Shown: positions 1 to 64,000 of the stretch, piece by piece
Numbering within the stretch: the stretch's first letter is position 1
Layout of the letters: the number at the start of each line of letters is the position of its first letter
Assembly (NCBI GenBank): GCA_021735655.1
Contig: JAIPGM010000002.1
Location: 256,001 to 320,000 of the forward strand
Direction: 5' to 3'
Source: Candidatus Omnitrophota bacterium
GTDB lineage: Bacteria; Omnitrophota; Gorgyraeia; Duberdicusellales; 4484-171
Length of the DNA stretch: 64,000 nt
Program-made: the position numbers and the translations under genes
The notes under the pieces: model-generated
Databases searched by the model: none
The model's input: the letters and a program-made list of their open reading frames with translations, nothing else
Told to the model about the DNA's origin: nothing

Positions 1-210
1 AGAAATAACATACTTTTCATATTTTTTTTCAGCAATAGTGTTAAAAAGAGCGCCAACCACCGAAGAAAGAGCTAATAACCATATTGTAATTGCAAGGACT
101 CTACCAAATTTTTTTAGGTTTTCAGAGTCAGTTTTAGATGCTCCTAGCAGTACAAAAAAACTCACAATCACCAAACCAACAGCCTTCATTAGCATTGCAT
201 AACTTTCCAT
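1..210 (-). CDS. Small hypothetical membrane protein, partial (runs off window start); start ATG at 210
   Basis: Seen in sequence: manual reverse-complement translation from ATG at 210..208 gives MESYAMLMKAVGLVIVSFFVLLGASKTDSENLKKFGRVLAITIWLLALSSVVGALFNTIAEKKYEKYVIS... with no stop before the window edge. A GGGAGGTG Shine-Dalgarno lies 5 nt upstream. The translation has two hydrophobic helices. Not in the ORF track because it is truncated. Confidence 0.35.
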   Translation of the reverse strand, partial: MESYAMLMKAVGLVIVSFFVLLGASKTDSENLKKFGRVLAITIWLLALSSVVGALFNTIAEKKYEKYVIS

Positions 211-236
211 ATAAACACCTCCCTTTTTTTAATAAC

Positions 237-1169
237 CTAGGCTTTCGTCCAAATACGTGTATTTAAATTGAGATCTTCGGCTATGCTAACAGCCATACCT
301 AAATCTTCATAGTATTGTTTTATCGGCGCAAAGTCCAAGAGAGTTTTAAATATCCGCGGCTCAAAGAGCCTTCGGGCATAAGGTATTGCGACAAATATTT
401 TTGATTTTACAAATGAAATGTAGATTGCTTTTTTGGTTTTCTTTCTGAAGTCAGCGATTCGTTTCATTAAGCTTGTTGAAAGAATATAGCGAGCCTCGAT
501 CTGGTCACTTCCGTATACTGCAAAAAATTTTTCAAACTCCGGGTCTTCTAACCTTATGGGTTCTCCTCGCATCTTATTCCAGGATTGTAGCATTTTTCCA
601 ATACCACCAAAGAGCCGTTCGGCAATATCTGGCAAAACCACAGTAATACCCTTAAAGGACTTATTAAAATCAGCAATAAAAAATAGTCCATTAAAAATCG
701 GAGTTCGGTTTCTATTTTTGCCGCTACCGGATTCATGCGCGGCGTGCAATTCTGAAAATCTAACCTGGGTTTTATCTATGGTTCCTTGGATATAATCGTC
801 ACCTTTATATCTGTTCGGCCGCAAGTTAAAAATCTTACTTTCAGTAAAATCATCTAAGGATATGTACTTGGTTGGCGAATATTGCAGATTGCCATCAACC
901 GCCTTAATAATTTTCTCAATTATGCTACTTTTGAAATTTTTCCGGTAAGCACTTGAAATTATCTGTGTGGCTACAATACAGCCAACAATGCCGAAAAATA
1001 TAAAGTGAACCACATGGGCTAGAAGGGCTAAGATTATGGCCAAAGGCGTAATGATCGCCACTACTATATAGATTTTTTTTAATACTTGCTTGCGTTGCTG
1101 CTCTAGGATTTTTAATTCTGACCAAAGCACGGTGCTATAGTAATCTTCTAGTTCTCTTATCGTTTTCAT
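237..1169 (-). CDS. DUF3137-family membrane protein (commonly paired with LemA)
   Basis: A 310-aa ORF with an N-terminal TM segment. Overall similarity is to the DUF3137 family, which typically sits next to lemA, and lemA is immediately upstream here. This is an established-knowledge family assignment made from memory, not a search. Confidence 0.55.
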   Translation of the reverse strand: MKTIRELEDYYSTVLWSELKILEQQRKQVLKKIYIVVAIITPLAIILALLAHVVHFIFFGIVGCIVATQIISSAYRKNFKSSIIEKIIKAVDGNLQYSPTKYISLDDFTESKIFNLRPNRYKGDDYIQGTIDKTQVRFSELHAAHESGSGKNRNRTPIFNGLFFIADFNKSFKGITVVLPDIAERLFGGIGKMLQSWNKMRGEPIRLEDPEFEKFFAVYGSDQIEARYILSTSLMKRIADFRKKTKKAIYISFVKSKIFVAIPYARRLFEPRIFKTLLDFAPIKQYYEDLGMAVSIAEDLNLNTRIWTKA

Positions 1170-1191
1170 TAAGGCTTCTTTTTTCTAGAAA

Positions 1192-1752
1192 TTACTTATT
1201 AAAAAGATCCTTTACGCTAACGTTTTTACGTTCTTTTTCAACTATTTCAAATACTTGCTTGCGTTTATAATTCATCATTGAAGCTACTATATTAGTCGGA
1301 AACATTTCAACCGCATTATTGTAATCAGTAACTGAAGCATTGTAGGCTCGGCGAGCTGCCGAAATCTGTTCCTCTACTTCATTTAAAGTCCCCTGAAGCT
1401 GTAGGAAATTCTGATTGGCCTTAAGATCTGGATAATTCTCAACAGCGACCATTATTCCGCCCAAAGCTTTGGTCATTTTATTATCCAGGTCAACCTTTTG
1501 ATCATCAGAAAGTGAACTGGAAACAGCCTTAGCTCTCATCTCAGTTATTTCAGTTAAGGTGCCCCTTTCATGTTGCATGTAAGTTTTAACTGTAGCGATT
1601 AGATTCGGAATAAGGTCATACCTTTTCTTCAGTAAAGTGTCGATACTGGCAAATACATTTTGGACCTGGTTCTTTTTTCCAACCAAGCTATTGTAAAGAA
1701 AAACCGGAATTAAAACCAGTACCCCGAGAATAATAATTGTTGGTAACATCAC
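1192..1752 (-). CDS. lemA: LemA family protein
   Basis: A 186-aa ORF with an N-terminal TM helix (MMLPTIIILGVLVLIPVFL) and LemA-like conserved regions (RYDLIPNL, ERGTLTEITEMRA, AVENYPDLKANQNF). Confidence 0.8.
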   Translation of the reverse strand: MMLPTIIILGVLVLIPVFLYNSLVGKKNQVQNVFASIDTLLKKRYDLIPNLIATVKTYMQHERGTLTEITEMRAKAVSSSLSDDQKVDLDNKMTKALGGIMVAVENYPDLKANQNFLQLQGTLNEVEEQISAARRAYNASVTDYNNAVEMFPTNIVASMMNYKRKQVFEIVEKERKNVSVKDLFNK

Positions 1753-1821
1753 AAACCTCCTTTTTTACCTCTGTATATATTATCATAATTGACTTACTAT
1801 CTCAAGACTGAGACTATTACT

Positions 1822-2994
1822 TTAGCTTAAAAATGTTTTTTTGGCTCGATAAATAGCCTGGTTGCCGAATTTATTTCTTATTGAATCTACTGCCTGATGA
1901 ACCCTTTCTTTCTTTTTATCTTTTTCTCCCTCAAAAAGACTATCTTTGATTTCAGAGTCCATACAGTTCGATGCTTTAACACCTAACAGGCGTACTTCTC
2001 TTTTTTTAAGTTCAAAGTCCGACAAAAGTTTTCTAGCCGTCTTATAGATTGTATCGACAAAGTTAGTAGCGGCAATCAAGGTTAACGATCGAGTGTAGGT
2101 TTTGTAACCTTTAAGACGTATCTTTAAAGTTATCGTCCTTGCCTTTAAACCTTCTGAACGCAGGCGGCGTGAAACCTTCTCTGAAAGCCCAACCAGGGTA
2201 TCTTTAATTAGCTCTTTATCGTTAGTGTCACGCTCGAAAGTAATTTCGTTGCTTATTGATTTTATTTGATCGTTGGCTTCTACTGGACGTTGATCAATTC
2301 CTTTGGCTAGCTCCCACCAGTGTCGACCATTTTCACCAAAAATTTCGATTATCGTTTCTAATTTTTTTTCCGCTAAATCACCGATAGTTTTTATGCCTCG
2401 CTCTTTAAAAACTGCAGTACTTTTTTTACCTAATCCCCAAATTTTATTAATTTCTAAAGGATGAAGAAAGTCACGCAAATTACTTTCGGTAACCATAACT
2501 AAGCCGTCAGGTTTTTCAAGATCAGAAGCAATCTTGGCAGCCATCTTGGTCGGAGCGCAACCAACTGAAGCGGTAAGTCCAGTTGTTTTTTTTATCTGGT
2601 CTTTAAGTGCTTGGCAGGTTTTCTTTGGGCCGCCAAAAAGGTGAAAACTCCCAGTTATATCCAAAAAAGCTTCGTCAATACTAATCGGCTCGACCTTAGG
2701 TGTAAAATTATAAAATATTTTATAGATTTCTTCTGAGGCTTGATGATATTTATCCATATTAACCGGAAGAAAAACGCCCTGAGGACATTTCTTGTAGGCC
2801 AAGGATATCGGCAAGCTTGAATATATCCCAAATTTCCGAGCCTCATAAGAACAAGTTGAAACCACCCCCCTACCATTTCCTTTTTTGGGGTCAGCACCAA
2901 TAATTATTGGTTTACCAGCTAAATTCGGATTATCGCGCTGCTCAACAGCAGCGAAAAAGGCATCCATATCTACATGCAGGATGTACTTTAGCAT
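1822..2994 (-). CDS. dinB: DNA polymerase IV (Y-family translesion polymerase)
   Basis: A 390-aa ORF beginning ILHVDMDAFFAAVEQRDNP and containing SIDEAFLDITGS, with a GLG fingers/thumb region. This is the canonical DinB architecture. Confidence 0.9.
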   Translation of the reverse strand: MLKYILHVDMDAFFAAVEQRDNPNLAGKPIIIGADPKKGNGRGVVSTCSYEARKFGIYSSLPISLAYKKCPQGVFLPVNMDKYHQASEEIYKIFYNFTPKVEPISIDEAFLDITGSFHLFGGPKKTCQALKDQIKKTTGLTASVGCAPTKMAAKIASDLEKPDGLVMVTESNLRDFLHPLEINKIWGLGKKSTAVFKERGIKTIGDLAEKKLETIIEIFGENGRHWWELAKGIDQRPVEANDQIKSISNEITFERDTNDKELIKDTLVGLSEKVSRRLRSEGLKARTITLKIRLKGYKTYTRSLTLIAATNFVDTIYKTARKLLSDFELKKREVRLLGVKASNCMDSEIKDSLFEGEKDKKKERVHQAVDSIRNKFGNQAIYRAKKTFLS

Positions 2995-3119
2995 AATTTT
3001 GGGTTTATTTGGCCTATTTGAAGCCTATCGGTTTTAAATGCCCTAATTATATATATTATTGATATTGTCCAAAATAGAGCTATTTTTGAGCTAAATAGGG
3101 GCATTCTAGGGGGCACTTT

Positions 3120-4358
3120 TTAGGGCATCTTACGAATAGCTTCGACCCGTTTCAATACCGGCGGATGACTATAATCCAAAAATACCTTTAATCGATGCGG
3201 GCTTAAATTAGAAAGATTGTTTACAGTGAGCTTTTTAAGCGCCGAGATAAAGGCCTCCGGATTTTGATAGGTCCTTACCGCATAGCGATCAGCTTCATAT
3301 TCATGTTTTCGCGAAAGCAAATTACCGAATATTGAAAAAATAAAACTAATTGGTGTATAAAGGAAGCTAAAGAATATAAGCCCAGCGTAAACTGATATTT
3401 CATCCATTCTAAAAGCATTGAATAGCCCAGGATTTTTTATAAAAAATGAAAGCAGGTAAAACATCAGACCTTTAGTTAATGCTGAGAGTAAAAGACGTTT
3501 TATAATATGTTTCTTTTTATAGTGGCCAACTTCATGTGCTAAAACAGAAACAATTTCTTCAGTAGTGTGTTTTTGAATTAAAGTGTCAAATAAAGCAATC
3601 CGACGAGATTTGCCTAAACCAGTAAAAAAAGCGTTAGACTTACTTGACCGACGCGACCCATCAATTTTAAAAATACCCTTTATCTTGAACTTTTGCGAAT
3701 TAGCATAATCGCTAACCGCCTTTTTAAGCTCCCCATCTTCTAAGGGGGTAAATTTGTTAAAAAGCGGTAAAATTAACACCGGAGCAATAAAAATAAAAAA
3801 AGTACTTAAGAGAACCGTAGCCAACCAACACCAAAGCCAAGCTCCCTGATCGCTAAACTCGACAAAAAGACGTACAATTAAATAGAAAGCCGGACCGGCA
3901 ATAATTACCAACAATATCCAGTTTTTAATTAGATCAGTAATAAAAGTTTTTACGGTAGTTTTATTGAATCCATACTTCTCTTCAATAACAAAGGTCTGAT
4001 AAATAGAAAAAGGTATCTCAATAATTTGAAGTCCGAAAACAATAATTCCGGCAAAAATTAAACCGCTAAACTCAATATTTGAGCTCAAATCTCGGGAGAT
4101 TCGGTCAACTAAATTGAATCCTCCGCTTAGAATAAAAATGATAACAACTGTCGTAAAGACGGTTTTTTGAATAAGACTAAAGTAAGTATTTTCTTTAAGG
4201 TATTTTTGCGAACGACTATAGTCCTCAGGATTATAATAACCTTCAAATTCTGCAGGTAGACTAAAACCAACTGAGGAAATATTTAACATCTCTACGGTCA
4301 CCCGCAAGACATACTCGCCGATTAAAATAGCTAAAATAATAACTAAATAAGGATTCAT
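3120..4358 (-). CDS. M48 family zinc metallopeptidase (Ste24/HtpX-like), polytopic membrane protein
   Basis: A 412-aa ORF with multiple TM segments, an HEXXH motif (LAHEVGHYKKKH) and a downstream Glu (EYEADRYA). It sits immediately downstream of the GEMM-I riboswitch. Confidence 0.8.
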   Translation of the reverse strand: MNPYLVIILAILIGEYVLRVTVEMLNISSVGFSLPAEFEGYYNPEDYSRSQKYLKENTYFSLIQKTVFTTVVIIFILSGGFNLVDRISRDLSSNIEFSGLIFAGIIVFGLQIIEIPFSIYQTFVIEEKYGFNKTTVKTFITDLIKNWILLVIIAGPAFYLIVRLFVEFSDQGAWLWCWLATVLLSTFFIFIAPVLILPLFNKFTPLEDGELKKAVSDYANSQKFKIKGIFKIDGSRRSSKSNAFFTGLGKSRRIALFDTLIQKHTTEEIVSVLAHEVGHYKKKHIIKRLLLSALTKGLMFYLLSFFIKNPGLFNAFRMDEISVYAGLIFFSFLYTPISFIFSIFGNLLSRKHEYEADRYAVRTYQNPEAFISALKKLTVNNLSNLSPHRLKVFLDYSHPPVLKRVEAIRKMP

Positions 4359-4479
4359 AAAACTATTTATTTTTTGAAGTTGAAACTGACAAGATTAAAA
4401 AAACCGACAAGGGCTTCACGGTGTGTCTACCGGCAACTCAGCCACCATCATAGTCTAAGGCTCATACTCGCAAAGTTGG

Positions 4480-4595
4480 GGAGCGTTGCGTTTTAGGAGA
4501 GCTTGCGAATCATCTCGCCCAAGAACTATCTTAGGTCTGTCAGTTTTGCGCCCCTTACTTTCGTAAGGTTTGCCCTTATCGGCACCTTAATTATA
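4480..4595 (-). promoter_or_regulatory. c-di-GMP-I (GEMM) riboswitch in the leader of the M48 peptidase gene
   Basis: The minus-strand RNA reads GAUAAGGGCAAACCUUACGAAAGUAAGGGGCGCAAAACUGACAGACCUAAGAUAGUUCUUGGGCGAGAUGAUUCGCAAGCUCUCC. It matches the Vc2-type GEMM-I core GGCAAACC-(stem with GAAA tetraloop)-GGGACGCAAAGC-...-CCUAAAC... with two mismatches in the ACGCAAAGC box. It lies in the 290-nt gap between mscS and the M48 gene and is followed by a GC-rich segment and a U7 run at about 4393..4425. Confidence 0.7.
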
Positions 4596-4649
4596 CAATA
4601 TTTTTGGTGCTAATTTCAACCCAATATTCAGAATATATATACAATATCG

Positions 4650-5708
4650 TTACTTTGTCAGATGAACAGTCTGAGTAGGAAAAGCAAATTCAATCTTTTT
4701 CTTCTCAAATTCACCCTTAATGCCCAGGTTTATCTCTTGTTGAATATCCATATATTTATTATAATCACTGCTAAGCACGTAATAGACTACCTCAAAAATA
4801 AGATTAAACTCACCATAAGAAAAGAAATGAGCTCGATCCAAAGTGGCACCCTCAACACCTTCAATTATCTCCCCAATAATCTTAGGTATTTCTTTTAACT
4901 TAGAAAGAGATGTGTCATAAGTAGTACCCAGCTGAAACATCACTCTTCGTTTCTGCATTCGCTTATAATTACGTAAGCGAGAATCCGTCAAATCAGAGTT
5001 AGAAAAAACTAGCTGTTCGCCGCCTAAACTGCGAATTCGAGTAGTTTTAATTCCAATGTTTTCTACTGTTCCCAAAAGATCGCCAACAATAACAAAATCG
5101 CCAACTTCAAAGGGACGGTCAAAAATAATTGAAAAATAACTAAATAAATCCTTTAGAACTGCTTGGGCAGCCAAAGCAATGGCTACACCACCAATACCCA
5201 ACCCGGCAATAACCGTTGATATTTTAAAACCTAAGTTGTCTAAATAGAAAATAATAGCCAGGGCCCAAATAATAAACTTAGTAACCCTCAAAACACCCTC
5301 TAGACTATTCTTTAAAGTTTCACTGCGCCTAGACTTTCGCCAATAAACATCTAAACTATAGGTAATTATACGAATCAATAAACGGACCGTAAAAAAAGTT
5401 ATTAGCGCCATCACTAGAACGCCTAGGCCGCGATTAACCTGTTCACTTAAGGTCAAGGTTTTAAGACTTAAGTAGAAGGCCGCAAGGTAAAAAATCGGAA
5501 TAGCTATTTTCTCAATAATTTCAGCTAAGAAATCATCAATACTAGTAAGCGTCTTTGCAGCTAAACTTCTGAGTTTTTTTAAAATGATGAGCTCGAATAT
5601 CTTTATTACAACACAAGCTAACAGGAATGCACCAATATGAACAATATAATCCTGTAATGAGTTGCCAAGTATAATGTACTCTGAAAATTCTTGCATAGTT
5701 ACCCCCAA
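4650..5708 (-). CDS. Mechanosensitive ion channel, MscS family
   Basis: A 352-aa ORF with N-terminal TM helices and the MscS beta-domain signature (FDRPFEVGDFVIVGDLLGTVENIGIKTTRIRSLGGEQLVFSNSDL). Confidence 0.85.
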   Translation of the reverse strand: MGVTMQEFSEYIILGNSLQDYIVHIGAFLLACVVIKIFELIILKKLRSLAAKTLTSIDDFLAEIIEKIAIPIFYLAAFYLSLKTLTLSEQVNRGLGVLVMALITFFTVRLLIRIITYSLDVYWRKSRRSETLKNSLEGVLRVTKFIIWALAIIFYLDNLGFKISTVIAGLGIGGVAIALAAQAVLKDLFSYFSIIFDRPFEVGDFVIVGDLLGTVENIGIKTTRIRSLGGEQLVFSNSDLTDSRLRNYKRMQKRRVMFQLGTTYDTSLSKLKEIPKIIGEIIEGVEGATLDRAHFFSYGEFNLIFEVVYYVLSSDYNKYMDIQQEINLGIKGEFEKKKIEFAFPTQTVHLTK

Positions 5709-5727
5709 AAAAATATCAGTTAAACTG

Positions 5728-6921
5728 TTAATTTTCCGAAATCGAATACCGAACTTTAGATTTTTGTATTTCCAAAGTGCTAGCCAGTTCGGTTTCAGTT
5801 ACAAACCCGAGTTCTTTTAAAATTTCTCCAAGCATAATTCCTCTTTTCCAATGAATTAAAAGAGCTTCATCGAGCTGATTTTGAGAAATTGCCTTTCGTT
5901 CAATTAATATCTGACCTAAAGGTTTATCATTGGTTGTCTTTCGATGATAGATTTCCGGTGTTGCGTCTTTATTTGTTTTGGTGTCACGACGATCAACCAT
6001 AAATTTGCTCTCAGGGATAGTTTTGAGGTAACGCTTTATTTCGGTAACTTTTTCATTAAGCTGAATCATATTTTCGATACCAGAAGTGTACTCTCGATTG
6101 ACTACGGCAATCGAAATTGTCATCAAAGGTGTATTTGTTAATTTACGAGTTCGATCGCGATTAACCACAAAACCTTGGTTGCGATCTATTTCAGAGTAAT
6201 GAAAAGGAATAATCGTATCGAAACTTTTAATAAAATTGTGGCATATTTGTGCGTATTTATCCATGGTGCTGATAAAAACAAAATCATCTCCTCCAATATG
6301 ACCGATAAAATCATCAGAATTTCCGAATTTTTTTACCGCGTCAATTAACAAGTGAGTTGTATGAAGAATTACTCCGTCACCTTTACGGTAGCCATAGACA
6401 TCATTGAAAGATTTAAAATTATCAATATCTAAATAAGCAAATGAAAATGGTTTTCCAGTTTTAAACTTTTCATTTAAGGCATCCTCAAATATTTTAGCAC
6501 CAGGAAGACCAGTTAAGGAACTCGCATAAATACTGTGTTGGGCGCGTCTTGCAGCCATTTCAATTCGAATACGTAAATCAAGCGGGTCTGGTGGTTTTAT
6601 CAAATAATCATCGACTCCTTGCTTTAGACTTAATAATTGAGCGCGTAATTGCCGCTTATTGATTAAAGTTATGACCGGAGTAAAAGCAGTGGCAAAATTT
6701 TCTTTTAAAAGCCGACACATGGCTAATTGTTCTTTACGGGCTGATTGAATATCAATGACTATGACATCAGGGGAAATTCTTTTTATTTTTTCGATATCTT
6801 GCGGTTGAGTAAATTCACGTAGGAAAACTTCGTATCCCCAACCGTCAAAACAAAAGCGCAGAACCTCTTTTAATTGACTATCCGAAGAGATAATTAAAAT
6901 TTTATGTATAGTATCAATCAT
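5728..6921 (-). CDS. Response-regulator receiver - GGDEF (GGDDF variant) - MshEN/T2SSE_N-like c-di-GMP-binding domain protein
   Basis: The REC domain has the phospho-Asp context VIVIDIQ, T in PVITLI and K in DYLIKP. The GGDEF domain has LDIDNFKSFNDVYGYRKGDGVI and the signature GGDDF in place of GGDEF, and the RxxD I-site is replaced by NSDD. The C-terminal 50 aa, LGEILKELGFVTETELASTLEIQ, fit the MshEN c-di-GMP-binding motif LGxxLLxxGLLxxxxLxxxLxxQ almost exactly. Confidence 0.8.
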   Translation of the reverse strand: MIDTIHKILIISSDSQLKEVLRFCFDGWGYEVFLREFTQPQDIEKIKRISPDVIVIDIQSARKEQLAMCRLLKENFATAFTPVITLINKRQLRAQLLSLKQGVDDYLIKPPDPLDLRIRIEMAARRAQHSIYASSLTGLPGAKIFEDALNEKFKTGKPFSFAYLDIDNFKSFNDVYGYRKGDGVILHTTHLLIDAVKKFGNSDDFIGHIGGDDFVFISTMDKYAQICHNFIKSFDTIIPFHYSEIDRNQGFVVNRDRTRKLTNTPLMTISIAVVNREYTSGIENMIQLNEKVTEIKRYLKTIPESKFMVDRRDTKTNKDATPEIYHRKTTNDKPLGQILIERKAISQNQLDEALLIHWKRGIMLGEILKELGFVTETELASTLEIQKSKVRYSISEN

Positions 6922-6929
6922 TTAAACTA

Positions 6930-9900
6930 TTATACCACTTTCTTCTGTTCCTCAATTATTTTTTGGGCTATTTCCTTTGGTACCTGGGTGTACTTTTTAA
7001 AATGCATTGAGCAACTTGCCCGGCCACTAGATAAAGACCTAAGATTGGTTACGTAACCAAACATTTCCGAAAGTGGAGCCTCAGCCGAAATTAGCTTTTG
7101 GTTACCTTTTGAATCCATACCTAAAATTTTCCCCCGACGCGCACAAAGATAACCAACAATACCACTAGTATGCTCTTCTGGAGTAAGTACTTCCAAGCTC
7201 ATGCAAGGCTCAAGAAGAACCGGACTCGCTTTTAAAAAAGCGTTTTTAAAGCAAGTTCTTGCAGCAATTTTAAACGCTAACTCTGAAGAATCAACTTCAT
7301 GGTATGAACCATCAACGAGCTTTACCTTAACATCGACCACCGGATAACCGGCATAAGAACCTTTTTTCATTGCTTCAATAATACCTTTCTCAACTGCCGG
7401 TATATAGTTTTTAGGTATTGCTCCACCTTTAATGCTATCTTTAAATTCAAAACCAGCAGCTTCTTCATTAGGAGAAAGCTCAATCGCTACGTGGCCGTAT
7501 TGGCCTCTGCCTCCGCTTTGCTTAGCATGTTTATACTCTTCGCTAGTAGACTGAAGGATTGTTTCTTTATAGGCAACTTTAGGCTGACCGGCCTGCGCTG
7601 AAACCTTAAATTCTTCCTTCAAACGTTCAACGATTATTTCAAGATGTAATTCTCCCATACCAGAAAGAATTGTTTCAGAGGTTTCCTCGTCGGTATGAGC
7701 GTTAAAAGTGGGGTCTTCTTCTGCTAGTTTAGCTAAACCCTTGGCCATCCTATCCTGATCGGAACGACTCTCCGGTTTTATGCTGATTGAAACGACTGGC
7801 TCAGAAAATTCAATTGACTCAAGTAATATTGGATTTTGAATGTCAGAGAGTGTATCGCCGGTTAAAGTGGAACTGAGACCGACAATTGCCGCAATATCAC
7901 CGGCAAACACTGCGTCAACATTTTCTCGTTGGTTAGCATGCATTCGAACAATTCTCCCGATACGCTCTTTTTTATTTTTAGTTGCATTTAAAACATAAGT
8001 TCCGGCCCTTAAGCATCCCGAATAGATTCGAGCATAGATCAATTTACCTACATGCTGGTCAGCTTGGACCTTAAAAGCAAGCGCTGAAAAAAATTCATCA
8101 TCTTGAGGCTTACGTTCCAAGCTTTTTTCTTTATCATCGGGGTCAGAACCAATAACTGGCGGAATTTCAGCCGGAGAAGGTAGATAGGCAACAACTGCAT
8201 CAAGCAAGTCTTGAACACCCTTATTTTTTAATGCTGACCCGCAAAAAACCGGAACAATCTTATTTGAAACTGTAGCTTTGCGCAAAGCCTCAGTCAGATC
8301 GTCTTTGCTGATTGACTCCTCTGACTGTAAGTATTTTTCCATTAATTTACCATCATAAGAGGCTACCCGATCAACCAAACTATGGCGGTATCTTTGAGCG
8401 ATTTCTTTATAGCTTTCATGAATATCTTCCGACCTAATATCTTTGCCTAAGGATTCGTCATTATAAAGATGCATTTTCATATTAATAAGATCAATTATGC
8501 CTTTAAAGTCACCTTCCTTACCGATCGGTATCTGTAAGGCAACTGGTTTAGCCCCAATAGTATTTTCGATCTCTTCTAAAACCTTAAAAAAATCAGCCCC
8601 GACCCGATCCATTTTATTTATAAAGGCTATCTTCGGTACATGATATTTATCCGATTGGCGCCATACGGTTTCAGTTTGAGACTCTACTCCTCCCACCGCA
8701 CAAAATACAGCAACTGCCCCATCTAGGACCCTTAACGATCTTTCAACTTCAGCGGTAAAATCAACGTGGCCGGGGGTATCAATAATAGTAATTTGGCAAT
8801 CTTTCCAACTACAAGTGGTTGCAGCTGAAGTTATAGTTATACCTCTTTCCTGTTCTTGTTTCATCCAATCCATCTGAGCTGCCCCGTCATGAACTTCGCC
8901 GATTTTGTGCGACCGGCCGGTATAGAAAAGAACTCTTTCAGTAAGAGTAGTTTTCCCAGCATCAATATGGGCCATAATCCCAATATTACGGATCTTGCCC
9001 AGTTCTATTTTTCTCTCCGGCAGTGGCTCCTCTACTTTTTTTACTGCTTCAGGCTTAGGCTCGGCTTGTATTTCTGGTTCTTGAGCCGATAGCTCCGGAG
9101 TCACTTCTTCACTTGCGGTTTCAGGTTGCCCTTGGGTCAAATCTTTAGTTTCACCTTCCTGCCCTTGGATTAAAGATTCGTCTTCCTTTAGCGATTCTTT
9201 ATCTGAAGGTAACTCTTCAAATTCCTTAGTTTCTGAAATAGGTTCACTTGGCTGCGCCTGAACTAACTCATTCTCAAGATTGGAAGATTCTTTTTGAGAA
9301 TCACCGTCCTCAATTAAAAGAATATCTGCTAACTCATCGTCCTTAATAACGCCGCTTCGTTTAATCTCGCGTAATTTATTAAGAATACGAATCCGCTCCT
9401 GATCAATTTTTTCGATATCTTTACCTTTTAGCTCCAACTCCTTAGATTTAATCTCTAACTCATTTTTTAATTCTTCACTTTGTTCTTCTAAAAGAGAGTA
9501 CTCTTCTTTAGATACCCATTCGCTTTGACGTTGTTTTTCTTTCATTTGAGCAACTTCAGCAGCATGTGCGACAGTTTCTTTAGATAGCTGGTGCATTCTT
9601 TGAGTCTGATCTTTTAGCTCACTTTCCAAAGAAATAATCTTATCTTTCAATTGATTGATATTGACTTCACGAATTTTGATTACTTCTTCAGCTTGATCAA
9701 GTTCTTTTTTAAACTGCACACTCCGGGAAAACTCTTTCTCTAAATCCTTTTCCTTAGTAATCAATTTAACTCTCAAAGCCTCATAGGGACCTTTTCCTTT
9801 TTTCAAAGTAAGCTGCTGACTATTAAGCCATTTTTTATTGCGGTTAATTTCCTCGCCCAATTCTTTAGCCTTGAGGCTAAGCTTTTGATGCTCATCTTGC

Positions 9901-10139
9901 AAGCTGAGATACTCAGCCTGAGTTTTTGTTAAGGCGACAATTTCATTTTTTAATTTTGTTAGTTCCCTTTTTGAAGATTTAAGGTTTTCTGACAAGGCAG
10001 AAATTTTTTGTTGTTGCAAGTCAGGCTTAAGGCCAAACTTTGTACCCAGAGTACCTTTTAAAACTGAATCATCTTCGTTGTTAACTAAATACAGTACTAG
10101 GGCAATCGATACTCCAATTACAACAAAAATTAAAGTCAT
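6930..10139 (-). CDS. Elongation factor G paralog with a ~390-aa N-terminal extension (TM anchor + long coiled coil + acidic linker)
   Basis: The 1069-aa ORF is continuous. Residues 1-22 form a TM helix ([21 protein letters not shown]). Residues ~40-260 form a K/E/L/Q heptad-rich coiled coil. Residues ~260-390 are an acidic E/S/P/Q-rich linker. From [27 protein letters not shown]...[25 protein letters not shown] onward it is a full-length EF-G (G domain through domain V, ~678 aa). The ATG at 10139 has a TGnTATAAT element 6 nt upstream and no SD. There is no in-frame stop between the extension and the EF-G body. Confidence 0.8.
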
Positions 10140-10145
10140 ATTAAA

Positions 10146-10204
10146 ATTATATCATATCTTTGCTATAAACAAAGACTTGAGAGTTAAAATATGCGTGCTA
10201 TAAT
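10146..10204. promoter_or_regulatory. Divergent promoters with -10 hexamers 6 nt from the ATGs (likely leaderless transcripts) for the EF-G fusion (-) and gatB/yqeY (+)
   Basis: Plus strand: TTGAGA(10177..10182), a 16-nt spacer, TATAAT(10199..10204), then 6 nt to the ATG at 10211. Minus strand: an extended -10 TGaTATAAT (TATAAT at 10151..10146), then 6 nt to the ATG at 10139. Neither gene has an SD. Confidence 0.35.
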
Positions 10205-10210
10205 AAGACC

Positions 10211-10657
10211 ATGTTAGAAGAAAAAATTTACCAGGATTTTATAGCTGCCCGCAAAGCCAAAGAAAAGGTGAGTTCTGACCTTCTCGGTATTATTCGCTCA
10301 GAACTCAAAAACAAGGCTATTGATTTAAAAAAAGATAAAGTTGATGATACGGAAGGTTTAACAGGACTCAAAAAACAGCAAAAACGCCTCCTTGATACTA
10401 AAAAAAGTATTGCTCAGTCACAAAGAAACGATTTGATTGCTAACACTAATCAAGAAATCGCCCTTTTAGAAAAATATCTGCCTAAACCGCTTGCTGATGA
10501 TGAATTGATAAAAATTATCGAAATAGCTATTTCGGATGCTAATGCTTCCTCAATTAAAGATATGGGTCGAGTAATGAAAGAAGTGATCGCTAAGGTTGGC
10601 GTTCGGGCTGATTCGAAAAAAGTTAGCCAAATAGTTAAAGAGAAACTTTCAGCTTAA
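10211..10657 (+). CDS. GatB/YqeY domain-containing protein
   Basis: A 148-aa ORF whose pattern of conserved residues (ARKAKEKVSSDLLGIIRSELKN...LEKYLPKPL...IKDMGRVMKEV) is typical of YqeY. Confidence 0.85.
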   Translation: MLEEKIYQDFIAARKAKEKVSSDLLGIIRSELKNKAIDLKKDKVDDTEGLTGLKKQQKRLLDTKKSIAQSQRNDLIANTNQEIALLEKYLPKPLADDELIKIIEIAISDANASSIKDMGRVMKEVIAKVGVRADSKKVSQIVKEKLSA

Positions 10658-10658
10658 T

Positions 10659-10982
10659 TTACCACTCTCCAGACCATTCAACATCGCCACTTTTGCCTAT
10701 GTCTTGAAAAAGCTCCTGAATGAATTCAATAATTGGATGAGTGTTTTTTTGAGCGGCCTTTTTAATTAGATTTTCTAAACGTTGAGGTTTTTCTATTTCC
10801 TCACTAACTTTATCAAAATTAAAATCAACTTCCTTGTCAAAATAGTTTTCTAGATCTTTCATGAAAATTTTTGAATTGTAGTTTTGACGATAATCAGCTA
10901 ACCTAGTTATTTTCTCAGCTCTTTGACGACGAAAAGATTCAAGTCTAGGATCCTCTTTTTCGGGCCTTTTTGAATCACTCAT
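10659..10982 (-). CDS. Hypothetical acidic protein
   Basis: A 107-aa ORF with no recognisable family. It is the last gene of the minus-strand operon. Confidence 0.4.
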   Translation of the reverse strand: MSDSKRPEKEDPRLESFRRQRAEKITRLADYRQNYNSKIFMKDLENYFDKEVDFNFDKVSEEIEKPQRLENLIKKAAQKNTHPIIEFIQELFQDIGKSGDVEWSGEW

Positions 10983-10990
10983 CTTAAATT

Positions 10991-11617
10991 TTAAGGGTTA
11001 ATCTTGTCACGATTCCAAGAATGCCAAGTCCGTTGTTGGTTTTCAATTTTCCAAGAACCATCTTTTTGCTTAACAACTGAAAGATAAATCCCGGCTCCAG
11101 TAGAGCGATTCCATTGATTAGCGACATGCAAGATAGCACGAGTTCTTTGACGGTTAAAACCTACCCGAGAAAGAGTTAAAATTCCTCCTGAACTAGGATA
11201 ACGGTCATAATAACTATCCCAGTGAGGATTATGATCAAAAATATAGTCAATTTCTTTTTGACTAATAATAATGTAATCGACCCGTTGATTTATAAAGCTC
11301 TCTAAAGAATAAGTCCTTACATTCTTGGCCTTAAAATCATTAATAATTTCATCTTCTAGGACAGGCATTTGCTGTCTAACGTAGTCTAGCTCAGTTTCAA
11401 TCGGTCTGCCTAATTGGTAAACGCTGGTATGATCTCGAATCAATATCTCTTTATTTTGCTCATTTGAATACCACTCGTCAACCACCGTTGAGTAAATTAA
11501 ATACTCATCCAGTTCAAAGCCATATTCATTAATACCTAAGGCATTACCTTGGGGTAAAATGATTAAGCAGACAATCACTATGAAGATATAGCGCTTGATT
11601 TCCATTAAAAATATCAC
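10991..11617 (-). CDS. Hypothetical secreted protein (N-terminal signal/TM)
   Basis: A 208-aa ORF with a hydrophobic N-terminus (YIFIVIVCLIILPQGNA). No family recognised. Confidence 0.4.
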   Translation of the reverse strand: MIFLMEIKRYIFIVIVCLIILPQGNALGINEYGFELDEYLIYSTVVDEWYSNEQNKEILIRDHTSVYQLGRPIETELDYVRQQMPVLEDEIINDFKAKNVRTYSLESFINQRVDYIIISQKEIDYIFDHNPHWDSYYDRYPSSGGILTLSRVGFNRQRTRAILHVANQWNRSTGAGIYLSVVKQKDGSWKIENQQRTWHSWNRDKINP

Positions 11618-11639
11618 TAGCTCTAAAGAGGTGAGCTCT

Positions 11640-11873
11640 TTACATCAAAGTTACTGCTTCTTGAATGAATGGTAAGATTGCTTCAGCTTCTTCTTTAGAA
11701 ACTCTTCCTAAACGGGTAAGCCTAAAGTCACCGTTTGAATCCCGATTTTCGCGGGTAATTTGCAACTTCTTAGCACCTTTGTTGTAAGAAAATACCCCGA
11801 CTGTGACTTTTGTTGTTTCTGATTCCCAAGATTTAGAAAAAATCTTCTCGTCTAAATTGCTATCGTATGGCAT
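11640..11873 (-). CDS. Small PC4/YdbC-like putative ssDNA-binding protein
   Basis: A 77-aa ORF. The pattern SKSWESETTKVTVGVFSYNKGAKKLQITRENRD...RLGRVSKEEAEAIL resembles the bacterial PC4-like YdbC fold (W...R/K...ISLSEEE motif). This is a weak, memory-based call. Confidence 0.4.
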   Translation of the reverse strand: MPYDSNLDEKIFSKSWESETTKVTVGVFSYNKGAKKLQITRENRDSNGDFRLTRLGRVSKEEAEAILPFIQEAVTLM

Positions 11874-11922
11874 ATGCCCTCCTTTTTAACCGATTTATTA
11901 TATCACATAATTTACAATTCGA

Positions 11923-12642
11923 CTATTCCTGTGCCGAATGAGTTGTATGTTTTTCAACAAAAAGTACTATTTTTTCTTGAATTTCAGGATTTATGTCATT
12001 AAATTCAAGCCCCATACCGGGAAAATCTTCCGGCTGTATCTCTTGGTCAGAAATCCAGACTATTTTAGCATCAACTTCAAGTGTACCTGGTTCAGGAATT
12101 AGGTGTATTCGAGTATGTAATAAATCACCCATTGAAAATAATTTTTGGGCAGCTACAAAAACTCCATCCCCGCTTAAATTGATAATTTTTCCGCTATAGA
12201 ACTCATCTTGACTAGAAAACTTCTGTCGGTATTCAATACTGGAGTTAAACGGTATTCGTTTAAAGCGTCGACGAAACTGACTGTCTGATGACTCAATGAT
12301 ATTCTTTTCTTCCTTAATCTTCTTTATCGCATGATCTTCGGTAACATGATATTCAAAGATTCGATCTAAACCTACGATTGAAAATAATTTCATTACATGG
12401 GAGGGAACATTGCATAGCTTCATTGCTCCCTGATGATTCGATACATTTTTATAAATTACGGCAATAAGTGATATGCCTACATAATCAATTAAATTAACAC
12501 CTTCAAAATTACAAATGACGTTCTTGGATTTATTACTAAGAACCCAGCCAACAGTTTCAACAAAATTAGAGGCATTGATATCAATATTCCCTTCTAGGTC
12601 CAAAATGGCCATGCCCTCTTTTTCACGAATATCTATCTTCAT
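11923..12642 (-). CDS. STAS (anti-sigma-factor antagonist, SpoIIAA-like) - PilZ fusion protein
   Basis: The N-terminal ~110 aa resemble an anti-anti-sigma STAS domain (MKIDIREKEGMAILDLEGNIDINASNFVETV...). The C-terminal domain carries both canonical PilZ c-di-GMP motifs, RRFKR (RxxxR) and NLSGDG (D/NxSxxG), about 25 aa apart. Confidence 0.7.
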   Translation of the reverse strand: MKIDIREKEGMAILDLEGNIDINASNFVETVGWVLSNKSKNVICNFEGVNLIDYVGISLIAVIYKNVSNHQGAMKLCNVPSHVMKLFSIVGLDRIFEYHVTEDHAIKKIKEEKNIIESSDSQFRRRFKRIPFNSSIEYRQKFSSQDEFYSGKIINLSGDGVFVAAQKLFSMGDLLHTRIHLIPEPGTLEVDAKIVWISDQEIQPEDFPGMGLEFNDINPEIQEKIVLFVEKHTTHSAQE

Positions 12643-12686
12643 TTGTCTCGACGAAATTACCCCTCTAGGGATTTGGTTAAGTTACC

Positions 12687-13421
12687 TTAGACAATTATGC
12701 TCAGAATTGCTACTAAAATACAGTAATAACCAAAAATAGCAAATTTCTCAGATTTTAGCACTTTTTTGACTATTTTCAAAGCTAAAAATCCTGAAGCAAA
12801 TGCGGCCACAAAACCTCCACTAGCAGCCAAAATTGACATATTTAAGTCGGGTAGCTCCTTCATTTTTAGCAAAAATGCCCCTAAGGTAACTGGGATCATC
12901 ATTAAAAACGAGGTCGTAAACGCCTCTTTTGGTTTAAAACCCCTACCGATCAATCCAACGATAGTAATCCCTGAACGAGATATCCCTGGAAATATAGCTA
13001 AGCCCTGCAATAACCCGATAAATAATGATTCTTTTGTGGTAACAGTATCATAATTTCGCTGTCCGAAAACTTTTTTCATACTAAGCAAAATTAGACCATT
13101 TATGATGAGAAGTAAACCAATCCAAAGTTTATTTTCAAAAAAACCAACTAAAAAAGTGTTAATAGCTAGGCCAATTATTGCAGTAACTAGGGTAGTTATC
13201 CCTAATTGAATCAAAATCCTTCTTTTAGACAAAACTGACAATATGTCTCGACGTAAAAAAATAACGACTGCCAACAAAGTTGCTAAATGAAGAAGAACAA
13301 AGAAAGGAAGTAAATTTTGGCTAAAAGACAAAAGTCTTTTTATGATATAAAGATGTCCGGAGCTACTTATTGGAAGGAATTCAGTTAATCCTTGAGTAAT
13401 GCCCAAAGCTATGGTTTTCAC
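12687..13421 (-). CDS. uppP: Undecaprenyl-diphosphate phosphatase (BacA/UppP)
   Basis: A 244-aa polytopic membrane protein with the UppP signatures TEFLPISSSGHL and PGISRSGITI. Confidence 0.9.
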   Translation of the reverse strand: MKTIALGITQGLTEFLPISSSGHLYIIKRLLSFSQNLLPFFVLLHLATLLAVVIFLRRDILSVLSKRRILIQLGITTLVTAIIGLAINTFLVGFFENKLWIGLLLIINGLILLSMKKVFGQRNYDTVTTKESLFIGLLQGLAIFPGISRSGITIVGLIGRGFKPKEAFTTSFLMMIPVTLGAFLLKMKELPDLNMSILAASGGFVAAFASGFLALKIVKKVLKSEKFAIFGYYCILVAILSIIV

Positions 13422-13425
13422 TAAA

Positions 13426-14121
13426 TTAACCCTTTAAAAGAAGATAAAGCAAAGCGCCAAAAATAATTATACCAATAGCCAGTATGGTATATTCAAGAAT
13501 CCCTGCCTTGCTTTTATTAAGTGGGATATCATCTAACACAAATTCCTCTTCAGGTTCGCTAACCGGTGTTTTTTTCGGCTCTGGCTCCGGTTCTGGTTCT
13601 GGCTCGGGAAGAATTTCCTCTTTTTCTGGTTCGGCCAAAGTTTCAGCGGGAACTGGCTCAATATTTTCGGAAGGCTTTCCTTGATTAGACTCTGGTTCCA
13701 AAGAAGCCAAGGCCTCTTCGGTTTTTTCAGGAACAATTTCAGTTATCTCCTCAGAAACAACTGGCGTTTCTTTAATTTCTGGCTCTGGTTCTATAGCTGG
13801 TATCTCTGAAGAAATATCAGCTGCACCAGGCACATATTCCATATCCTCTCTTGGCTCAACCGGCAAAGCCGGTTCAGGAGCTAACTCTGGTTGAATCTCT
13901 GGAACTTCTTTTTCAACTGAAGGTGTTATTACTGGCTCTGGCTGAGCTTCTTCTGATTTTACCGATTCTTCGTCAATAGCCAACTTATCCATGAGTTCGC
14001 CTAAAGTACTCCGACAATCATGGCAAACACAAAGATGCTCTTCAACATTTTTTATTTCATCTTCATTCGCAGTGTGATTAAAATATTTAGGAATTATAAT
14101 TTTAATTTCTTCGCAGTCCAT
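13426..14121 (-). CDS. Putative membrane-anchored zf-HC2 anti-sigma factor with a Pro/Glu-rich repeat linker
   Basis: The N-terminus carries HLCVCHDC, the Hx3Cx2C zinc motif of ChrR/RsrA-type anti-sigma factors. The middle ~130 aa are PE-rich and include PEPEPEPEPEP. The C-terminus has one TM helix (ILAIGIIIFGALLYLLL). No ECF sigma gene is adjacent. Confidence 0.55.
   Translation of the reverse strand: MDCEEIKIIIPKYFNHTANEDEIKNVEEHLCVCHDCRSTLGELMDKLAIDEESVKSEEAQPEPVITPSVEKEVPEIQPELAPEPALPVEPREDMEYVPGAADISSEIPAIEPEPEIKETPVVSEEITEIVPEKTEEALASLEPESNQGKPSENIEPVPAETLAEPEKEEILPEPEPEPEPEPKKTPVSEPEEEFVLDDIPLNKSKAGILEYTILAIGIIIFGALLYLLLKG
13545..13625. repeat. Short tandem GGYTCYGGY-type repeat encoding a (PE)n low-complexity run
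   Basis: Seen in sequence: ggctctggctccggttctggttctggctcggg. It generates the spurious plus-strand ORFs 13484..13684 and 13533..13736. Confidence 0.5.
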
Positions 14122-14160
14122 ACAGCCTCTCCTTTTTTTAAGGATATATGATTTTGTAAT

Positions 14161-14188
14161 ATTATAGCATAGAGAGACCCTATCGCAA
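14161..14188 (-). promoter_or_regulatory. Sigma-70-like promoter for the anti-sigma / uppP / STAS-PilZ operon
   Basis: On the minus strand: TTGCGA (14188..14183), a 16-nt spacer, TATAAT (14166..14161). The SD AAAGGAGAGG precedes the ATG at 14121. Confidence 0.35.
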
Positions 14189-14230
14189 GAAAATATTTTA
14201 ACCAGAGAGGTTATTTAACTTAAAATAGCC

Positions 14231-16201
14231 CTAAAAGCTTACTTTACAACCGGCAAAGAAGTTTCTTTCTGGAGAAGGATAAAGTCCTCGCGTGGTACCG
14301 GTAAGATTAGTTGCAGCGTACTCACTGTAAAGTTCGTTAAATAAATTATTAACACCGGCAAAAAGCTCTAACTTTTTTCCGGTATAACTTAATTTTATAT
14401 TAGTTGTGTTGTAACTTTTTAACTTAGGGCTGATATTATTAAGATCATTAATTAAATAAACTTTATCTCGATAAAGATAATCAGCAAAAAATGAAAAGCG
14501 TTCAAAAAAATCATATTTTACCGAAGCTGTAAGCATAGCCTTAGGAACGAAAGGAACTTCCTTTCCAGCGTAAACACCGCCACGGAATTTCGCATCGATA
14601 AAGCGATAGCCGAGAGTAAACTTTGTATTGTCAAATGGGGTAAGGGTTGTAGTGAGATTCGCACCTTGACGACGAATTTTACTATAATTTTCGTTAGCGA
14701 ACGTCCCTGGGTTGTAGTATATTTCGTTATTAACATTCATTTGAAAATAATCCAAAGATGTGGTTAAAAAGTCAGTTAAACGCATATTGGCCCCCAAACT
14801 TATAGTTTTAGAACGTTGTGGTTTTAAATTTGTATTAATTGCTGCAGCCGGCCAAGTAACTAAGTATTCATCGGTCTTACCGACCCTCAAACCTCGCGAA
14901 AAATTAAGATAAATATTACTTTCGTTATCGATTTTATAGTTAAGTCCAGTTTCATACAAGCCTTCTCGAAAATTCAATCCATCATCAGTGCTTGTAGAAC
15001 CAAAATAATCAAAAGTAAACTTTTCTTTTTGCACCCTAGCCCCTAAATGCCCAGCAAGTTTTTCATTAAAGCTAATTTCATCCTGTAAAAACCAAGCTAG
15101 GCTCTGTCGATCAATGTCAGTAGCCGCGCTTGAGGTATCAGCTGATAAATCCGAACTATAAAATTCAAATCCGGCAATTAGCTCTTGTTGAATTCCTCTA
15201 GTATCAAAAGACAATAATAGTTGTGGCCGCGCTTGAAAATTAGTTATATGTTTGTCAGTAGACATGCTATAAGAAAGTAAATCCTCCAACTCATTTCGGT
15301 TACGATAAAATAAATCAACTGAAGCAATCAGCTCAGGTGAAAACTCGTTTTTAATAGTTAAGCCTAAAGTATTATCCTCTCGTTGATAGTTATTTAAAGG
15401 AGTTGTTGAGTCACGACGTGAAGTTCCAGCTAACCGTTCAGCTTCGGTTATATCATCTGGCAATCCATAGATATATTCGTGATGAGTCAAGTCAGCACTT
15501 ATCTCTAACTGTTCGGTAGGCCTAGAGTTTAGTTCTATTGAGCTGTATTTTGAGCGGTAATGACTATTTTGACGATAACCACTTGTTGAATGGTACTCAG
15601 AAAATGTGCGAAACGATAAAAGGTCTTCTCCACCTGAGGCTGAAATAGACTCTTTGGTCGAGCGGTAACTTCCGGCTTCAAAGTTAACTTCAACTGAAAG
15701 ATCCTTAGCTTGAGGATCTTTTGAAATAATATTAACTATTCCTCCGGCAGCACCCTCTCCATACAGGACAACTCCGCCACCCCGGATTACTTCTATTCGT
15801 TCAACATTTTTTAAGGGCAACTCAGTCCAGTTAACTCCGCTCATATCGATTTCATTAATTTTTCGACCATTCACTAAAACCAGCATGTTTGATGCAGCAT
15901 TATCACCAAAACCCATCATATCAACAGTTGTCTTAACGTTAGTTCCGTAATAATCGCTGACGTGTAACGACGGAACATTTCTTAAGAAATCAATTACTGT
16001 GCTTGATCCGCTAGCCTTGATATGTTTCTCGGTATATACTTTGGTCGCATAAGGAGTTTCAGAAATTGTTGTTTCTTCTACTCCGGCATAAGGAGTTACT
16101 ACTATTTGCTCTAAATCTATTTGTCCTTGCGCCAACAAAGGACTTAATGATCCAAATTGAATAGTCAAAAATAATATTAAAAATACAAAACACCTTTTCA
16201 T
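14231..16201 (-). CDS. TonB-dependent outer-membrane receptor (BtuB-like, downstream of a cobalamin riboswitch)
   Basis: A signal peptide (MKRCFVFLILFLTIQFGSLSPLLAQG) is followed by a plug domain and a 22-strand barrel that ends in a terminal Phe (GCKVSF). The start is taken as the ATG at 16201, which has a GGAGGGGG SD, rather than the upstream GTG used by the ORF track. Confidence 0.85.
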   Translation of the reverse strand: MKRCFVFLILFLTIQFGSLSPLLAQGQIDLEQIVVTPYAGVEETTISETPYATKVYTEKHIKASGSSTVIDFLRNVPSLHVSDYYGTNVKTTVDMMGFGDNAASNMLVLVNGRKINEIDMSGVNWTELPLKNVERIEVIRGGGVVLYGEGAAGGIVNIISKDPQAKDLSVEVNFEAGSYRSTKESISASGGEDLLSFRTFSEYHSTSGYRQNSHYRSKYSSIELNSRPTEQLEISADLTHHEYIYGLPDDITEAERLAGTSRRDSTTPLNNYQREDNTLGLTIKNEFSPELIASVDLFYRNRNELEDLLSYSMSTDKHITNFQARPQLLLSFDTRGIQQELIAGFEFYSSDLSADTSSAATDIDRQSLAWFLQDEISFNEKLAGHLGARVQKEKFTFDYFGSTSTDDGLNFREGLYETGLNYKIDNESNIYLNFSRGLRVGKTDEYLVTWPAAAINTNLKPQRSKTISLGANMRLTDFLTTSLDYFQMNVNNEIYYNPGTFANENYSKIRRQGANLTTTLTPFDNTKFTLGYRFIDAKFRGGVYAGKEVPFVPKAMLTASVKYDFFERFSFFADYLYRDKVYLINDLNNISPKLKSYNTTNIKLSYTGKKLELFAGVNNLFNELYSEYAATNLTGTTRGLYPSPERNFFAGCKVSF

Positions 16202-16227
16202 ACTACCCCCTCCTTTAAAACTAATCT

Positions 16228-16262
16228 TAAAATAAAAAAACCCTATACCTTCTGGTATAGGG
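16228..16262 (-). terminator. Rho-independent terminator / riboswitch expression-platform hairpin upstream of the TonB receptor
   Basis: Minus-strand RNA CCCUAUACC-AGAA-GGUAUAGGG is followed by UUUUUUUAUUUU. It forms a perfect 9-bp stem, lies between the cobalamin aptamer and the receptor start codon, and fits attenuation control. Confidence 0.55.
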
Positions 16263-16329
16263 TGCACCCTGATTTACTTGGCCCTAAAATAAAAAAATTC
16301 AGGTAATGTTTCCACGCAAAACCTAAACT

Positions 16330-16520
16330 TTGCTTCTTACGGCAGGTCTTCTGACTTCCCTACATCTTTTAGCTACCTTCCCACCTGCATTTTAAAACAG
16401 ATAGTGGTTTAAATCGCTAAAAGGGCCCTAAAATTATCTCTAGGGGTCGGGATCACAGCACCGGGAGTGTCTCCGATTCTCACGGAGTTCCCTATTAAGC
16501 TCCTTTTGAGCACCGTAAAA
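16330..16520 (-). promoter_or_regulatory. Cobalamin (AdoCbl) riboswitch
   Basis: The minus-strand RNA contains GGUGCU...UUAAUAGGGAACUCCGUGAGAAUCGGAG...CCCGGUGCUGUGA...ACCACUAUC...GCAGGUGGGAAGGUAGC. It matches the cobalamin aptamer consensus elements AGGGAA, GUGnnAAUC, CCCG-ACUGU-like, a B12-box-like CCACU and a distal GGGAAGG. It lies upstream of the TonB receptor (the classic btuB arrangement), with a consensus promoter upstream and a terminator downstream. Confidence 0.6.
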
Positions 16521-16550
16521 TTAGCTACTTTTATACAAAGAACATCTGTA

Positions 16551-16578
16551 TTATAACTTACAACTTTAACCTGTCAAC
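16551..16578 (-). promoter_or_regulatory. Consensus sigma-70 promoter driving the cobalamin-riboswitch leader
   Basis: On the minus strand: TTGACA (16578..16573), a 16-nt spacer, TATAAT (16556..16551). This is a perfect consensus. Confidence 0.5.
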
Positions 16579-16720
16579 ATAAATAGCTCTTCATTTTCGC
16601 TAATTTCAAGGCTTTAATTTTACTGAAACTACTTTCAGCAAAGTTAAAAACTACCTTGAAATATGCATATAAATATGTTATATTTTCCTGAATCGCTAAT
16701 ATATTTAAATAGCAATAACT

Positions 16721-16873
16721 ATGAAAAAATCATTTACTTTAATCGAACTCATTGTAATTATGATAATCACCGCTCTCCTAACGATCATTATTAAGCCTCG
16801 GGTTTTTATAAGCGCAGAAAAAGCCTATATGGGGCAAAAAAATAAAGCCTTCTTCCTTTCATCTTTCCAATAA
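16721..16873 (+). CDS. Small type IV prepilin-like peptide (50 aa; class III signal-like N-terminus)
   Basis: Manual translation gives MKKSFTLIELIVIMIITALLTIIIKPRVFISAEKAYMGQKNKAFFLSSFQ*. FTLIELIV(I) is the hallmark N-terminal motif of type IV pilins/pseudopilins, with Ser rather than Gly at -1. A TTGAAA-17-TATATT promoter-like element lies at ~16657..16685. It is absent from the ORF track, probably because it is too short. Confidence 0.45.
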   Translation: MKKSFTLIELIVIMIITALLTIIIKPRVFISAEKAYMGQKNKAFFLSSFQ

Positions 16874-16883
16874 AATGACCGAT

Positions 16884-16956
16884 TTTAAAACATGCCCCCA
16901 TCCCGACTCGAACGGGAATTTCAGCCTTAGGAGGGCCGCGCTCTATCCTGTTGAGC
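16884..16956 (-). tRNA. tRNA-Arg (anticodon CCU)
   Basis: The 73-nt sequence is GCCCCTATAGCTCAACAGGATAGAGCGCGGCCCTCCTAAGGCTGAAATTCCCGTTCGAGTCGGGATGGGGGCA. The cloverleaf was checked by hand. The acceptor has 7 bp (one G-U). The D stem is GCTC/GAGC. The anticodon stem has 5 bp around the loop CUCCUAA (U33, CCU, A37). The T stem has 5 bp around the loop TTCGAGT. The discriminator is A and no CCA is encoded. Confidence 0.9.
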
Positions 16957-16974
16957 TATAGGGGCGACGAATGG

Positions 16975-17487
16975 TTAGTATTTGATGAGGGAATAAACTG
17001 GATAGTCTATAATCTTGTCTTTACCTTTAAGGCCAACAAGCTCGATTAAAAAAGCAATACCAACAATCTCGGCCTTGAGTTCTTTTGCTAGATTAACCAT
17101 AGCATTAGCAGTTCCGCCAATTGCCAGTAAATCGTCTAGGATTAAGACCTTAGCTCCTTCAGGGAAAGCATCCTTGTGAATTTCTAAGGAGTCCTCTCCG
17201 TACTCTAAAGCATAAGTATGACTATGAGTCTCAGCCGGAAGCTTTCCCGGTTTTCTGACCGGGACAAAACCACAACCTAATTTATAAGCCAATGCTCCAC
17301 CAAAAATAAAACCGCGAGATTCAGCAGCCACAATATAGTCAAACTGAAGATCTTTAAGTAATTCTGCCAATTGATCAATCGCCAATCTAAAAGCCTCTTT
17401 ATTATTCAATAATGTAGTAATGTCACGAAACAAAATACCTTTCCTAGGGAAGTCAGGAATAGCCCTTATGTATTTGCTAAGTTCCAT
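16975..17487 (-). CDS. apt: Adenine phosphoribosyltransferase
   Basis: A 170-aa ORF with the PRTase motif VLILDDLLAIGGTA and the typical Apt N-terminus (IPDFPRKGILFRDIT). Confidence 0.9.
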   Translation of the reverse strand: MELSKYIRAIPDFPRKGILFRDITTLLNNKEAFRLAIDQLAELLKDLQFDYIVAAESRGFIFGGALAYKLGCGFVPVRKPGKLPAETHSHTYALEYGEDSLEIHKDAFPEGAKVLILDDLLAIGGTANAMVNLAKELKAEIVGIAFLIELVGLKGKDKIIDYPVYSLIKY

Positions 17488-18305
17488 TACTCTACCTCCC
17501 TTTTTCGCTCTTCTTGAGTATACTTACGTAATTTCTTTAAAGCTTCTTGCTCGATTTGTCTTACTCGTTCTCGAGATACATTTAAAACACTCGCCACCTC
17601 GGCTAAAGTATGCGGTCGACCATCAGTTATTCCAAAGCGTAGATCAAGCACCGACTTCTCACGGTCACCAATCGAAGTAAGTAGCTGCTTGACTCTTTCT
17701 TTAGTAAAAGCCATCTCAACGTTAGCTTCGGTGTCGGCATATTCGCTACTCTCGATAAAATCACTTAATTGTGATTCGCCTTCGCTTCCTACCGGGGCCT
17801 CAAGCGAGGATTTTTTCTGAGACCAAAGTTCAATCTCAGAAATTTTATCAACTTTCATCTTTAGCTTTTTAGAAAGCTCAAGTCTAGTTGGTTCGCGACC
17901 ATTTTTTTGACGTAACTGCTCGCAAGCTTTCTTATACTTTGATTGTAGCTCACTCATATATACCGGAATGCGAATAGTTTTACCTTGATCGATTAAAGAT
18001 CTCGTTACGGCTTGGCGTATCCACCAAGCAGCGTAAGTTGAAAAGCGGTAGCCTCTGCGAGTATCGAATTTGTCGATCGCCCGCATAAGACCAATATTTC
18101 CTTCAGCAATTAAATCCATCAAGGTGAGATTAAAGTGACTGTAGTGTTTAGAAATATTTACCACTAATTTTAAATTACAATTAATTACTTTACGACGAGC
18201 ATCTCGGCTGCCTTTTTTTGCCTTTTGAATTAAATCTATCTCTTCTTTTTTAGTAAGCAGCGGTAGATCTTTGATTCTTTCTAAATAGGCTTTAATTGCG
18301 TCCAT
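17487..18305 (-). CDS. RNA polymerase sigma factor, sigma-70 group 1/2 family (compact RpoD/RpoS-like, no region 1.1)
   Basis: Region 2 reads DLIAEGNIGLMRAIDKFDTRRGYRFSTYAAWWIRQAVTRSLIDQGKTIRIPVYM. Region 4 is an HTH (TLAEVASVLNVSRERVRQIEQEALKKLR). The protein is 272 aa. Confidence 0.85.
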   Translation of the reverse strand: MDAIKAYLERIKDLPLLTKKEEIDLIQKAKKGSRDARRKVINCNLKLVVNISKHYSHFNLTLMDLIAEGNIGLMRAIDKFDTRRGYRFSTYAAWWIRQAVTRSLIDQGKTIRIPVYMSELQSKYKKACEQLRQKNGREPTRLELSKKLKMKVDKISEIELWSQKKSSLEAPVGSEGESQLSDFIESSEYADTEANVEMAFTKERVKQLLTSIGDREKSVLDLRFGITDGRPHTLAEVASVLNVSRERVRQIEQEALKKLRKYTQEERKREVE

Positions 18306-18313
18306 AGTATTTT

Positions 18314-21034
18314 TTACTTTTTAGATTTAGTTTTCTTTTTTTGTCCGTTTTCCATTATTACTGCTTGAGCAGCAGCCAATTTGGCAATCGGCACTCGGTA
18401 AGGAGAGCAACTAACATAATTTAATCCGGCCTTGTGACAAAACTTAACTGACTCAGAATCTCCGCCATGCTCTCCACAAATACCACATTTGAGCTTCTCA
18501 TTGGTTGTTCGGCCTAAGCGTACTGCAGTTTTTACAAGTTGCCCGACACCTTCTTGATCAATTGTTTGAAAAGGATCATCAGGTAAAATTTTCTTTTCGA
18601 TGTATTCCGGAAGAAAAACTCCGGCATCATCGCGACTGTACCCGAAAGTCATCTGAGTAAGGTCATTTGTACCAAAAGAGAAAAATTCAGCTTTTTTGGC
18701 AACTCGGTCAGCAGTTAATGCTGCCCGAGGAATTTCAATCATTGTCCCAACCATATACTTTACCTTAGATTGCGATTTAGCAAGAACTTCCTCAGCAGTC
18801 TTACGAACGATTTCTTCTAAATATTCAAATTCATTAGTTGTTCCAATAAGTGGGATCATGATTTCCGGAAGAACTTTTACCCCTTTCTTGGCCATGTTAC
18901 AAGCAGCTTCGATAATCGCTGTTGTTTGCATAACACAAAGTTCAGGATAAGTAATTGATAACCGACAACCACGATGACCAAGCATCGGATTTAACTCGTG
19001 TAATTTTTTAACCAACTCATTTACTTTTGCTGGTGTAATATCCAAGCGTTTTGCCATTTCCTTTTGCCCGGCCTCATCATTAGGTAAAAATTCATGTAAT
19101 GGCGGATCAAGAAGTCGAATTGTTACCGGCAGACCATTCATCTCTTTAAAAATCCCTTCAAAGTCTTTTCTTTGAAAGGGAAGTAATTTCTTGAGTGCTG
19201 CCTCTCGGCCTTTCAAATCTTGAGCTAAAATAAACTCGCGCACAGCCCAAATTCTTTCTCCCTCAAAAAACATATGTTCGGTCCGGGTAAGCCCAATGCC
19301 TTCGGCGCCCAATTTCCGAGCTGCCGCTGAGTCTTTAGGGGTATCAGCATTGGTTCGAACATTAAGCTTTCGATATTGATCAGCCCAAGCCATTACCTGA
19401 ACAAACATTTTGTAAATCGGGCTCTTTTTAGCAATTGGATTGTTCTCAACAACTCCGGCGATTACTGGACTCACCGTAGCTGTTACATCTCCGAGCATAA
19501 CTTCTCCGGTTGATCCGTCCAAGGAAAGACAATCACCCTCGTTAATTATAATATTGCCAACTGATATTTGTTTTTTAGCGTAGTTAATATTTAAAGCGCT
19601 ACATCCAGCAATACAACATTTACCCCAACCTCTAGCAACTACAGCTGCATGGGAAGTCATTCCACCGGTTGAAGTCAATATTCCTTCGGCAGCATGCATT
19701 CCAGCCACATCTTCAGGAGAAGTTTCGTGACGGACAAGTATAACCTTTTTTCCTTTTTTCTTCCAAGCTTCGGCATCTTCAGCGGTAAATACGACTGATC
19801 CGGAAGCAGCCCCTGGTCCAGCCGGAAGGCCTTTAGCCACTCTTTGAGCTTTATTTTTAGCTGCGGGCTCAAAGATTGGAAAAAGAAGCTGATTGAGTTG
19901 GTCACCCTCAATCCGCATGATTGCTTCTTTCGGTGTAATCATTTTTTCTTGTACCATATCATAGGCAATCTTAACTGCCGCAAGCCCAGTACGCTTTCCA
20001 GTACGAGTCTGAAGCATAAATAGTCTGCCTTCCTGTATGGTGAATTCTACATCTTGTATATCTTTGTAGTGTTGTTCGAGTTTTTCCTTAATCGCATAAA
20101 GTTGTTTGTAAATTTTCGGCATTTCTGTTTTAAGGTCCTCTATCGGCTCAGGGGTTCTTATTCCAGCAACCACATCTTCACCTTGAGCATTAATAAGAAA
20201 CTCGCCAAAGAATTTCTTTTCTCCATTTGAAGGATTACGAGTAAAAGCCACTCCAGTTCCCGAAGTATTACCCATATTTCCAAAAACCATAGCTTGAACA
20301 TTAACTGCTGTTCCCAAGAGTCCGGTGATTTTATTTATTCTTCGATAAATTACGGCTCGCTCAATATTCCAGGAAGCAAATACGGCATTAACTGCCGCCA
20401 TTAATTGATCTTTTGCGTCAGTTGGAAATGCCTTCTTTACATGTTTTTTATACACATCTTTATACTCCGCAACCAACTCTTTAAGCTGTGCGGCGGTAAG
20501 ATCATTGTCCTGCTTTGCTTTATATTTTTTCTTAATCAAGGTTAGTTTTTCTTCAAAATGTTCATGGTCAACACCCATAACTACATTTCCAAACATATCA
20601 ATAAAACGTCGGTAAGCATCCCAAGCAAGACGTTCGTTACCAGTTTTCTTTGCTAGACCGATTACCGCAGCATCATTTAAGCCTAGATTAAGAACTGTAT
20701 CCATCATTCCCGGCATTGAAACCGCGGCACCGCTGCGTACTGAAACTAACAAAGGGTTATTAGAATCACCCAATTTTGCCTGCATGCTTTTTTCTAAATT
20801 GCTAATGTTAGCATCGATTTGTCTTTGCAAATCAGCTGGATATTTTTTTCCGTGTTTATTATAATAGTCGCAAACTTCAGTCGAAATCGTAAACCCCGGC
20901 GGCACCGGTACTCCGATGCTACACATTTCAGCCAAATTTGCACCTTTTCCACCAAGAATATTCTTCATTTTTGCATTACCATCAGATTTTTCCTTGCTGA
21001 AAAAATATACGTACTTTTTCTTCTTGTCAGCCAT
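18314..21034 (-). CDS. ppdK: Pyruvate, phosphate dikinase
   Basis: A 906-aa ORF with the N-terminal ATP-grasp [10 protein letters not shown], the central phospho-His domain ([18 protein letters not shown]) and the C-terminal PEP-utilising TIM barrel. Confidence 0.95.
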
Positions 21035-21060
21035 TTTTAGCCTCTCCTTATTTTGCTGCT

Positions 21061-22392
21061 TTAACCTATTTTTGAAGTAATAAATCCAAGCAATTTATCA
21101 ATTGAAAGTCTTTCCTGCTTCATGGTGTCGCGATCTCGAACTGTAACACACTTATCAGTTAGACTATCAACGTCAACGGTTATACAAAACGGTGTACCAA
21201 TCTCATCCTGCCTCCGGTAAAGTTTCCCGATCGCGCCGGTATCATCGTAGGTAGCAGGAACCTTATCTTTTATATCATAAAAAATATTTTTTGCAAGTTC
21301 AACTAGCTCGGCTTTATTCTTCAATAAAGGAAATATCGCCGCTGCATATGGGGAAAGCTTCGGCTTTATCTTTAGAACCGTTCTAAGCTTACCTTTCACC
21401 TCTTCTTCATGGTAAGCATCGGAAATTATGGCGAAAAAGGTCCGATCCACTCCAGCTGAAGGCTCAATCACAAAAGGAACTACCTTTTCTTTACTTAGTG
21501 GATCAAAAAAAGACAGTTCTTTTTTACTTACCCGAGCATGTTCAGATAAATCAAAATCACCCCGGTTAGCTATACCTTCCAATTCGCTCCAACCAAAGGG
21601 AAAATTAAACTCAATATCGGTGCAAGCTTTAGCATAGTGAGCCAACTCATCCTTTGCGTGCTCACGTAACCTTAAACTATCTTTTCTTAAGCCAATTTTA
21701 TCAGTATAAAAACTCAAGCGATCGCTTACCCAATTTTTATATGAATTATTAGCATCCTTGGGATAAACGAAATACTCTATTTCCATTTGTTCGAATTCTT
21801 TCATTCGAAAAATAAAACTACCGGTTGTAACCTCGTTACGAAAAGCCTTTCCGATTTGGGCAATACCTAAAGGGAGCTTTTTATGGGTAGTGTTTAAAAC
21901 GTTAGCAAAGTTAACAAATATTCCTTGAGCAGTTTCCGGACGAAGATAGCCATAGTAAGGATCGTCTTCGGTTGCGCTCATATTTGTTTTAAACATAAGA
22001 TTAAAACTACGCGGTTTATTTTTAGTAGTATCTATCTTTTCGCTGCATTCAGGACAAATATACAGATCCTCTTTACTCTTCTCCATTTTATCAATTCGGA
22101 AGCGTTTTTTACAACCTGGGCAATCGACCAAAGAATCAGTAAAACCTTCAAGATGGCCAGAGGCCCTAAACACATCCTCATGCATAATAATGCTGGAATC
22201 GAGACCAACAATATCTTCGCGGGAGTCAACATAGGTTTTCCACCAAATGTCTTTTATCTTTTTTTTAAGACGAGCTCCCAATGGTCCATAGTCCCAAACA
22301 CTGGAAAGCCCTCCATAGAGCTCAGAACCGCCAAAGATAAAGCCCCGGCGCTTACATAAAGAAACTATCTTAGATAAACGATCTTCAGCCAT
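21061..22392 (-). CDS. glyQS: Glycine--tRNA ligase (dimeric alpha2 type)
   Basis: A 443-aa ORF with class II aaRS motifs, a zinc-ribbon-like insertion (CPGC...CPEC) and a C-terminal anticodon-binding domain. Confidence 0.9.
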
Positions 22393-22460
22393 AAGGGTAC
22401 AATTATACCTTAAAAATTGATTTTTTTAAGCATTATTTTGAAGTTCTAAAAGATGGGTTT

Positions 22461-23000
22461 TTACTTCTGCTTCCAGATATATTGGCCATTTTCCGGAACC
22501 TGAAACCACCAACCACTAGAGGCTCGATCGTAATCATCTTCCAAGAACACCTTTCTTGTCTCGGAAATGCTAACCGAATTTCTGGTAGCGGTGTAGGTAT
22601 ATACAGCCTCACGGTCGAAATTCTCCTGAGCGATTAACTCAGCTGCATCAGCCGGAGCGCCCTTGCGTGTCTCAAGCAAAGCGTTCTGATTTTCGCCAAT
22701 AAATCCTTGATTAAAATAGCTCTCAACCTTTTGAGCCCTAGCTCTTCTTCTATCAATAATTGCCTGAATGTCGGCCGATAAATCAGAAGCATAGGCTTCA
22801 GCAAAGTTAAAAAGAGCATTAAATTTCTTTTCTTTATTACCATAAATCTGATCGTTGATTGATTCAGCATCTTTAGCAACATGTTGATAAACATCAATTC
22901 GCATATTTATGTCGACTTTAATCGGATTTTTAGTCTCAACGCTTACCTTAGCGCAACCGAACACAACTAAAGCTAACAAAATTAAACCAAGTTTCCTCAT
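22461..23000 (-). CDS. Lipoprotein, DUF1318/YdbL-like (tentative)
   Basis: A lipobox (LVVFGCA) and the motif QGFIGENQNALLETR, which is reminiscent of YdbL. Weak call. Confidence 0.35.
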   Translation of the reverse strand: MRKLGLILLALVVFGCAKVSVETKNPIKVDINMRIDVYQHVAKDAESINDQIYGNKEKKFNALFNFAEAYASDLSADIQAIIDRRRARAQKVESYFNQGFIGENQNALLETRKGAPADAAELIAQENFDREAVYTYTATRNSVSISETRKVFLEDDYDRASSGWWFQVPENGQYIWKQK

Positions 23001-23764
23001 TGAACACCTCCACCTTTTAATTCCTTCAATTTAGAACTTATATTTTTTATCCTCTGATCACTGTTTGGATGTGAACTTAGATAAAAAGGTGGCCTGGCCA
23101 TCCCTTTATTTGCCTCCTTAAGCTTTTCGAATAAACTAATCGCTGCCCTAGGATCATACCCAGCATCTGAAACATAGTTAAAAGCTAAATTGTCAGCTTG
23201 TAACTCATCGCTTCTAGAATAGCCTTTTGCCACAAGACCAAACAACTGATTAACTAACTGTTTTGCTTGAGCCTGATCAGGACTCCTTAAAAGGGTAGTC
23301 GCCAAGATGCTAAAGCCCAAAGTTGCCCCTAGTTTTTTCAAACTGTGTCGAGCAGAAATATGACCAATTTCATGAGCTAAAACAAAAGCTAACTCTGAGT
23401 CATCAACCGTATCTAATAAACCTTTATATATAAAGACATGCCCTCCGGGAATAGCCAAAGCATTCATTTGATCCTGATCAATGATATAAAACTTATAGTT
23501 AAGGTTGCTGCGATGACTCACCTTTGCTAAAGACACACCGATATCTTTAATATAATTGATTCGCTTCTGATCATCAAGAAGTTTATTTTCTTTAATAAAT
23601 TCATTAGCCATGGCGTCGCCCCAGGAAATCTCTCCTTTTTCATCAAAAAGATACCATTCCTTTTTACCGGTTACCGGATTATAAACTGAGACACATCCAG
23701 TTGAGAAAATAATAAAAGTTAAAAAACCAAACCAACTAATCTTAATCCAAAATTTGTATCTCAT
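22997..23764 (-). CDS. M48 family periplasmic/lipoprotein metalloprotease (LoiP/BepA-like)
   Basis: A signal + Cys lipobox (FSTGC) and an HEXXH motif (VLAHEIGHISARH). The protein is 255 aa. Confidence 0.7.
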   Translation of the reverse strand: MRYKFWIKISWFGFLTFIIFSTGCVSVYNPVTGKKEWYLFDEKGEISWGDAMANEFIKENKLLDDQKRINYIKDIGVSLAKVSHRSNLNYKFYIIDQDQMNALAIPGGHVFIYKGLLDTVDDSELAFVLAHEIGHISARHSLKKLGATLGFSILATTLLRSPDQAQAKQLVNQLFGLVAKGYSRSDELQADNLAFNYVSDAGYDPRAAISLFEKLKEANKGMARPPFYLSSHPNSDQRIKNISSKLKELKGGGVQ

Positions 23765-24503
23765 AAGGGGTATTCACAATAATTTCCGGACCATTATACT
23801 CTCTAATTCGGCCGGAAACTTCAACTATTTTATTTCGATAAAAAGTTATAGGATCTATCTTCTGTTGAGTAAACGCACTAAAAGCGTTGTTAAAAATAAC
23901 TACAGTGAAATCATGCTTATAGTCACCGCCGAAATTTAAGAATAGACACTTAGACGATTTGTAGGTACTGAGAACTCTTCCCCGAACAGTCCTTATTTGA
24001 CCAATATATTTATAAGCCTGTTCCTGGTCTATAACTTCGTAGCTTTCCCAAAGCCCTTGTTTTTTTGCCCGGGCTTGCTTTTGTAAGCTAACAAATTTAT
24101 CGACATATTTTACATTAGGTGGATAGGTGTAAAGCACCGCCAACCCTTCTTGAATCAATTTAGCATTAACGAAAGTATCTCCGATAAAGCAATAGCCTAG
24201 TAGTCGACCGTACTTATCCTGTTTTTCTAAATCAAACTCTATTCTTACAGCCTTTCCCTCTACTAATTTTCGGTTATATTCTGTAGCTTCTAACGAAAAA
24301 GGTTGAGGATCGTAGATAAATTTTCCATCTTTTTTGCTTCGTACTTCAGGAGTATCAAGTCCGATATAACGCAAAAGTTTCCCGTTAGAAAGCTTGATCG
24401 TATCACCATCAATAACTTTTGAAACAAAGATTTGTGAATAATCCGTAGGAATTCCCGTGCAGGCAATTAAAAAAAGGGCTAAAAAAAGAAGTTTTTTCTT
24501 CAC
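23742..24503 (-). CDS. Thermonuclease (SNase-like) family protein with a C-terminal extra domain
   Basis: A signal peptide followed by the SNase core (VIDGDTIKL...RYIGLDTPE...YGRLLGY...). Confidence 0.75.
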   Translation of the reverse strand: MKKKLLFLALFLIACTGIPTDYSQIFVSKVIDGDTIKLSNGKLLRYIGLDTPEVRSKKDGKFIYDPQPFSLEATEYNRKLVEGKAVRIEFDLEKQDKYGRLLGYCFIGDTFVNAKLIQEGLAVLYTYPPNVKYVDKFVSLQKQARAKKQGLWESYEVIDQEQAYKYIGQIRTVRGRVLSTYKSSKCLFLNFGGDYKHDFTVVIFNNAFSAFTQQKIDPITFYRNKIVEVSGRIREYNGPEIIVNTPYEIQILD

Positions 24504-24871
24504 TATAAGTCTTCAACAATCTTAAAAAAGACTTTTTGTGCAAGCTGTGGCTTAGGAAGGAAATTTCTTCGAGCAGAAACCTTTAAGCGTTGACTCTCAG
24601 GAGTAAGCGTATTTATCTTTATCACTACGCTGTGATCAGAAACTTTAGCCTTAATCATCCCCTTAGATTCATTAACAACTAATATTTCTGCCTCCATCAC
24701 CTCTAGGGTATCTAAACAAATATCCCAAAGTATCCGGTATTCACTTTTTACAGTACCATTGGCTGAATCATTGCTTATGCCATAACCGGTAACTACTCCG
24801 GCAGCAATCAAGGCCGGTACGCATCCGGCTAACAACAATATACCCACCATTAGGGAAATTATATTTTTCAT
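24503..24871 (-). CDS. Hypothetical lipoprotein
   Basis: A 122-aa ORF with a signal peptide and Cys lipobox (LLAGC). Confidence 0.4.
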   Translation of the reverse strand: MKNIISLMVGILLLAGCVPALIAAGVVTGYGISNDSANGTVKSEYRILWDICLDTLEVMEAEILVVNESKGMIKAKVSDHSVVIKINTLTPESQRLKVSARRNFLPKPQLAQKVFFKIVEDL

Positions 24872-24944
24872 AATTTATTCTCTTTCGTATTTACTATACC
24901 AAATATTTTTTTCTTTTGCAAGCTATAATCATAAAATATCTCAC

Positions 24945-25580
24945 TCATTCGATGATGACCTTTAAATGCTTAAGGCTTTTAATAAGTTGCTGATGATTTT
25001 CAAATTGAATACAGTTAAGTCCAAGTTTGCTTGCCTCAATTATTAAATCCTGACGATCGTCAATATAGATTATGTCTGAAAACCGGGCCCCAGAGATATT
25101 GCTTAAAGTCTGATAGATCTTAAGTTCTGGTTTAACTGATTTAACTTCATAAGACAAAATCAACCGATCAAAAAGAGAAAATACCTGTTTGTATTCTTGG
25201 TAAAGATATTCAAAATGAAGCTGATTAATATTAGAAATTAGATATAAAGGATATTGACCTTTAAGTAACTTAACTAATTCAATAGTCTCAGTAATCGGTG
25301 AAAATATTTTACACCAAACATCAACAAATTCAGAATAAGAAAAATTAATACCGAATTCATCACAAAAGTTCTTATGGAACTGCTCGCCGGAAACTAGACC
25401 TTTTTCAAAAGGAATAGTAAAGTTTTTATCATAAAGCGAATAAATAACCTCTGAAATAGACAACTTCATCCTGTCTTTAATCTTATTCAGAGCTAAAGTA
25501 TAGTCAAACTTAAAAAGAACATTGCCGAGGTCAAAAGCTAAAATTTTACTTTTATTTTCCATAGTACAGTTTTTCAGCAC
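24945..25580 (-). CDS. HAD-superfamily hydrolase (tentative)
   Basis: An N-terminal FDLGNVLF (motif I-like) and a C-terminal YIDDRQD (motif IV-like). Confidence 0.45.
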   Translation of the reverse strand: MLKNCTMENKSKILAFDLGNVLFKFDYTLALNKIKDRMKLSISEVIYSLYDKNFTIPFEKGLVSGEQFHKNFCDEFGINFSYSEFVDVWCKIFSPITETIELVKLLKGQYPLYLISNINQLHFEYLYQEYKQVFSLFDRLILSYEVKSVKPELKIYQTLSNISGARFSDIIYIDDRQDLIIEASKLGLNCIQFENHQQLIKSLKHLKVIIE

Positions 25581-26484
25581 TGATAATAAGACTTTTTTTG
25601 GCCTCGAAATGAGGCTTAAATCCTAAAGATTCTATCCTTTTTAAGCTGTATATTCGATCTTTCAAAAAAAAGCTAATTTTTTTACCTATACCTGGTAAAT
25701 TAAGCAATAAAAGTTCGGTTAATTTAAAAAGCCTGCCCGGAGGTTTTGCGCCTATCCCCTTTGCCAAGGCTTTGAAGATATCTTTAACCCTTAGGGCTTC
25801 TTTATCGGCAACAAAAAAAGAACCTTTTAAGAATTCATCACTCTCTAAGCAAAACAGCATCGCCGAAACAACATTTTCAACATAAGCAAGATGAAGTATA
25901 TTTTCTCCTTGATTAATTAAAGGCAGAAGCCTTGCCTTAAGCAACTTGAGTAGAAATTTTAAAGCATGGGGCTCATCCTCGCCATAAACTATTGGCGGTC
26001 GGAGTATGGTTATGGCTAAGCCTTTATTTCGAAATTCCAAAGCAACTTTTTCAGCCTCAATTTTAGACTCACCATAAGCATTAGTAGCTGCGAAAGGTAA
26101 ATCTTCCCTCAAGGGAAGTTCAGTATTTCCGCTAATAACGGCAACCGAGCTCAAGTATACCAACCTCGACACTCGATGCTCTAGGCAAATATCACAAACA
26201 TTCCTTGTGCCTTGAACATTAACCTGGTGCAGTTTTTTAATATTTTTATTCTCAACATAGGCTGCACAATGAAAAGCAAGGTCAATCTTATACCCTTTAA
26301 GCTTAGCTAACGACTTTTTATCGGTGATATCGCCATAAATAAGCTGAGCCCCTAACCCTTCAAGTAATTTTGCTTTTTTCGGATTACGAACAAAACAAAA
26401 AACATCATATTTTTTATGATGTAGCAACTCACGTACTAGATGTCGCCCGATAAATCCAGTTGCCCCAGTAACTAATACATTCAT
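25552..26484 (-). CDS. NAD-dependent epimerase/dehydratase (extended SDR)
   Basis: A Rossmann-fold VLVTGATGFIGRHL and a YxxxK-type catalytic region. The protein is 310 aa. Confidence 0.8.
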   Translation of the reverse strand: MNVLVTGATGFIGRHLVRELLHHKKYDVFCFVRNPKKAKLLEGLGAQLIYGDITDKKSLAKLKGYKIDLAFHCAAYVENKNIKKLHQVNVQGTRNVCDICLEHRVSRLVYLSSVAVISGNTELPLREDLPFAATNAYGESKIEAEKVALEFRNKGLAITILRPPIVYGEDEPHALKFLLKLLKARLLPLINQGENILHLAYVENVVSAMLFCLESDEFLKGSFFVADKEALRVKDIFKALAKGIGAKPPGRLFKLTELLLLNLPGIGKKISFFLKDRIYSLKRIESLGFKPHFEAKKSLIISAEKLYYGK

Positions 26485-27449
26485 AGCCCCTCTATTTCTC
26501 CTTGACGTTGGGTAAGAATTTTATTTATTTTCTGCATATCAACTTCAGATATTGTCCAACCTAAGCCACCTAAGTTATCTTTAACTTGTTCTAAGTTCCG
26601 CATACCAACGATAGTTGAAGTAACCCCCTTCTGGCTAAAATTCCAATTTATCGCTAGTTGAGTTAATGTCTTTTTGTAATTAACGGCAATGGTTTTTAAC
26701 TGACTAAGTGCTTCTTTATTTATCGAAAAAAGCGGTTCTCGCAAATGTCTTTTTTTCATTTTTCTATTAGTATCATTAGGAATTGAAACCTTATCGAAAA
26801 AAAACTTACCAGTTAATAAACCACTATAAAGCGGTGCGTAAGCTATTACCGCTATATTATTTTTTAGACAAAATGGAATGATCTCCTCTTCGATACCACG
26901 ATTAAACATGCTGTATTCGGGTTGTAAACAATGTAGTGGTGCATATTTCATAAATTCGCGCATTTGAGCAACTGAATGATTACTTACACCAATGGATTTG
27001 ATAATTCTCCGTTGATATAATTCATAGATCACCTCGGCGGTTTCGCCAATCGGTATATTAGAATCAGGCCAATGGACTTGGTAAAGATCAAAATAATCAG
27101 TTTCAAGACGTTTACGTGATATATCTACCTCTTCTAAAATCCTTTTTTTACTAAGATTATGTAAAATCTTTGGCCCTTCCCAGGAAAGACCGACTTTAGT
27201 AGCCAAAACTACCCTTTCACGAAGTTTCCTTTTTCTAATAAAAGCTCCGATGATCCTTTCTGAACGACCCTTACCATATATCGGCGCAGTATCAATAAGC
27301 GTAATGCCACTAGAAATAGCTTTATCTAAAACCGCTACTGAGTTAGCATCTTCCTGAGGCCCCCACCAACTATCGCCGCCAAAAGACCAAGTGCCTAAAG
27401 ATATTGGTAAAATAGCTTGATCCAATCCTTTTATTTTTCGATAATCCAT
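26481..27449 (-). CDS. Aldo/keto reductase
   Basis: AKR signatures LIDTAPIYGKGRSERIIG and IGVSNHS. Confidence 0.85.
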   Translation of the reverse strand: MDYRKIKGLDQAILPISLGTWSFGGDSWWGPQEDANSVAVLDKAISSGITLIDTAPIYGKGRSERIIGAFIRKRKLRERVVLATKVGLSWEGPKILHNLSKKRILEEVDISRKRLETDYFDLYQVHWPDSNIPIGETAEVIYELYQRRIIKSIGVSNHSVAQMREFMKYAPLHCLQPEYSMFNRGIEEEIIPFCLKNNIAVIAYAPLYSGLLTGKFFFDKVSIPNDTNRKMKKRHLREPLFSINKEALSQLKTIAVNYKKTLTQLAINWNFSQKGVTSTIVGMRNLEQVKDNLGGLGWTISEVDMQKINKILTQRQGEIEGL

Positions 27450-27463
27450 ATTTATTTTTTAAT

Positions 27464-28384
27464 TTAAATTTTTATCTTAATGCCGTCGGCAATAACTGTT
27501 GGTTTTAAAAAAACAAAATCCAAATGAGACGGGCAACTTACACGGCCACCAAAAGATTTATTATTGCCAAAGGCAATGTGAGCAGTGCCCAAACTCTTCT
27601 CATCTTCAAGAATGCTTCCAGTTACCTTCGCCTTAGGATTAAGACCAATGCCCAATTCAGCGACGTTAAGAATCTTTCTACCGTATAAATGCACTAAAGG
27701 CCTCATCTTTGCTATCGGAACATTCTCAGCATAACCATTTTTTATTTTTATTTTAAGCGACTTTTTTAATTTACCAAGAAATGGAGCACTGCCATCAATA
27801 ACTAACTGCCCATTAGCAGTTCCCTCTAGAGGACTAATACAAGCCTCACCGGCCGGTAAATTTCCGAAAGCACCGGATTTTATATATAAGCCGTTATCAC
27901 TAAAACCGCGCCGACCCTTAACTGACATTGTTAAATGAGTTCCGGCTTCAGTGTAGACTTCAATCTTTTTTGCTTTAGTCAAAGAATTGGCTAACTTTGT
28001 TGTTTTTTTTGCCAAATTTGAATAATTAAGACAAATAGCGCGATTAAGCATCGCCAGAGTTACCCCCGGAAGACTCCCAATGCGCGTCCCATACTTTTTA
28101 GAAGCAATTTTACGAGCCTTAGTGTGAGAAAGGGACATCGAAGTAAATAACAATGCGGCATCGGCTTTCTTTAAGGCTTCAGCGACCACAGCCGGAGGTT
28201 CTTGGCCGTGCATTTGGCGAGGTTTAATCAAAAAACAACTGCTTTCTATCCCTTGTGACTGCGCTAAACGATAGAACTCATAAGCAAGTTTACAAAGCTT
28301 ATCATCACACACAATCAAAAGCTCTTCTGATTTTCTCAAACCAAGACATTTTCTCGTTATGGTTTTGACGATTTGCTTTTTCAC
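27464..28384 (-). CDS. M29-family aminopeptidase (aminopeptidase T/AmpS-like), start uncertain
   Basis: Conserved M29-like blocks (GQEPP, HIAFGNN...GGRVSCPSHLDFVF). The ORF-track start at 28462 would overlap a well-formed small ORF in another frame, so the start is probably the GTG at 28384 or an internal codon. Confidence 0.45.
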   Translation of the reverse strand: MKKQIVKTITRKCLGLRKSEELLIVCDDKLCKLAYEFYRLAQSQGIESSCFLIKPRQMHGQEPPAVVAEALKKADAALLFTSMSLSHTKARKIASKKYGTRIGSLPGVTLAMLNRAICLNYSNLAKKTTKLANSLTKAKKIEVYTEAGTHLTMSVKGRRGFSDNGLYIKSGAFGNLPAGEACISPLEGTANGQLVIDGSAPFLGKLKKSLKIKIKNGYAENVPIAKMRPLVHLYGRKILNVAELGIGLNPKAKVTGSILEDEKSLGTAHIAFGNNKSFGGRVSCPSHLDFVFLKPTVIADGIKIKI

Positions 28385-28395
28385 TAAATTTAGTG

Positions 28396-28518
28396 TTAGT
28401 CGAAGGCTTGAGAAATGCCGTAGGCTGCAGCAGCTGAGATGCCGGCTCCGATAAGAGCGCAACCCTGCATAAGCGGTAATAATACTAAAATTGAAATGAT
28501 AACAATTCTTTTAATCAT
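28396..28518 (-). CDS. Small (40 aa) secreted/lipoprotein-like glycine-zipper peptide (entericidin-like)
   Basis: Manual translation gives MIKRIVIISILVLLPLMQGCALIGAGISAAAAYGISQAFD*, preceded by the SD GGAGGAAAAGAGG and a TGaTATAAT extended -10. It has a signal-like N-terminus, a Cys and a GxxxGxxxA glycine zipper. It is not in the ORF track. Confidence 0.4.
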   Translation of the reverse strand: MIKRIVIISILVLLPLMQGCALIGAGISAAAAYGISQAFD

Positions 28519-28559
28519 CCTCTTTTCCTCCTTTAAATAATTATATCACAAGATATGCT

Positions 28560-30056
28560 CTAGAAAAAGAGATCTCTTTCGCCTTCTTTAATCCTTCGAT
28601 AATAACTCATGAATTGGTCAAAAACCTGAGGGATGTTTTTGCGGACTTCCTCTATTTCTTTCGTGATTACTTTCTCAGCTATATTTTTAGTTTCCTCGCT
28701 GGCAAAATCATCTAACCATTCACGAAAAGTTAAAACAGCATTTAATTTACAAAATTTACCTTCTTGACCAGTTTTAAGTAACTCCATAATGCATTCACCC
28801 GTTCTGCCGCAGCGATAACCAGCAGTACAAAAAGAACTGATTACCCCCATTGAGGCAAACTCTCTAATCATCTCATCTAGGCTACGAGTATCAGCCAAAA
28901 TAAATTGCTGTCGGGGGCTGTCTTGAGTTTTACTCTGATCGCTGTATGAACCAATTCCTATTTTGGTAGAAGCATCAGTTTGAGTTATTCCTAGCCTGAT
29001 TGAATCTCTCTTCATCTGAGGGGTTTCCCGACAAGTAATAATTAGACCAGTATGAGGCACAGCCAGTCTAAGCACAGTAATTAACTTTTTAAACTGCTGA
29101 TCCGAAACCTTATATTTTAAATTATCATTAAAAGGCGTGTTTTCTGCCGGTTCAAGGCGTGGAAAAGATATCGTATGAGCTCCGACACCAAATTTATCCT
29201 CTAATTCACGATTATGCGCAACCAAGCTCATTAGCTCAAACTTCCAATCGTAAAGCCCAAATAAAACACCCAAGCCAACATCATCAACCCCAGCCTCAAA
29301 GGCACGATGCATCGCATAAAGTCGCCAGAAGTAATTTCCTTTTATTGTAGTTGGCGGATGAATAGTTTTATAGGTGGTCTTATGGTAAGTCTCTTGGAAA
29401 ACTTGATAGGTACCAATTCCGACATCTTTTAGACGACCCAATTCCTCTATCGATAAGGGCGGAGCATTCACATTTACCCGACGAATCTGACCAACGCCAT
29501 TTTTGGTTTTCTCCCGAACATTATAAATAGTACGAATTGAATCAACCATGTAATTTATATCATTCGAAGGATGCTCTCCATAAACGACAATTAAACGTTT
29601 ATGACCAATCTTACCAGCCAAAACAGCGGTTTCCTTCTCAACCTGCTTTAAGCTTAAGACTCGGCGTTCACTCTTTGTGTTAGATCGTCTGAAACCACAA
29701 TAAAGACAATCATTAACACAATAATTCCCAAGATAAAGCGGAGCAAAGGTGACGATTCGATTGTCATAAACCTTTCGCTTCACCCTTAAGGCGCATTCCT
29801 TCATCAATTCTAATGTTTTAGAATCAGTTACCCTTAAAAGGGTTGCCGTCTCATCAAGAGTTAAAGTTTTAATCGCTAAGGATTTATTTAAAATGTCTTC
29901 GACTTCTTTGGAATCAGGCTCCTGAGTGCATGATAATTTCGTAAAGATTTCTTTCTGAGGAATAAAATCCTTACCCTCAATCATATAACGCTCAATTTGG
30001 TCGCGCTTTATACGTTGAGACTCCCAACTCTGAAATTTATTAGTCTTAATTAACAT
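28560..30056 (-). CDS. hydG: HydG-family radical SAM tyrosine lyase ([FeFe]-hydrogenase maturase homolog)
   Basis: A 498-aa ORF with the motif CVNDCLYC (Cx3Cx2C) inside FAPLYLGNYCVNDCLYCGFR. Further HydG-diagnostic blocks are GHKRLIVVYGEHP, RRVNVNAPP, GIGTYQVFQETYH, DDVGLGVLFGLYDWKFE and FGVGAHTISFPRLEPA. The C-terminal auxiliary-cluster region FCTAGYRCGRTGEC...(x)...C aligns with the HydG CxxCx22C motif CTACYR-GRTG...C. The second Cys is replaced by Gly, and extra Cys residues sit at +6 and +12. Confidence 0.8.
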   Translation of the reverse strand: MLIKTNKFQSWESQRIKRDQIERYMIEGKDFIPQKEIFTKLSCTQEPDSKEVEDILNKSLAIKTLTLDETATLLRVTDSKTLELMKECALRVKRKVYDNRIVTFAPLYLGNYCVNDCLYCGFRRSNTKSERRVLSLKQVEKETAVLAGKIGHKRLIVVYGEHPSNDINYMVDSIRTIYNVREKTKNGVGQIRRVNVNAPPLSIEELGRLKDVGIGTYQVFQETYHKTTYKTIHPPTTIKGNYFWRLYAMHRAFEAGVDDVGLGVLFGLYDWKFELMSLVAHNRELEDKFGVGAHTISFPRLEPAENTPFNDNLKYKVSDQQFKKLITVLRLAVPHTGLIITCRETPQMKRDSIRLGITQTDASTKIGIGSYSDQSKTQDSPRQQFILADTRSLDEMIREFASMGVISSFCTAGYRCGRTGECIMELLKTGQEGKFCKLNAVLTFREWLDDFASEETKNIAEKVITKEIEEVRKNIPQVFDQFMSYYRRIKEGERDLFF

Positions 30057-30698
30057 CTAACTTCCCTGCTTTACAAAAAATATTAAACTCTCTAACTCAC
30101 AAGCCATATCAACGTTAGAAACAAATATATTATCAGGAACTTTCAAGGCAATTGGAGCGAAGTTAAGTATTCCCTTAATATTTGAATCGATTAACTGGTT
30201 AGCTATGTCTTGAGCTACTTCAGGCGGCGTAGCTATTATTGCTATTTTTATTCCATCTTTTTTAATCATTTCACTCAAATTATCAATAGCCTGAACTACG
30301 ATACCTTTTTTTGTTTTACCAATCTTTTTCTGATCATTATCAAAAATTGCAGTAATTTTTATATTAAACTTTGAAAAACCATCGAACCCCAACAAGGCCC
30401 CACCGACTCTACCTAGGCCTACCAAAGCAATATTCCAATCAATATGGGTTCCGACTATTTTTTGGATTTGTCCAATTAAAAAATCTACGTTATAGCCCAC
30501 ACCGCGCTTGCCAAATTCACCAAAATAAGACAAATCCTTTCTAAACTGAGACGGAGTTACGTTTAAAAACTTAGTTATTTTATCCGAAGAAATAACTTCA
30601 ACTCCCTGCTTTTTTATTTTTCGTAAGTTACGTAAATACAGAGTAAGCCTTCTGATCGTTTCCAAAGAAAAATGTTTCTTGTCTTTACTGTTTTTCAT
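30057..30698 (-). CDS. rex: Redox-sensing transcriptional repressor Rex
   Basis: A 213-aa ORF with a winged helix (ITKFLNVTPSQFRKDLSYFGEFGKRGVGYNV) and an NADH-binding Rossmann fold (IALVGLGRVGGALLGF). Confidence 0.85.
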   Translation of the reverse strand: MKNSKDKKHFSLETIRRLTLYLRNLRKIKKQGVEVISSDKITKFLNVTPSQFRKDLSYFGEFGKRGVGYNVDFLIGQIQKIVGTHIDWNIALVGLGRVGGALLGFDGFSKFNIKITAIFDNDQKKIGKTKKGIVVQAIDNLSEMIKKDGIKIAIIATPPEVAQDIANQLIDSNIKGILNFAPIALKVPDNIFVSNVDMACELESLIFFVKQGS

Positions 30699-32016
30699 CA
30701 GATACTCTAGTATCCCGAGCTATACCTAAATCGGTAGGCGCCCGGCCTAAAGATTTAAGTAAATTAATAGTCTCAGTAATCTGATCATTAATCTCCGCTT
30801 CGCCATAGGCCTTATTAGGATAAATTGCATAATACTTTCGATATTTACGCGGAGTTAAATTGAGCATTACCGAATTTCCACCCGAAGACAATCCTTTCTT
30901 GCGTGCCTCTAAAGATAAGGTCTCAAAGGCTGTGGTTATAAGAATTTTAGCCGCTTCTGGATCGATTAAACGAGCCAAAGCAAGGTTTTTTAAAACTTCT
31001 TCTTCAGAAGGAGCTTTGCAATTGGCCAAGAGACTATTCGGGTGAGGCAAAAATGGCCCAAATGAGTACATCTCAGAGCCCAAAGCCTTAGTTAGATAAA
31101 TATCATTTATCGTATCTTGATTAGTTTGACCAGGCAAACCAATCAAGGCACCAGTCATAACTAAATACCCTAATTCATGGGCTTTTTTTAGATGATCCAG
31201 GCGACTATCTAAAGTTTGGCCAGGATGTAATTTCTCATAGATTTTAGGATTTGAAGTTTCAAAACGCATCAACAATGCTCTTGCCCCAGCCTGATAAAGC
31301 TTAAGCAATCCATCAAGCCCGACTTCACCAAAGCTTATACAAATCAAAACTGGAACCGTTTCTTTAATTTTTCTTATAATTTCCGCTAGATCATCTATGC
31401 TATAGTGTGGGTCTTCTCCCGATTGCAAAACTAAAGCCTGGAAACCATACTCTTTAACGGCACCAACTGCCGTCTCAATGATTTCCGCCGCTGACATTCG
31501 ATAACGCATAAGATTCTGGTTGTCAGCTGAAATACCACAATATTGACAACTCTGCTTACAAAAATTAGATATTTCGATTATCCCATGAATACAACATGAA
31601 TTTTTATGGTACTTTTGACGCAAAAAGTTAGCGGTTCGATAAAGAATATCTTGAGCCTCAGGCTTATCTAACTTAAGTAAATAAAATAACTCTTCTTTAC
31701 TCAATTGAATATTTTCTAAAGCTTTATCTAAAATAAGACTTAGCTGCCTGTCGATATTTTTTTTGCTAAGATCCAAGCGAGACAATCGTAAGTCCATATC
31801 CTGAAGTTCGAAAAAAAGCTCATTCCAAGCTGCCAAGGTCTCCTCAGCCTCCTTTGGGGAAACTTTTTTAATTACAAACCCGCCTTGAGCCGACACATAA
31901 TCACCGGGTTTGATATCATAAAACTCATTGATTGCTTTTTTTTCTTCACCAAAGTAATCAACCAGAACGGTTTTCCCAACTATTTCTTTTACCTTGCCAG
32001 GTATTGCATAACACAT
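30685..32016 (-). CDS. HypC/HupF-like domain fused to a HydE-family radical SAM enzyme
   Basis: The N-terminal ~75 aa begin MCYAIPGKVKEIVGK...GDYVSAQGGFVI...EAEETLAAWNELF, which carries the HypC signature (MC-x-IP, essential Cys2). The start is taken as the second Met so that Cys is residue 2. The remainder is a radical SAM with CKQSCQYC and HydE-like blocks (IIEISNFC, YRMSAAEI, LVLQSGEDP, GLPGQT, GPFLPHP, YAIYPNK). Confidence 0.8.
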   Translation of the reverse strand: MCYAIPGKVKEIVGKTVLVDYFGEEKKAINEFYDIKPGDYVSAQGGFVIKKVSPKEAEETLAAWNELFFELQDMDLRLSRLDLSKKNIDRQLSLILDKALENIQLSKEELFYLLKLDKPEAQDILYRTANFLRQKYHKNSCCIHGIIEISNFCKQSCQYCGISADNQNLMRYRMSAAEIIETAVGAVKEYGFQALVLQSGEDPHYSIDDLAEIIRKIKETVPVLICISFGEVGLDGLLKLYQAGARALLMRFETSNPKIYEKLHPGQTLDSRLDHLKKAHELGYLVMTGALIGLPGQTNQDTINDIYLTKALGSEMYSFGPFLPHPNSLLANCKAPSEEEVLKNLALARLIDPEAAKILITTAFETLSLEARKKGLSSGGNSVMLNLTPRKYRKYYAIYPNKAYGEAEINDQITETINLLKSLGRAPTDLGIARDTRVSDEKQ

Positions 32017-32030
32017 AACAAACTCCAATT

Positions 32031-32273
32031 TTACTCTACATCAAACGATAGCACCTGTATCACTGTTCCCGGGAAAAAAGTTAGCTCTAGCTCAGCCTTA
32101 GCACAAGGAGTCCCCTCAGCTAAAATTTTAAAGGTTTCTCTAAATGAATCCTCCTTGATCCCGTTCAGCTCACCGATTTTTATATGTATCTTAGACACTA
32201 CCTTTGAGCCTTCTTTTTCAGCGTGTTCACAAATTCCTTTAATCAATGGTTTTATGATATGGGTTTCGTGCAT
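32031..32273 (-). CDS. hypA: HypA-like nickel metallochaperone lacking the zinc-finger domain
   Basis: An 80-aa ORF starting with MHE, the HypA Ni-binding N-terminus, and ending in the HypA-like VIQVLSFDVE. The two CxxC pairs of canonical ~113-aa HypA are absent. Confidence 0.55.
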   Translation of the reverse strand: MHETHIIKPLIKGICEHAEKEGSKVVSKIHIKIGELNGIKEDSFRETFKILAEGTPCAKAELELTFFPGTVIQVLSFDVE

Positions 32274-32728
32274 GTTTTTACCTCAATAATTAAATTAGTT
32301 AATTCCTTTAATGTTTTAGCAACACTTTGTGAAATCTCATCACCAAACTCAAGAGTTTTCGGTTGCACCCCTAAAAGAAAAATATCAGCTTCGGTTTCTT
32401 TACCCAAAAAATCTAAAAACATCCTTGGTGATAAATCATGAGTAGTGAATCCCGATTTCACGATATCTTCCTTAACTAAAATCTCATAATCTCCTGGCTC
32501 TTTACCAAGATCAACAACATCAACTATTAAAATCGTATTTGGACGTTCTTTGGTTATTTTGCCAATATAGTTTTCTGGTGCTGAACCAACATCAATACAG
32601 GTTGCATCCACTTTCTGGTAAACAGTCTCAATGAACTTAGGACCGAAAGCATCGTCACCACGCATAATATTTCCTACCCCAACGATAACGACTTTCCCTT
32701 TAAAAACATTCCGAAAAATATTATTCAT
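32252..32728 (-). CDS. hycI: Hydrogenase maturation endopeptidase (HycI-type)
   Basis: A 158-aa ORF with VVIVGVGNIMRGDDAFGP and a conserved His/Asp pattern. Its short length fits the HycI subtype that serves group-4 hydrogenases. Confidence 0.8.
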   Translation of the reverse strand: MNNIFRNVFKGKVVIVGVGNIMRGDDAFGPKFIETVYQKVDATCIDVGSAPENYIGKITKERPNTILIVDVVDLGKEPGDYEILVKEDIVKSGFTTHDLSPRMFLDFLGKETEADIFLLGVQPKTLEFGDEISQSVAKTLKELTNLIIEVKTCTKPIS

Positions 32729-32768
32729 AGTGTAAAATAAAATTTAAATGAAACTGTCTTAGTTGATA

Positions 32769-33380
32769 TTACTCAGCAGTAAGGGTGGTTTCACGTCGAC
32801 AGCGGGCGCATAGAATCTTAACTCGATCAGAACGCCCATCATCCCTTAAAGCTGAAACAATATTTTCATCTACAATACCAAGACTTTTAAGATGGGAAAG
32901 ATAAAGCGTAGGACTTGAGTAGGTAAGCTCACCTAATTTTTGAGAAATCCATTTAAGGTGATCTTTGCAGGCTATTACATCGCCGCAAACTTCACAAAGT
33001 TGTAGTTCTTTTTCTATTTGTTCTTGGGCTTGAGCGCGGTCAAAAAATGATAACTCCCAATCAGTAGATAACTTAATACCTTGCTTATCAGCCAAACAGG
33101 CTGCTTCACACTGTCCACAAAAAATACAAGTATCAGTATAATGAATCATCAGCCGCTTAGGATCATCTTTATTTTCAGTAATATCCTTATGAGAAATCGC
33201 TTCAACTGGGCAAACCTCTTCACAACCGCAACAACCAACACATTTTTGATCATTAAACTTCGGCTGACCGCGAAAGTTAGGATGAGCCACATGGGCCTCT
33301 TTAGGGAACTTTGACGTGTAAGGCCCCTTAATCAATGCCTTGATTGCTTCAACCAACTCTCTTAATTTTGGCAACTTCAT
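32769..33380 (-). CDS. 2x[4Fe-4S] ferredoxin subunit of group-4 hydrogenase (NuoI/HycF/MbhN-like) with a Cys-rich C-terminal extension
   Basis: CVGCCGCEEVCP and CIFCGQCEAAC are followed by a ~90-aa tail containing CEVCG...C and CARC. Confidence 0.8.
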   Translation of the reverse strand: MKLPKLRELVEAIKALIKGPYTSKFPKEAHVAHPNFRGQPKFNDQKCVGCCGCEEVCPVEAISHKDITENKDDPKRLMIHYTDTCIFCGQCEAACLADKQGIKLSTDWELSFFDRAQAQEQIEKELQLCEVCGDVIACKDHLKWISQKLGELTYSSPTLYLSHLKSLGIVDENIVSALRDDGRSDRVKILCARCRRETTLTAE

Positions 33381-33391
33381 AAATTTATCTT

Positions 33392-33474
33392 AAAAAAGAA
33401 GCGTAAAACGTAGTCTAGACTCAATATTCTTGAATCACCCGTGGCTAAAACTTTTCGTCTACGTTTACGCTTCT
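33392..33474 (-). terminator. Large hairpin + U6 between mrpG and the NuoI-like ferredoxin gene (intra-operon terminator/attenuator candidate)
   Basis: In the minus-strand RNA, GAAGCGUAAACGUAG, then ~45 nt, then CUACGUUUUACGCUUC, followed by UUUUUU. This is a ~15-bp stem with one bulge. The 5' arm overlaps the last codons of mrpG, and the downstream ferredoxin gene has no SD. Confidence 0.4.
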
Positions 33475-33803
33475 CCTTCCTTATCCTCTTTATATTTATC
33501 AATTACACTACCTTCCCAAAGTTTAACCCCGGCCCGATGGGCTCCTCTGGCTACAGCATGGGCAGCTACCGGCGAGGTTAACAAAAGAAAAACCGCACAA
33601 AGAAGCGCCTTAAAGCCCGCGGCAATAAAGCCAACAATTAAAAATGTTCCAAAAAGAATACTACAAGTTCCTAAAGTAACACACTTGGTGGCTGCTTGAA
33701 GACGATTATATACATCCGGAAGTCTTACCAAACCTAAGCAACCAACTATATCAAAAGCTAACCCACCGGAAATGAATATCAAACCAATAATATCACTCAT
33801 CAA
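33465..33803 (-). CDS. Mrp-type cation/H+ antiporter subunit G-like hydrogenase membrane subunit
   Basis: A 112-aa ORF with 3 TM helices and an MnhG/PhaG-like pattern. Confidence 0.75.
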   Translation of the reverse strand: MMSDIIGLIFISGGLAFDIVGCLGLVRLPDVYNRLQAATKCVTLGTCSILFGTFLIVGFIAAGFKALLCAVFLLLTSPVAAHAVARGAHRAGVKLWEGSVIDKYKEDKEGEA

Positions 33804-34188
33804 ACCCTCTTCCCTCTAAATATTTCGAAAGAGCTAAGGTGCTAATAAAACTTTGAAGCGCCCAAGCAATTCCAATATCCAGATACCAAGATCTTCCAGT
33901 CGAAATAGTTAAAACTGCACAAAGCCCCACAATCATAATCCCTAAAATATCAATCGCTACAATTCTGTCGGCTCCGGTAGGACCTTTAGCAATACGATAA
34001 AGCGCCAGTACACATCCTAGAATTAGAATGTAAAGTGCCCTCCCAACAAGACCACTATAGACGAGATTTTCAGGAAAAAGAAAACCAAAAGGCCTAAAAA
34101 TAATTAAGCCTAAAACAATACTAAGGGTAGTTGCTCCAAACAGCCAATTTAACATCTTTTTGCTTTCAGCTTTTTTCTTTTTAGCCAT
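33793..34188 (-). CDS. Mrp subunit F-like
   Basis: GPTGADRIVAIDIL is a MnhF hallmark. Confidence 0.75.
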   Translation of the reverse strand: MAKKKKAESKKMLNWLFGATTLSIVLGLIIFRPFGFLFPENLVYSGLVGRALYILILGCVLALYRIAKGPTGADRIVAIDILGIMIVGLCAVLTISTGRSWYLDIGIAWALQSFISTLALSKYLEGRGFDE

Positions 34189-34193
34189 AGTAA

Positions 34194-34691
34194 TTATTCA
34201 AATATTTTTCTTAATATTTTCTCAAACCGCTCAATAATAACTTTGGTAGCAGCTTCAGTCTGAGTTTCCTTCACGTCAATCCAATGTACATATAAAACAC
34301 CATCATCCTTGTCAATATCTACAGTTAAAGTTCCTGGAGTAAGTGTTATTGAATTCGCTAAAAATGTAAGCGCTGTATCTGTCTTAAGCGTAGTTTTCAC
34401 CTTAACAATGCCAGGTTTTATCGGTAAATTAGGATGTAGAATCCTGTAGGCAACATCAATATTTGCTTTAAAACACTCCCATAGAAATCTCGGAAGATAA
34501 TAAACAAAAAAATACCAGTATCTCAAAGGGTGCTTAAGGACATGAGGACGTTTTACAAACAAATCTCCGGTTAAAAAAGCACAAAGAGCGGCTGCGAATA
34601 CACCAATAGCTAGATGCTGCCAATCCGGTACCCAGTTCAATAAGCACCATACAACAAAGGCAACTAAAAATAAAACTATTTTTCTTTTCAT
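34194..34691 (-). CDS. Mrp subunit E-like
   Basis: The SITLTPGTL motif and two N-terminal TM helices. Confidence 0.75.
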   Translation of the reverse strand: MKRKIVLFLVAFVVWCLLNWVPDWQHLAIGVFAAALCAFLTGDLFVKRPHVLKHPLRYWYFFVYYLPRFLWECFKANIDVAYRILHPNLPIKPGIVKVKTTLKTDTALTFLANSITLTPGTLTVDIDKDDGVLYVHWIDVKETQTEAATKVIIERFEKILRKIFE

Positions 34692-36187
34692 TGGACTGCT
34701 CTGATAATATTTATTGTGTAGTTTTTTGTGCCAAGCAAAACCCCAGAGGCTTTAAGCAGGAATTGTTCTCTTATCCCCGGAAAAAATAAAAACCCACCTA
34801 AAAGGCAAACTAAAACTAAGATAATCATCGAAGCCTTCATGAAAGCAGGCACTTCAGTAATATTTTCCCACTGTTTCCTAAGATTTCCAAAAAATGCATA
34901 CTTCATAACCTTGGTAAAAGAAGCAAGGGTCAAAATACTAGCCAACACTGCCCAAAAACCATACCAATACTGGTTGGCCTGAACACAAGCAATAATAATA
35001 ATTAACTTGCTCCAAAAACCATTAAACGGCGGAATTCCAGCGATTGACATAGAAGCTCCAAAAGCAGTAGCTGAGGTAACTGGCATTCTTTGACTTAATC
35101 CCCCCATTTTTTTTAAATCTCTGGTTCCGGTTGTGTATTCAACAGCACCAGAATTTAAAAAAAGAAGAGATTTGAATATTGAGTGATTGAACAAATGGAA
35201 TAAGCCTCCGATTATACCTAAAGGAGTGCCCAAACCTATCCCCAAAATAACATAACCAATCTGGCTTATTGAATGATAGGCAAGCAAACGTTTCAAATCC
35301 CACTGTCCGATAGCCAAAAATACACCAACCACCATTGAGAGCGCACCGAGCGCCATCAAAATCATTGAAAGCTGACTATTCACACCTAAAATATTAAAGA
35401 ATATACGGCAAAGAGTGTATACTCCTAATGATTTAATCAATACCCCAGAAAGCATAGCTGATATTGGAGCTGGTGCTGAAGGATGAGCATCAGGAAGCCA
35501 GGCATGAAACGGCACCAAAGCTGCTTTTAAACCAAAACCCATAAGAAACAATACACTTACTAATATTAAAACATTTGGGCAGTCGGCTTGAGACAAAACT
35601 AAACCCATATCAGCCATATTTAGGGTTGAAGTGCAACTATATAGAAATACAATACCTAAAAGAATAAATAATGACCCTACGGTACTCATCAGGGCATATT
35701 TAAAGGCGGCTTCAAGCTCATGGCGTTCAGTTCCAAAAGCAACCAGAGCATAACTAGCAACAGAGGCAATCTCTAAAAAAACAAAAAGGTTAAATATGTC
35801 GCCAGTTATCAAAACCCCGTTCATCCCTCCCAACATCAATAGAAATAAGGTGTAAAATTTCCATTTAGCGGTGAACTTTTCCATGTAGTTAATTGAAAAA
35901 AGAGCTACACAAAAAGCAACTAAATTAACCGTAACTAACATAAAACTAGTTAGACCGTCTAAGACAAAAGTTATCCCGATTGGCGGCTTCCAAGATCCAG
36001 CAGCATAAACCAACACTCCATGCTCAGCCACAAGTTTTACACTGTAAAGCGACAAAAATAAAAGAGCTGTTGTGCATAAATTACCAATTAAATCCGGCAG
36101 CCATTTACTTTTTTTACCAAACAAAACAGTTAAAAAGGCACCCGAAAGACAAACTACAACAAAAATTGGTATAATATTAGAACTCAT
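34688..36187 (-). CDS. Mrp subunit D / NuoN-like proton-pumping membrane subunit (second copy)
   Basis: A 499-aa ORF with ~14 TM helices and the NuoL/M/N family core. Confidence 0.8.
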   Translation of the reverse strand: MSSNIIPIFVVVCLSGAFLTVLFGKKSKWLPDLIGNLCTTALLFLSLYSVKLVAEHGVLVYAAGSWKPPIGITFVLDGLTSFMLVTVNLVAFCVALFSINYMEKFTAKWKFYTLFLLMLGGMNGVLITGDIFNLFVFLEIASVASYALVAFGTERHELEAAFKYALMSTVGSLFILLGIVFLYSCTSTLNMADMGLVLSQADCPNVLILVSVLFLMGFGLKAALVPFHAWLPDAHPSAPAPISAMLSGVLIKSLGVYTLCRIFFNILGVNSQLSMILMALGALSMVVGVFLAIGQWDLKRLLAYHSISQIGYVILGIGLGTPLGIIGGLFHLFNHSIFKSLLFLNSGAVEYTTGTRDLKKMGGLSQRMPVTSATAFGASMSIAGIPPFNGFWSKLIIIIACVQANQYWYGFWAVLASILTLASFTKVMKYAFFGNLRKQWENITEVPAFMKASMIILVLVCLLGGFLFFPGIREQFLLKASGVLLGTKNYTINIIRAVQ

Positions 36188-36189
36188 AT

Positions 36190-36525
36190 CTATCCCCGCA
36201 ACTCTCTAATTTTAGTAATATCAAATGTTTGATACTTTTCATAAATTCGCATAGCGATTGCAATAAGCAAAGCTGTTGATGCCAAACCAATAACAATTGA
36301 AGTCAAAACTACTGCCTGAGGTAAGGCATCGACCATATTATTAATTGTTGTGTCTGGTGAATATATCGGAGAACGCCCCTTTATCCGATAAGCAACTAAG
36401 ATAAATAAAAGATTTACTGCATATTCAGCGATGATAACACCAATAATAATCTTAATTATATTACGTTTACGTAAAATACAATAAAGACCAACACAAAAAA
36501 GCACCAAACAAAGCAAGTAGATCAT
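36190..36525 (-). CDS. Mrp subunit C / NuoK-like
   Basis: A 111-aa ORF with 3 TM helices and VDALPQAVVLTSIVIGLA. Confidence 0.8.
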   Translation of the reverse strand: MIYLLCLVLFCVGLYCILRKRNIIKIIIGVIIAEYAVNLLFILVAYRIKGRSPIYSPDTTINNMVDALPQAVVLTSIVIGLASTALLIAIAMRIYEKYQTFDITKIRELRG

Positions 36526-36977
36526 TTTCCTTCGGTTCCTCCATCAAATTTAAGCAAAGTAAGGGCAATAAATATAGCAAACAAACCGGCCCCGACCTTT
36601 AAACTAATTGCAATATTACAAAGTGGAATAATCCCAGCTGAAAAAAGTCTAAACGGCTCCCCCTTAGGAAGAAAGTTTAAAAAGAAATACCCACCAGTAA
36701 ACCCCAAAAGGGCAATTGCTAAAAACATTATTGCTCCAAAACCTTCAAAAAAAGAAATAGCTTTCTTAGGCATTCTTTTTAAAGCCGCGTCTTTACCATA
36801 AGCAAGCATTAAATGAATAAAGCTGAGTGCAATAATTACCCCTCCGGCAAATCCTCCACCGGGGGAAACATGACCATGAGAAAGAATATAAATACCAAAA
36901 AGAAGTATTATGCCCACGGTAAGACGAGTAATTGTCTTAACGATTACCGACATTCCCTTTTCATGCTCTTTGCTCAT
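36522..36977 (-). CDS. Mrp subunit B-like (MnhB domain)
   Basis: The HGHVSPGGGFAGG MnhB motif. Confidence 0.8.
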   Translation of the reverse strand: MSKEHEKGMSVIVKTITRLTVGIILLFGIYILSHGHVSPGGGFAGGVIIALSFIHLMLAYGKDAALKRMPKKAISFFEGFGAIMFLAIALLGFTGGYFFLNFLPKGEPFRLFSAGIIPLCNIAISLKVGAGLFAIFIALTLLKFDGGTEGK

Positions 36978-37526
36978 TTATTCATCCTCTGGGTCTACTT
37001 TCTCATTAATTTTTTTACGCCCGACCCTGCGCACTAGGGTTAAAACACCTATTACTGCGGTAAATAAAACTGTAGCTTCACCTAAGGTGTCATAGGCTCG
37101 ATAATCAAGAATAACTGAAGCAACAATATTAGTTGCTCCGGTCTTAGCTAAGCCTTGCTTAAGATAAGTATCGGCCACCCGCATAATTGGATAACCAAAA
37201 CGTGGCAAATCACCAATTGCCTTATAGGCTGCAAATAAAAATAAACTAACAAAGCCTAAAATAATTGAGGTATTAAGTAACCATCGACCACTAGTTGAAA
37301 AAGGTAAATCTTTTTTTAAAGTTGCCCGAATCAAAATGATTAAACATAATATCTCAACTACTAATTGAGTAATTGCAACATCGGGAGCTTTGAGAATAAT
37401 AAACGTTATCGAAAGCCCTAGCCCTACGGCACCGACGGCAATAACTGAGGAAAGCAGATCTTTAAGCTCAACGGCGACAATTGCCCCAACAATCATAAAA
37501 ATTAATAAAATATATAGCTCAAACAT
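36978..37526 (-). CDS. MnhB-related membrane subunit (MbhD/E-like)
   Basis: A 182-aa polytopic ORF resembling the N-terminal MrpB/DUF4040 portion. Confidence 0.55.
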   Translation of the reverse strand: MFELYILLIFMIVGAIVAVELKDLLSSVIAVGAVGLGLSITFIILKAPDVAITQLVVEILCLIILIRATLKKDLPFSTSGRWLLNTSIILGFVSLFLFAAYKAIGDLPRFGYPIMRVADTYLKQGLAKTGATNIVASVILDYRAYDTLGEATVLFTAVIGVLTLVRRVGRKKINEKVDPEDE

Positions 37527-37533
37527 ATTTAAG

Positions 37534-39192
37534 TTACTTTAAAAGTATATAAAAAAGTATCCCCATACCTAAAAGACACCAGGACAAATAAGTAGATAAA
37601 ATGCCATTATGCAAATAACGCAAAATACTGTTAAAGCCAAAAGTAATTTTACTACCGACTTCATAAATATCGAATAATTTCTTATTAGCTAAACTATAGA
37701 TAACCTTTAACAGGCCCAACTCTTTGATTGTGTTATAAAAATCAGTTCCTGAAACTCTCATCTCGGGATATTTTTCAGTGCTTTCTCCGCCCATAAAAAT
37801 ATTAACCTGGCGACTCTTTGAAACTGTGCCCAAAAGATAAACTATTAGACCAATGACCATGCCAGCAAGAATCAAAGCCGTAGCTAAACTTGCATTCCAG
37901 ACTCCGGAAAACTCTACTGGCTGCCAAATAACCGGAAAGATAAAAAACTTAAGCGGAAGCCGGTAAGCAAATACACCAAAAACTACACATAGTAAGGCTA
38001 AAATTGCTCCCGGTATCCACATCGCTAGCCCAACCTCTTTTTTCTGATCTTTACTGAGTGCTTTTACGGTTGTGCTTTCTTGACCCAAAAATACAGCATG
38101 AACAAGTTTCATGAAACTTGCCAAAGTTAAGGCACTTCCAAACATGGCTGAAACTAACCAAACGACCCATAACCCACCACTGTTTTTAGCCGTCTCAATG
38201 ATACCCTGGTAGATCATCCATTTAGAAACAAAACCATTAAATGGCGGAACCCCAGAGATAGCAAATGAAGCAATCAAAAAAGTAATAAAAGTAATCGGCA
38301 TATATTTAGCAAGACCGCCAAGTTTATCTAAATTAGTAGTTTTGGTCCTTTTTTCTACAGAGCCACTGGTTAAAAATAAACAAGACTTATAAATCGCATT
38401 ATTCAGCATATGAAATAGTCCACCGGCAATACCGATAATTGTACCCGTACCAATACCTAAAATCATATAACCAACTTGACTTACCGCATGATAACCAAGG
38501 AGTCTCTTTAAGTCATGTTGGACTAAAGCCATCATAACCGCAGCTATAATAGTAAAGCTACCGATAAACATCAAAAATGTATTCATGCTTAAACCTAAAC
38601 GAAACATTTCCAAGGAAATTCTAATTAAAAGATATATTCCCAAAAGTTTGTCCAAAGAAGCAGGCAAATAAGCCGCAACCGGAGTTGGTGAGTCTTCAGC
38701 TGCGTCAGGAACCCAGGTATGAAAAGGCATAGCCCCGGCTTTAGCAAAAGCTCCGACCGCCAAACAAAGATAGGCAAAAGTAGCCACCTTAGAAGTCAAT
38801 GGTATTGATATTAAATCCATCTCGAATAAACCGGTAAGTTTCCAAATTAAGGCAACTCCCAAAAGCATTAAAGCATCGGTTCCACCAATTATAATAAATG
38901 CTTTCTTTGCCGTAGCTGAGCTATTATCCTTTTTACCAAAGCCAATTAAAAGATAAAGAAGCAACCCCAAGAATCCCCAGAAAACCATGAACAGAATTAA
39001 ATTATTGGCAAAAACCACACCCAAAGAAGCAATCAAAGTAAAAAAGATATAAAGGTAGTAACGTGAAATTCCACGTTGGGCACGCATGTACCCCATCGAA
39101 TATACAGTTACCAAAATAGAAAAAAACCAAATAAATATTCCGACAAATATCGACAAAGCATCAAATCTAAAATAATTCGCTAAAAAATTCAT
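37534..39192 (-). CDS. Mrp subunit D / NuoL-like antiporter membrane subunit (MbhH-like)
   Basis: A 552-aa ORF with the NuoL/M/N family core. Confidence 0.8.
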   Translation of the reverse strand: MNFLANYFRFDALSIFVGIFIWFFSILVTVYSMGYMRAQRGISRYYLYIFFTLIASLGVVFANNLILFMVFWGFLGLLLYLLIGFGKKDNSSATAKKAFIIIGGTDALMLLGVALIWKLTGLFEMDLISIPLTSKVATFAYLCLAVGAFAKAGAMPFHTWVPDAAEDSPTPVAAYLPASLDKLLGIYLLIRISLEMFRLGLSMNTFLMFIGSFTIIAAVMMALVQHDLKRLLGYHAVSQVGYMILGIGTGTIIGIAGGLFHMLNNAIYKSCLFLTSGSVEKRTKTTNLDKLGGLAKYMPITFITFLIASFAISGVPPFNGFVSKWMIYQGIIETAKNSGGLWVVWLVSAMFGSALTLASFMKLVHAVFLGQESTTVKALSKDQKKEVGLAMWIPGAILALLCVVFGVFAYRLPLKFFIFPVIWQPVEFSGVWNASLATALILAGMVIGLIVYLLGTVSKSRQVNIFMGGESTEKYPEMRVSGTDFYNTIKELGLLKVIYSLANKKLFDIYEVGSKITFGFNSILRYLHNGILSTYLSWCLLGMGILFYILLK

Positions 39193-40376
39193 TTTATGCC
39201 TAGTTTACTTTTTATCTTTTCGGTTTTACTTTGTGAAAGGCGAACTAAATCCTCACCGTTATATATTTTTTTACCCTTAGTGTTACGTACCGCCACTCTC
39301 TCAGTACAACAATAACAAGGATCAATGGACGCTAAAATTATCGTTGCATCAGAAATCGTCTCGCCAACCACAGTTGCCTTATAGGTCGGTAAATTCATAA
39401 AAGTAGGTGCTCTTACTTTGTGACGAGCCGGTCGATTGGTCCCATCGCTTTTCACATAATGAAAACATTCACCCCGCGGCGCCTCAATATGACCGATACC
39501 TTCACCTGAAGGAATACTTTTAATCTTAGCATCAATTTCTGTATCCGGAAGGTTTAAAAGGCAATACTTAACCATATCTATCGATTCAAAAGTCTCTAAA
39601 ATTCTTACTACCGCTTTATCGAAAACATCGCCATTTTTAGTCACAATCATATTCCAGTTAAACTGATCATATGCCCCATAAGGAGAATTTTTACGTAGAT
39701 CTCTGGCCACCCCCGAAGCCCGAGATACCGGACCGAGAGCACAAAAGTTAATTGCCTCATCCTTAGTGAGGATACCTATTCCTTTAGTCCTAGCATGTAA
39801 CACCGGGTCATCGATTACTGCCTTTTTAAGCATTTCAAGAGTCGGGATAATCGAATCTATCTTTTTTATCGCAAAAGGTATATCTTCTTTTTTTATGTCT
39901 CGCCGAACCCCTCCCGGCTTAAACATAGCATAGTTGTTGCGATTTCCCGAAAGTGCCTCCATAACATCAAGGATTTCCTCACGCAACTTCCAAGCCCACA
40001 TATAAACAGTATTGTAACCTAAAAAATGTCCGGCAAGACCCAACCATAAAAGATGTGAATGAATACGTTCTCCCTCAGCGATAATTGTTCGGATATATTT
40101 AGCCCTCATTGGCACTTCTAGAGGGATAACATCCTCAACTGCCCGAGTATAAGCATAAGGATGACTGGTTGAACAAATACCACAGATTCTCTCAATTACA
40201 AAAGTAGATTGGTCGAAGGTTTTTCGCTCAGAAAGCTTTTCAATGCCGCGATGGTTATAACCAATCTGAACATCGATATCAACAACTGTCTCCCCATCTA
40301 CAGTTAAGCTGAAAAACTCAGGCTCTTCCTGTAAAGGGTGATATGGTCCGATTGGAACTATAGTTCGTTTTCCCAT
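39189..40376 (-). CDS. [NiFe] hydrogenase large (catalytic) subunit, group 4 (NuoD/EchE/MbhL-like)
   Basis: The L1 motif RICGICSTSH (RxCGxCxxxH) is near the N-terminus. The L2 motif DPCYCCTER (DPCxxCxxR, the Arg form typical of group 4) is near the C-terminus. A ~30-aa tail follows, as expected for a HycI-processed precursor. Confidence 0.9.
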   Translation of the reverse strand: MGKRTIVPIGPYHPLQEEPEFFSLTVDGETVVDIDVQIGYNHRGIEKLSERKTFDQSTFVIERICGICSTSHPYAYTRAVEDVIPLEVPMRAKYIRTIIAEGERIHSHLLWLGLAGHFLGYNTVYMWAWKLREEILDVMEALSGNRNNYAMFKPGGVRRDIKKEDIPFAIKKIDSIIPTLEMLKKAVIDDPVLHARTKGIGILTKDEAINFCALGPVSRASGVARDLRKNSPYGAYDQFNWNMIVTKNGDVFDKAVVRILETFESIDMVKYCLLNLPDTEIDAKIKSIPSGEGIGHIEAPRGECFHYVKSDGTNRPARHKVRAPTFMNLPTYKATVVGETISDATIILASIDPCYCCTERVAVRNTKGKKIYNGEDLVRLSQSKTEKIKSKLGIK

Positions 40377-40849
40377 TATAATCCTCGATCTCTAATTGAT
40401 GAGTCGTCCCACTCTTGATAATCGCGTCTCAAAGGATATACACCTTGTGGCCACTCATCGGGCAAAAGCAACCGCTTCAACTCTGGATGACCGCGAAAAT
40501 TGACTCCTAACATTTCAGCTATCTCACGTTCAATCCAATTAGCACCTTCAAATATTGGGGCTAATGAATCTATTTCTAATTTGCTCTTATCCAACTTAAC
40601 CCGGAAAGAAACTACTAAATTTATATCTTCAAAGGTAAAATGATAAAGAATTTCTATATGTTTAAATGTATCTACTCCCGAAGCAATATTGAATCTGGCC
40701 CCCAAATTTTTAAAAACATAGGTCGCAACCTTAACAATCGCCTGAGGTTTAATCTCAATATAGACCCGAGTTAAGGTCTTATCGAAAATATCTAAAATAT
40801 CTTCGTCGAATCTTTTCTTTAAATCTTTAATAACTTCGCTTCTGGTCAT
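40376..40849 (-). CDS. NuoC-like (30-kDa) hydrogenase subunit
   Basis: A 157-aa ORF with a NuoC/HycE-N domain pattern. Confidence 0.75.
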   Translation of the reverse strand: MTRSEVIKDLKKRFDEDILDIFDKTLTRVYIEIKPQAIVKVATYVFKNLGARFNIASGVDTFKHIEILYHFTFEDINLVVSFRVKLDKSKLEIDSLAPIFEGANWIEREIAEMLGVNFRGHPELKRLLLPDEWPQGVYPLRRDYQEWDDSSIRDRGL

Positions 40850-41286
40850 TTTGCTTGAGGGTTTCCAGCCCCACTTAATTTATCGATTAACTTAACAACC
40901 CCGGCAATAATCGCCTCTGGTTTCGGCGGGCACCCAGGTATATATACGTCTACCGGAATAATTTTATCAACTGGCAAAGGACAGTTATAGCTATGAATAA
41001 ACATACCTCGCGACAAAGAGCACTCACCAACAGCCACTACTACACAAGGCTTCGGCATCTGCTCATATACTTCTTTAATCCGAGGAATGCACTTTCGATT
41101 AGCAGAACCAGTTACTAAAAGCACGTCAGCATGTTTTATGCTTCCGGCTAAAAGCATGCCAAACCTTTCGATATCAAAGCGTGGGGTTAAACAATCCAAT
41201 ATTTCAATATCGCAATTATTGCAACTACCAGTTGAAAGATGAAAAACCCATGGTGACTTGAGTAATGCTTTAAGTTTTATGCTCAT
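40846..41286 (-). CDS. NuoB-like [NiFe] hydrogenase small subunit (proximal 4Fe-4S)
   Basis: GSCNNCDIE ... VGECS ... PGCPPKPEA. The start is trimmed to the Met of MSIKLKALL to avoid overlap with the upstream gene. Confidence 0.85.
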   Translation of the reverse strand: MSIKLKALLKSPWVFHLSTGSCNNCDIEILDCLTPRFDIERFGMLLAGSIKHADVLLVTGSANRKCIPRIKEVYEQMPKPCVVVAVGECSLSRGMFIHSYNCPLPVDKIIPVDVYIPGCPPKPEAIIAGVVKLIDKLSGAGNPQAK

Positions 41287-42206
41287 AAACCCTTTAAGGC
41301 TAAAATAACTGCGATTATAGCAATAATCAACATTGGCCCCCAAAAAAATCTTATTGCCTGATCAATTCTAACTCTAGGATTAGTATTACGAATAACGGTG
41401 ATCAAGGCAACCAAACCAACATACCTCAACACCCCGTATATAAGATTTAAGCCGTTTAGTCTTAACCCACCAATAAAAGTAATCATTATAAAGAAAGGCA
41501 AGACAAAGAACAACATATTTTTCATAAGTTTGTATACCGCAAGCGGGGCTCCCGAATACTCAACTAACGGTCCACCAATAATTTCGGTCTCAGCTTCAGG
41601 AATATCAAAAGGCACTAAGGCTAGTTTTGCCTGTACACACATAATAATTACAATAAAAGCCAAAAACCCCGACCAGCTTCCTAAGATTACGCCATTTTGA
41701 GCCTGATAAGTGATAATTTCACCTAAACGCAAGCTAAACCCGCTTTGAATAACCGGAACTAAAACCGCTAGAATAAATGGCAATTCATAACTTAAAACTA
41801 ATTTCATTTCTCGTGATGCACCAATACTAGCTAAAGGATTGCCTGAAGCAAAGCCTCCGATAATTATGCTTATTGAAGGAATAGCCAATAAATAAACTAC
41901 AACAACAATATCACCAACAAAGGTCCTCAGCGGATTAAAATTATTAAACCAAAGCACCGTAGACACAACAATAACACTCCCTAAACCAATAATCGGAGCG
42001 CTCAAAAAACTAAACTGAGAAGCGCCTTTAGGAACCAAAGTCTCTTTTCCAAGAAGCTTCACCAAATCAATAAGCGGCTGTAGGATTGGCGGCCCAACGC
42101 GATACTGAACTCGAGCGGTAACTTTACGGTCAACCCAGCTAGTTAACAAACCAATAATGGCGGTTAACAAGAATCCGAAAATAAAAAGATAAACTAAATA
42201 AATCAT
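41283..42206 (-). CDS. NuoH/HycD/EchB-like integral membrane hydrogenase subunit
   Basis: DRKVTARVQYRVGPP is the NuoH motif. The ORF has 8 TM helices. Confidence 0.85.
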   Translation of the reverse strand: MIYLVYLFIFGFLLTAIIGLLTSWVDRKVTARVQYRVGPPILQPLIDLVKLLGKETLVPKGASQFSFLSAPIIGLGSVIVVSTVLWFNNFNPLRTFVGDIVVVVYLLAIPSISIIIGGFASGNPLASIGASREMKLVLSYELPFILAVLVPVIQSGFSLRLGEIITYQAQNGVILGSWSGFLAFIVIIMCVQAKLALVPFDIPEAETEIIGGPLVEYSGAPLAVYKLMKNMLFFVLPFFIMITFIGGLRLNGLNLIYGVLRYVGLVALITVIRNTNPRVRIDQAIRFFWGPMLIIAIIAVILALKGL

Positions 42207-42769
42207 ACTTTTTCTCTATCCCAATGAGTAGAATGTACTATTAAATTGTCACCAACTAAAAATGAATCTTTGGTTAATAAATCATCCGAATTTACTAATT
42301 TTAATGCTCCGTATGGGCATGATTTTATGCAAAGCGGTTCATTTTTTTTATCTCTTCGATCAAAACAAAAATCACAATTATGAATTAAATAAGGCACATG
42401 CTCAGGATAAATGGTTCCGTAAGGGCAAGCATGAGAACAAGTTTTGCAACTTACGCAACGCATATTATGCCTAATCAAAAGGTTGTCTTTTTCGGTTTGT
42501 TGTTCCAAAGCCTCAAATGGGCAAGCATTAACACAGTGAGGTTCTTGGCATCTACGACAAACCAAAGCATAAGTTGCCAATTCAGCTACTGAAACTATTC
42601 CATTATTTATCGGATCTTGAGTGTGGTAAAAATAGCTGCACTCTAACTTACATTTTTTGCATTCTCCGGCCGCACAAATATCAAGATCAACAAAAAGCCG
42701 TTGACCACTATCAGATTTAGCTTCGGTATTTAATTTTCCTTGATGTAGTTGTTCGGCACTTGTATCCAT
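42203..42769 (-). CDS. Poly-[4Fe-4S] ferredoxin-like electron-transfer subunit (HycB-like)
   Basis: Four Cys clusters (C..C..C...C patterns). The protein is 188 aa. Confidence 0.7.
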   Translation of the reverse strand: MDTSAEQLHQGKLNTEAKSDSGQRLFVDLDICAAGECKKCKLECSYFYHTQDPINNGIVSVAELATYALVCRRCQEPHCVNACPFEALEQQTEKDNLLIRHNMRCVSCKTCSHACPYGTIYPEHVPYLIHNCDFCFDRRDKKNEPLCIKSCPYGALKLVNSDDLLTKDSFLVGDNLIVHSTHWDREKV

Positions 42770-42776
42770 AATAGCT

Positions 42777-43601
42777 CTAATCCCAAATATTAGGAAAATT
42801 CTTTATTTTGTCGTAAGTAAACACTGGTCCATCTTTGCAGGCATAATAAGTCCCTAGCCGACAATGACCGCATTTACCAATTCCACAAGACATATTTTTT
42901 TCCATTGAAAGATAGATATTCTTCTCCTTAAAACCCAACTCAAGCAATTTTTTAGTAGAAAACTTCATGGCGATTGGCGGCCCGCAAACAATAGCTATTG
43001 CCTCAGGGCAATTCATATCTAAATCATCCAAAATTGTAGTAACAACACCTACGTTACCTTTCCAATCAGGGCTAGCTTTATCAACAGTAAGTCTTAAATT
43101 TAAATCATCTCGCTTTGCCCAGCCGGCTATCTCAGTTTTATAGAGTAGCTCCTGTGAGGTTTTACAGCCACCCCGAAAAGACAGCTTCTTAAACTCCCCG
43201 CTTCGGGCAAAAAACTCATACATCAAACTACGCAAAGGAGCAAATCCACATCCACCACCGACGACAACGATTTCCTTACCTTTAAATTCATCAATCGGGT
43301 AACCAGTCCCAAAAGGGCCTCTCACTCCAATCAAATCGCCTTTTTTAAGCTGATGAACTTTATCGGTAACCTTGCCAACTTTCATTACCGTGACTTCCAT
43401 TACATCTCTCACTGATGGCCTCGATGAAGGTGTAAATGGCGCCTCACCCACGCCGGGAACAGTTAATTCGATAAATTGACCGGTCTCAAAACCCAAAGGC
43501 TCTTTAGGACGAAAACGTATGGTTTTAATCGTTGGCGTTTCGGTTATTACATCAAGAACTTCGGCCTCAATCGATCTGTAAGGATTCTCGATTTTATGCA
43601 T
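42777..43601 (-). CDS. FAD/NAD(P)-binding oxidoreductase with a C-terminal [2Fe-2S] (sulfhydrogenase gamma / PyrK / AsrB-like)
   Basis: A ferredoxin-NADP reductase-like fold (RFRPK, GQFIEL, VVVGGGCGFAPL) and a C-terminal CGIGKCGHCRLG...C. Confidence 0.75.
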   Translation of the reverse strand: MHKIENPYRSIEAEVLDVITETPTIKTIRFRPKEPLGFETGQFIELTVPGVGEAPFTPSSRPSVRDVMEVTVMKVGKVTDKVHQLKKGDLIGVRGPFGTGYPIDEFKGKEIVVVGGGCGFAPLRSLMYEFFARSGEFKKLSFRGGCKTSQELLYKTEIAGWAKRDDLNLRLTVDKASPDWKGNVGVVTTILDDLDMNCPEAIAIVCGPPIAMKFSTKKLLELGFKEKNIYLSMEKNMSCGIGKCGHCRLGTYYACKDGPVFTYDKIKNFPNIWD

Positions 43602-44619
43602 TATCCACCAACTTCTTTAAGACTTTTCGAATATCAATTTTAGCCGGGCAAGCTGTTATACAACGGCCACAGCCGGTACAAGCATACTCAGCGGCCACCT
43701 TGGGAAAAAAATCAAATTTTTTCTCAAACCTATTACGCAATCTCATCCAAAGCCTCTCTCGAGGATTGGCTCCGCCAGCAACCCGAGCAAAATCTTTTAT
43801 CATACAAGAATCCCAAATGCGTAAACGCTCCATCTTGTCTTTATCTTTTTGATCATACAAAAGAAAACAATGGCAGGTTGGGCAAATTGCATTACAGGCT
43901 CCACATTCAACGCAAGTTTTTGCTTCGTCTTCCCAAATTTTAGACTCATAGTTTTTCTGAACCACATCTTTGAAGCTGCTTTGGTCAGGAACGGTATTTT
44001 TACTTAGGTTAGCGTTAGCTTCTCCAGTTATTTTTTCACGCTTCTTATCTCTGGTAACAACTAGATCTTCTCGAGTTTGACGAAAAAGAAGAGTATATTG
44101 CTTCAGAATACTCTCACCTTTATCGGATCCGCTTTCAACAACAAAGCCATCATCAACCACAGAAAGATTTAGATCAAAATTATCTTTAGGATACGGTTTT
44201 AGACCTAAAGCCGCACAAAAGCAAGTATCAATTACGCAAGTGCAATCAGCTGAAATAATAAGGCTATCCTGACGTAACTTTAAATAAAAAGGATCCTGAT
44301 AATCGGGATTATCAAAAACATAGTCTTGAATTTTAAAACCTTTCAGATCACAAGCCTTGACTCCGACAATAGCAAAAGGCTTACTCGGAGACTGCGGAAG
44401 ATCCGGACTAAAACCAGAAGCTACCTTCTGACGAGCCTTCAAAAAAAATGATTTTACCGGCTCAAAAGCCCTTACCTCGCCAACAACGAATTCACTAGTC
44501 GAGCTATCGAACTTATCGTAAAACCGCTGCTGACCTTTTTTGACCGGAACAAATACCTGATAATCTTTATTTAGGTTTTCAAGAAATTTAGAAAAATTAT
44601 CGGAAGAGATATAATACAT
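43594..44619 (-). CDS. [4Fe-4S]-binding sulfhydrogenase beta / AsrA-like subunit
   Basis: CVECGACNAICPTCHC and CTGCGRCITACP. The ~340-aa length is typical of HydB/AsrA. Confidence 0.7.
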   Translation of the reverse strand: MYYISSDNFSKFLENLNKDYQVFVPVKKGQQRFYDKFDSSTSEFVVGEVRAFEPVKSFFLKARQKVASGFSPDLPQSPSKPFAIVGVKACDLKGFKIQDYVFDNPDYQDPFYLKLRQDSLIISADCTCVIDTCFCAALGLKPYPKDNFDLNLSVVDDGFVVESGSDKGESILKQYTLLFRQTREDLVVTRDKKREKITGEANANLSKNTVPDQSSFKDVVQKNYESKIWEDEAKTCVECGACNAICPTCHCFLLYDQKDKDKMERLRIWDSCMIKDFARVAGGANPRERLWMRLRNRFEKKFDFFPKVAAEYACTGCGRCITACPAKIDIRKVLKKLVDNA

Positions 44620-44663
44620 CAGAAGTCCTTGTTCTGTTTATGATTGATACTTAAATTAACCAT

Positions 44664-44688
44664 ACTTTGTGATTTTATTCACAAAGTA
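44664..44688. promoter_or_regulatory. Rex operator (TTGTGAtTTTATTCACAA) upstream of the hydrogenase operon
   Basis: A perfect palindrome ACTTTGTGA-TTTTAT-TCACAAAGT. The 18-bp core TTGTGATTTTATTCACAA matches the Rex consensus TTGTGAAnnnnTTCACAA at 17 of 18 positions. It lies 45-65 bp upstream of the first hydrogenase-operon gene, and rex is encoded in the same operon. Confidence 0.6.
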
Positions 44689-44748
44689 TTAAAGGCTAAA
44701 TTAACATAAATGCTATAATCTGTCAAATATTTTTTATCTAATCGTTGA

Positions 44749-45042
44749 TTAGGTAGGTTTTTTAATATCTACATAATTCGTTAGGGTCGGGTTAAACTTA
44801 GCCAGAAAAAGCATTATCCCCCAAATTATAATCGTAGCTAAAGCAATAACTACCCCCAACAGCAAATCTCTGCCTATATTTTCAGTAACCAGAAATAGTT
44901 CACGATTCCAAAGGTGATCGATAAAACCAAATAAGGCACCACCGTAAAACAATAGGGTTAACCACCAAATTTTTACATTTTTACTTTTATACCAAGCTAA
45001 CGATGTTGCGGCAGCGCCCAGTAAAGATACAGCATAACACAT
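44749..45042 (-). CDS. Small hypothetical membrane protein
   Basis: A 97-aa ORF with 3 predicted TM helices and a GGAGGTG SD. Confidence 0.4.
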   Translation of the reverse strand: MCYAVSLLGAAATSLAWYKSKNVKIWWLTLLFYGGALFGFIDHLWNRELFLVTENIGRDLLLGVVIALATIIIWGIMLFLAKFNPTLTNYVDIKKPT

Positions 45043-45137
45043 TTAAACACCTCCGTAGTAAAATTAACCTTTTTATAATTAAACTAACGAAACTTTACCA
45101 GATTCGAGTCTCATCAAAAATAGTCACTTATCATACC

Positions 45138-46169
45138 CTAAGTTTTATTTAAAATCAAGAGCGATTTTTCAACTACTTCTTGAGGGGTAATTTTTCCAAG
45201 GCAAATAAAATCTTCTTTACAATTATGAGCAAAACAAACCGAACAACCAGAATCCTTATGAAGGTAAGTTGAATTTTCTCCTAAAGGTTTCCAGCGTTTT
45301 GGAGAAAGACCAGAATCCTTTCGACCAAAGATAGAAATTACTGGTGTATTAACGCTAGCGGCAATGTGTACTGGTCCAGAATCATTAGAAATAAAAAGAC
45401 TTGCCCGTTGCAGAATGGCCCCAATTTCAGAAATATTAAGTCTTCCACGAAAATCAATAACCTTATTTTGCTTAGTAATCTTTTGCGCAAAGCTGGCTTC
45501 TTTTTTCGAAGTTATAACTACCACCTTAATCTTTAGTTTATCCTGTAGAATTTTGATAACTTCTGAAAAATAATCTTGCGGCCAACGCTTAGAAGGACAC
45601 GACGCTGAAGGATGAATTACAATAAACTCATCCTCTACTCCCAAATCGGCTTCTTTAAGTAATTTATCTACCCTCTTTTTCGCCTCAACAGATACTGGAA
45701 AAAACAACTCCTTATCTTTTACCGGTATCTTTAAATAACGCAAAATATCTAAGGTGTATTCTAACTCATGCTTCTGGCCTTCTTGTTTAGTATGCGGTAA
45801 CCTTTCACTAAGTGACCAATCCATATTTTTGGCCCAACCAATACGTCTAGGAATAGCAGCAAAAAAAGACACCAGATGCATTCGATTCGTCGGATGCAAA
45901 ATTAAAGCTAAATCAAATTTCTTTTTTTTCAGCTCCCAAGCAAATTTTATCGTTCCCCAAATACTTTTATGCTTACCATATTTATCATAAACAATAATTT
46001 CATCCAGATAAGGATTTCCGATCAAAACTTCTTGCGTGTAGGGACGGCAGATAAAAGCAATGTGCGCCTTCGGATAGTAAAGACGTAAGTTTTTAATTAC
46101 TGGAGTCGAAAGAATAACATCACCCAATCGATCGGTTCTTGCGATTAGTATCTTTTTGGGTATACCCAT
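45138..46169 (-). CDS. GT9 glycosyltransferase (ADP-heptose:LPS heptosyltransferase family)
   Basis: An N-terminal ILIARTDRLGDVILSTP and a C-terminal GPVHIAAS-type motif. Confidence 0.8.
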   Translation of the reverse strand: MGIPKKILIARTDRLGDVILSTPVIKNLRLYYPKAHIAFICRPYTQEVLIGNPYLDEIIVYDKYGKHKSIWGTIKFAWELKKKKFDLALILHPTNRMHLVSFFAAIPRRIGWAKNMDWSLSERLPHTKQEGQKHELEYTLDILRYLKIPVKDKELFFPVSVEAKKRVDKLLKEADLGVEDEFIVIHPSASCPSKRWPQDYFSEVIKILQDKLKIKVVVITSKKEASFAQKITKQNKVIDFRGRLNISEIGAILQRASLFISNDSGPVHIAASVNTPVISIFGRKDSGLSPKRWKPLGENSTYLHKDSGCSVCFAHNCKEDFICLGKITPQEVVEKSLLILNKT

Positions 46170-46172
46170 TAG

Positions 46173-47102
46173 CTATTTTCCGATTGTTTTTTCTATTGCC
46201 TTAAGCACCTGCTCGGGCTCTATCTCCATCCGCTTGAGCAAAACTTGATAATTCTGTTTTCTCTGCGCTGACGAAGGCGCCATATATTTATTTTTTTGCA
46301 AAACCGAATATTTAGCAGACCAGGGTCCGTATCGAACTGGATCACTGTGCCCAAAAAGAGCAACTATCGGCAAGTCGAGATAACTAGCCAAATGCATAAT
46401 GCTTGAATCAACACAAAGAAGCAAATCAACATAATTTTTGAGTAAGAAATAAACCTCGTTCATTTCAGTTTTGCCAACAAGATCAATCACCCCCGGAAAA
46501 TATAAAATATCCTTATAAAAATCCCGGTCCTTAGCCACACCAAGAATGGCCACTGAATGCTTAGCAATTAATTCGCTAACTACCACTTTTAAATATTCGT
46601 AAGGATATTGTTTGAGTTTTTCTCTGGAAGAACAAGCAATAAACACGGATTTTTTTAACTTTAAACTCTCTAAATTTTTCTTTTTGGACTCCTCAAGGAT
46701 AAGCTCACTTTTCAATCTCGCTTCTTTAGGGGCAACTTTAGCAATCAGACTTAAAACTTCATCTTTTGCATGCATTCCTTTAGGGAATTTGCGCACGAAT
46801 GATGTGCTTTTTCGAACCCCTAAAGCAACCGGAAGAAAAGTGTTTTTTAAATCAATCATTAAATCATATTTTCCACGAAGATCTAAAACGAACTTCAATT
46901 TTTGACCCCAAGGCCAAAGTTTATTGTAAAGAATAACTTCGTCAATAAAATTATTCTCAAGAAGAAAAGTTTTTGTTTTTAAAGACGCAATTGCGGTTAT
47001 TTTTGAATCAGGGTAATTAGTCTTCAAGCGATCGAGTGCCGGCAAGCTGACAATCGTATCGCCAAGATTACTAAGAAAATTTATCAGTATACTTTTAACC
47101 AC
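46173..47102 (-). CDS. GT9 glycosyltransferase (heptosyltransferase-like, shorter)
   Basis: An N-terminal SNLGDTIVSLP and an overall GT9 fold pattern. Confidence 0.65.
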   Translation of the reverse strand: MVKSILINFLSNLGDTIVSLPALDRLKTNYPDSKITAIASLKTKTFLLENNFIDEVILYNKLWPWGQKLKFVLDLRGKYDLMIDLKNTFLPVALGVRKSTSFVRKFPKGMHAKDEVLSLIAKVAPKEARLKSELILEESKKKNLESLKLKKSVFIACSSREKLKQYPYEYLKVVVSELIAKHSVAILGVAKDRDFYKDILYFPGVIDLVGKTEMNEVYFLLKNYVDLLLCVDSSIMHLASYLDLPIVALFGHSDPVRYGPWSAKYSVLQKNKYMAPSSAQRKQNYQVLLKRMEIEPEQVLKAIEKTIGK

Positions 47103-48105
47103 AGGACAATTGTTTGGCCGCAGCAGCTGCGACCTCTTCTACGGTTATATTGCTCATACATTTATTATTTAAACAATTAAGATCATAACAAGGAATTTTA
47201 CAGTCAAAATCTTTTTGGATTATAATAACTTTTCTGCCACGGGGAGCTGTTAATTCCCTTGCTGTGGGTCCAAAAAGAGCTATCGTTGTAACACCCAAAG
47301 AAGCGGCTAAATGCGCCGGACCAGAGTCATTAGAAATAAAAAGTTCACTATTTTTTATTAAAGCACCTAACTCCTTAAGGCTGGTTTTACCGCAAAAATC
47401 ATAAGCCTTAAACTCCATATTTTTTATAACTTCATCGACAATCGACCTCTGATCTTTGGCTCCGATAAAAATTATCGCTGCCCTATGCTTCTTGATTAAA
47501 AAATCCGCAAGCCTGGAAAAATTTTTGGCTGGCCAACGCTTCAGCTTCCAATTTGCCGAAGGATTAATCCCAACAATTAAGCTATGTTTTTGTTTTAAAA
47601 CCTGCAAGGATACGTCTACCTGTTGCTGTGTTTTACGGTCAATAAAAAAAGTAGGTATTTTTTCGTTAATTACTATATCCTGACTCTCAAAAAGATTCAA
47701 ATAGTAATCCTGTCGATGAAGAAAACCTTGAGGCACTGAAACCGTTTTAGTTAAGAAAAATAAATTTTTGAGTCGCTTGTAACCAATTCGCAAGCTAATA
47801 CCAGACAACCAGCAAATAATGGCCTTAGTTGCTGAGCGATGTATAAGAAACGCCGTATCAAACTTTTTTTCTTTTAAAAACTTAATAAACCGTAACTTAG
47901 CGATCAATCCCTTCTGATTATTTTTCTCATCAAAAACAATAACTTCGTCAATAAATGGATTATCATCAAAAACGCCTCGCACTCGCTCAGGAACCATTAC
48001 CCCTAAATAAGAAGAAGGAAATTGGTCCTTAATCGCCTTAAAAACCGGGGTAGTCATTAACGCGTCACCTAACCAATTAACCGTAACTATCAGTATTCTT
48101 TCCAT
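47095..48105 (-). CDS. GT9 glycosyltransferase (heptosyltransferase family)
   Basis: VNWLGDALMTTP and a C-terminal SGPAHLAAS. Confidence 0.8.
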   Translation of the reverse strand: MERILIVTVNWLGDALMTTPVFKAIKDQFPSSYLGVMVPERVRGVFDDNPFIDEVIVFDEKNNQKGLIAKLRFIKFLKEKKFDTAFLIHRSATKAIICWLSGISLRIGYKRLKNLFFLTKTVSVPQGFLHRQDYYLNLFESQDIVINEKIPTFFIDRKTQQQVDVSLQVLKQKHSLIVGINPSANWKLKRWPAKNFSRLADFLIKKHRAAIIFIGAKDQRSIVDEVIKNMEFKAYDFCGKTSLKELGALIKNSELFISNDSGPAHLAASLGVTTIALFGPTARELTAPRGRKVIIIQKDFDCKIPCYDLNCLNNKCMSNITVEEVAAAAAKQLSCG

Positions 48106-48116
48106 TATTGCAATAC

Positions 48117-48881
48117 TTAATAAGGATGCTTGGGTTTTCTAAAAATATCATAAAAACCGCTTAATTTAGCCCAAAGCCTTACTCCGCGATCGCGATCAGT
48201 GATTTTAATCCTTCGAAGAGTGAACGGAGTTAACTTTTTAGAAAAACCACGATTGGTAGTGCAAGCACATAAATAACCTGCCAATTCAACCTCTTTTAAT
48301 GTTTGCCGATTATACCCACCAATCGTATAAGAAAAAAATTTAATCGTTTTCGAAAACAGATCCTCTAAGGCTGCCTTTGAATTTCTAATTTCATAGCTAA
48401 GCTCATTCGGCCCTAAACTCGGCAAATAAGCCTCGCTTACTGTATGAGAACCAATAGTTATTTTAGGATTCTCTAAGGCCTGGGCGATATCAACTCTTGA
48501 TAGATAGCTCGGACTATTTAACTTATCGACAATAATAAAAAATGTAGCCGGAAAATTAAATCTTTTCAATACCTCAAAAGCAACCAGATTATCTTTATGC
48601 CCGTCGTCAAAAGTTATAACCAATGACTTTTTAGGAACTGGTGCTCCGGCTCGGCGCAAGCGACAATATTCATCAAGCTCAATCACCCGATAACCATGTC
48701 TGTCGATATACTCCATCTGCTTAATAAAATTATCCGGAGCAACAGCCGCATAGTTATCTATCCTTTCTGGGTCAAGTGAATGATACATAAAAATCGGAGT
48801 TTCGTAGTTACGATTAAGATACCAAAAAAACGAAAAGAAGATAATCCATACAATTAACAAAGGAATAAAAATCTTTTTCAT
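48117..48881 (-). CDS. Polysaccharide deacetylase (NodB homology domain)
   Basis: TFDDGHKDN and downstream His motifs, with an N-terminal TM. Confidence 0.75.
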   Translation of the reverse strand: MKKIFIPLLIVWIIFFSFFWYLNRNYETPIFMYHSLDPERIDNYAAVAPDNFIKQMEYIDRHGYRVIELDEYCRLRRAGAPVPKKSLVITFDDGHKDNLVAFEVLKRFNFPATFFIIVDKLNSPSYLSRVDIAQALENPKITIGSHTVSEAYLPSLGPNELSYEIRNSKAALEDLFSKTIKFFSYTIGGYNRQTLKEVELAGYLCACTTNRGFSKKLTPFTLRRIKITDRDRGVRLWAKLSGFYDIFRKPKHPY

Positions 48882-49951
48882 TGCCCAGCCTCCTGATATA
48901 CTTTTACGGTTTCAGAAACCATACGTTGCAAGGAAAAATTAAAAACGTCCCTATAGGCCTGTTCAACGATTCTCTCTCTCAATTCTTTACCCGAAATAAC
49001 TTCCTCAATCGCCGAAGCTAAAGCAAAAGGTTTATAGTCATAAAATAAAATTCCATTTTCACCGTTCCTAATAATTTCTGATATTCCTCCAGTATTGTAG
49101 CCAACTACCGGAACCTTTTTAGCAAAAGCTTCAACCACTGAATAACCAAAACCTTCTTTTATCGAAGGAGCAATCAATAAATCTACCAGGTCAAGAAACT
49201 CCTCGGAAGTAGTTTGAATAAACTTTACATTGCGATTAAGCTCACTAGCCTCTATCGCCTCTTTTAATTCGTCTTTTAATTTACCTTCACCAGACACTAA
49301 AAGATAGGCATCCTTATGCCGGGGAAGTAATTTTTTCATTGCTTCAAGAGCTAAAAAATGTCCTTTCTCTTGAGATATTCTACCAAGAATCCCAATTAGA
49401 TAATCTCCGGATCCAAACCCATACTGCTTACGATTGATAACCTTAGGAGAAAACTCTTCGGCGTCAATACCATTATAAACCACCCGAATCTTTTTTTCAC
49501 TAATCCCTAAATCATCAACTAAGTGATGCTTTACTTTTTTACTAACAGCAATTGACAGAACTCCCGAAAACGAAAATAATTTTCGAAACAACCCCGGCTT
49601 ATAGAACCCGTGGAATGCACAAATGTAAGGAACCTGATATCTTTTCTGAATCAAAGCTCCAAGGCTTTGAGTCGCCCGAGTATTAGCATGAATTAGATCA
49701 ATTTTAGTTTTACGGATTAATCTTTTCAAAACAAAACAAGAAAACAATATTTTAAAACTAAAAATAGCCTTTGTTTTTATTGGAATATATTTATGTACTA
49801 TGCCAACTTTCACTAATTCCGGAACCCAACTCCCACCGCTTGAAGCCACGAAAACCGTATGTCCTTGTTTAACCAATCCTTTAGCTAAATTTAAAACATA
49901 GCGAGAAACTCCACCGGGATTTAGATGGGTCGCTAAAATCAGAATATTCAT
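48878..49951 (-). CDS. GT4 family glycosyltransferase
   Basis: A C-terminal EGFGYSVVEAFAKKVPVV (EX7E). Confidence 0.8.
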   Translation of the reverse strand: MNILILATHLNPGGVSRYVLNLAKGLVKQGHTVFVASSGGSWVPELVKVGIVHKYIPIKTKAIFSFKILFSCFVLKRLIRKTKIDLIHANTRATQSLGALIQKRYQVPYICAFHGFYKPGLFRKLFSFSGVLSIAVSKKVKHHLVDDLGISEKKIRVVYNGIDAEEFSPKVINRKQYGFGSGDYLIGILGRISQEKGHFLALEAMKKLLPRHKDAYLLVSGEGKLKDELKEAIEASELNRNVKFIQTTSEEFLDLVDLLIAPSIKEGFGYSVVEAFAKKVPVVGYNTGGISEIIRNGENGILFYDYKPFALASAIEEVISGKELRERIVEQAYRDVFNFSLQRMVSETVKVYQEAGQ

Positions 49952-52005
49952 TACTTAAACAAGCTCCTAAGCTTATTAAATACTTCCTGCGGTGTTATTT
50001 TTTCTAAACAAAGTGAACTTTCAGAAAATTTACATTTTGGTTTATAGCAAAAGGAACAAGGTAATTTTTGACAGAAAGTACTAAGGTTACTAGCCTCCAC
50101 AGTATGCCGACTAGGGTCAGTTGGTCCAAAAAGAGCAACCACTGGTATTCCGATAGCCATCGCTAGATGAAGAGTTGCTGTGTCGGGGGTGATAAAGACT
50201 TTAAGCCTACGCAAGGCTTGAGCTAAACCGCCAAGAGTAGTTTTGCCGCAAAGGCTGATTGGCGGAATTTTCAAAGCAGCTTCAATCTCGGTGGCTAGTT
50301 TCTTAGACTGTTCTTCACCGAAAAGCAGAACTTTAGTTCCTGGTAAATTTTTTTGAATCAATTCAATTAACCTAACAATATGTCTAGCCGGCCAATTCTT
50401 TGAAACCCAACGTGAAGAGGCCGCTATATTGATTCCAATAAGATTAGCCTCGGGTAAATTAACCTCAGCTCGATTGTTAGTTTCCCAAAAAATTAACTTT
50501 TTTTCTTTAAGCCTTACGCCCAATAATTCTAAAATTGACTCTTGAGAGCTAAGCGGATCTAAGTTACGTTTACAAGTTATTCGATTGGAGAGCAACTTAC
50601 CCCAACGAAGACTATAGCCAAATGAGTAGCGTCCAAAACTTAAAAAAGAAATTAAATGCGAAGCATGATTATTCTGAAAATCAATTATATAATCAAAACT
50701 CTCGCGACGTAAATTCTTTGAAAGCTTACAAAGATTAGTAAATTTCTTATAATTATCCTCCACGGTAATAATCTTATCGACATAAGGGCACCCGTCTAAT
50801 AAGGAATAATACTTCCTTGAAGTCAAAAGAGAAATTTTAGCCTTCGGGTAGGCTTGACGAATCGCTTTAAGCGAAGGGAAACTTAAAATAAGATCACCCA
50901 AAGAAGAAATTTTAACTACTAAAATATTTAAACCGCTAATCGTGGACTCATAAACTTTTTTGGTCTCATCTAAACATTGCTCTGAAGCATAAAACCGTTC
51001 TACCTTCCTGCGTGCGCACTCAGTAAGCCTTTGGGCATATTGCGGATCCTTCACTAGTTGTAAAATAGCTTGGCCTATTGCTTCAGAGTTTTTAGGTTCA
51101 ACCAAAATACCATCTTTACCCTGTTCAATTATCTCCTTGAATCCTCCAAGGTTGCTTGCAATTACCGGAACTCCACAAGCAAAAGCCTCAATCACCACCC
51201 GGCCAAATGACTCCTCAATTACTGAAGGTGCAATCAGGACTCGTGCTTTACTCAAAGCATCTTCGATATCTTTCTTAAAACCAATAAACTCAACATTGTA
51301 ATTTAAAGAAAAACGGCTTACCAAACTTTTCAAATAATCCAAATATCTTAGCTTAGATTTATCGGCCGAACCTATTATTTTTAACTTAAAATAAGGATTA
51401 AATCGCACCACTCGCCTAAAACCCTCTATCAAATATTCATAACCCTTAGTCGATGAAATACGCCCAATACTAACAATCAAATTACTTTGAGCTCTACTCT
51501 GATAATCACAAAAGTTAAACTTAGCTAAATCTACCCAACGTGGTATAACTTTAATCTTCTCGTCACTAACCCCAAACTGTTCCTTCATATGGCGAGCAAC
51601 TACTTTGGAAGGACAAATAACATATTTACCCCAGCCCATAACATCACTAGACAAAGGGCTTTTGTAAACACCGTGAGCCGTGGTAATAAAGTGGGTCTGA
51701 GTTGTCCGTGTTGCAAAAAAGCTTATCCAGGCTGGCACGCGGCTTCGAGCATGAACAATATCAATATTTTCTTTACGAATAATCTCTCTTAATTTTCGTA
51801 TATAGAGCAAACTAAAGATAGATTTCCTATGCACTGGTAGTTTATAGTGAGTAATACCTTGCTTTTCTAGCTCCTCAACGAGTCTCCCTCCGGAGCTAAC
51901 CACAATATTGTCCACCCCGCGGTCCTTAAAATATTTTACTAAATCGATCACTCCCCGCTCGATACCACCAATATTCATAGCTGGAAGAATCTGCATTATG
52001 CGCAT
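49951..52005 (-). CDS. Bifunctional GT4 - GT9 fusion glycosyltransferase
   Basis: Residues 1-~350 are GT4 (ESFGRVVIEAFACGVPVIAS). Residues ~355-684 are GT9 (ISSLGDLILSFPSLKAIRQAYP ... TPDTATLHLAMAIG). Confidence 0.8.
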   Translation of the reverse strand: MRIMQILPAMNIGGIERGVIDLVKYFKDRGVDNIVVSSGGRLVEELEKQGITHYKLPVHRKSIFSLLYIRKLREIIRKENIDIVHARSRVPAWISFFATRTTQTHFITTAHGVYKSPLSSDVMGWGKYVICPSKVVARHMKEQFGVSDEKIKVIPRWVDLAKFNFCDYQSRAQSNLIVSIGRISSTKGYEYLIEGFRRVVRFNPYFKLKIIGSADKSKLRYLDYLKSLVSRFSLNYNVEFIGFKKDIEDALSKARVLIAPSVIEESFGRVVIEAFACGVPVIASNLGGFKEIIEQGKDGILVEPKNSEAIGQAILQLVKDPQYAQRLTECARRKVERFYASEQCLDETKKVYESTISGLNILVVKISSLGDLILSFPSLKAIRQAYPKAKISLLTSRKYYSLLDGCPYVDKIITVEDNYKKFTNLCKLSKNLRRESFDYIIDFQNNHASHLISFLSFGRYSFGYSLRWGKLLSNRITCKRNLDPLSSQESILELLGVRLKEKKLIFWETNNRAEVNLPEANLIGINIAASSRWVSKNWPARHIVRLIELIQKNLPGTKVLLFGEEQSKKLATEIEAALKIPPISLCGKTTLGGLAQALRRLKVFITPDTATLHLAMAIGIPVVALFGPTDPSRHTVEASNLSTFCQKLPCSFCYKPKCKFSESSLCLEKITPQEVFNKLRSLFK

Positions 52006-53810
52006 TAAATTAACTCCTTTAAAGCAAAGGCTAGCTTCTCTTTATTCTTTAAAAACATATTCGAAGAGCGCAAGGTTATTGATTCTAAGTCATAGGGTGG
52101 CTTGAGAAAATTAATCTCATCCTTTATCGAATCTAAAAACACTTTATGCTTATCATCTTCAATGCCCAGCCAAACACAAACAGTAAACGGATTAATTGAA
52201 ACACTTTCTGATATCATTGAAATACTATCATTGGATACAAAAGCAATATCCGCTAAAGCATTAAAACCTTCAAAAACAAAATCGAAATTAGCTTGACTTG
52301 CCCTGACCCAAGCCTCGGTGTGAGAAAAATGATTAAACTCTTGCTGTAGATATTCCTCAACCTCCTTAGGCGTACGCCGTGAGCTACTTAAAATGATTTT
52401 ATAATTATTTTTCTCAGCAAATATTTTCAATCCAAACACGAAAGACCTTAAGTTTGTAAAAAACTCTTTTCCGTCTAACAATGGTCCACCGACAAAAAAA
52501 GAAATCTTTTTTTCTTCACTTAGTTGAAAAATACTTTTACATTTATTAATTTTATCAGTTAAATTTTCAGGATAGCAAAGTGCTCCTTTAATTGACACTG
52601 CTTGTGGGCTACGAATTCGATCATGTTCAGGAATAACTGCTAAATCAAATTTTCGCAATGGCACGTTGGGACGTAAAATAACCGCTGACCTTGCACCTAG
52701 ATATGAAGCCAGTAACTTATTAACTGGAGCAACAATGCTTCCAGTGCTTATTACAATATCCATGCAAACGCTATCTAAAGCCTGCCAGCTCTTTTTATCA
52801 ACCAACAACGAAAGCAACCTTCCGGCAAAAACCATATTTGATCCGATACAAGTTGCTAAGATATCGGCAATAAATCTATGCACTTGGCTACGGTAAGTAA
52901 TTTTAATCACTTGGCTACGTACCGGGTTTTCTCCTTCTTCCAATATTTTAAGTAAAGCTTTGGACTGCTTAAGGTGACCAATCTTACCATCGCTTAAAAT
53001 TACAACATCGCGATTTATCTTGCGCTTGAAGCGTTTATAATACCAAAAATATTCCCAGGGGTACTTTCTCAAATAATTTTCATAAATCTTATATAAAGAT
53101 CTCAGAACTTCCTTATCGTCCCTACCAACAACATCAATCGGCTTTCCAATCTCGCTTACATGATAAAAACGTTCCTTGCGATAACAAAAATCAGGAAATA
53201 TTTTTTTATTAAACTTTTTAGCTAAATATACCGACCCCCTCGGGGTAGGAACTAAATGAGAAAAAAACTCAACTACCGGTGCATCTTTTTCAGCGCCATG
53301 ATCAATAACTATGCCGATTAAATTCTTCTGCTTTAAATAGCGAATTAATTCCTTTAGGGAAAAAACTACATTGATTTTACCGTCCTGACGTACTTCATTT
53401 AAAAAACGGTCCAGCTCTTTATTTTTTTGTTGCTTGGCGAAAACAGCAAAAGTATGCTTATGAGCGAACAAAGATATTGCTGTCTCCCAATTTCCGGCAT
53501 GGATTCCGACAAAGATACCACCATCAGCAGTAAGGTTTTCCTCTCCTTTTATCGTCACATAAGGATATATCCTAGAAGCAATAAGATTTTCAATAACATC
53601 TAAAGCTAAATAACAAAAACTCCGCTTAAGAATTGAATGTACCTCTGAATAAGATTTCTCAGGAAAGGCTAATTTTATGTTTCTAAAAGCTACCCGCCGC
53701 TTGCGTGGATGGTAATAAAACCCAAGTCCGATCGTTTTTCCTAAAAACCAAATAATCCAAAGTGGCGTTTTTAATAATATTTTTTGCAGCTGCTTACAAA
53801 AACGATACAT
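52005..53810 (-). CDS. Lipid A late acyltransferase (LpxL/LpxM family) fused to an ELM1/DUF1022-like domain
   Basis: The N-terminal domain has HAGNWE (an HX4D-type acyltransferase). The C-terminal ~330 aa have ILSDGKIGHLKQSKAL and SSRRTP, the Elm1 family hallmarks. Confidence 0.7.
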   Translation of the reverse strand: MYRFCKQLQKILLKTPLWIIWFLGKTIGLGFYYHPRKRRVAFRNIKLAFPEKSYSEVHSILKRSFCYLALDVIENLIASRIYPYVTIKGEENLTADGGIFVGIHAGNWETAISLFAHKHTFAVFAKQQKNKELDRFLNEVRQDGKINVVFSLKELIRYLKQKNLIGIVIDHGAEKDAPVVEFFSHLVPTPRGSVYLAKKFNKKIFPDFCYRKERFYHVSEIGKPIDVVGRDDKEVLRSLYKIYENYLRKYPWEYFWYYKRFKRKINRDVVILSDGKIGHLKQSKALLKILEEGENPVRSQVIKITYRSQVHRFIADILATCIGSNMVFAGRLLSLLVDKKSWQALDSVCMDIVISTGSIVAPVNKLLASYLGARSAVILRPNVPLRKFDLAVIPEHDRIRSPQAVSIKGALCYPENLTDKINKCKSIFQLSEEKKISFFVGGPLLDGKEFFTNLRSFVFGLKIFAEKNNYKIILSSSRRTPKEVEEYLQQEFNHFSHTEAWVRASQANFDFVFEGFNALADIAFVSNDSISMISESVSINPFTVCVWLGIEDDKHKVFLDSIKDEINFLKPPYDLESITLRSSNMFLKNKEKLAFALKELI

Positions 53811-53812
53811 AA

Positions 53813-54832
53813 CTACTCACCCTTGCCAATAACCTTCGACCTTACCTCAGCCAAAAATTCAAGTTCATTCTCAATTTGCAGTTCTATTTCCATAACAATA
53901 ATATTAAGCTTACAACTCATAGCCGGAAGATGATATCTATCCTTACTGGTAATTATTAAGTCATGAATATCTTGCGACAATAAATCAGTTTCAATCTTTT
54001 TATATTCTAAATCCGAAAGCTCATGATGATCCGGATAGATAATTTCAGATACAAGATTCAACCCCGACTCTTTTAACTTATTAAGAAAACCTTGTGGATA
54101 TCCAATCGCCGTAAAAACTGCTACCCTTTTATTTTGAAGTTTTTTAGTCTCAATTACTTTCGAACTTAAATCGATAAATTGCCCGAGTCTATAATTAGAA
54201 AAATACAAAGAACTGTTACCTGTCAACCGCTTGATTTCTGATATAATTTTGTCGCGATCGGAAATCTCATCCGCATAGTTAATAAGCACCAAATCTGCTC
54301 TCTTTAGGGAACTCCAAGGTTCCCTAAAAAAATCTGCTGGGATTAGCTGCCGGCTTCGTGAAAACTCCCTGGCCCCGATAACAACAAGATTAAGCTCCCT
54401 TTTTAATCTACGATACTGAAATCCATCATCAAGGATCAGAATCTCAAATCGAGAACCTAACTCTTTTGCTAGGCGACACCTGTCGGGGCTTGAGTATACA
54501 TTTTGAGATATCTCTTTGAGCAGCAACTCTTCGTCCCGACCGTAGCCGCGACGCAATATCGCAACTTTAAATTCAACCGATAGTCTTTCGTTCAGCCAAA
54601 TCGCTAAAGAAGTTTTTCCTGAACCTGCCCAAGAAATATTACCGATACTAATAACTTTTGCCTGCGACCGATAAGAACTAAACATATTGTGGTCGTAGAA
54701 AAAATTACGTAAGCCTACTACAGCTCCATAAACCCAAGAAAGTATCTCCAAAAACCAATGAAAAACTATTTCCGCTGCGTTTTTTTTATCTTTTTCTAAA
54801 AAGCTCAAATAAAGCTGTTTTAATTTAAACAT
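53813..54832 (-). CDS. lpxK: Tetraacyldisaccharide 4'-kinase
   Basis: A P-loop GNISWAGSGKTS and the typical LpxK length. It lies between waaA and lpxL. Confidence 0.85.
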   Translation of the reverse strand: MFKLKQLYLSFLEKDKKNAAEIVFHWFLEILSWVYGAVVGLRNFFYDHNMFSSYRSQAKVISIGNISWAGSGKTSLAIWLNERLSVEFKVAILRRGYGRDEELLLKEISQNVYSSPDRCRLAKELGSRFEILILDDGFQYRRLKRELNLVVIGAREFSRSRQLIPADFFREPWSSLKRADLVLINYADEISDRDKIISEIKRLTGNSSLYFSNYRLGQFIDLSSKVIETKKLQNKRVAVFTAIGYPQGFLNKLKESGLNLVSEIIYPDHHELSDLEYKKIETDLLSQDIHDLIITSKDRYHLPAMSCKLNIIVMEIELQIENELEFLAEVRSKVIGKGE

Positions 54833-56129
54833 TGCCTTTATTTAGTGCTAACGACTGTAAAACTATTTTTAAATTTTTATCTAAGCTTTGTCGCTCTTGC
54901 TGAAAAACCTCATGACAACGACTGCTTAAATTCTTACGTAATGCTTCATCCTTAACTAACCTTAAGAGAACCTGTCTTAATTGCTCCTTATCCTCTACTT
55001 TAATTCCAGCCCCCTTTTCCAAAACAACTTCTTCAACATCGAGAAAGTTATCCATATGACAGCCAAAGATAGTCGGCTTCTCGAGGTAAATCGGCTCCAG
55101 GATATTGTGTCCTCCATCGGGAGATAAACTCCCGCCAACAAAACAAATATCAGCAAGACCGTAAAAATAAAATAGTTCACCTATTGTATCTAGAATAAAA
55201 ACTGGATTTTTGCTCTTGTTTGCGCCCTGCAAAAAGCAATTAGAGATTTGACTTACCTTGAAGGGTTCAAAACCTTTAAAACGAGCCAACTTTTCAACAG
55301 CTGCCACTCGTTCAGGATGCCGCGGAGCAATCAAAAACCGGAAATTACCCGACGGCTCAACAACATCTTTATATACCTCTAACAAAATCTCTTCTTCCCC
55401 GGGATGAGTACAACCAGCAACAAAAAGAAGTTTATCACTGCCCTTGAGAATTGGCTCATAAACTTTTTTGATGTTGGCGGAAACCTTTTGATCAATCGAA
55501 ATGCTTTCAAATTTCATATTTCCACTAACCACTATCTTACCTTCATCGGCTCCCAAAAAACAAAAACGCTCTTTATACATTTCATTTTGAACCGCTATGT
55601 AACTACACTTATTAATTACCACCTTAAGTACCGACCGAATTAGCTTATAGCGCTTAAAGGCCTTATCGGAAATCCTCCCGTTAATAATCAGAATTGGTAT
55701 TTTACGAGCTGCCAGCTGAAAAAAAAGGTTTGGCCAAATTTCAGTTTCAACGGCAATAAAAACCTTTGGCCGGAACACCTTTATGAAATGCTTAATAACA
55801 ATAGAAAGGTCTAAAGGAAAAAAGACTACTTGAGCGCAATCAGAATATTTATTTTTCGCTATTCTGTTTCCGGTTAAGGTCGTAGTTGATATGATAATTT
55901 GATTATCGTAATATTCCCTTATTTTTTGAATTAAACTTCCAATTACATTTGCCTCGCCAACACTAACTACCTGTATCCAGATAGCTTCTCCGGAAGCTAA
56001 ATTCTTTACTAATCCAAATTTCTGGCAAAAAGCTGAAAAATTTATTTTCTTACGCCAAATATAAACCGGAAGATAAATAATAAAACCTAGAAAAAAAATA
56101 CAATCATAAAGTAAAAGTAGTACCTTCAT
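54825..56129 (-). CDS. waaA: 3-deoxy-D-manno-octulosonic acid (Kdo) transferase
   Basis: A 434-aa ORF with QVVSVGEANV (the HAASVGE-type motif) and a GT30 fold. Confidence 0.9.
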   Translation of the reverse strand: MKVLLLLYDCIFFLGFIIYLPVYIWRKKINFSAFCQKFGLVKNLASGEAIWIQVVSVGEANVIGSLIQKIREYYDNQIIISTTTLTGNRIAKNKYSDCAQVVFFPLDLSIVIKHFIKVFRPKVFIAVETEIWPNLFFQLAARKIPILIINGRISDKAFKRYKLIRSVLKVVINKCSYIAVQNEMYKERFCFLGADEGKIVVSGNMKFESISIDQKVSANIKKVYEPILKGSDKLLFVAGCTHPGEEEILLEVYKDVVEPSGNFRFLIAPRHPERVAAVEKLARFKGFEPFKVSQISNCFLQGANKSKNPVFILDTIGELFYFYGLADICFVGGSLSPDGGHNILEPIYLEKPTIFGCHMDNFLDVEEVVLEKGAGIKVEDKEQLRQVLLRLVKDEALRKNLSSRCHEVFQQERQSLDKNLKIVLQSLALNKGNV

Positions 56130-57007
56130 CGTGCTCGTGGGTGCGCTTTTTGGTAAACGTTTTTTAAAGAATCTATCGTAAGATGGGTATATATTTGAGT
56201 AGTAGCTATTGTTGAATGACCTAAAAGCTCTTGGACACTTCGCAAATCAGCCCCTCGGTTAAGAAGATGGGTTGCGAAAGAATGCCGAAAAGTATGTGGT
56301 GACACATGTAAATTAAGCGCAGCTTTTTTTATATACTTAGAAATAATTAACCTAACTCCGCGATCGCTTAGAGGGCCGTTTCTTCGATTCACGAATAAAG
56401 CCTTAGTGTCATCCAGACGGGCATCTACGTATTGCTTAATACTAACCACTGCCGGTTCCCCCAAAGGAAGAAGTCGTTCCTTGCGCCCTTTTCCCTTAAC
56501 TTTGACAATTCCTCCAATAAGATCTACCTCATCTATTTTTAAGGCGGTCATTTCAGAAACTCGGGCCCCAGTTGAATAGAGAAACTCTAAAATTGCCTTA
56601 TCGCGAAGAACTAAAACACCATCTCCTTTAGGGAGATTCAAAACCAGGCCAACTTCTTTTTCAGTTAAAAATTTAGGTAACGGCTTATCAAGACGGGGGT
56701 AAATTAACGAAGCTGCCGGATTATTCTTCATAATACCTTCGCGTAGAATAAATTTAAAAAAACTTTTAAGAGTAGATATCTTGCGCGATATGGTTCGCTT
56801 ATCCAATCTCTTTTCACTCAAAACCCCCAGGAACTTACGTAGCAAAAAGTAATCAATGCTTTTAATATCCCTGCAGTTACGTGAGTCCAAAAATTCGGAA
56901 AACTCGTTTAAGTCCCGTTGATAATTAATAGCCGTATGCTGGGAATAATTTTTCTCAATAGTTAGATAATTAATAAATTTATCGATATAGTATGAAAAAG
57001 AGTTCAT
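56126..57007 (-). CDS. Tyrosine site-specific recombinase, XerC/XerD family
   Basis: The R..HxxR..Y catalytic set (HTFRHSFATHLL, LLGHSTIATTQIYTHL). The context is housekeeping (topA, dprA), not a mobile element. Confidence 0.85.
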   Translation of the reverse strand: MNSFSYYIDKFINYLTIEKNYSQHTAINYQRDLNEFSEFLDSRNCRDIKSIDYFLLRKFLGVLSEKRLDKRTISRKISTLKSFFKFILREGIMKNNPAASLIYPRLDKPLPKFLTEKEVGLVLNLPKGDGVLVLRDKAILEFLYSTGARVSEMTALKIDEVDLIGGIVKVKGKGRKERLLPLGEPAVVSIKQYVDARLDDTKALFVNRRNGPLSDRGVRLIISKYIKKAALNLHVSPHTFRHSFATHLLNRGADLRSVQELLGHSTIATTQIYTHLTIDSLKNVYQKAHPRAR

Positions 57008-58980
57008 TAGTTAACTATAGTTTGTTCTTCTTCTCCTGGCGACTTATCATCAGGAAGACTACGGTTAGTATAAGTACACTTTGGAAAAGAACTGCAACCA
57101 AAGAATATTTGACCACGCCGGTTTCTACGCTCAACCAACTCTCCCTGTTTACACTCCGGACAAACTATTCCAGTGGTAATACTTTCAGCATACTTACATT
57201 TAGGAAAATGCTCGCAACTCAAGAAACGACCCTTTCTTGACCATTTAATTATCATTCGGCCATCACACTTGGTGCAATTTTTATCCGAATATTCAATTTC
57301 TTTTTTCGCTAAAATTAATGACCTGTCCACTCGTTCCTTAAACTGCGGATAAAAATCCTTCAAAATCTTATGCCACTCTATTTTGCCACGCTCAACTTCA
57401 TCTAGCTTTTCTTCCATCGAAGCGGTGAACCCTTCATCCATAATCTTAGGAAAAAACTCTACTAAAAGTTTAATTACCTTTGCCCCTAAATCAGTCGGAA
57501 TAAAAGCACGTTTTTCTCGACGGGCATAATTCCTTCTAATCAAAGTAAATATAGTCGGCGCGTAAGTGGATGGCCTACCGATACCTTTTTCTTCAAGCAA
57601 GCGCACCAAAGATGCATCGTTATAGCGCGGTGGGGGCTTAGTTACGTGTTCAATCACGTTAAATTCCCCAGCCTCTAAATCTTGCCCTTTTTTAAGGTCG
57701 GGCAAAGGGTTATCTTCAGCTCCCGAATCAAGAACTTTAAGATATCCCGGAAAAACTACCCGCCTCCCATCGGCGGCAAATTCACTGTCCTTTGACAAAA
57801 TTATTGCTTTTTTTTGCTCCAACAAAGCCTCTTTCATAACTGTCGAGAGAAATCTTCGCCAAATTAGTTCATACAGCCGTAGTTCATCATCAGAAAGAGA
57901 AGAGGCTAAATCCTCAGGTCTACGATATACGCTAGTCGGTCGTATGGCTTCATGGGCAAGCTGAGCCCCCTTTTTCTTTTTGTAGCGATACTCTTTATCG
58001 GCAATATAATCCTGACCAAAGGTTTCACCAACGAACTCTTTAGCTTCATTTTTAGCTTTTGAGCTTACATGAAAAGAATCAGTACGCATATACGTGATCA
58101 GACCGACGCTTTCATCATTAATTTGGATACCTTCGTATAGCTTCTGGGCAATCATCATTGTTTTTTGAGCCGAGAAATGTAATTTGTTAAAAGCTTCTTG
58201 CTGTAAAAGTGAAGTAATATGTGGCGAAGGTGGTTTTCTCGTAGAGTTTTTCTTTATTATATCTTTTACCGAAAAATCTTGATCTTTAACTATCGCTATA
58301 CACTGATCGGCATCGGTTATTTTAGTAAATATTCCTTTTTTACTTCTGTACTTATTAAGTTTGGCCTTAAAAGTTAAATCCTGAGTCTTAAATTGAGCTT
58401 CAACTGAATAAGTAGTTTGTGGTTTAAATTTTTCTATTTCTTTTTCACGCTCAACGATAAACTTTAAAGCTATCGACTGTACTCTTCCGGCTGAAAGACC
58501 GCGAACTATCTTTTTCCACAAAAGCGGTGAAAGACTATAACCAACAACTCGGTCTAAAACTCTTCGGGCAATCTGTGAATTAACCCTATTAACATCTAGC
58601 TTACTCGGATGCTTAAAAGCCTCAATTAAAGCCTCCTTAGTAATTTCATGAAAGGTCACCCGACTGAACTTCGTTGTTACTTCTGATAGCTGTTCTTTTA
58701 TATGCCAACTTATCGCCTCCCCTTCTCGATCCGGGTCAGTAGCCAAATAAACTACCTTTTTCTTTTTGGCTTTTTTCTTTAACTGCTTTACTGCTTTTTC
58801 TTTTCCCGAAATAATCTTATAGTTTGGTTCAAAATTATTTTCGATGTCTATTGAAATTTTATTGACCGGTAAATCTACTAAATGCCCCATTGAAGAGACA
58901 ACTTCGTAATCTTTTCCTAAAATCGAGCCAATGGTCTTTGCTTTTGTCGGCGATTCAACTATAACTAAATACTTACTCAT
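57007..58980 (-). CDS. topA: DNA topoisomerase I
   Basis: A TOPRIM N-terminus (LVIVESPTKAKTI), catalytic Tyr region and C-terminal Cys4 zinc ribbons. The protein is 657 aa. Confidence 0.95.
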   Translation of the reverse strand: MSKYLVIVESPTKAKTIGSILGKDYEVVSSMGHLVDLPVNKISIDIENNFEPNYKIISGKEKAVKQLKKKAKKKKVVYLATDPDREGEAISWHIKEQLSEVTTKFSRVTFHEITKEALIEAFKHPSKLDVNRVNSQIARRVLDRVVGYSLSPLLWKKIVRGLSAGRVQSIALKFIVEREKEIEKFKPQTTYSVEAQFKTQDLTFKAKLNKYRSKKGIFTKITDADQCIAIVKDQDFSVKDIIKKNSTRKPPSPHITSLLQQEAFNKLHFSAQKTMMIAQKLYEGIQINDESVGLITYMRTDSFHVSSKAKNEAKEFVGETFGQDYIADKEYRYKKKKGAQLAHEAIRPTSVYRRPEDLASSLSDDELRLYELIWRRFLSTVMKEALLEQKKAIILSKDSEFAADGRRVVFPGYLKVLDSGAEDNPLPDLKKGQDLEAGEFNVIEHVTKPPPRYNDASLVRLLEEKGIGRPSTYAPTIFTLIRRNYARREKRAFIPTDLGAKVIKLLVEFFPKIMDEGFTASMEEKLDEVERGKIEWHKILKDFYPQFKERVDRSLILAKKEIEYSDKNCTKCDGRMIIKWSRKGRFLSCEHFPKCKYAESITTGIVCPECKQGELVERRNRRGQIFFGCSSFPKCTYTNRSLPDDKSPGEEEQTIVN

Positions 58981-58985
58981 AATTA

Positions 58986-59900
58986 CTAATTACTCTCCAG
59001 TTTTACTAAATTTTCCTCTTTATCTTTAAATTTATCAAAATTAATATTTAATTCATCTAAAATATCCTCTAAAGTCTCAACTAATTTTGCTCCATCTTTG
59101 ATTAAAAAATGCGGCCCTTTGCTCAAAAGAGAATTGACTGGCCCCGGAATAGCGAACACTTCACGATTCTGTTCGCAAGCTAACCGAGCAGTAATTAAGG
59201 CGCCGCTTCTTTTGGCTGCCTCAACAACTAATACCCCACATGAAAGACCGCTAACAATTCGGTTACGTCGCGGAAAATTTTCCGGTAAAGGCGGGGTATT
59301 AAGCGGAAACTCGCTAATAACCACTCCCTTTGCGGTAATTTTTTCAAAAAGAGCCTGATTTTCCCGAGGATAAACATTAAGCAAACCACTACCTAAAACC
59401 GCAACCGTCTCACCGGTCTCTATTGCTCCTTTGTGAGCTGCGGTATCAACCCCCCTAGCTAAACCAGAAATAATAACAATACCTAAAGAAGAAAGCTTAA
59501 CAGCATAATCGTGAGCCAAAGAAATTCCATAATTAGTCGCATTTCTACTTCCAACGATAGCAAATAAGGGCTTATTCAAAACAGTTAAATCACCCTCCAG
59601 ATAAAGAAGTAGCGGCGCTGAATCGATTTCTCTTAATAGGCTCGGATAACCAGGGTCAAAAATATCCAGACAAATAACTTTATTCTTTTCAATCAAACGT
59701 AGTTCATCATCGAAAACTTTAGAATTTCGAAACTTTAAAATTTTTTCGATATCATTATTAGTTAAAGAAGAAATCTCCCTTAACTCAGCAACATTTACTC
59801 TCAATAGTGAATCTAAATCCGAAAAACTAGCGACTAAGTCTTTTATCTTCTTAGGTGAAAGATTTATAAGATTAAGTAAAATTGAACTTTTTTTAGCCAT
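58986..59900 (-). CDS. dprA: DNA processing protein DprA (Smf)
   Basis: The Rossmann-like DprA core (AIVGSRNAT...GLARGVDTAAH...AVLGSGL). Confidence 0.9.
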   Translation of the reverse strand: MAKKSSILLNLINLSPKKIKDLVASFSDLDSLLRVNVAELREISSLTNNDIEKILKFRNSKVFDDELRLIEKNKVICLDIFDPGYPSLLREIDSAPLLLYLEGDLTVLNKPLFAIVGSRNATNYGISLAHDYAVKLSSLGIVIISGLARGVDTAAHKGAIETGETVAVLGSGLLNVYPRENQALFEKITAKGVVISEFPLNTPPLPENFPRRNRIVSGLSCGVLVVEAAKRSGALITARLACEQNREVFAIPGPVNSLLSKGPHFLIKDGAKLVETLEDILDELNINFDKFKDKEENLVKLESN

Positions 59901-60405
59901 TAGTTAACTTTAACAACTCGATAATTTTATAAACTACTCCCTCTGGGTCTAGTTTATCAGTGTCAACTGTATAGTCAGCCTGTTCATAGTATGGTTTTCG
60001 AGCAACAAGTAACCTTTCGATTACCGCCAAAGGATCCTTAGTGTTTAGCAACGGTCGGTGAATCTTATGCTTAGTTCTTTCATGAATTGTTGAAGCCTTT
60101 GCCGAAAGAGAGACCACTACTCCGCTTTCTTTTAAAATACCTAGATTATCTTCATTACAGATAAGCCCACCGCCACAGCTAATCACTAAATCACTTTTTG
60201 CTGACAATTCCCTAAGTAATTCTTGCTCGAGACGACGAAAATGGGCTTCGCCCGAATCGGCAAAAATGTTCGTAATCGACTTGCCTTGGTCTTCTTCAAT
60301 GGCTACATCCATATCAACAAAGCCACGATTTAACTTCTTAGCCAAAAAACTAGCAACCGTCGTCTTACCGGTTCCCATAAACCCTACGATATATATATTA
60401 TTCAT
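59893..60405 (-). CDS. aroK: Shikimate kinase
   Basis: A P-loop GFMGTGKTT and a typical 170-aa length with a lid region. Confidence 0.9.
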   Translation of the reverse strand: MNNIYIVGFMGTGKTTVASFLAKKLNRGFVDMDVAIEEDQGKSITNIFADSGEAHFRRLEQELLRELSAKSDLVISCGGGLICNEDNLGILKESGVVVSLSAKASTIHERTKHKIHRPLLNTKDPLAVIERLLVARKPYYEQADYTVDTDKLDPEGVVYKIIELLKLTNG

Positions 60406-60500
60406 AAAAATAAAATGGTTTCTTGTGTGCTATATAGGTAAGTAGTATTATCAACAGATTTATGAAAAAAGTCAAGCTGGAGATTAAAAAGACAGTAAAT

Positions 60501-60545
60501 TATAAAAAATAAAACCCTAACCGATTGATTAACAGTCAGTTAGGG
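60501..60545 (-). terminator. Rho-independent terminator downstream of the acyl-CoA dehydrogenase gene
   Basis: Minus-strand RNA CCCUAAC-(17 nt)-GUUAGGG is followed by UUUUAUUUUUU. Confidence 0.5.
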
Positions 60546-60579
60546 TTAGTAAACCGATATCTGGTTTCTTTAGGCTCGT

Positions 60580-61749
60580 TTACTTACCGTATTTCTTTAT
60601 CAGTTCAAGAGCAATAATATTCCTCTGAATTTGGTTTGTGCCTTCATAAATTTGAGTAATTTTGGCATCGCGCATAAATTTCTCAATCGGATAGTCACGC
60701 ATATAGCCATAGCCACCATAGATTTGAACAGCATTGGTAGTAACCTCCATGGCCACATCTGAAGCAAACATCTTAGCGGCAGCCGAAGCTACCCCAACAT
60801 CCTTTGACCCCCGATCAACCATCGAAGCGCAAGCATAAACTAGGCTTCGAGCAGCCTCAATCTTAGTAGCCATATCCGCCAACATCCATTGTATACCCTG
60901 AAATGAGCTTATCGGTTTGCCAAACTGTATACGTTCATGTGCATATTTGGTTGCAAGTTCTAAAGCTCCTTGAGCAATACCAACAGCCTGAGCAGCTACC
61001 CCCGGACGAGATTGATCAAAAGTCCTCATAGTAGCAATAAAACCTAATCCTTCACGGCCACCAAGTAGATTTTCCTGAGGAACCTTAACATCATTAAAAA
61101 CAAGTTCTCCAGTAGAAGAAGCTCTTATGCCTAATTTTTCTTCCTTTTTACCAAAAGTAAATCCCTCAGCCCCTTTCTCGACTATAAACGCTGAAACTCC
61201 TCGCGGCCCCCTGGATTTATTGGTTACTGCAACAACCGTATAAACTTGAGCATCACCAGCATTAGTAATAAAATGCTTAGTGCCATTTAAAATATAATAA
61301 TCACCGTCTTTTTTAGCAGTTGTTTTTACCGCTGCGGCATCTGATCCGGCCTCTGGTTCAGTTAAACCAAAAGCAGTCAAATGTTTGCCGGAAGCAATGT
61401 CCGGTAAATATTTCTTTTTTTGATCTTCAGTTCCATGTAGTAAAATTGGAAACATACCCAAAAATGATGCTGCATAAGAAGTTGCCACGCCTCCGTCAAC
61501 ACGAGATATCTCTTCAGTTGCAATACACAGCTCAGCTAGCCCCGAACCCATTCCGCCATAGGCCTCTGGGATACAAAGTGAAAAAAGATCCGATTGAGCA
61601 AGGATTTGCATAATATCTTTAGGAAATTCCTCCTTCTCATCGAGTTCCCTGGACTGAGGACGAATCTTTTCCTCAGCAATTTGGCGACATAGCTCCCGTA
61701 ACATTTTTTGATCTTCAGTTAGATTATGATCAACAATAAACATAATCAA
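60580..61749 (-). CDS. Acyl-CoA dehydrogenase (short-chain/butyryl-CoA type)
   Basis: A 389-aa ORF with ACAD N, M and C domains (YGGMGSG, TEPEAGSD, a C-terminal catalytic Glu region YEGTNQIQR). Confidence 0.9.
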   Translation of the reverse strand: MIMFIVDHNLTEDQKMLRELCRQIAEEKIRPQSRELDEKEEFPKDIMQILAQSDLFSLCIPEAYGGMGSGLAELCIATEEISRVDGGVATSYAASFLGMFPILLHGTEDQKKKYLPDIASGKHLTAFGLTEPEAGSDAAAVKTTAKKDGDYYILNGTKHFITNAGDAQVYTVVAVTNKSRGPRGVSAFIVEKGAEGFTFGKKEEKLGIRASSTGELVFNDVKVPQENLLGGREGLGFIATMRTFDQSRPGVAAQAVGIAQGALELATKYAHERIQFGKPISSFQGIQWMLADMATKIEAARSLVYACASMVDRGSKDVGVASAAAKMFASDVAMEVTTNAVQIYGGYGYMRDYPIEKFMRDAKITQIYEGTNQIQRNIIALELIKKYGK

Positions 61750-61759
61750 TCCTCCTAGA

Positions 61760-62221
61760 TTATTTACCCTTTAATTTTAAAATTACCGCCTCCTCAGAAC
61801 AATTAGGAAAACTCATACAATGTATGCAGTCACTCCAAATTTTATGCGGTAACTTCTTACGAGATATTTTTTTAAAACCTAACTTTTTAAAAAACTGAGG
61901 AACAAAGGTTAATGCAAAAATATTACTTACCTCTAACCTTCTAGCTTCCTCTAAACATTTTAAAACTAGTTTTTTTCCAATGCCGCGGCCTTGAAAACTC
62001 TTAGCAATGGCTAAAGACTTTACTTCACCGAGATCTTGCCAACCGACAACGCTAAGAGCGCAACAGCCAATTATTCGTTTACCCTGGGTATAAACCCAAA
62101 AATCACGTATATGCTCATAGATATAATTTAAAGAACGCTCTAAAACTCTGCCCTCTTTGGCCCAAGCATTAATAAGAGCTTGAATTTTTTTACTATCAGT
62201 TAGAGTAGCTTTTCTTATCAT
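61760..62221 (-). CDS. GNAT family N-acetyltransferase
   Basis: QGRGIGKKLV acetyl-CoA binding motif. Confidence 0.75.
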   Translation of the reverse strand: MIRKATLTDSKKIQALINAWAKEGRVLERSLNYIYEHIRDFWVYTQGKRIIGCCALSVVGWQDLGEVKSLAIAKSFQGRGIGKKLVLKCLEEARRLEVSNIFALTFVPQFFKKLGFKKISRKKLPHKIWSDCIHCMSFPNCSEEAVILKLKGK

Positions 62222-62853
62222 TCAAAAAAGAATGTGATGCCAGCTAAATACATTTTTGCATCTATACCTTTGTTCGGATGTTTTATGCTGGCATTAGAAA
62301 GGTGGCGGTGACGATATTCACAACTAAAAGCAATATTATCCTTCAAGCTCCAATGAAACCCAACCGACCCCTGAGGTAAAAAATTCCACTGTGTTCCCTG
62401 CTCTTTCGTCTCCTGAGACATATAAATTAAACCAAGACCGCCTTTAATATAAGGTTGGAACCAATCAGTAAGCGGAAAATCATATTCAACTAGAAAATTC
62501 GAACCTACCTCAAACTCATCGCTGGGACTGGTAATAACATTAAAAAATGGTTCGAGTACAAAATCTAGGTAACCTTTAGTGCTAATGCCAACTTTTGAAA
62601 AAAAAGGCCTTGCATCGTAACCCAAAGAAACCAAAAGAGATACGCCTCGATTATCATGCTCGTGCTTCATTCGCTCGTCTAAAAACCCGGTAAAGATTCC
62701 AATTTTACGCAAGCCTCCTTCTTTGGCGGTTGGGACTTCAGTAGCAACTTTAGCCTGGCCTTTACCTTCAATGCTATCTAAAGTGTCGCTAATACCGGCA
62801 TAAGTAAAACCTGGAATAAAAAGAAAAACTAAAACAACTACTATCTTTTTCAT
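62218..62853 (-). CDS. Outer-membrane beta-barrel, PagL-like lipid A deacylase family (tentative)
   Basis: A signal peptide, alternating beta-strand pattern, an HxSN motif (HLSNAS) and a terminal aromatic residue (FFFE). It sits beside LPS genes. Confidence 0.45.
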   Translation of the reverse strand: MKKIVVVLVFLFIPGFTYAGISDTLDSIEGKGQAKVATEVPTAKEGGLRKIGIFTGFLDERMKHEHDNRGVSLLVSLGYDARPFFSKVGISTKGYLDFVLEPFFNVITSPSDEFEVGSNFLVEYDFPLTDWFQPYIKGGLGLIYMSQETKEQGTQWNFLPQGSVGFHWSLKDNIAFSCEYRHRHLSNASIKHPNKGIDAKMYLAGITFFFE

Positions 62854-62892
62854 CGTTATATTGTAGCAAAAATACTTACTATTGCAACTTTT

Positions 62893-64000
62893 TTATTGCA
62901 CTAATAAGGGAATGATTTCAGAAAGGGTAGGATGAATAAAAAGGCATTTCTTTAAATCATTCAAATTTAATTGATTCTTTATGCAAAGCGAAAAAATACT
63001 GATTAGCTCGCCAGCATGCTTTGAAATTATCCCGGCACCAATTATCTTCCCCTGGTCATCGATCAAAACCTTCATAAATCCGTCGCTATCGTCATAGACA
63101 TGAGCCGAAGAAAACTTTAAAAAGTTTGACTTTATAACTTTAAAATTAATTCCTTCTAACTTAGCCTCAGCTTCTAAAATACCAACCTTAGCTAGCTGGG
63201 GTTGAGAAAATACACATTCCGGTAATCCACTATAATCTTCAAGAATATTTTTACCGCTTATATTGTCAACCGCAAGACGCCCTTGATATTCCGCCACATA
63301 GGCCAGAAGGCGTTTTCCAATCACGTCGCCACAAGCATAAATATTATCCTGAGAAGTTTTAAGGTAATTGTCTGTTTTAATCCAGCCATTACCGTCAACT
63401 AAAACAGCAGCATTTTCTAATTTTAAGCCTTCCAAGCTCGGGCTTCGGCCAACTGCTTGGACGATCATAGAAAACTTACTGAAATCATACTTATTAGCAT
63501 CGACTCCGGTTTCCAGCTCAACCCCCTGCCGCTTGAGAATTACTTCTAAACGCGAGCTAAGTTGGCTATCAAAACTAGGTAAAATCTGATTTTCTTTTTC
63601 AATCAGAAGTACTTTTTTACCGAATTTGTGTAAAAGCGAAGATAATTCTACCCCCACATAGCCGGCTCCAATAATTAAAATATTATCAGCTAAAATTTTT
63701 TGATCAAGAACCGATTCAACTGAAATAGTTTTTGATGATTTAAAAATATCTTTGGAAAGAGACCCTGAAGCGATAATAATATTTTTAGCTAAGACTTTTT
63801 CTCCGTTTACAGCTAAAGTATTTTTATCGACAAAAGAAGCTTCCCCGAAAATAATATCTAACCCTTGCTTCTTTAGAGAACCGATTATCGGTAACTTAAT
63901 TTTTTCAATCAGAGCTTGCTTTAATACCAATAAGTCAGACCAAGATTTACTTGAGTTAGAATTTTGAATAAAAAATTTGGTAGGAATGCAACCTTGATTC
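62893..64000 (-). CDS. Pyridine nucleotide-disulfide oxidoreductase (dihydrolipoyl dehydrogenase family), 5' end beyond the window
   Basis: Reading the same frame past the ORF-track start gives ...GCIPTK..., the redox-active disulfide motif, and there is no in-frame stop up to position 64000. The remainder has an NAD-binding GAGYVGVE and a C-terminal dimerisation domain. The track start at 63930 is a TTG inside the gene. Confidence 0.8.
   Translation of the reverse strand, partial: NQGCIPTKFFIQNSNSSKSWSDLLVLKQALIEKIKLPIIGSLKKQGLDIIFGEASFVDKNTLAVNGEKVLAKNIIIASGSLSKDIFKSSKTISVESVLDQKILADNILIIGAGYVGVELSSLLHKFGKKVLLIEKENQILPSFDSQLSSRLEVILKRQGVELETGVDANKYDFSKFSMIVQAVGRSPSLEGLKLENAAVLVDGNGWIKTDNYLKTSQDNIYACGDVIGKRLLAYVAEYQGRLAVDNISGKNILEDYSGLPECVFSQPQLAKVGILEAEAKLEGINFKVIKSNFLKFSSAHVYDDSDGFMKVLIDDQGKIIGAGIISKHAGELISIFSLCIKNQLNLNDLKKCLFIHPTLSEIIPLLVQ

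Follow-up and report, generated by a model that had tools for sequence, protein, structure and literature searches.

Does the DNA between a channel gene and an M48 peptidase gene of an Omnitrophota bacterium carry a c-di-GMP riboswitch and, if it does, in which direction would the switch drive the peptidase? The stretch analysed (64,000 nucleotides; hereafter the window) had been interpreted from its letters alone. This sequence-only reading placed a GEMM-I riboswitch on the minus strand ahead of the M48 gene and described it as part of a local module of c-di-GMP producer, sensor and effector. We find an unremarkable example of a familiar RNA class, joined to an unusual gene. What is new is the host phylum, the regulated gene, a clade-specific P3 extension and an expression platform built on the 5' strand of the aptamer.

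A c-di-GMP-I aptamer with a long P3

The whole 64-kb window was scanned with Rfam release 15, and three matches exceeded the curated thresholds. One of them is RF01051 (c-di-GMP-I), which matches 4584..4429 on the minus strand with 60.8 bits (E 1.9e-9) over model positions 1-87 of 87. The gathering score of the family is 35 bits, so that the comparison of bit score with threshold, proposed as a check on the sequence-only reading, leaves its call standing. When the search was narrowed to the intergenic region, RF01051 was the sole meaningful match, with E = 9.7e-12. Rfam and Pfam agree on a GEMM-I riboswitch on the minus strand ahead of a Ste24-like M48 peptidase, as had been claimed. The length of about 90 nt first given for the aptamer was too short: its actual span is 156 nt, owing to an insertion of 71 nt (4524..4454) in distal P3.

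For the comparison of loci, the closest M48 homologues were followed to their metagenomic contigs. The riboswitch and its P3 extension were found ahead of the orthologous M48 gene in six related loci (L083, L084, L086, L088, L089 and L211). RF01051 scores 57.8-61.7 bits in the first three, and the riboswitch was recognised by alignment in the other three. With the window, these loci give seven orthologous sequences.

The aptamer (4429..4584, minus strand) is of the GNRA tetraloop and receptor type, and all hallmarks of type-1 GEMM-I are present: a GGCAAAC core, a P2 closed by GAAA, a CGCAAA junction, a CCUAAG/GAUGG receptor in P3 and a UGCCGG 3' tail. Its 5' strand, hereafter P (GCCGAUAAGGGC; 4572..4583, minus strand), was placed by the Rfam consensus alignment and is invariant in all seven orthologues. 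P is made up of the 5' half of P1 (GCCG, 4583..4580), the AUAAG junction, the equivalent of G20 (4574) and two nucleotides that pair at the foot of P2 (4573 and 4572). The P2 hairpin follows (4548..4573, minus strand; GAAA tetraloop at 4562..4559), then P3 (4435..4545, minus strand) with the receptor halves CCUAAG (4535..4530) and GAUGG (4449..4445). The aptamer ends with the equivalent of C92 (4433) and the 3' half of P1, hereafter A (CGGU, 4432..4429; the two together at 4429..4433, minus strand), as aligned to RF01051. Tetraloop and receptor are both kept in the orthologues. By consensus alignment, we take G4574, A4547 and C4433, all invariant in the seven sequences, to be the equivalents of G20, A47 and C92 in the numbering of Vc2. 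In the known class, these positions contact the ligand, A47 by intercalation and C92 by Watson-Crick pairing (PMC5888326).

Covariation supports this architecture. In the seven-sequence alignment, 97.8% of the P1, P2 and P3 cells are paired and 11 pairs show compensatory changes, a result that none of 500 column shuffles equalled; pairing falls to 24-48% when the partner strand is slid by 1-3 columns. Compensatory changes affect 4 of the 6 stem pairs of P2. In P3, pairing reaches 96-100% in helices 4-6, and 5 pairs have changed on both sides. P1 (GCCG/CGGU) is 100% paired yet invariant in the seven sequences, and we infer it from this pairing, not from covariation. A c-GAMP (GEMM-Ib) aptamer or another variant of the clan was rejected, since the specificity position is a G, of the c-di-GMP type, and the other clan models score lower. 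Every defining feature of RF01051 that can be read from sequence was found, and the element is, on these features, a member of the c-di-GMP-I class. It is almost certainly a genuine c-di-GMP-sensing riboswitch, with ligand binding as a prediction from these features.

The P3 extension (71 nt; 4454..4524, minus strand), reported as an insertion by cmscan, measures 69-74 nt by the same program in L083, L084 and L086. Its predicted fold in the window is an irregular rod that ends in a 27-nt, C/A-rich and G-poor loop (4501..4475, CUCUCCUAAAACGCAACGCUCCCCAAC). Predicted folds of the insert in the window, L083, L084 and L211 all show such a loop of 23-27 nt with CUCUCC/CUCCCC motifs; for L086, L088 and L089, the prediction has the C-runs of the insert partly paired with G-runs within it. 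The CUCCCC(A)A motif is kept in six of the seven orthologues, L211 carrying ACUCCCUCUCG at this place. A permissive Rfam scan of 4340..4660 recovered no separate known RNA in the insert, only a sub-threshold, snoRNA-like chance match upstream. We found no convincing partner in cis for the C-rich loop: the M48 gene has no Shine-Dalgarno sequence, and the nearest G-rich one, that of the MscS gene, lies 1.1 kb upstream. Extensions of P3 by 40-110 nt also occur on other metagenomic GEMM-I aptamers; a long P3 is therefore in itself unexceptional.

The M48 gene, its neighbours and its relatives

The gene that follows the riboswitch (3120..4358, minus strand; ATG at 4358) encodes a predicted M48, Ste24-like integral-membrane zinc peptidase of 412 aa. 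Its protein matches PF16491 with 161.7 bits (cut-off 27) and PF01435 with 127.4 bits (cut-off 20.3), its translation contains the zinc motif HEVGH (HExxH), and it is 100% identical to an NCBI protein labelled as from a Candidatus Omnitrophica MAG. Directly upstream of the riboswitch, and not part of it, lies an MscS-type channel gene identified by Pfam (5696/5708..4650, minus strand). One gene further up is the gene for a protein with REC, GGDEF-type and MshEN domains (6921..5728, minus strand), and a long EF-G-like gene stands further upstream. The gene order EF-G, REC-GGDEF, MscS, M48 and DinB is kept in L081-L089.

The domains that the sequence-only reading had given to the REC-GGDEF-MshEN gene were correct; the gene does not adjoin the riboswitch, however, as the MscS gene stands between them. 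REC and GGDEF were recognised by Pfam and by PDB matches of the PleD type. The Pfam match to GGDEF covers only profile positions 5-90 of 161, i.e. the first half, and the signature is GGDDF, against GGEEF in PleD, which departs from the catalytic form GG[D/E]EF. Cyclase activity is thus doubtful on the sequence, and with a GGDDF signature the role of c-di-GMP producer first given to this protein is unproven. Its C-terminal 55 residues match the MshEN domains of Vibrio cholerae MshE (5HTL, E 2.9e-5) and Thermus thermophilus PilF (6F8L, E 1.4e-11), and also the c-di-GMP-binding domain of PilF in 8PDK (E 0.0067). Pfam gave no MshEN match in this protein at E <= 10, and the domain was recovered via PDB sequences only; the similarity to these solved domains includes the tandem LGxxL...G(L/F)(V/L) motifs. 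The protein resembles a c-di-GMP binder no less than a producer, the candidate role of binder being the more secure.

The riboswitch is missing from four close relatives (L081/L082, L212, L090 and L213). In L081/L082, the closest of all (M48 72% identical), the MscS and M48 genes are 18 nt apart, and in L212 the spacer is 39 nt. The order GGDEF, MscS and M48 nevertheless persists in L081/L082 and L212. The proposed module of producer, sensor and effector is therefore independent of the riboswitch, and this part of the sequence-only reading was not supported as it stood. The conserved neighbourhood of a c-di-GMP-related protein, MscS and M48 is suggestive, but it does not demonstrate a closed loop.

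Beyond this group, full Rfam scans covered 80 M48 loci of other species (<=62% identity) and found RF01051 within 3 kb in none. A regular-expression screen for GEMM-I cores upstream of 80 M48 loci returned only chance-looking matches, and L025 and L054, flagged by this screen, were negative in Rfam. In the searchable literature, we found no paper tying a c-di-GMP riboswitch to M48, Ste24, HtpX or Omnitrophota. The pairing had been called uncommon from the sequence alone, and rightly so: it is real, conserved in one narrow clade and rare elsewhere.

Promoter and expression platform

A sigma-70-type promoter lies between the MscS gene and the aptamer (4590..4619, minus strand), with a -35 hexamer TTGAAA (4619..4614), an 18-nt spacer and a -10 hexamer TATAAT (4595..4590). 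It matches 11 of the 12 consensus positions, scores best within 3000..7200, and both hexamers are kept in the six orthologous loci. Transcription would start at about 4586-4583, 0-3 nt ahead of the 5' strand of the aptamer. On the minus strand, promoter, aptamer, a distal 12-nt strand with a run of seven U's, and the ATG at 4358 follow one another, and the same layout is found in the six other loci, where promoter, aptamer, insertion, 12-nt motif and U-run are all kept. A leader peptide was rejected, as the leader has no sense-strand ORF of at least 20 aa. In the window, 38 A/U-rich nt separate the U-run from the M48 ATG. In L083 and L084, the ATG stands 9-10 nt past the 12-nt strand; this leaves no room for a second promoter, so that M48 expression there requires read-through, and an extra effect on ribosome access is possible in these two loci.

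The 12-nt strand, hereafter H (GCCCUUGUCGGU; 4403..4414, minus strand), starts about 15 nt beyond the 3' end of the aptamer, and all 12 of its nucleotides are complementary to P. The U7 run (4397..4403, minus strand) begins within H, its first U being the last nucleotide of that strand. A U-run downstream had been announced and is present, but it lies 26 nt past the 3' end of the aptamer, against the 60-100 nt first stated. All the orthologues, and likewise the unrelated GEMM-I loci L102, L156 and L177, have a U-rich tract after H (5-7 U in 8 nt). Between aptamer and H, a strand T (ACCG; 4419..4422, minus strand) can pair with the 3' half of P1, CGGU, in the open aptamer. This pairing is found in the minimum free energy (MFE) fold of six of the seven leaders; 78.6% of its cells are paired, and its changes are one-sided only.

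The helix formed by P and H, hereafter helix B, has 12 of 12 positions paired in all seven orthologues (-21 to -24 kcal/mol), and the RNAalifold consensus contains it, as does the MFE fold of each of the seven leaders. P and H hardly vary: the only changes are G to A (L089 and L211) and C to U (window), and they preserve pairing. The support for helix B is therefore conserved complementarity, not covariation. A helix longer than 12 bp was rejected, the flanks being mismatched in nearly all sequences. Since P is part of the aptamer, helix B and the ligand-competent aptamer are mutually exclusive. Helix B ends 0-2 nt from the U-rich tract. In the window it is flush with U7; in six of the seven orthologues it ends 1-2 non-U nt before the U-run, and the tract after it is poor in L084 (CCUACUUU). 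In the nearest-neighbour model, the state with helix B is the global minimum for the window, 17.6 kcal/mol below the fold constrained to the aptamer, and by folding it is favoured by about 8-13 kcal/mol across all seven leaders. The long-range pairs enter the predicted fold once CUUG has been transcribed. Given this and the energy difference, any ligand effect must be kinetic.

H can also fold locally on itself (4417..4400, minus strand), as GAAGCC-CUUGUC-GGUUUU in the window and with the general form xGCC-CUUGUC-GGCx'. In the window, this hairpin is worth -4.3 kcal/mol, has two G-C pairs and takes up four of the seven U's. In the orthologues, it has 4-7 bp (-7 to -10 kcal/mol) and is flush with the U-run, and its flank pair covaries, being G-C in five orthologues and A-U in two, and C-G in L177. 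In L102 and L156 it has only 3 bp, which leaves helix B as the sole substantial stem beside their U-run.

A consensus terminator scan flagged no simple intrinsic terminator at this site, and we rejected a simple local terminator on this result; the strong helix beside the U-run is long-range. A terminator formed by T and H (ACCG with CGGU) was rejected by eye: it would have 3-4 bp and a 9-19-nt loop, and it is not conserved. The suggestion that the switch acts by termination at a 3' hairpin stands for its first half, termination being the most reasonable output with a helix that abuts a conserved U-run, but the hairpin is not a simple local terminator. On the sequence, the switch probably acts through termination. 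After a cobalamin riboswitch, the same genome has a canonical terminator whose stem (about 10 bp) directly adjoins a U7 run.

A 16-mer search with the P strand against metagenomes led to unrelated GEMM-I loci (L102, L156, L177 and, in part, L191). L102, L156 and L177 have other P3 stems and linkers, yet carry an identical 12-nt complement beside a U-run. Another GEMM-I locus with an identical 5' strand (L196) has a clear OFF wiring, in which the partner of P is the apical portion of a canonical terminator of 7-8 bp. Pairing of P with H is also shared by unrelated GEMM-I units opposed to convergent genes; downstream of those in L156 and L191 there is no co-directional gene.

Polarity and comparison with known switches

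The explanation that we prefer, with a confidence that is about evenly balanced, is a kinetic ON switch in which c-di-GMP permits read-through. The dedicated promoter at 4619..4590 would produce a transcript that opens with the 5' strand of the aptamer (4584..4429). If no c-di-GMP is bound, the emerging H strand would pair with P, the unpaired AUAAG junction serving as a toehold, while ACCG (4422..4419) would capture the freed 3' half of P1. The resulting 12-bp helix B would enclose the whole aptamer and, flush with the U-run, act as an intrinsic terminator, with release of an RNA of about 185 nt. If c-di-GMP binds before H is synthesised, P would be locked in P1 and the ligand pocket, and only a feeble local hairpin would form. 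RNA polymerase would then read through and the M48 protease would be made.

Several observations favour this ON switch. Helix B contains the strand that abuts the U-run, so that it should itself physically terminate, and as the thermodynamic end state it resembles the terminator folds of Cd1 and pilM, the two characterised GEMM-I transcriptional switches. In the window it is flush with U7, like the terminator of the cobalamin riboswitch of the same genome. The weakness of the local hairpin in the window (-4.3 kcal/mol) and its 3 bp in L102 and L156 count in the same direction, and the recurrence of the layout of P, H and U-run in the unrelated L102, L156 and L177 counts for helix B. Against the ON switch, the local hairpin of L086, L088, L211 and L177 is a respectable flush terminator, which is unwanted in the ligand-bound state. 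Helix B has at most 12 bp, fails to reach the U-run in six of the seven sequences and is followed by a poor tract in L084; these features also count against ON, as does the OFF wiring of L196 with its identical 5' strand. Polarity, above all, is what we infer here, with arguments on either side, and overall we would give ON about an equal chance.

The same parts could be read with the opposite polarity, a possibility to be taken seriously, though we think it the less likely one. The local hairpin of H would then be the terminator and helix B an antiterminator formed without ligand, so that c-di-GMP would shut M48 off. Helix B would take the 5' half and the loop of the hairpin and leave its basal pairs unable to form; it ends 1-4 nt before the hairpin base. 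The covarying flank pair (G-C in five, A-U in two, C-G in L177) is what brings the hairpin flush with the U-run; the window, L083, L086, L211 and L177 have complementary second flank pairs as well, and hairpins of -9 to -10 kcal/mol followed by U5-7 are found in L083, L086, L088, L211 and L177. L196 offers a parallel with an unambiguous 7-8-bp terminator. However, the 3' half of the hairpin is part of helix B, whose end lies 0-2 nt from the U-run, a position in which a 12-bp duplex should provoke termination; pairing of the segment adjoining a U-tract suffices for termination, even in trans. Moreover, the hairpin of the window has very little stability (-4.3 kcal/mol) and ties up four of the seven U's, those of L102 and L156 have merely 3 bp, and helix B is 8-17 kcal/mol more stable than the aptamer plus local hairpin, which is atypical for an antiterminator. 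An OFF switch does have a precedent among characterised GEMM-I switches, in Cd1 (PMC9262584).

Comparison with known GEMM-I switches sets the platform apart from those of Cd1 and pilM. The element is like Vc2 of Vibrio cholerae (RF01051) in its three-helix aptamer, in the docking of the GAAA loop of P2 in a CCUAAG-type receptor of P3 and in the equivalents of G20, A47 and C92. It differs from Vc2 by the 71-nt P3 extension with its C-rich terminal loop, by its Omnitrophota host, by the M48 gene and by a terminator-type platform that engages the 5' strand. The c-GAMP (GEMM-Ib) ON switch pilM of Geobacter metallireducens likewise chooses between exclusive aptamer and terminator folds, under kinetic control (PMC9262584), and under the ON reading preferred here the ligand would block termination, as it does there. 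The terminator strand H of pilM pairs with the 3' aptamer strand A, including the C that pairs with the ligand (PMC9262584), whereas the H of our element engages the 5' strand P, including G20, in a helix that encloses the entire aptamer; the specificity nucleotide is also G (c-di-GMP type) here, not A. The Cd1 OFF switch of Clostridioides difficile resembles our element in that a c-di-GMP-I aptamer precedes a terminator and a short T strand can pair with strand A (PMC9262584); were the OFF polarity right, Cd1 would be its counterpart in function. In Cd1, the antiterminator is formed by A and T and the terminator by T and H (PMC9262584), while here the pairing of T with H is negligible and the main alternative helix is formed by P and H. 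In both Cd1 and pilM, the terminator fold is the stable end state and the effect of the ligand is kinetic (PMC9262584). The c-di-GMP-I switch Bc1 of Bacillus thuringiensis also has more than one terminator-like structure in its platform, which is described as long, with two terminators that are separate hairpins 28 bp apart (PMC11218506); the long-range and local stems here share one strand and one U-run. Whatever the polarity, the wiring differs from that of Cd1 and pilM: the alternative pairing takes the 5' strand of the aptamer, theirs the 3' strand.

Less expected outcomes were also weighed. P and H can each form small hairpins with complementary 6-nt loops (GAUAAG and CUUGUC), which could merge into the 12-bp helix that encloses the aptamer. 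This would be an undescribed wiring of the GEMM-I platform, in which the units facing convergent genes could be riboswitch-gated antisense or stand-alone RNAs, and the RNA of about 185 nt in the M48 clade, with its paired ends and its C-rich loop resembling an anti-Shine-Dalgarno sequence, could act in trans. We regard this idea as speculative and improbable. Still more improbable, in our view, is a genuine riboswitch whose main output is something other than conditional termination, either ribosome access or mRNA stability, or a trans-acting RNA of about 185 nt. Such an output would fit the lack of a Shine-Dalgarno sequence ahead of M48 in every locus, whereas the MscS and LemA genes have GGAGG, and the ATG that abuts H in L083 and L084. 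Related GEMM-I units without a co-directional downstream gene (L156 and L191) would fit it too, as would the conserved 23-27-nt G-poor loop with CUCUCC/CUCCCC motifs at the end of the P3 extension for an RNA acting in trans. As a common mechanism, however, ribosome occlusion is contradicted by the window, L086, L088, L089 and L211, where the ATG lies about 40-176 nt past H behind an A/U-rich, unstructured tract; the U-run is kept everywhere, and our search found no convincing target for the C-rich loop. A chance match or a decaying relic without function, to which we give hardly any credence, would agree with the complete disappearance of the element from the closest relative (L081/L082, with an 18-nt spacer) and from L212, which makes it dispensable, but it is effectively refuted by the Rfam score (E 1.9e-9), the matches in orthologues, 11 compensatory pairs across loci whose M48 proteins share only 63-70% identity, and the retention of ligand-contact nucleotides, tetraloop, receptor, promoter, H strand and U-run.

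These results leave the understanding of the c-di-GMP-I riboswitch class itself unchanged. Switching on the 5' strand, with two alternative stems on one U-run, nevertheless makes this platform a compact test case for the polarity of termination riboswitches. The locus brings c-di-GMP signalling, and a riboswitch that looks functional, to Omnitrophota, a phylum of which nearly all knowledge comes from metagenomes. It also ties the second messenger to a membrane protease of the Ste24/HtpX type, an output unreported for c-di-GMP riboswitches in the literature searched, and suggests that c-di-GMP may control envelope or membrane-protein quality control in this clade.

The P3-extension loop, and loss or gain of the riboswitch

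The closely related loci L081/L082 and L212 retain the gene order GGDEF-MscS-M48 and lack the riboswitch in the MscS-M48 spacer (3982..4001 and 2961..3001, respectively), the gap between the two genes being just 18-39 nt. Within the clade, the c-di-GMP-I (GEMM-I) riboswitch has been cleanly gained or lost, together with its promoter.

The P3 extension of the window aptamer ends in a 27-nt, C/A-rich and G-poor terminal loop, CUCUCCUAAAACGCAACGCUCCCCAAC (4475..4501, minus strand). Its CUCCCC(A)A motif is kept in six of the seven orthologues, the exception being L211 with ACUCCCUCUCG. By resemblance, the loop is an anti-Shine-Dalgarno-like sequence. A pairing partner for this loop was searched for and none was found.

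Neighbouring genes and their start signals

M48 is followed downstream by genes for the Y-family polymerase DinB, for LemA and for a protein with DUF3137 (237..2994, minus strand), and this order is kept in L083, L089 and L211. Ribosome-binding sites of the GGAGG type are present at MscS and LemA, and absent at M48, DinB and DUF3137.

At all loci (window 5728..6921, minus strand; L081, L083, L084, L086 and L089), a TGnTATAAT-like box ends 7-8 nt 5' of the ATG of the REC-GGDDF-MshEN gene, and no Shine-Dalgarno was found before this gene in any of them. From these sequence signals, its mRNA looks leaderless. The EF-G-like gene of the window (6930..10139, minus strand; 1069 aa) likewise has a close TGnTATAAT-like box and no Shine-Dalgarno. 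Its EF-G domains start only at residue ~382; the protein therefore carries an N-terminal extension of ~380 aa, which has no Pfam match. In relatives, the called lengths are 1022-1052 aa, with 707 aa in L086.

Other riboswitches in the window and in unrelated loci

The window also contains a cobalamin riboswitch (RF00174; 16324..16532, minus strand, platform to ~16200; 81.7 bits). Two terminator-like hairpins lie 3' of its aptamer, the second being a canonical terminator (~10 bp stem and U7), followed by a strong Shine-Dalgarno, GGAGGGGG, and an ORF of ~678 aa (16267..14231). A tRNA gene (RF00005; 16893..16965, minus strand; 59.3 bits) is located directly upstream of this riboswitch.

GEMM-I aptamers sharing the window's 5' strand, 12-nt complement and U-run were found in the otherwise unrelated loci L156 (~4520..4752, minus strand), L191 (~351..560, plus strand), L102 and L177. 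These units face a convergent ORF and run into its 3' end; a co-directional ORF is absent downstream. Possible roles are those of orphan riboswitch RNAs or of c-di-GMP-gated antisense transcription.

Follow-up and report, generated by a model that had tools for sequence, protein, structure and literature searches.

A conserved Omnitrophota protein with GGDDF and MshEN_N domains as a candidate product-sensing diguanylate cyclase

Diguanylate cyclases are normally limited by the binding of their product at an RxxD inhibitory site (I-site), which lies five residues before the signature and is common in GGDEF domains, but not obligatory. In the 64,000-nucleotide window of Candidatus Omnitrophota DNA analysed here, one gene encodes a protein with the variant signature GGDDF, no RxxD and a C-terminal domain of the MshEN type. 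This raises the question of whether the protein makes c-di-GMP, senses it, or does both on one polypeptide.

Domain organisation and phylogenetic range

The gene was located on the minus strand at 5728..6921 as an open reading frame with an ATG start and a length of 397 aa, which bears out the reading frame given by the initial annotation. A database match revealed the product to be 100% identical to MCF7907705.1 ('diguanylate cyclase', Candidatus Omnitrophota MAG). Profile and fold comparisons confirmed the three-domain layout that had been read from the sequence, consisting of a receiver-like domain, a GGDDF domain of GGDEF fold and an MshEN_N module; no output domain other than GGDDF and MshEN_N is present in the 397-aa protein. 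The full-length AlphaFold2 model had a mean pLDDT of 83.6 and a pTM of 0.73. The linker preceding the MshEN_N module (aa 313-333; 5923..5985, minus strand) was delimited by the family conservation profile and by low pLDDT, which was found in a block around aa 311-320. It is largely variable and contains a conserved patch, Pro322-x-hydrophobic.

The ortholog family was found in Omnitrophota only and is conserved across that phylum, with a match in 135 species-level genomes. Among the matches listed, at least 120 homologs of MCF7907705.1 share 55-83% identity at a length of about 397 aa. Residue counts given below refer to 185 distinct family members, in which the GGDDF signature with the His before it, the residues for metal and guanine, and the Gly and Leu residues of the MshEN motifs are invariant or nearly so. 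Scanning the window with family HMMs for further GGDEF, receiver or MshEN_N genes returned the GGDDF gene alone, the models being family-specific and liable to miss distant copies.

The GGDDF domain and the receiver-like domain

The GGDEF-fold domain was assigned to aa 130-312 (5986..6534, minus strand) on the basis of PF00990, TIGR00254 and Foldseek. Both of the GGDEF profiles scored above cutoff, Pfam PF00990 with 51.8 bits (cutoff 23.8, E 1e-13) over profile positions 5-90 only and TIGR00254 with 50.9 bits (cutoff 37.4) over the first half of the profile only. In the AlphaFold2 model, the GGDEF (palm) fold is complete, with pLDDT values of 86-95 over aa 150-310. The best Foldseek matches were WspR, PleD, DgcR and isolated GGDEF domains, the latter aligning over 170-190 columns with target-normalised TM-scores of 0.65-0.81, and all structural neighbours are GGDEF cyclases.

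The signature was found at aa 210-214 (6280..6294, minus strand) by translation and PleD alignment. As noted initially, it reads GGDDF and does not match [G/A/S]G[D/E]E[F/Y], the fourth-position Glu being replaced by Asp (D213). Its G, G, D and D are present in 185/185 members and its F in 183/185. The residue corresponding to PleD R366 is His (H208, 185/185), and the LTGLxNRR turn is changed to LTGLPG(G/A)(R/K), which is fixed in the family. The reported loss of the I-site was likewise confirmed, as NSDD (aa 201-204; 6310..6321, minus strand) is found where PleD has R359-x-x-D362 in the alignment, with N201 in 167/185 members and never Arg, and D204 in all 185.

D165, D167, K170, N173, D174, D182, H208, G210, G211, D212, D213, K296 and K300 were each found in 185/185 members. 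D165 aligns to the metal-binding D327 of PleD, and N173 and D182 to its guanine-binding N335 and D344. The sequence alignment to PleD stops short of K296 and K300, which show the i/i+4 spacing of PleD K442/R446, the phosphate-binding residues of its last helix, at the end of the helix 285-299. Retention in every member implies that a functional nucleotide site is under selection and has not decayed. Asp182 at the specificity position (PleD D344) points to the use of GTP rather than a Hypr-type use of ATP and GTP; the identity of a Hypr or cGAMP synthase was rejected, as this position is not Ser. GGDD is also the catalytic motif in Cas10 palm domains. A Cas10-like palm was rejected, because Pfam Cas10 palm2 gave only E 0.1 against 1e-13 for GGDEF and all neighbours are GGDEF cyclases.

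GGDDF is generally classed as degenerate. For two GGDDF-EAL proteins, PA3258, which lacks a cyclase phenotype, and DdpB of Bordetella, cyclase activity has not been demonstrated. Activity of a GGDDF enzyme has been established for GSU1937 alone, a fusion of which produced cGAMP and c-di-GMP in vivo, while its GADDF mutant was dead (PMC8835794). The initial annotation had called cyclase activity uncertain. Given the invariant substrate and metal residues together with the activity of GSU1937, we revise this view: the balance is in favour of the GGDDF domain of MCF7907705.1 being an active cyclase.

The N-terminal domain (aa 6-128; 6538..6906, minus strand) was recognised from a sub-threshold PF00072 match, from alignments to MtrA and PhoP and from the AlphaFold2 model, in which it adopts the (beta-alpha)5 secondary structure of the receiver fold. 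The Response_reg profile PF00072 scored 27.9 bits, below its gathering score of 30.2; a precomputed match to it is carried by most orthologs. The alignments to MtrA and PhoP placed the phospho-acceptor Asp at D57 and the strand-5 Lys at K109-P110, both retained in 185/185 members. In CheY, D12/D13 form the Mg2+-binding acidic pair after strand 1 and T87 lies at the end of strand 4. The position of the acidic pair, aligned to DD of MtrA and D-E of PhoP, is occupied here by S12-S13 (180/185 and 165/185, respectively), followed by D14, and that of the conserved Thr by I87 (184/185).

This residue pattern is typical of atypical or pseudo-receivers, as which aa 6-128 would be classified. The earlier term 'response regulator' thus holds for the receiver fold, D57 and K109, but neither for the profile score nor for the pocket, which is incomplete. 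With Ser-Ser for the acidic pair and Ile for the Thr, a canonical phospho-input through this domain is doubtful, and the phospho-input attributed to the protein in the initial annotation is called into question by substitutions that are fixed across the 185 members. Among the genes next to the GGDDF gene in the related loci examined, none for a histidine kinase was seen. Annotation of a receiver domain should here not be taken as proof of two-component input.

The C-terminal MshEN_N module

The MshEN_N module (Wang et al. 2016) spans aa 334-386 (53 residues; 5764..5922, minus strand), as delimited by NF053729, the MshE alignment and a model of the fragment. It has the 24+5+24 layout of MshE, with motif I at aa 334-357, the spacer WKRGI at 358-362 and motif II at 363-386. 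The NCBIfam model NF053729 ('c-di-GMP_motif, MshE-related') was matched over positions 1-53/53 with 55.6 bits against a cutoff of 38 (E 3.3e-15), and was also matched by 54/54 orthologs tested (E <= 1e-5). A phmmer search of the PDB aligned the module without gaps to residues 8-62 of V. cholerae MshE (5HTL, E 2.5e-5) and also matched PilF (E 2.8e-11), and the family profile returned significant E-values for the N-domains of MshE, PilF and PilB only. The AlphaFold2 model shows a four-helix bundle (helices 335-341, 347-360, 364-370 and 376-396). The fragment model superposed with 0.7 Å rmsd over 56-57 columns on c-di-GMP-bound MshE (5HTL) and PilF GSPII-B (8PDK), and lay 3.8 Å from the non-binder PilF GSPII-A. 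The MshEN-type assignment of the C-terminus made initially is therefore upheld by profile and by fold. An MshEN_C / T2SSE_N1 subdomain is absent from the 397-aa protein.

At the level of single residues, repeat I matched 7/11 defined positions of the strict motif (R->P, G->K, I->A, Q->H) and repeat II 9/11 (R->M, I->K), while the relaxed MshEN pattern of 2016 failed at 2 positions in each motif. The ligand-contact positions L335, G336, L350, L354, G365, L383 and Q386 are conserved in 91-100% of the 185 members. Among the ligand contacts, LG, LxxxL and the Gln of motif II are kept; in motif I, the stacking Arg9 is replaced by Pro and the final residue is His in place of the phosphate/ribose-binding Gln (179/185), and motif II begins with a hydrophobic residue. 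His at the end of motif I is a minority state among related MshEN_N domains (21/386), and H357-W358 constitutes a family-specific signature.

Arg9 and Gln32 were the two residues of MshE first identified as important. Motif I of non-binding PilF GSPII-A also ends in His (PMC12002112). E. coli NfrB binds c-di-GMP with a Kd of 1 µM despite Pro at motif position 1, a non-Gly residue at position 10 and Arg at position 24. A hydrophobic residue begins motif II in PilF GSPII-B, which binds with very high affinity and whose Q190E mutant still binds at about 500 nM. The loss of binding in XpsE has been attributed to G11V, L29R, G40L, L54H, L58C and Q61V. cGAMP is bound only weakly by MshEN.

The C-terminal module is most likely a c-di-GMP-binding domain, and the role of a high-affinity receptor, as originally proposed for it, is plausible. 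As a further observation, the start of motif I, PLGQILLE..., resembles that of the 1 µM binder NfrB.

Genomic context, proposed mechanism and relation to known systems

The neighbourhood was inspected for other c-di-GMP components. A c-di-GMP-I riboswitch aptamer was found at 4429..4584 on the minus strand, where it scored 60.8 bits with Rfam RF01051 (gathering score 35) and covered the whole model (1-87), a terminal loop carrying an insertion of 71 nt. It lies 70 nt upstream of the start of an M48 peptidase gene (3120-4358) and is the leader element of that gene; a promoter-like TTGAAA-18-TATAAT lies ahead of it at 4619-4590. The riboswitch that the initial annotation had placed next to the GGDDF gene is thus real, but it is one gene away, 1.1 kb downstream and past an MscS gene. 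Riboswitch control of the GGDDF gene was rejected, the aptamer lying downstream, beyond MscS and behind its own promoter-like site. Of the 19 related loci with the same local gene order that were searched, 5 have conserved the aptamer, and it is kept in the closest relatives only.

The MscS-type mechanosensitive channel gene (4650..5708, minus strand; Pfam MS_channel domains) lies 19 nt downstream of the GGDDF gene and is probably co-transcribed with it in this lineage; it is present in 21/80 related loci and directly downstream in 20. On the other side, an EF-G paralog (6930..10139, minus strand), extended at its N-terminus by about 380 aa and with Pfam EF-G domains at aa 382-1060, ends 8 nt upstream, with synteny in 20/80 loci. 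The order EF-G, GGDDF gene, MscS, M48 is kept in about 20/80 loci, and in the others the GGDDF gene is flanked by unrelated housekeeping genes; no conserved operon partner was found across the 80 loci. A gene for a STAS-PilZ protein (11923..12642, minus strand; Pfam STAS and PilZ) encodes intact RxxxR (RRFKR) and NxSxxG (NLSGDG) motifs; its product is a candidate c-di-GMP receptor acting downstream. In 16/80 loci, the GGDDF gene has a homolog of it within 6 kb, in several arrangements. In 10/80 loci, a PAS-GGEEF-HD-GYP gene adjoins the GGDDF gene. The riboswitch and the STAS-PilZ and PAS-GGEEF-HD-GYP genes imply that c-di-GMP is used by the organism.

We propose, with a probability of roughly 0.5, that Omnitrophota have their conserved c-di-GMP source in this protein, a cytoplasmic diguanylate cyclase that detects in cis the c-di-GMP it makes. 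The GGDDF domain would bind GTP-Mg via D165/D212 (metals), N173/D182 (guanine) and K296/K300 (phosphates), and a pair of these domains would join 2 GTP into c-di-GMP, with Asp213 taking over the role of the usual fourth-position Glu. Having no Mg pocket, the receiver-like domain is probably a dimerisation or regulatory scaffold and no conventional phospho-acceptor. The MshEN_N module would bind one c-di-GMP via its two LG...L...L...(H/Q) repeats, in place of the lost RxxD site, and would influence the catalytic domain within its own chain. Action in cis is suggested by MshE and NfrB, in which the MshEN domain is on the same polypeptide as the ATPase or glycosyltransferase that it presumably controls. 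Feedback inhibition that sets a ceiling for c-di-GMP is the most likely outcome; both the direction of feedback, inhibition or activation, and the choice between action in cis and on a partner are inferences drawn from these analogies. Downstream readers would likely include STAS-PilZ and, in this lineage, the riboswitch ahead of the M48 gene.

Several features count against parts of this proposal. On the side of cyclase activity, these are the His for PleD R366, the altered NRR turn and the restriction of the Pfam GGDEF match to the first 90 positions; on the side of product sensing, they are the motif I His, which is the residue of the non-binder GSPII-A, and the change of Arg9 to Pro.

Other readings were weighed against the same evidence. 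The protein might be an effector instead of a source, with a GGDDF domain that is dead but serves as a GTP- or c-di-GMP-binding sensor or scaffold and with MshEN_N as the functional centre, reporting c-di-GMP that comes from elsewhere, for instance from the PAS-GGEEF-HD-GYP enzyme encoded nearby. This would fit the changes of the Glu at the fourth signature position, of the Arg before the signature and of the NRR turn, the non-canonical receiver, the canonical GGEEF-HD-GYP gene adjoining in 10/80 loci and the precedents of PA3258 and DdpB. We consider it rather unlikely, as metal, base and phosphate ligands kept in 185/185 members are not expected of a decayed domain, the I-site, by which inactive GGDEF domains usually bind c-di-GMP, is absent, the protein has no further output domain, and activity is documented for one GGDDF enzyme.

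Conversely, the protein could be an ordinary receiver-GGDEF cyclase whose C-terminal bundle does not bind the ligand and mediates dimerisation or protein docking as in XpsE or PilF GSPII-A, for which the 4/11 deviating positions of motif I (including Arg9 to Pro and Gln32 to His), the identical His of GSPII-A and the family-specific H357 and W358 can be adduced. The changes associated with loss of binding in XpsE are, however, absent, with G336, L354, G365, L379, L383 and Q386 being conserved; NfrB with its Pro and Arg and the Q190E mutant of PilF GSPII-B do bind, and the fragment model superposes best on ligand-bound structures, making this reading unlikely. Only a very small chance is given to the GGDDF/His208 variant making another cyclic or linear dinucleotide to which the bundle is tuned. 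The invariant H208 and D213 are unusual substitutions, MshEN has some affinity for cGAMP, and the GGDD of Cas10 palms finds a faint echo in the palm2 match; that match is insignificant, the guanine-specifying Asn173 and Asp182 are invariant with no Hypr Ser, the G336 and G365 positions, whose backbone amides read guanine O6/N7, are kept, and c-di-GMP-specific readers are encoded in the genome.

On the preferred reading of a product-sensing cyclase, a broader proposal can be put forward tentatively, namely that one conserved self-sensing cyclase is the c-di-GMP homeostat of Omnitrophota, in which a fused high-affinity MshEN_N receptor plays the feedback role of the lost I-site, and in which both the GGDDF/His variant and the phosphorylation-incompetent receiver are fixed and functional. 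If true, it would be the first MshEN-regulated cyclase and the first natural family of GGDDF c-di-GMP synthases. A cyclase family in which the I-site is missing and a dedicated c-di-GMP receptor is present in cis would reveal a second way of exerting feedback control. MshEN, a switch of ATPases and glycosyltransferases, would then take on the regulation of c-di-GMP synthesis itself. The at least 185 natural sequences with invariant GGDDF provide a clean test of Asp in place of the catalytic Glu, and the family offers a first handle on second-messenger signalling in an uncultured phylum, for which no c-di-GMP literature was found. No GGDEF and MshEN_N fusion beyond this family was present among the best 150 of 8742 MshEN_N-like cluster representatives, the architecture is absent from the 2016 catalogue of MshEN architectures, and literature text searches, in a survey that was not exhaustive, returned no GGDEF-MshEN fusion.

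Among known cyclases, PleD, WspR and DgcR, the best structural matches, share with MCF7907705.1 the succession of receiver fold and GGDEF fold. The residues for metal (D327) and guanine (N335, D344) are the same in PleD, and the small receiver-GGDEF core of DgcR is similar in size. Unlike these enzymes, the Omnitrophota protein has GGDDF for GG(D/E)EF, His for R366, no RxxD and a receiver without the acidic pair and Thr, and it carries an extra C-terminal MshEN_N. GSU1937 of Geobacter sulfurreducens, a Hypr enzyme (PMC8835794), resembles it in having GGDDF without an EAL or HD-GYP partner domain. It differs in its Hypr Ser and its product cGAMP, whereas the Asp kept in MCF7907705.1 implies GTP specificity, and in its transmembrane N-terminal domain, with no MshEN_N reported.

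The 24+5+24 motif is the same as in the N-domain of V. cholerae MshE and in T. thermophilus PilF GSPII-B, to which the modelled module aligns without gaps at 41% identity over 56 Foldseek columns and 0.7 Å rmsd. In comparison with MshE, Pro stands for Arg9 and His-Trp for Gln32-Lys33, and MshEN_N is the C-terminal domain of a cyclase, not the N-terminal domain of an ATPase for secretion or pili. Motif I of E. coli NfrB, PLGQILLENQVITEEQLD..., is nearly the same as PLGQILIERKAISQNQLD... of the GGDDF protein. NfrB is an MshEN receptor paired with one dedicated cyclase, DgcJ, in local c-di-GMP signalling, and its MshEN domain is required for the glycosyltransferase function on the same polypeptide (PMC8669469). 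NfrB and DgcJ are separate interacting proteins with a glycosyltransferase as the regulated output, whereas cyclase and receptor are fused here without a separate output domain. [quoted passage not shown]

Domain composition and conservation of the GGDDF protein

The gene at 5728–6921 (minus strand) is a real open reading frame of 397 aa, the product of which is identical to MCF7907705.1, annotated as 'diguanylate cyclase' on a 323-kb contig of a Candidatus Omnitrophota metagenome-assembled genome. The initial annotation had described a GGDDF signature, a missing I-site (the RxxD product-inhibition site of classical GGDEF cyclases) and an MshEN-type C-terminus, and had proposed alignment to GGDEF and MshEN profiles. 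Pfam and NCBIfam matches and the located motifs confirmed this far beyond chance, both profiles scoring above cutoff: the GGDEF domain (aa 135–220) with 51.8 bits in Pfam (cutoff 23.8), and the MshEN_N module (aa 334–386) with 55.6 bits (cutoff 38; E = 3.3e-15) as a full-length match to NCBIfam NF053729, 'cyclic di-GMP-binding domain, MshE-related'. The signature lies at aa 210–214, and NSDD (N201–D204) stands in place of RxxD. The receiver domain was sub-threshold in Pfam (27.9 vs. 30.2 bits).

The best 120 database homologs show 55–83% identity and are nearly all 385–416 aa long; all source-named entries among them are from Omnitrophota. With one genome scanned per GTDB species, relatives turned up in 135 genomes, from which 80 loci were retained for locus comparisons. 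The few relative-bearing contigs labelled otherwise (such as 'uncultured Planctomycetia', one 'Methanosarcinales', one 'Patescibacteria') are taken as naming or binning artefacts; gene order on the 'Methanosarcinales' contig (L009) is exactly that of the window. Upon clustering at 50% identity, the family collapsed to essentially one full-length representative (P0141). Domain identities and their joint conservation, as well as the state of each key residue, are direct observations: among 185 distinct members, G210, G211, D212 and D213 of the signature, the preceding H208, and D165, D167, K170, N173, D174, D182, K296 and K300 of the catalytic domain are invariant (185/185), with F214 being present in 183/185.

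In the receiver-like domain, alignments to MtrA and PhoP placed S12-S13 at the position of the acidic Mg-binding pair and I87 at that of the conserved Thr, while D57 and K109-P110 are retained; this pattern is fixed in the family. GlnR and FrzS, as examples of atypical response regulators, likewise retain the central Asp, yet are unphosphorylated. The sequence matches of the domain include receiver structures of FrzS, and a weak Pfam GlnR_1st match was found. The GGDDF gene has no histidine kinase gene beside it in the window, nor was one noticed in the neighbour clusters that were examined at related loci. Given the fixed pocket substitutions, the atypical-regulator precedents and the lack of an adjacent kinase gene, the phospho-input initially assigned to this domain is doubtful. 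The alpha4-beta5-alpha5 region (DDYLIKPPDPLDLRxR) is very strongly conserved, which suggests a role in dimerisation or docking. The domain also contains two invariant cysteines, C24 and C69 (about 6850–6852 and 6715–6717).

Catalytic domain, C-terminal module and predicted feedback

Alignment to PleD equated D165 with the metal ligand D327, K170 with K332, N173 and D182 with the guanine-binding N335 and D344, H208 with R366, D212 and D213 with E370 and E371, and N201–D204 with the I-site R359–D362. The second half of the GGDEF domain is too divergent for the Pfam profile; an AlphaFold2 model (pLDDT 83.6, pTM 0.73) contained the full GGDEF fold, and Foldseek matches were diguanylate cyclases only (WspR, PleD, DgcR and isolated GGDEF domains; target-normalised TM-scores ≤0.81). 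The invariant K296 and K300 are located at the end of the last helix and are, judging from spacing and position only, likely counterparts of PleD K442 and R446.

GGDDF is 'degenerate' by the usual classification, and Cas10 palm cyclases work with GGDD. That every ligand residue is fully conserved speaks for a functional nucleotide site, and Asp at 182 speaks for GTP as substrate instead of the mixed ATP/GTP use of Hypr-type GGDEF enzymes; a nucleotide product other than c-di-GMP is highly improbable. A GGDDF-domain fusion of GSU1937 was active in vivo, with its GADDF mutant being dead (Hammond laboratory, PMC8835794). We estimate the probability that the GGDDF protein has real cyclase activity at roughly 60–65%, and consider it unlikely that its GGDDF domain is an inactive scaffold that leaves MshEN_N as the only functional part.

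The C-terminal module (aa 334–386) aligned without gaps to residues 9–61 of MshE in the c-di-GMP complex 5HTL, and a profile of the family C-terminus searched against the PDB gave significant E-values for the N-domains of MshE, PilF and PilB only. A separate structure model of aa 317–397 superposed with an rmsd of 0.7 Å on c-di-GMP-bound MshE (56 columns, 41% identity), 0.7 Å on c-di-GMP-bound PilF GSPII-B and 3.8 Å on the non-binding PilF GSPII-A. The protein has the four-helix MshEN_N part only, without the MshEN_C subdomain. Contact positions are retained in motif I (L335, G336, L350 and L354, corresponding to MshE L10, G11, L25 and L29) and motif II (L364, G365, L379, L383 and Q386, corresponding to L39, G40, L54, L58 and Q61), and the module has none of the changes to which loss of binding in XpsE is attributed.

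Deviations concern the positions of MshE Arg9 (Pro in 183/185 members), Gly18 (variable, polar), Gln32 (His in 179/185, then an invariant Trp) and Arg38 (hydrophobic). PilF GSPII-B binds with very high affinity with the first Arg of the motif replaced by a hydrophobic residue (PMC11731258), and its Q190E mutant retains binding at about 500 nM. Motif I of the E. coli glycosyltransferase NfrB begins PLGQILLENQ... and ends in Arg, and the protein still binds c-di-GMP with a Kd of 1 µM (PMC8669469). The non-binder GSPII-A has His at the Gln32 position, with several further factors also blocking binding (PMC12002112). Of 386 related MshEN_N domains, 77 have Pro at motif position 1, a common state, and 21 have His at position 24, a rare one; at the position after it, Trp is outside the eight commonest residues. 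The His-Trp pair that closes motif I (aa 357-358, about 5848–5853) is seldom or never seen in other domains of this type. On balance, the module is predicted to bind c-di-GMP with a probability of about 65%; an active cyclase carrying an MshEN_N-like bundle that no longer binds nucleotide is unlikely.

In the most likely mode of action, the receiver-like domain would bring GGDDF domains together for c-di-GMP synthesis, and the product would bind the MshEN_N bundle in cis and feed back on synthesis, substituting for the missing I-site. Characterised MshEN domains share the polypeptide with the catalytic domain they presumably control: MshE carries an ATPase and NfrB a glycosyltransferase. The GGDDF protein has no catalytic domain in cis other than the cyclase. 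By analogy, inhibition is the preferred direction of this feedback, since cyclases are as a rule inhibited by their product, but c-di-GMP binding may instead activate synthesis or recruit a partner.

Gene neighbourhood and c-di-GMP-I riboswitch

An EF-G paralog (6930–10139, minus strand, 1069 aa) ends 8 nt upstream of the GGDDF gene and an MscS channel gene follows 19 nt downstream; given these gaps, the three are probably one transcript. The paralog is a complete EF-G preceded by an extension of ~380 aa. This extension combines an N-terminal hydrophobic helix, a long Lys/Glu-rich stretch resembling a coiled coil and a low-complexity acidic region, and it is kept in several related loci (L001, L002, L003, L008, L012, L013). 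The order EF-G, GGDDF gene, MscS, M48 is kept in only about 20/80 loci, the others having differing, mostly housekeeping neighbours.

The c-di-GMP riboswitch initially placed next to the GGDDF gene is present, as a c-di-GMP-I riboswitch at 4429–4584 (minus strand) with a 71-nt insertion in a terminal loop, but it precedes a Ste24/HtpX-like M48 membrane peptidase gene (3120–4358) and has its own sigma-70 promoter match (11/12) at 4619–4590. Its 3' flank, GCCCUUGUCGG followed by U7, is able to pair with the aptamer 5' end, which suggests a terminator-type switch controlling the M48 gene. It was found in 5 of 19 searched loci sharing the local gene order (L001, L002, L003, L005, L017); same-order relatives with a short intergenic region are without it.

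A STAS-PilZ protein (11923–12642, minus strand) has intact RxxxR (RRFKR) and NxSxxG (NLSGDG) motifs. Its homologs lie ≤6 kb from the GGDDF gene in 16/80 loci, in at least four gene arrangements, and this recurring proximity suggests a c-di-GMP-controlled anti-sigma-antagonist-like protein functionally linked to the GGDDF gene. A PAS-GGEEF-HD-GYP gene, encoding a canonical cyclase combined with a phosphodiesterase, directly adjoins the GGDDF gene in 10/80 loci and three arrangements, upstream in L019, L024, L025, L027, L029, L037, L038 and L043 and downstream in L051 and L072. Both recurrent neighbours fit a role in c-di-GMP signalling and say little on the specific mechanism. Elsewhere in the window, a cobalamin riboswitch (16324–16532, minus strand, 81.7 bits) ahead of a TonB-dependent receptor gene (14231–16267, minus strand) forms an ordinary B12-uptake arrangement, and a tRNA gene lies at 16893–16965.

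Comparison with known systems

With 8742 cluster representatives matching at E ≤ 1e-3, MshEN_N is a very widespread module, and often a multiplied one: many proteins with the most similar domains (P0121–P0128 and others) consist of 3–8 tandem MshEN_N repeats. Fusions of GGDEF with MshEN_N were surveyed among the closest MshEN_N domains and in the searchable literature. Among the 150 representatives ranking best of the 8742 by MshEN_N similarity, a GGDEF domain was found only in the GGDDF family; the published list of MshEN architectures has REC, HD-GYP, CheA, CheX, adenylate cyclase, kinase and glycosyltransferase partners and no GGDEF partner. Text search of the literature returned nothing on such a fusion and no paper on c-di-GMP signalling in Omnitrophota.

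The core of the GGDDF protein is of the PleD/WspR/DgcR type, its signature matches that of GSU1937, its C-terminal module matches those of MshE, PilF and NfrB, and a receiver and MshEN_N are already joined in Bd2402. With the database entry reading 'diguanylate cyclase' and a curated model recognising the C-terminal motif, the parts count as known; what is new is the combination of a GGDEF fold with MshEN_N, together with its fixed deviations.

Follow-up and report, generated by a model that had tools for sequence, protein, structure and literature searches.

Elongation factor G (EF-G) is commonly taken as a freely diffusing cytoplasmic factor, and the locus described here raises the question of what an EF-G paralog preceded by a predicted membrane anchor, a long helical stalk and an acidic linker could do in a member of the Omnitrophota. 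The window, that is, the whole stretch of DNA that was analysed, measures 64 kb. Nowhere in the literature searched, including papers on the Omnitrophota, is an EF-G with an extension or a membrane anchor mentioned.

Reading frame and domain architecture

The gene is one ORF with an ATG start on the minus strand, and the ORF listing of the window confirms the original prediction of a single uninterrupted 1069-aa frame. The stop-to-stop frame covers 6933..10151 with just four open codons upstream of the ATG, which is therefore the first possible start. The gene and its parts are given below, with the evidence in brackets.

6930..10139, minus strand: whole gene, a long EF-G paralog with a predicted membrane anchor, 1069 aa plus stop codon (ORF listing, Pfam, homologs)
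10074..10136, minus strand: transmembrane (TM) signal-anchor, residues 2-22, predicted N-out/C-in (hydropathy, charge pattern, AF2)
10020..10073, minus strand: juxtamembrane K-rich disordered spacer, residues 23-40 (pLDDT <50, composition)
9357..10019, minus strand: helical stalk, residues 41-261, three long helices (AF2, alignments, substitution pattern)
9015..9356, minus strand: acidic S/T/P-containing disordered linker, residues 262-375, net charge about -24 (composition, AF2)
6933..9014, minus strand: complete canonical EF-G, residues 376-1069 (Pfam, PDB, TIGR00484, alignment)
8175-8996, minus strand: EF-G core domain G+G' (Pfam)
7842-8090, minus strand: EF-G core domain II (Pfam)
7587-7808, minus strand: EF-G core domain III (Pfam)
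7224-7583, minus strand: EF-G core domain IV (Pfam)
6960-7220, minus strand: EF-G core domain V (Pfam)

All five Pfam domains of the core are full length, namely GTP_EFTU (residues 382-655), EF-G_D2 (684-766), EFG_III (778-851), EFG_IV (853-972) and EFG_C (974-1060), and the protein scores 1051.7 bits against the TIGR00484 equivalog model (cut-off 659.4), the short paralog of locus L014 scoring 1094.7 bits. The translation holds G1 (AHIDAGKT), G3 (DTPGH), G4 (NKMD) as well as the loops GGRGQYGH and SYHEVDSS of domain IV; the G motifs, the catalytic histidine and the two tip loops of that domain do not vary among 49 long homologs. The earlier claim of a complete EF-G with intact G1-G4 motifs thus holds, and we infer a putatively catalytically competent core that would act on the ribosome. 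Canonical EF-G (FusA, EFG I; Thermus thermophilus 1EFG/1DAR, E. coli) has the same five-domain core at about 57% identity, with 867 bits for the T. thermophilus factor in the PDB search, but it lacks the ~375-aa N-terminal extension.

An EF-G2 (EFG II) identity was rejected, given that the models NF009377 and NF058620 score below their cut-offs (513 vs 890 and 506 vs 1000), and T. thermophilus EF-G2 (1WDT) reached 390 bits in the PDB search vs 867 for EF-G. In other bacteria, additional genes of the EF-G family frequently act in resistance or protection, which would suit a Tet(M)-like ribosome-protection paralog or an antibiotic-insensitive spare EF-G. We consider such a role extremely improbable here: the tet_protect model gives 412.5 bits against a cut-off of 775, on which a Tet-type protection paralog was rejected, the EF-G2 models fall short as above, the core can hardly be told apart from the short EF-G, and the membrane anchor would be left unexplained. 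LepA/EF4 is an EF-G paralog that is reported to be peripheral at the membrane. It lacks a TM segment, the EF-G domain IV and G', carries its own C-terminal domain, and the lepA model fails on the window protein (182 bits vs a cut-off of 534). FtsY, the SRP receptor, combines an acidic A domain with a GTPase at the membrane and has an N-terminal TM helix in some actinobacteria; it is thus alike in being a translation-linked GTPase at the cytoplasmic membrane face that has a targeting element at its N-terminus and a disordered acidic region. However, its NG domain is of the SRP54 type and not a translational GTPase, and it has no long helical stalk, so that the resemblance is architectural only; Pfam finds no SRP-type domain in the window protein, whose GTPase is of the EF-Tu/EF-G class.

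The first 22 residues are 68% hydrophobic without a single K or R, and AF2 predicts a helix at 2-20 followed by disorder at 21-40. All 50 homologs compared have an uncharged hydrophobic run of 21-34 aa from about residue 1-2 with no K or R ahead of it, and the next 25 aa hold 6.5 K/R on average, in agreement with a positive-inside charge distribution. The Kyte-Doolittle maximum exceeds 2 in essentially all complete long forms (1.73 in L057). A signal peptide was rejected, as the positive n-region is absent and the hydrophobic run is too long. The long EF-G is accordingly predicted from these features to be inserted into the membrane as a bitopic N-out/C-in signal-anchor protein.

The AF2 model of the N-terminal part (pLDDT mostly >90) places stalk helices at 41-114, 116-205 and 211-261, with breaks at KGKGP (~115) and SEWVS (205-210), then disorder over 262-369, after which EF-G is predicted confidently. 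Residues 46-262 contain 21% K/R, 19% D/E and no proline, and residues 263-380 contain 30% D/E, 13% S/T and 8% P (net charge -24). The proposed TM helix and E/S/P-type acidic disordered linker upstream of EF-G are therefore borne out by composition and AF2. With regard to the coiled coil, the claim stands for ~220 aa of long, amphipathic helices with a heptad-like pattern, whereas a strict oligomeric coiled coil is not established by a monomer model; structural matches of the stalk are generic coiled-coil structures only. RNase Y, EzrA, ATP synthase subunit b and FtsL/PilN also join a TM segment to a stalk, with no detectable sequence or specific fold relation to this protein and with no translation factor attached. 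The stalk carries family-specific motifs, NKKW(104)L, KEKxLExEFSKxV(129-141) and ESEW(208)VSKxxYxxL(217), in which W104, V141, W208 and L217 are invariant in both alignments (A1 and A2) and S206 is fully conserved in A2 and almost fully in A1.

Pfam gave no match to residues 1-380, and a single-sequence search with the N-terminal module against 1.84 billion representatives returned only 50 matches. The 18 of these that were inspected all have the same N-terminal module; three continue into EF-G, and most of the remaining inspected matches stop inside the linker, as would N-terminal fragments of long EF-Gs. As judged by these searches, the module is without homologs beyond the long-EF-G family.

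Long and short forms of EF-G in the Omnitrophota

Homologs with the same extension are numerous: over 100 protein clusters, 1000-1095 aa in length, share it, as do 51 genomic loci, nearly all labelled Omnitrophota. This recurrence in independent clusters and loci means that the architecture is no mis-join and no chance merger, the latter already called unlikely in the original prediction. It could still be asked whether two genes were joined or an internal start yields an ordinary EF-G, since NCBI recorded the window protein (P0001) at 871 aa, beginning at M199, and at least two other long genes at 700 and 797 aa (P0068, on a 5603-bp contig shared with L015, and P0074, on the chromosome shared with L014); P0033 (696 aa) may be a third shortened model. 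Also, a Val (possibly GTG) stands in some homologs where the short form starts. The comparative data nevertheless effectively refute this reading, which we regard as having hardly any likelihood left. All 51 loci, from independent assemblies, keep one frame through a linker that varies from about 43 to 209 aa (by a crude measure), and the TM helix of the long-form loci always begins at the first ATG past an upstream stop. No start codon ahead of the G domain is conserved across the long homologs, and in the window gene the short form's Met aligns to a residue within 'PERK', while the NCBI starts are arbitrary internal Met or Val codons. The helical region differs at codon positions 1/2/3 by 0.34/0.19/0.55, a coding-type pattern. 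Both the assembly error and the internal start, named beforehand as the ways in which the gene could prove to be no fusion, thus fail. Public annotation cuts long EF-G genes short, and the anchor is thereby invisible in databases; an exact-sequence look-up with the 1069-aa product found no match, and the viral-contig scan was empty.

That the gene is a paralog, as first proposed, is supported by relatives which carry both the long and a normal ~698-aa EF-G. Ten such cases were found, five of them MAGs with the genes on separate contigs (four belonging to the window's own sub-clade) and five of them loci with the genes side by side; 'Ca. Susulua stagnicola' has a long locus, and a short protein is recorded for it separately. 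The window itself contains no second EF-G. In a tree with Thermus as outgroup, 49 of the 51 long forms are monophyletic, and the loci in which a long and a short gene adjoin branch off close to the base of the long clade. Gene conversion with the genome's own short copy accounts for the other two. In L013 and L050, the paralogs are 100% nucleotide-identical over about the first 270 core codons, and in other genomes identity at third positions is raised over the first ~130 core codons. This exchange of sequence implies that the two G domains can replace each other functionally.

Long and short cores are about 70% identical, with one diagnostic residue, K1015 in the long form vs Q in the short. 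The G' subdomain, which contacts L7/L12 in factor recruitment, is more relaxed in the long forms (pairwise identity 0.56 vs 0.73 among short forms). Shine-Dalgarno matches precede 29 of 31 short genes, mostly of the AGGAG type, and 21 of 50 long genes, where they are mostly weak, a contrast that fits a housekeeping copy and a lower-abundance specialised copy. Duplicated EF-Gs are known in Pseudomonas aeruginosa (EF-G1A/1B), in Borrelia and 'spd' bacteria (EFG1/EFG2) and in mitochondria (EF-G1/EF-G2). They are alike in having two genes per genome, one apparently housekeeping and one specialised; those pairs, however, specialise in divergent cores (for example translocation vs recycling), whereas the Omnitrophota pair differs by an added localisation module.

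The N-terminal module also occurs free-standing, without EF-G, on a few contigs (P0141, in L087/L088, and P0286; 210-212 aa), and P0148 (L089), again without EF-G, fills the slot of the long EF-G in the order pheS-pheT-rarA-[x]-cyclophilin. The module could therefore have an independent role, to which EF-G was perhaps recruited rather than being the working part. From this it can be speculated that the membrane helical module is the core of the system and the fused EF-G a ribosome-docking handle, for parking, hibernation or localised synthesis, and not a turnover factor. The invariant W104, V141, W208 and L217 would fit such a scaffold, and eukaryotic ER ribosome receptors such as p180/RRBP1, which have a TM anchor and coiled-coil design, would offer a parallel by analogy. 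Mere docking, however, would not need strict conservation of the catalytic residues and the domain IV tip, ongoing gene conversion keeps the G domain canonical, and similarity to Thermus EF-G is lower in the long forms than in the short by just about 1.7 percentage points. We therefore hold a docking scaffold to be unlikely.

Genomic neighbourhood and expression

The features surrounding the gene in the window are the following.

10146..10154, minus strand: candidate extended -10 element TGaTATAAT (from its sequence)
5728..6921, minus strand: REC - partial GGDEF - MshE-type c-di-GMP-binding protein (Pfam; NF053729)
4650..5708, minus strand: MscS-type mechanosensitive channel (Pfam)
4619..4590, minus strand: promoter-like site upstream of the riboswitch (11/12 match)
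4429..4584, minus strand: c-di-GMP-I riboswitch (Rfam, 60.8 bits)
3120..4358, minus strand: Ste24/HtpX-type M48 membrane metalloprotease, downstream of the riboswitch (Pfam)
10211..10657, plus strand: YqeY-domain gene, a divergent neighbour kept in the window's clade (Pfam, locus comparison)

The hexamer of TGaTATAAT stops 6 nt short of the start codon, and the gene lacks a Shine-Dalgarno site, an arrangement shared by L005; a consensus scan found no -35 partner. Given the position of the -10 element and the missing Shine-Dalgarno site, a leaderless transcript is plausible for the window gene. The leaderless expression originally suggested can be retained for this gene and L005 but not as a general trait, with a TANNNT box 4-9 nt before the ATG in just 5 of 50 long-form genes.

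The REC-GGDEF-MshEN gene (NF053729, 55.6 bits) starts 8 nt past the EF-G stop and is probably co-transcribed with it. The gene had been placed at the head of an operon reaching down to the M48 peptidase; the identities of the REC-GGDEF-MshEN protein, MscS and the riboswitch were confirmed, but the promoter-like site just upstream of the riboswitch suggests that the peptidase is probably its own transcription unit. This c-di-GMP neighbourhood is kept just in the closest ~10 loci, and another clade has the order pheS-pheT-rarA-longEFG-cyclophilin. The link is therefore no family trait: a phylum-wide functional link to c-di-GMP was rejected, and the suggestion of a c-di-GMP-linked function did not survive as a feature of the family.

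These neighbours bear on another possible role, in which EF-G would be stored at the membrane and freed by cleavage of the linker, for example by the neighbouring M48 peptidase, upon envelope, osmotic or c-di-GMP signals. In favour of this are the length, disorder and exposure of the linker; in addition, the window's clade has the c-di-GMP response regulator, MscS and the riboswitch-controlled M48 downstream, and E. coli LepA/EF4, for which membrane storage and release under stress are reported, may serve as a precedent by analogy. Against this, the protease and c-di-GMP genes are confined to about 10 close relatives, the linker conserves composition alone with no sequence usable as a cleavage site, and related genomes already have a normal soluble EF-G. 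Release from such a reservoir is therefore rather improbable.

Unlike canonical EF-G, the window gene has neither rpsL/rpsG/tuf neighbours nor a Shine-Dalgarno site. Its proposed location outside the str operon is correct, as motifs of EF-Tu, S12 and S7 are absent from the window. Neither the long nor the short copy adjoins rpsL/rpsG/tuf in about 90 loci, a phmmer search of every ORF in 83 loci with the S12, S7, S10 and EF-Tu sequences of E. coli gave no match, and three further short-form contexts are not str operons. A str-operon EF-G has been reported on some chromosomes of the phylum (2026 preprint), and a third copy is therefore possible. The neighbourhoods, which differ between clades, contain no Sec, YidC or SRP genes, and the context thus gives no pointer to co-translational targeting.

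A proposed tethered factor for membrane-bound ribosomes

The long paralog, which is specific to the Omnitrophota, probably originated from tandem duplication of a ~698-aa EF-G and fusion to a membrane-anchored helical module. Its product would be a single-pass inner-membrane protein, anchored by the N-terminal helix with the remainder in the cytoplasm, in which the ~220-residue stalk and the ~110-residue acidic linker would leash a complete EF-G over tens of nanometres. Such a protein could provide a local translocation and ribosome-recycling pool for membrane-bound ribosomes engaged in co-translational insertion or secretion. From the observed architecture we infer, at about even chances, that the tethered EF-G serves these ribosomes.

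In cells of ~0.2 um that make very long membrane or secreted proteins, membrane-bound ribosomes would form a large and long-lived class. Omnitrophota cells measure about 0.2 um (PMC10066038), most of their giant proteins have TM segments or signal peptides (preprint 10.64898/2026.06.07.730766), and giant proteins associate with the cytoplasmic membrane (preprint 10.1101/2023.11.21.568195), the link between giant proteins and the long EF-G being a correlation at phylum level only. It can be speculated further that elongation is spatially dedicated, with an active, TM-anchored EF-G, possibly dimerised by its stalk, as a standing pool that sustains the hours-long co-translational synthesis of giant membrane and secreted proteins and with the helical module as an unrecognised bacterial membrane organiser or ribosome receptor, although in this full form we think the idea improbable.

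An anchored but otherwise canonical EF-G, kept throughout a phylum beside a normal one, would be direct genetic evidence for selection on the location of an elongation factor. Anchored and released versions could be compared, which would give a simple experimental handle on membrane-localised translation in bacteria, and the finding may help to explain how ultra-small Omnitrophota make extremely long membrane and secreted proteins.

Gene layout and recurrence of the long form

The gene is one ATG-started ORF of 1069 codons (6930-10139, minus strand), and as its stop-to-stop frame extends just four codons upstream of the ATG, the start is unambiguous. Pfam assigns the full EF-G domain set to residues 382-1060 and returns no match for residues 1-380. 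Composition agrees with two AlphaFold runs on the layout below, and the domain description in the original prediction, a membrane helix, a coiled coil and an acidic linker ahead of a complete EF-G, proved accurate.

Layout of the window protein
Residues 2-20: hydrophobic helix (composition and AlphaFold)
Between this helix and the long helices: short K-rich disordered spacer (composition and AlphaFold)
Residues 41-114, 116-205 and 211-261: three long helices (composition and AlphaFold)
Residues 262-375: acidic disordered segment (30% D/E, 13% S/T, 8% P, net charge -24)
After the acidic segment: EF-G core, folded with confidence in AlphaFold

An artefact, either two genes joined by assembly error or an internal start giving a standalone EF-G, is effectively excluded. 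The best 120 matches among 5.8 billion proteins are mostly ~940-1083 aa long and 51-77% identical to the window protein, many aligning across 95-100% of the query, and where a name is given, it is 'elongation factor G' from Candidatus Omnitrophica/Omnitrophota. Scanning one genome per species gave 79 loci, at which the re-derived ORFs fell into two sharply separate classes. Long genes, the homologs with the same extension, encode 997-1095 aa, with 314-412 aa between the first ATG and the AHIDAGKT motif and the hydrophobic helix as the immediate N-terminus of every complete form; short genes encode 693-703 aa and begin, with M and 17 further residues, as ordinary EF-G does. Linker length differs several-fold among long forms (~43-209 aa by a crude measure) and the frame is never broken, while over the helical region the window and the homologous locus L005 differ at codon positions 1/2/3 by 0.34/0.19/0.55, a pattern indicative of translated sequence under purifying selection. 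The layout recurs in frame at many loci, which argues against an assembly error, and no conserved internal start was found upstream of the G domain among long forms. Hence the view of a single genuine gene stands.

Several MAGs with Omnitrophota-type EF-G loci of this kind are labelled as other phyla or even as an archaeon, namely 'Methanosarcinales archaeon' (L011 and L052, JAIWAR01), 'uncultured Planctomycetia' (L007, L009, L010, L013 and others) and 'Spirochaetes bacterium' (L043), which suggests mis-binning or placeholder taxonomy.

In NCBI, the window protein (P0001) has 871 aa and starts at M199, and the entries of at least two more long genes are shortened (P0068, 700 aa, on the L015 contig; P0074, 797 aa, on the L014 chromosome); P0033 is a possible further case. 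Such models are annotation truncations, their starts placed at arbitrary codons inside the gene, and because of them the membrane anchor is concealed in databases.

Long and short EF-G genes

That the gene is an EF-G paralog is supported by the coexistence of both classes in relatives. They lie on different contigs in five MAGs (CAZAYU01, CAZVQU01, CAYVYJ01, JAIWAR01 and JAUVUO01) and within ~10 kb at five loci (L014, from a complete 1.5-Mb chromosome, L023, L038, L053 and L058), and in 'Ca. Susulua stagnicola' a long locus (L012) and a short protein (P0259) are recorded separately. Judged by sequence, both classes are canonical EF-G: against T. thermophilus EF-G the window core gives 867 bits, and the TIGR00484 equivalog (cut-off 659) gives 1052 bits for the window long form and 1095 for the short form at L014. 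Mean identity to Thermus EF-G is 57.2% for long and 58.9% for short forms, compared with 71% among long forms, 77% among short forms and 69% between the classes. The sole consistent difference within the core is K1015 in domain V, which is Q in short forms; the G' subdomain shows more variation in the long class.

When the tree is rooted on Thermus, a single clade takes in 49 of 51 long cores, and loci where a long and a short gene are neighbours branch close to its base; this fits one tandem duplication, after which the N-terminal module was fused on. L003 and L013, which fall outside the clade, belong to one lineage. In MAG CAZAYU01, the long gene L013:8915-12082 and the short gene L050:5076-7175 share 100% nucleotide identity over the first ~270 core codons, falling to ~65% beyond, the mark of recent gene conversion. 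Five other genomes (L010/L024, L014, L023, L011/L052 and L009/L016) show third-position identity of 0.73-0.9 over the first ~130 core codons, against ~0.45 elsewhere, milder traces of the same process.

The statement that the gene is not in a str operon was upheld, as rpsL, rpsG and tuf were found neither in the window nor near either EF-G class at the first 83 loci fetched; three more short-form contexts had no relation to ribosomal genes. The expected canonical fusA beside rpsG/tuf was absent from the loci examined, and what relatives do possess is a normal-length EF-G. At ~37 short-form loci (e.g., L001, L016, L019-L024, L084-L086) in Omnitrophota and Auribacterota, this is a dispersed gene with varying neighbourhoods, in most cases preceded by a strong Shine-Dalgarno site, and none adjoins rpsL, rpsG or tuf. 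A 2026 preprint describes S12-S7-EF-G-EF-Tu-S10 on complete Omnitrophota chromosomes; possibly some orders retain the short gene there, or there is a third EF-G copy. Whichever holds, relatives have at least one EF-G of normal length besides the long form. A Shine-Dalgarno match precedes 29/31 short genes, mostly of AGGAG type, and 21/50 long genes, mostly as weak 4-mers, consistent with a strongly expressed housekeeping copy and a scarcer specialised one.

Neighbourhood and expression signals

Features near the window EF-G gene
4429-4584, minus: c-di-GMP-I riboswitch (60.8 bits), with a near-consensus promoter-like site directly upstream
Downstream of the riboswitch, same strand as EF-G: M48 protease
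5728-6921, minus: REC/partial GGDEF/MshE-type c-di-GMP-binding protein (NF053729, 55.6 bits), starting 8 nt past the EF-G stop
Downstream of the REC/GGDEF gene, same strand as EF-G: MscS channel
10659-10982 and 10991-11617, minus: two conserved ORFs (107 and 208 aa), upstream of EF-G past a divergent YqeY gene
11923-12642, minus: STAS-PilZ protein
14231-16267, minus: TonB-dependent receptor (Plug and beta-barrel)
16324-16532, minus: cobalamin riboswitch (81.7 bits)

No terminator-like site was found between EF-G and the REC gene, and with the promoter-like site at the riboswitch this indicates two likely transcription units, EF-G-REC/GGDEF-MscS and then riboswitch-M48. The predicted operon would therefore hold for the first three genes, the riboswitch and M48 gene probably being separate. 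The downstream arrangement and YqeY are kept only among the ~10 closest loci; in another clade the upstream gene is rarA and those downstream encode a periplasmic cyclophilin and UvrD, and no neighbour is common to the whole phylum. The predicted leaderless expression is plausible here, where TGaTATAAT ends 6 nt before the ATG and a Shine-Dalgarno site is lacking, as at L005; most long genes differ, which would limit it to the window's sub-lineage.

The c-di-GMP riboswitch, REC/GGDEF/MshE-type and STAS-PilZ genes lie densely within 9 kb. The 107- and 208-aa ORFs match neither Pfam nor NCBIfam; within the window's clade they recur next to long EF-G, at 13 and 4 loci. The cobalamin riboswitch directly precedes the TonB-dependent receptor, probably a BtuB-like B12 importer; L003 has such a receptor at the matching position.

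The N-terminal module and a proposed role of the long form

In the 50 long forms compared, an uncharged run of 21-34 residues lies at the N-terminus, never preceded by K/R (0/50) and followed by a mean of 6.5 K/R in the next 25 residues. This predicts a signal-anchor that leaves most of the protein in the cytoplasm rather than a signal peptide that is cleaved off. Nor is the helical region generic filler: W104, V141, W208 and L217 are invariant in two alignments of long forms (A1 and A2), S206 is invariant in A2 and almost so in A1, and the two helix breaks are flanked by the motifs NKKWL, KEKxLExEFSKxV and ESEWVSKxxYxxL. The only matches from structure searches were generic coiled coils. A sensitive search of residues 1-381 against 1.84 billion representative proteins returned only 50 matches; all 18 inspected have the same module, three continuing into EF-G and most others stopping inside the linker, resembling N-terminal pieces of long EF-Gs.

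A profile search also recovered free-standing versions of the TM-plus-helical module, without EF-G.

Free-standing module proteins
P0141, 210 aa (L087:3438-4070, also L088:1594-2226): complete mid-contig gene, glgP - P0141 - DUF6268/pgi, in two assemblies
P0286, 212 aa: similar to P0141
P0148, 311 aa (L089:5001-5936): ends past the acidic linker, without EF-G

The slot of P0148, pheS-pheT-rarA-[x]-cyclophilin, is exactly that of the long EF-G in one clade. Being 42-49% identical to the extensions of long forms, these proteins show the module to be an evolutionary unit in its own right. They also lend support to a rival view in which the helical module is primary and EF-G serves as its ribosome handle. 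Another rival takes the anchored protein as a releasable reservoir of EF-G; a resistance function is effectively excluded.

Among these, we favour a role in localisation, since the sequence supports a fully competent EF-G that departs systematically from the housekeeping copy only in being leashed to the membrane, and the G domain is kept identical through gene conversion. By every sequence test the long form belongs to the EF-G family, and as the Omnitrophota literature examined does not mention it and targeted searches of the literature brought up no EF-G with a membrane anchor, it appears to be a new architectural variant, conserved phylum-wide, with a putative function. Estimated from residue counts rather than model coordinates, the ~215 helical residues of the stalk would reach ~11-13 nm when packed into a hairpin or three-helix bundle, but up to ~30 nm when extended. 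With the ~110-residue acidic random coil, they could let EF-G sweep a shell amounting to a sizeable part of the ~100-nm radius of the cell (PMC10066038 for cell size), which may serve membrane-engaged ribosomes. Given that the giant proteins of Omnitrophota are mostly TM or signal-peptide proteins (10.64898/2026.06.07.730766; 10.1101/2023.11.21.568195), long-lived membrane-bound ribosomes would be plausible clients of a leashed EF-G.
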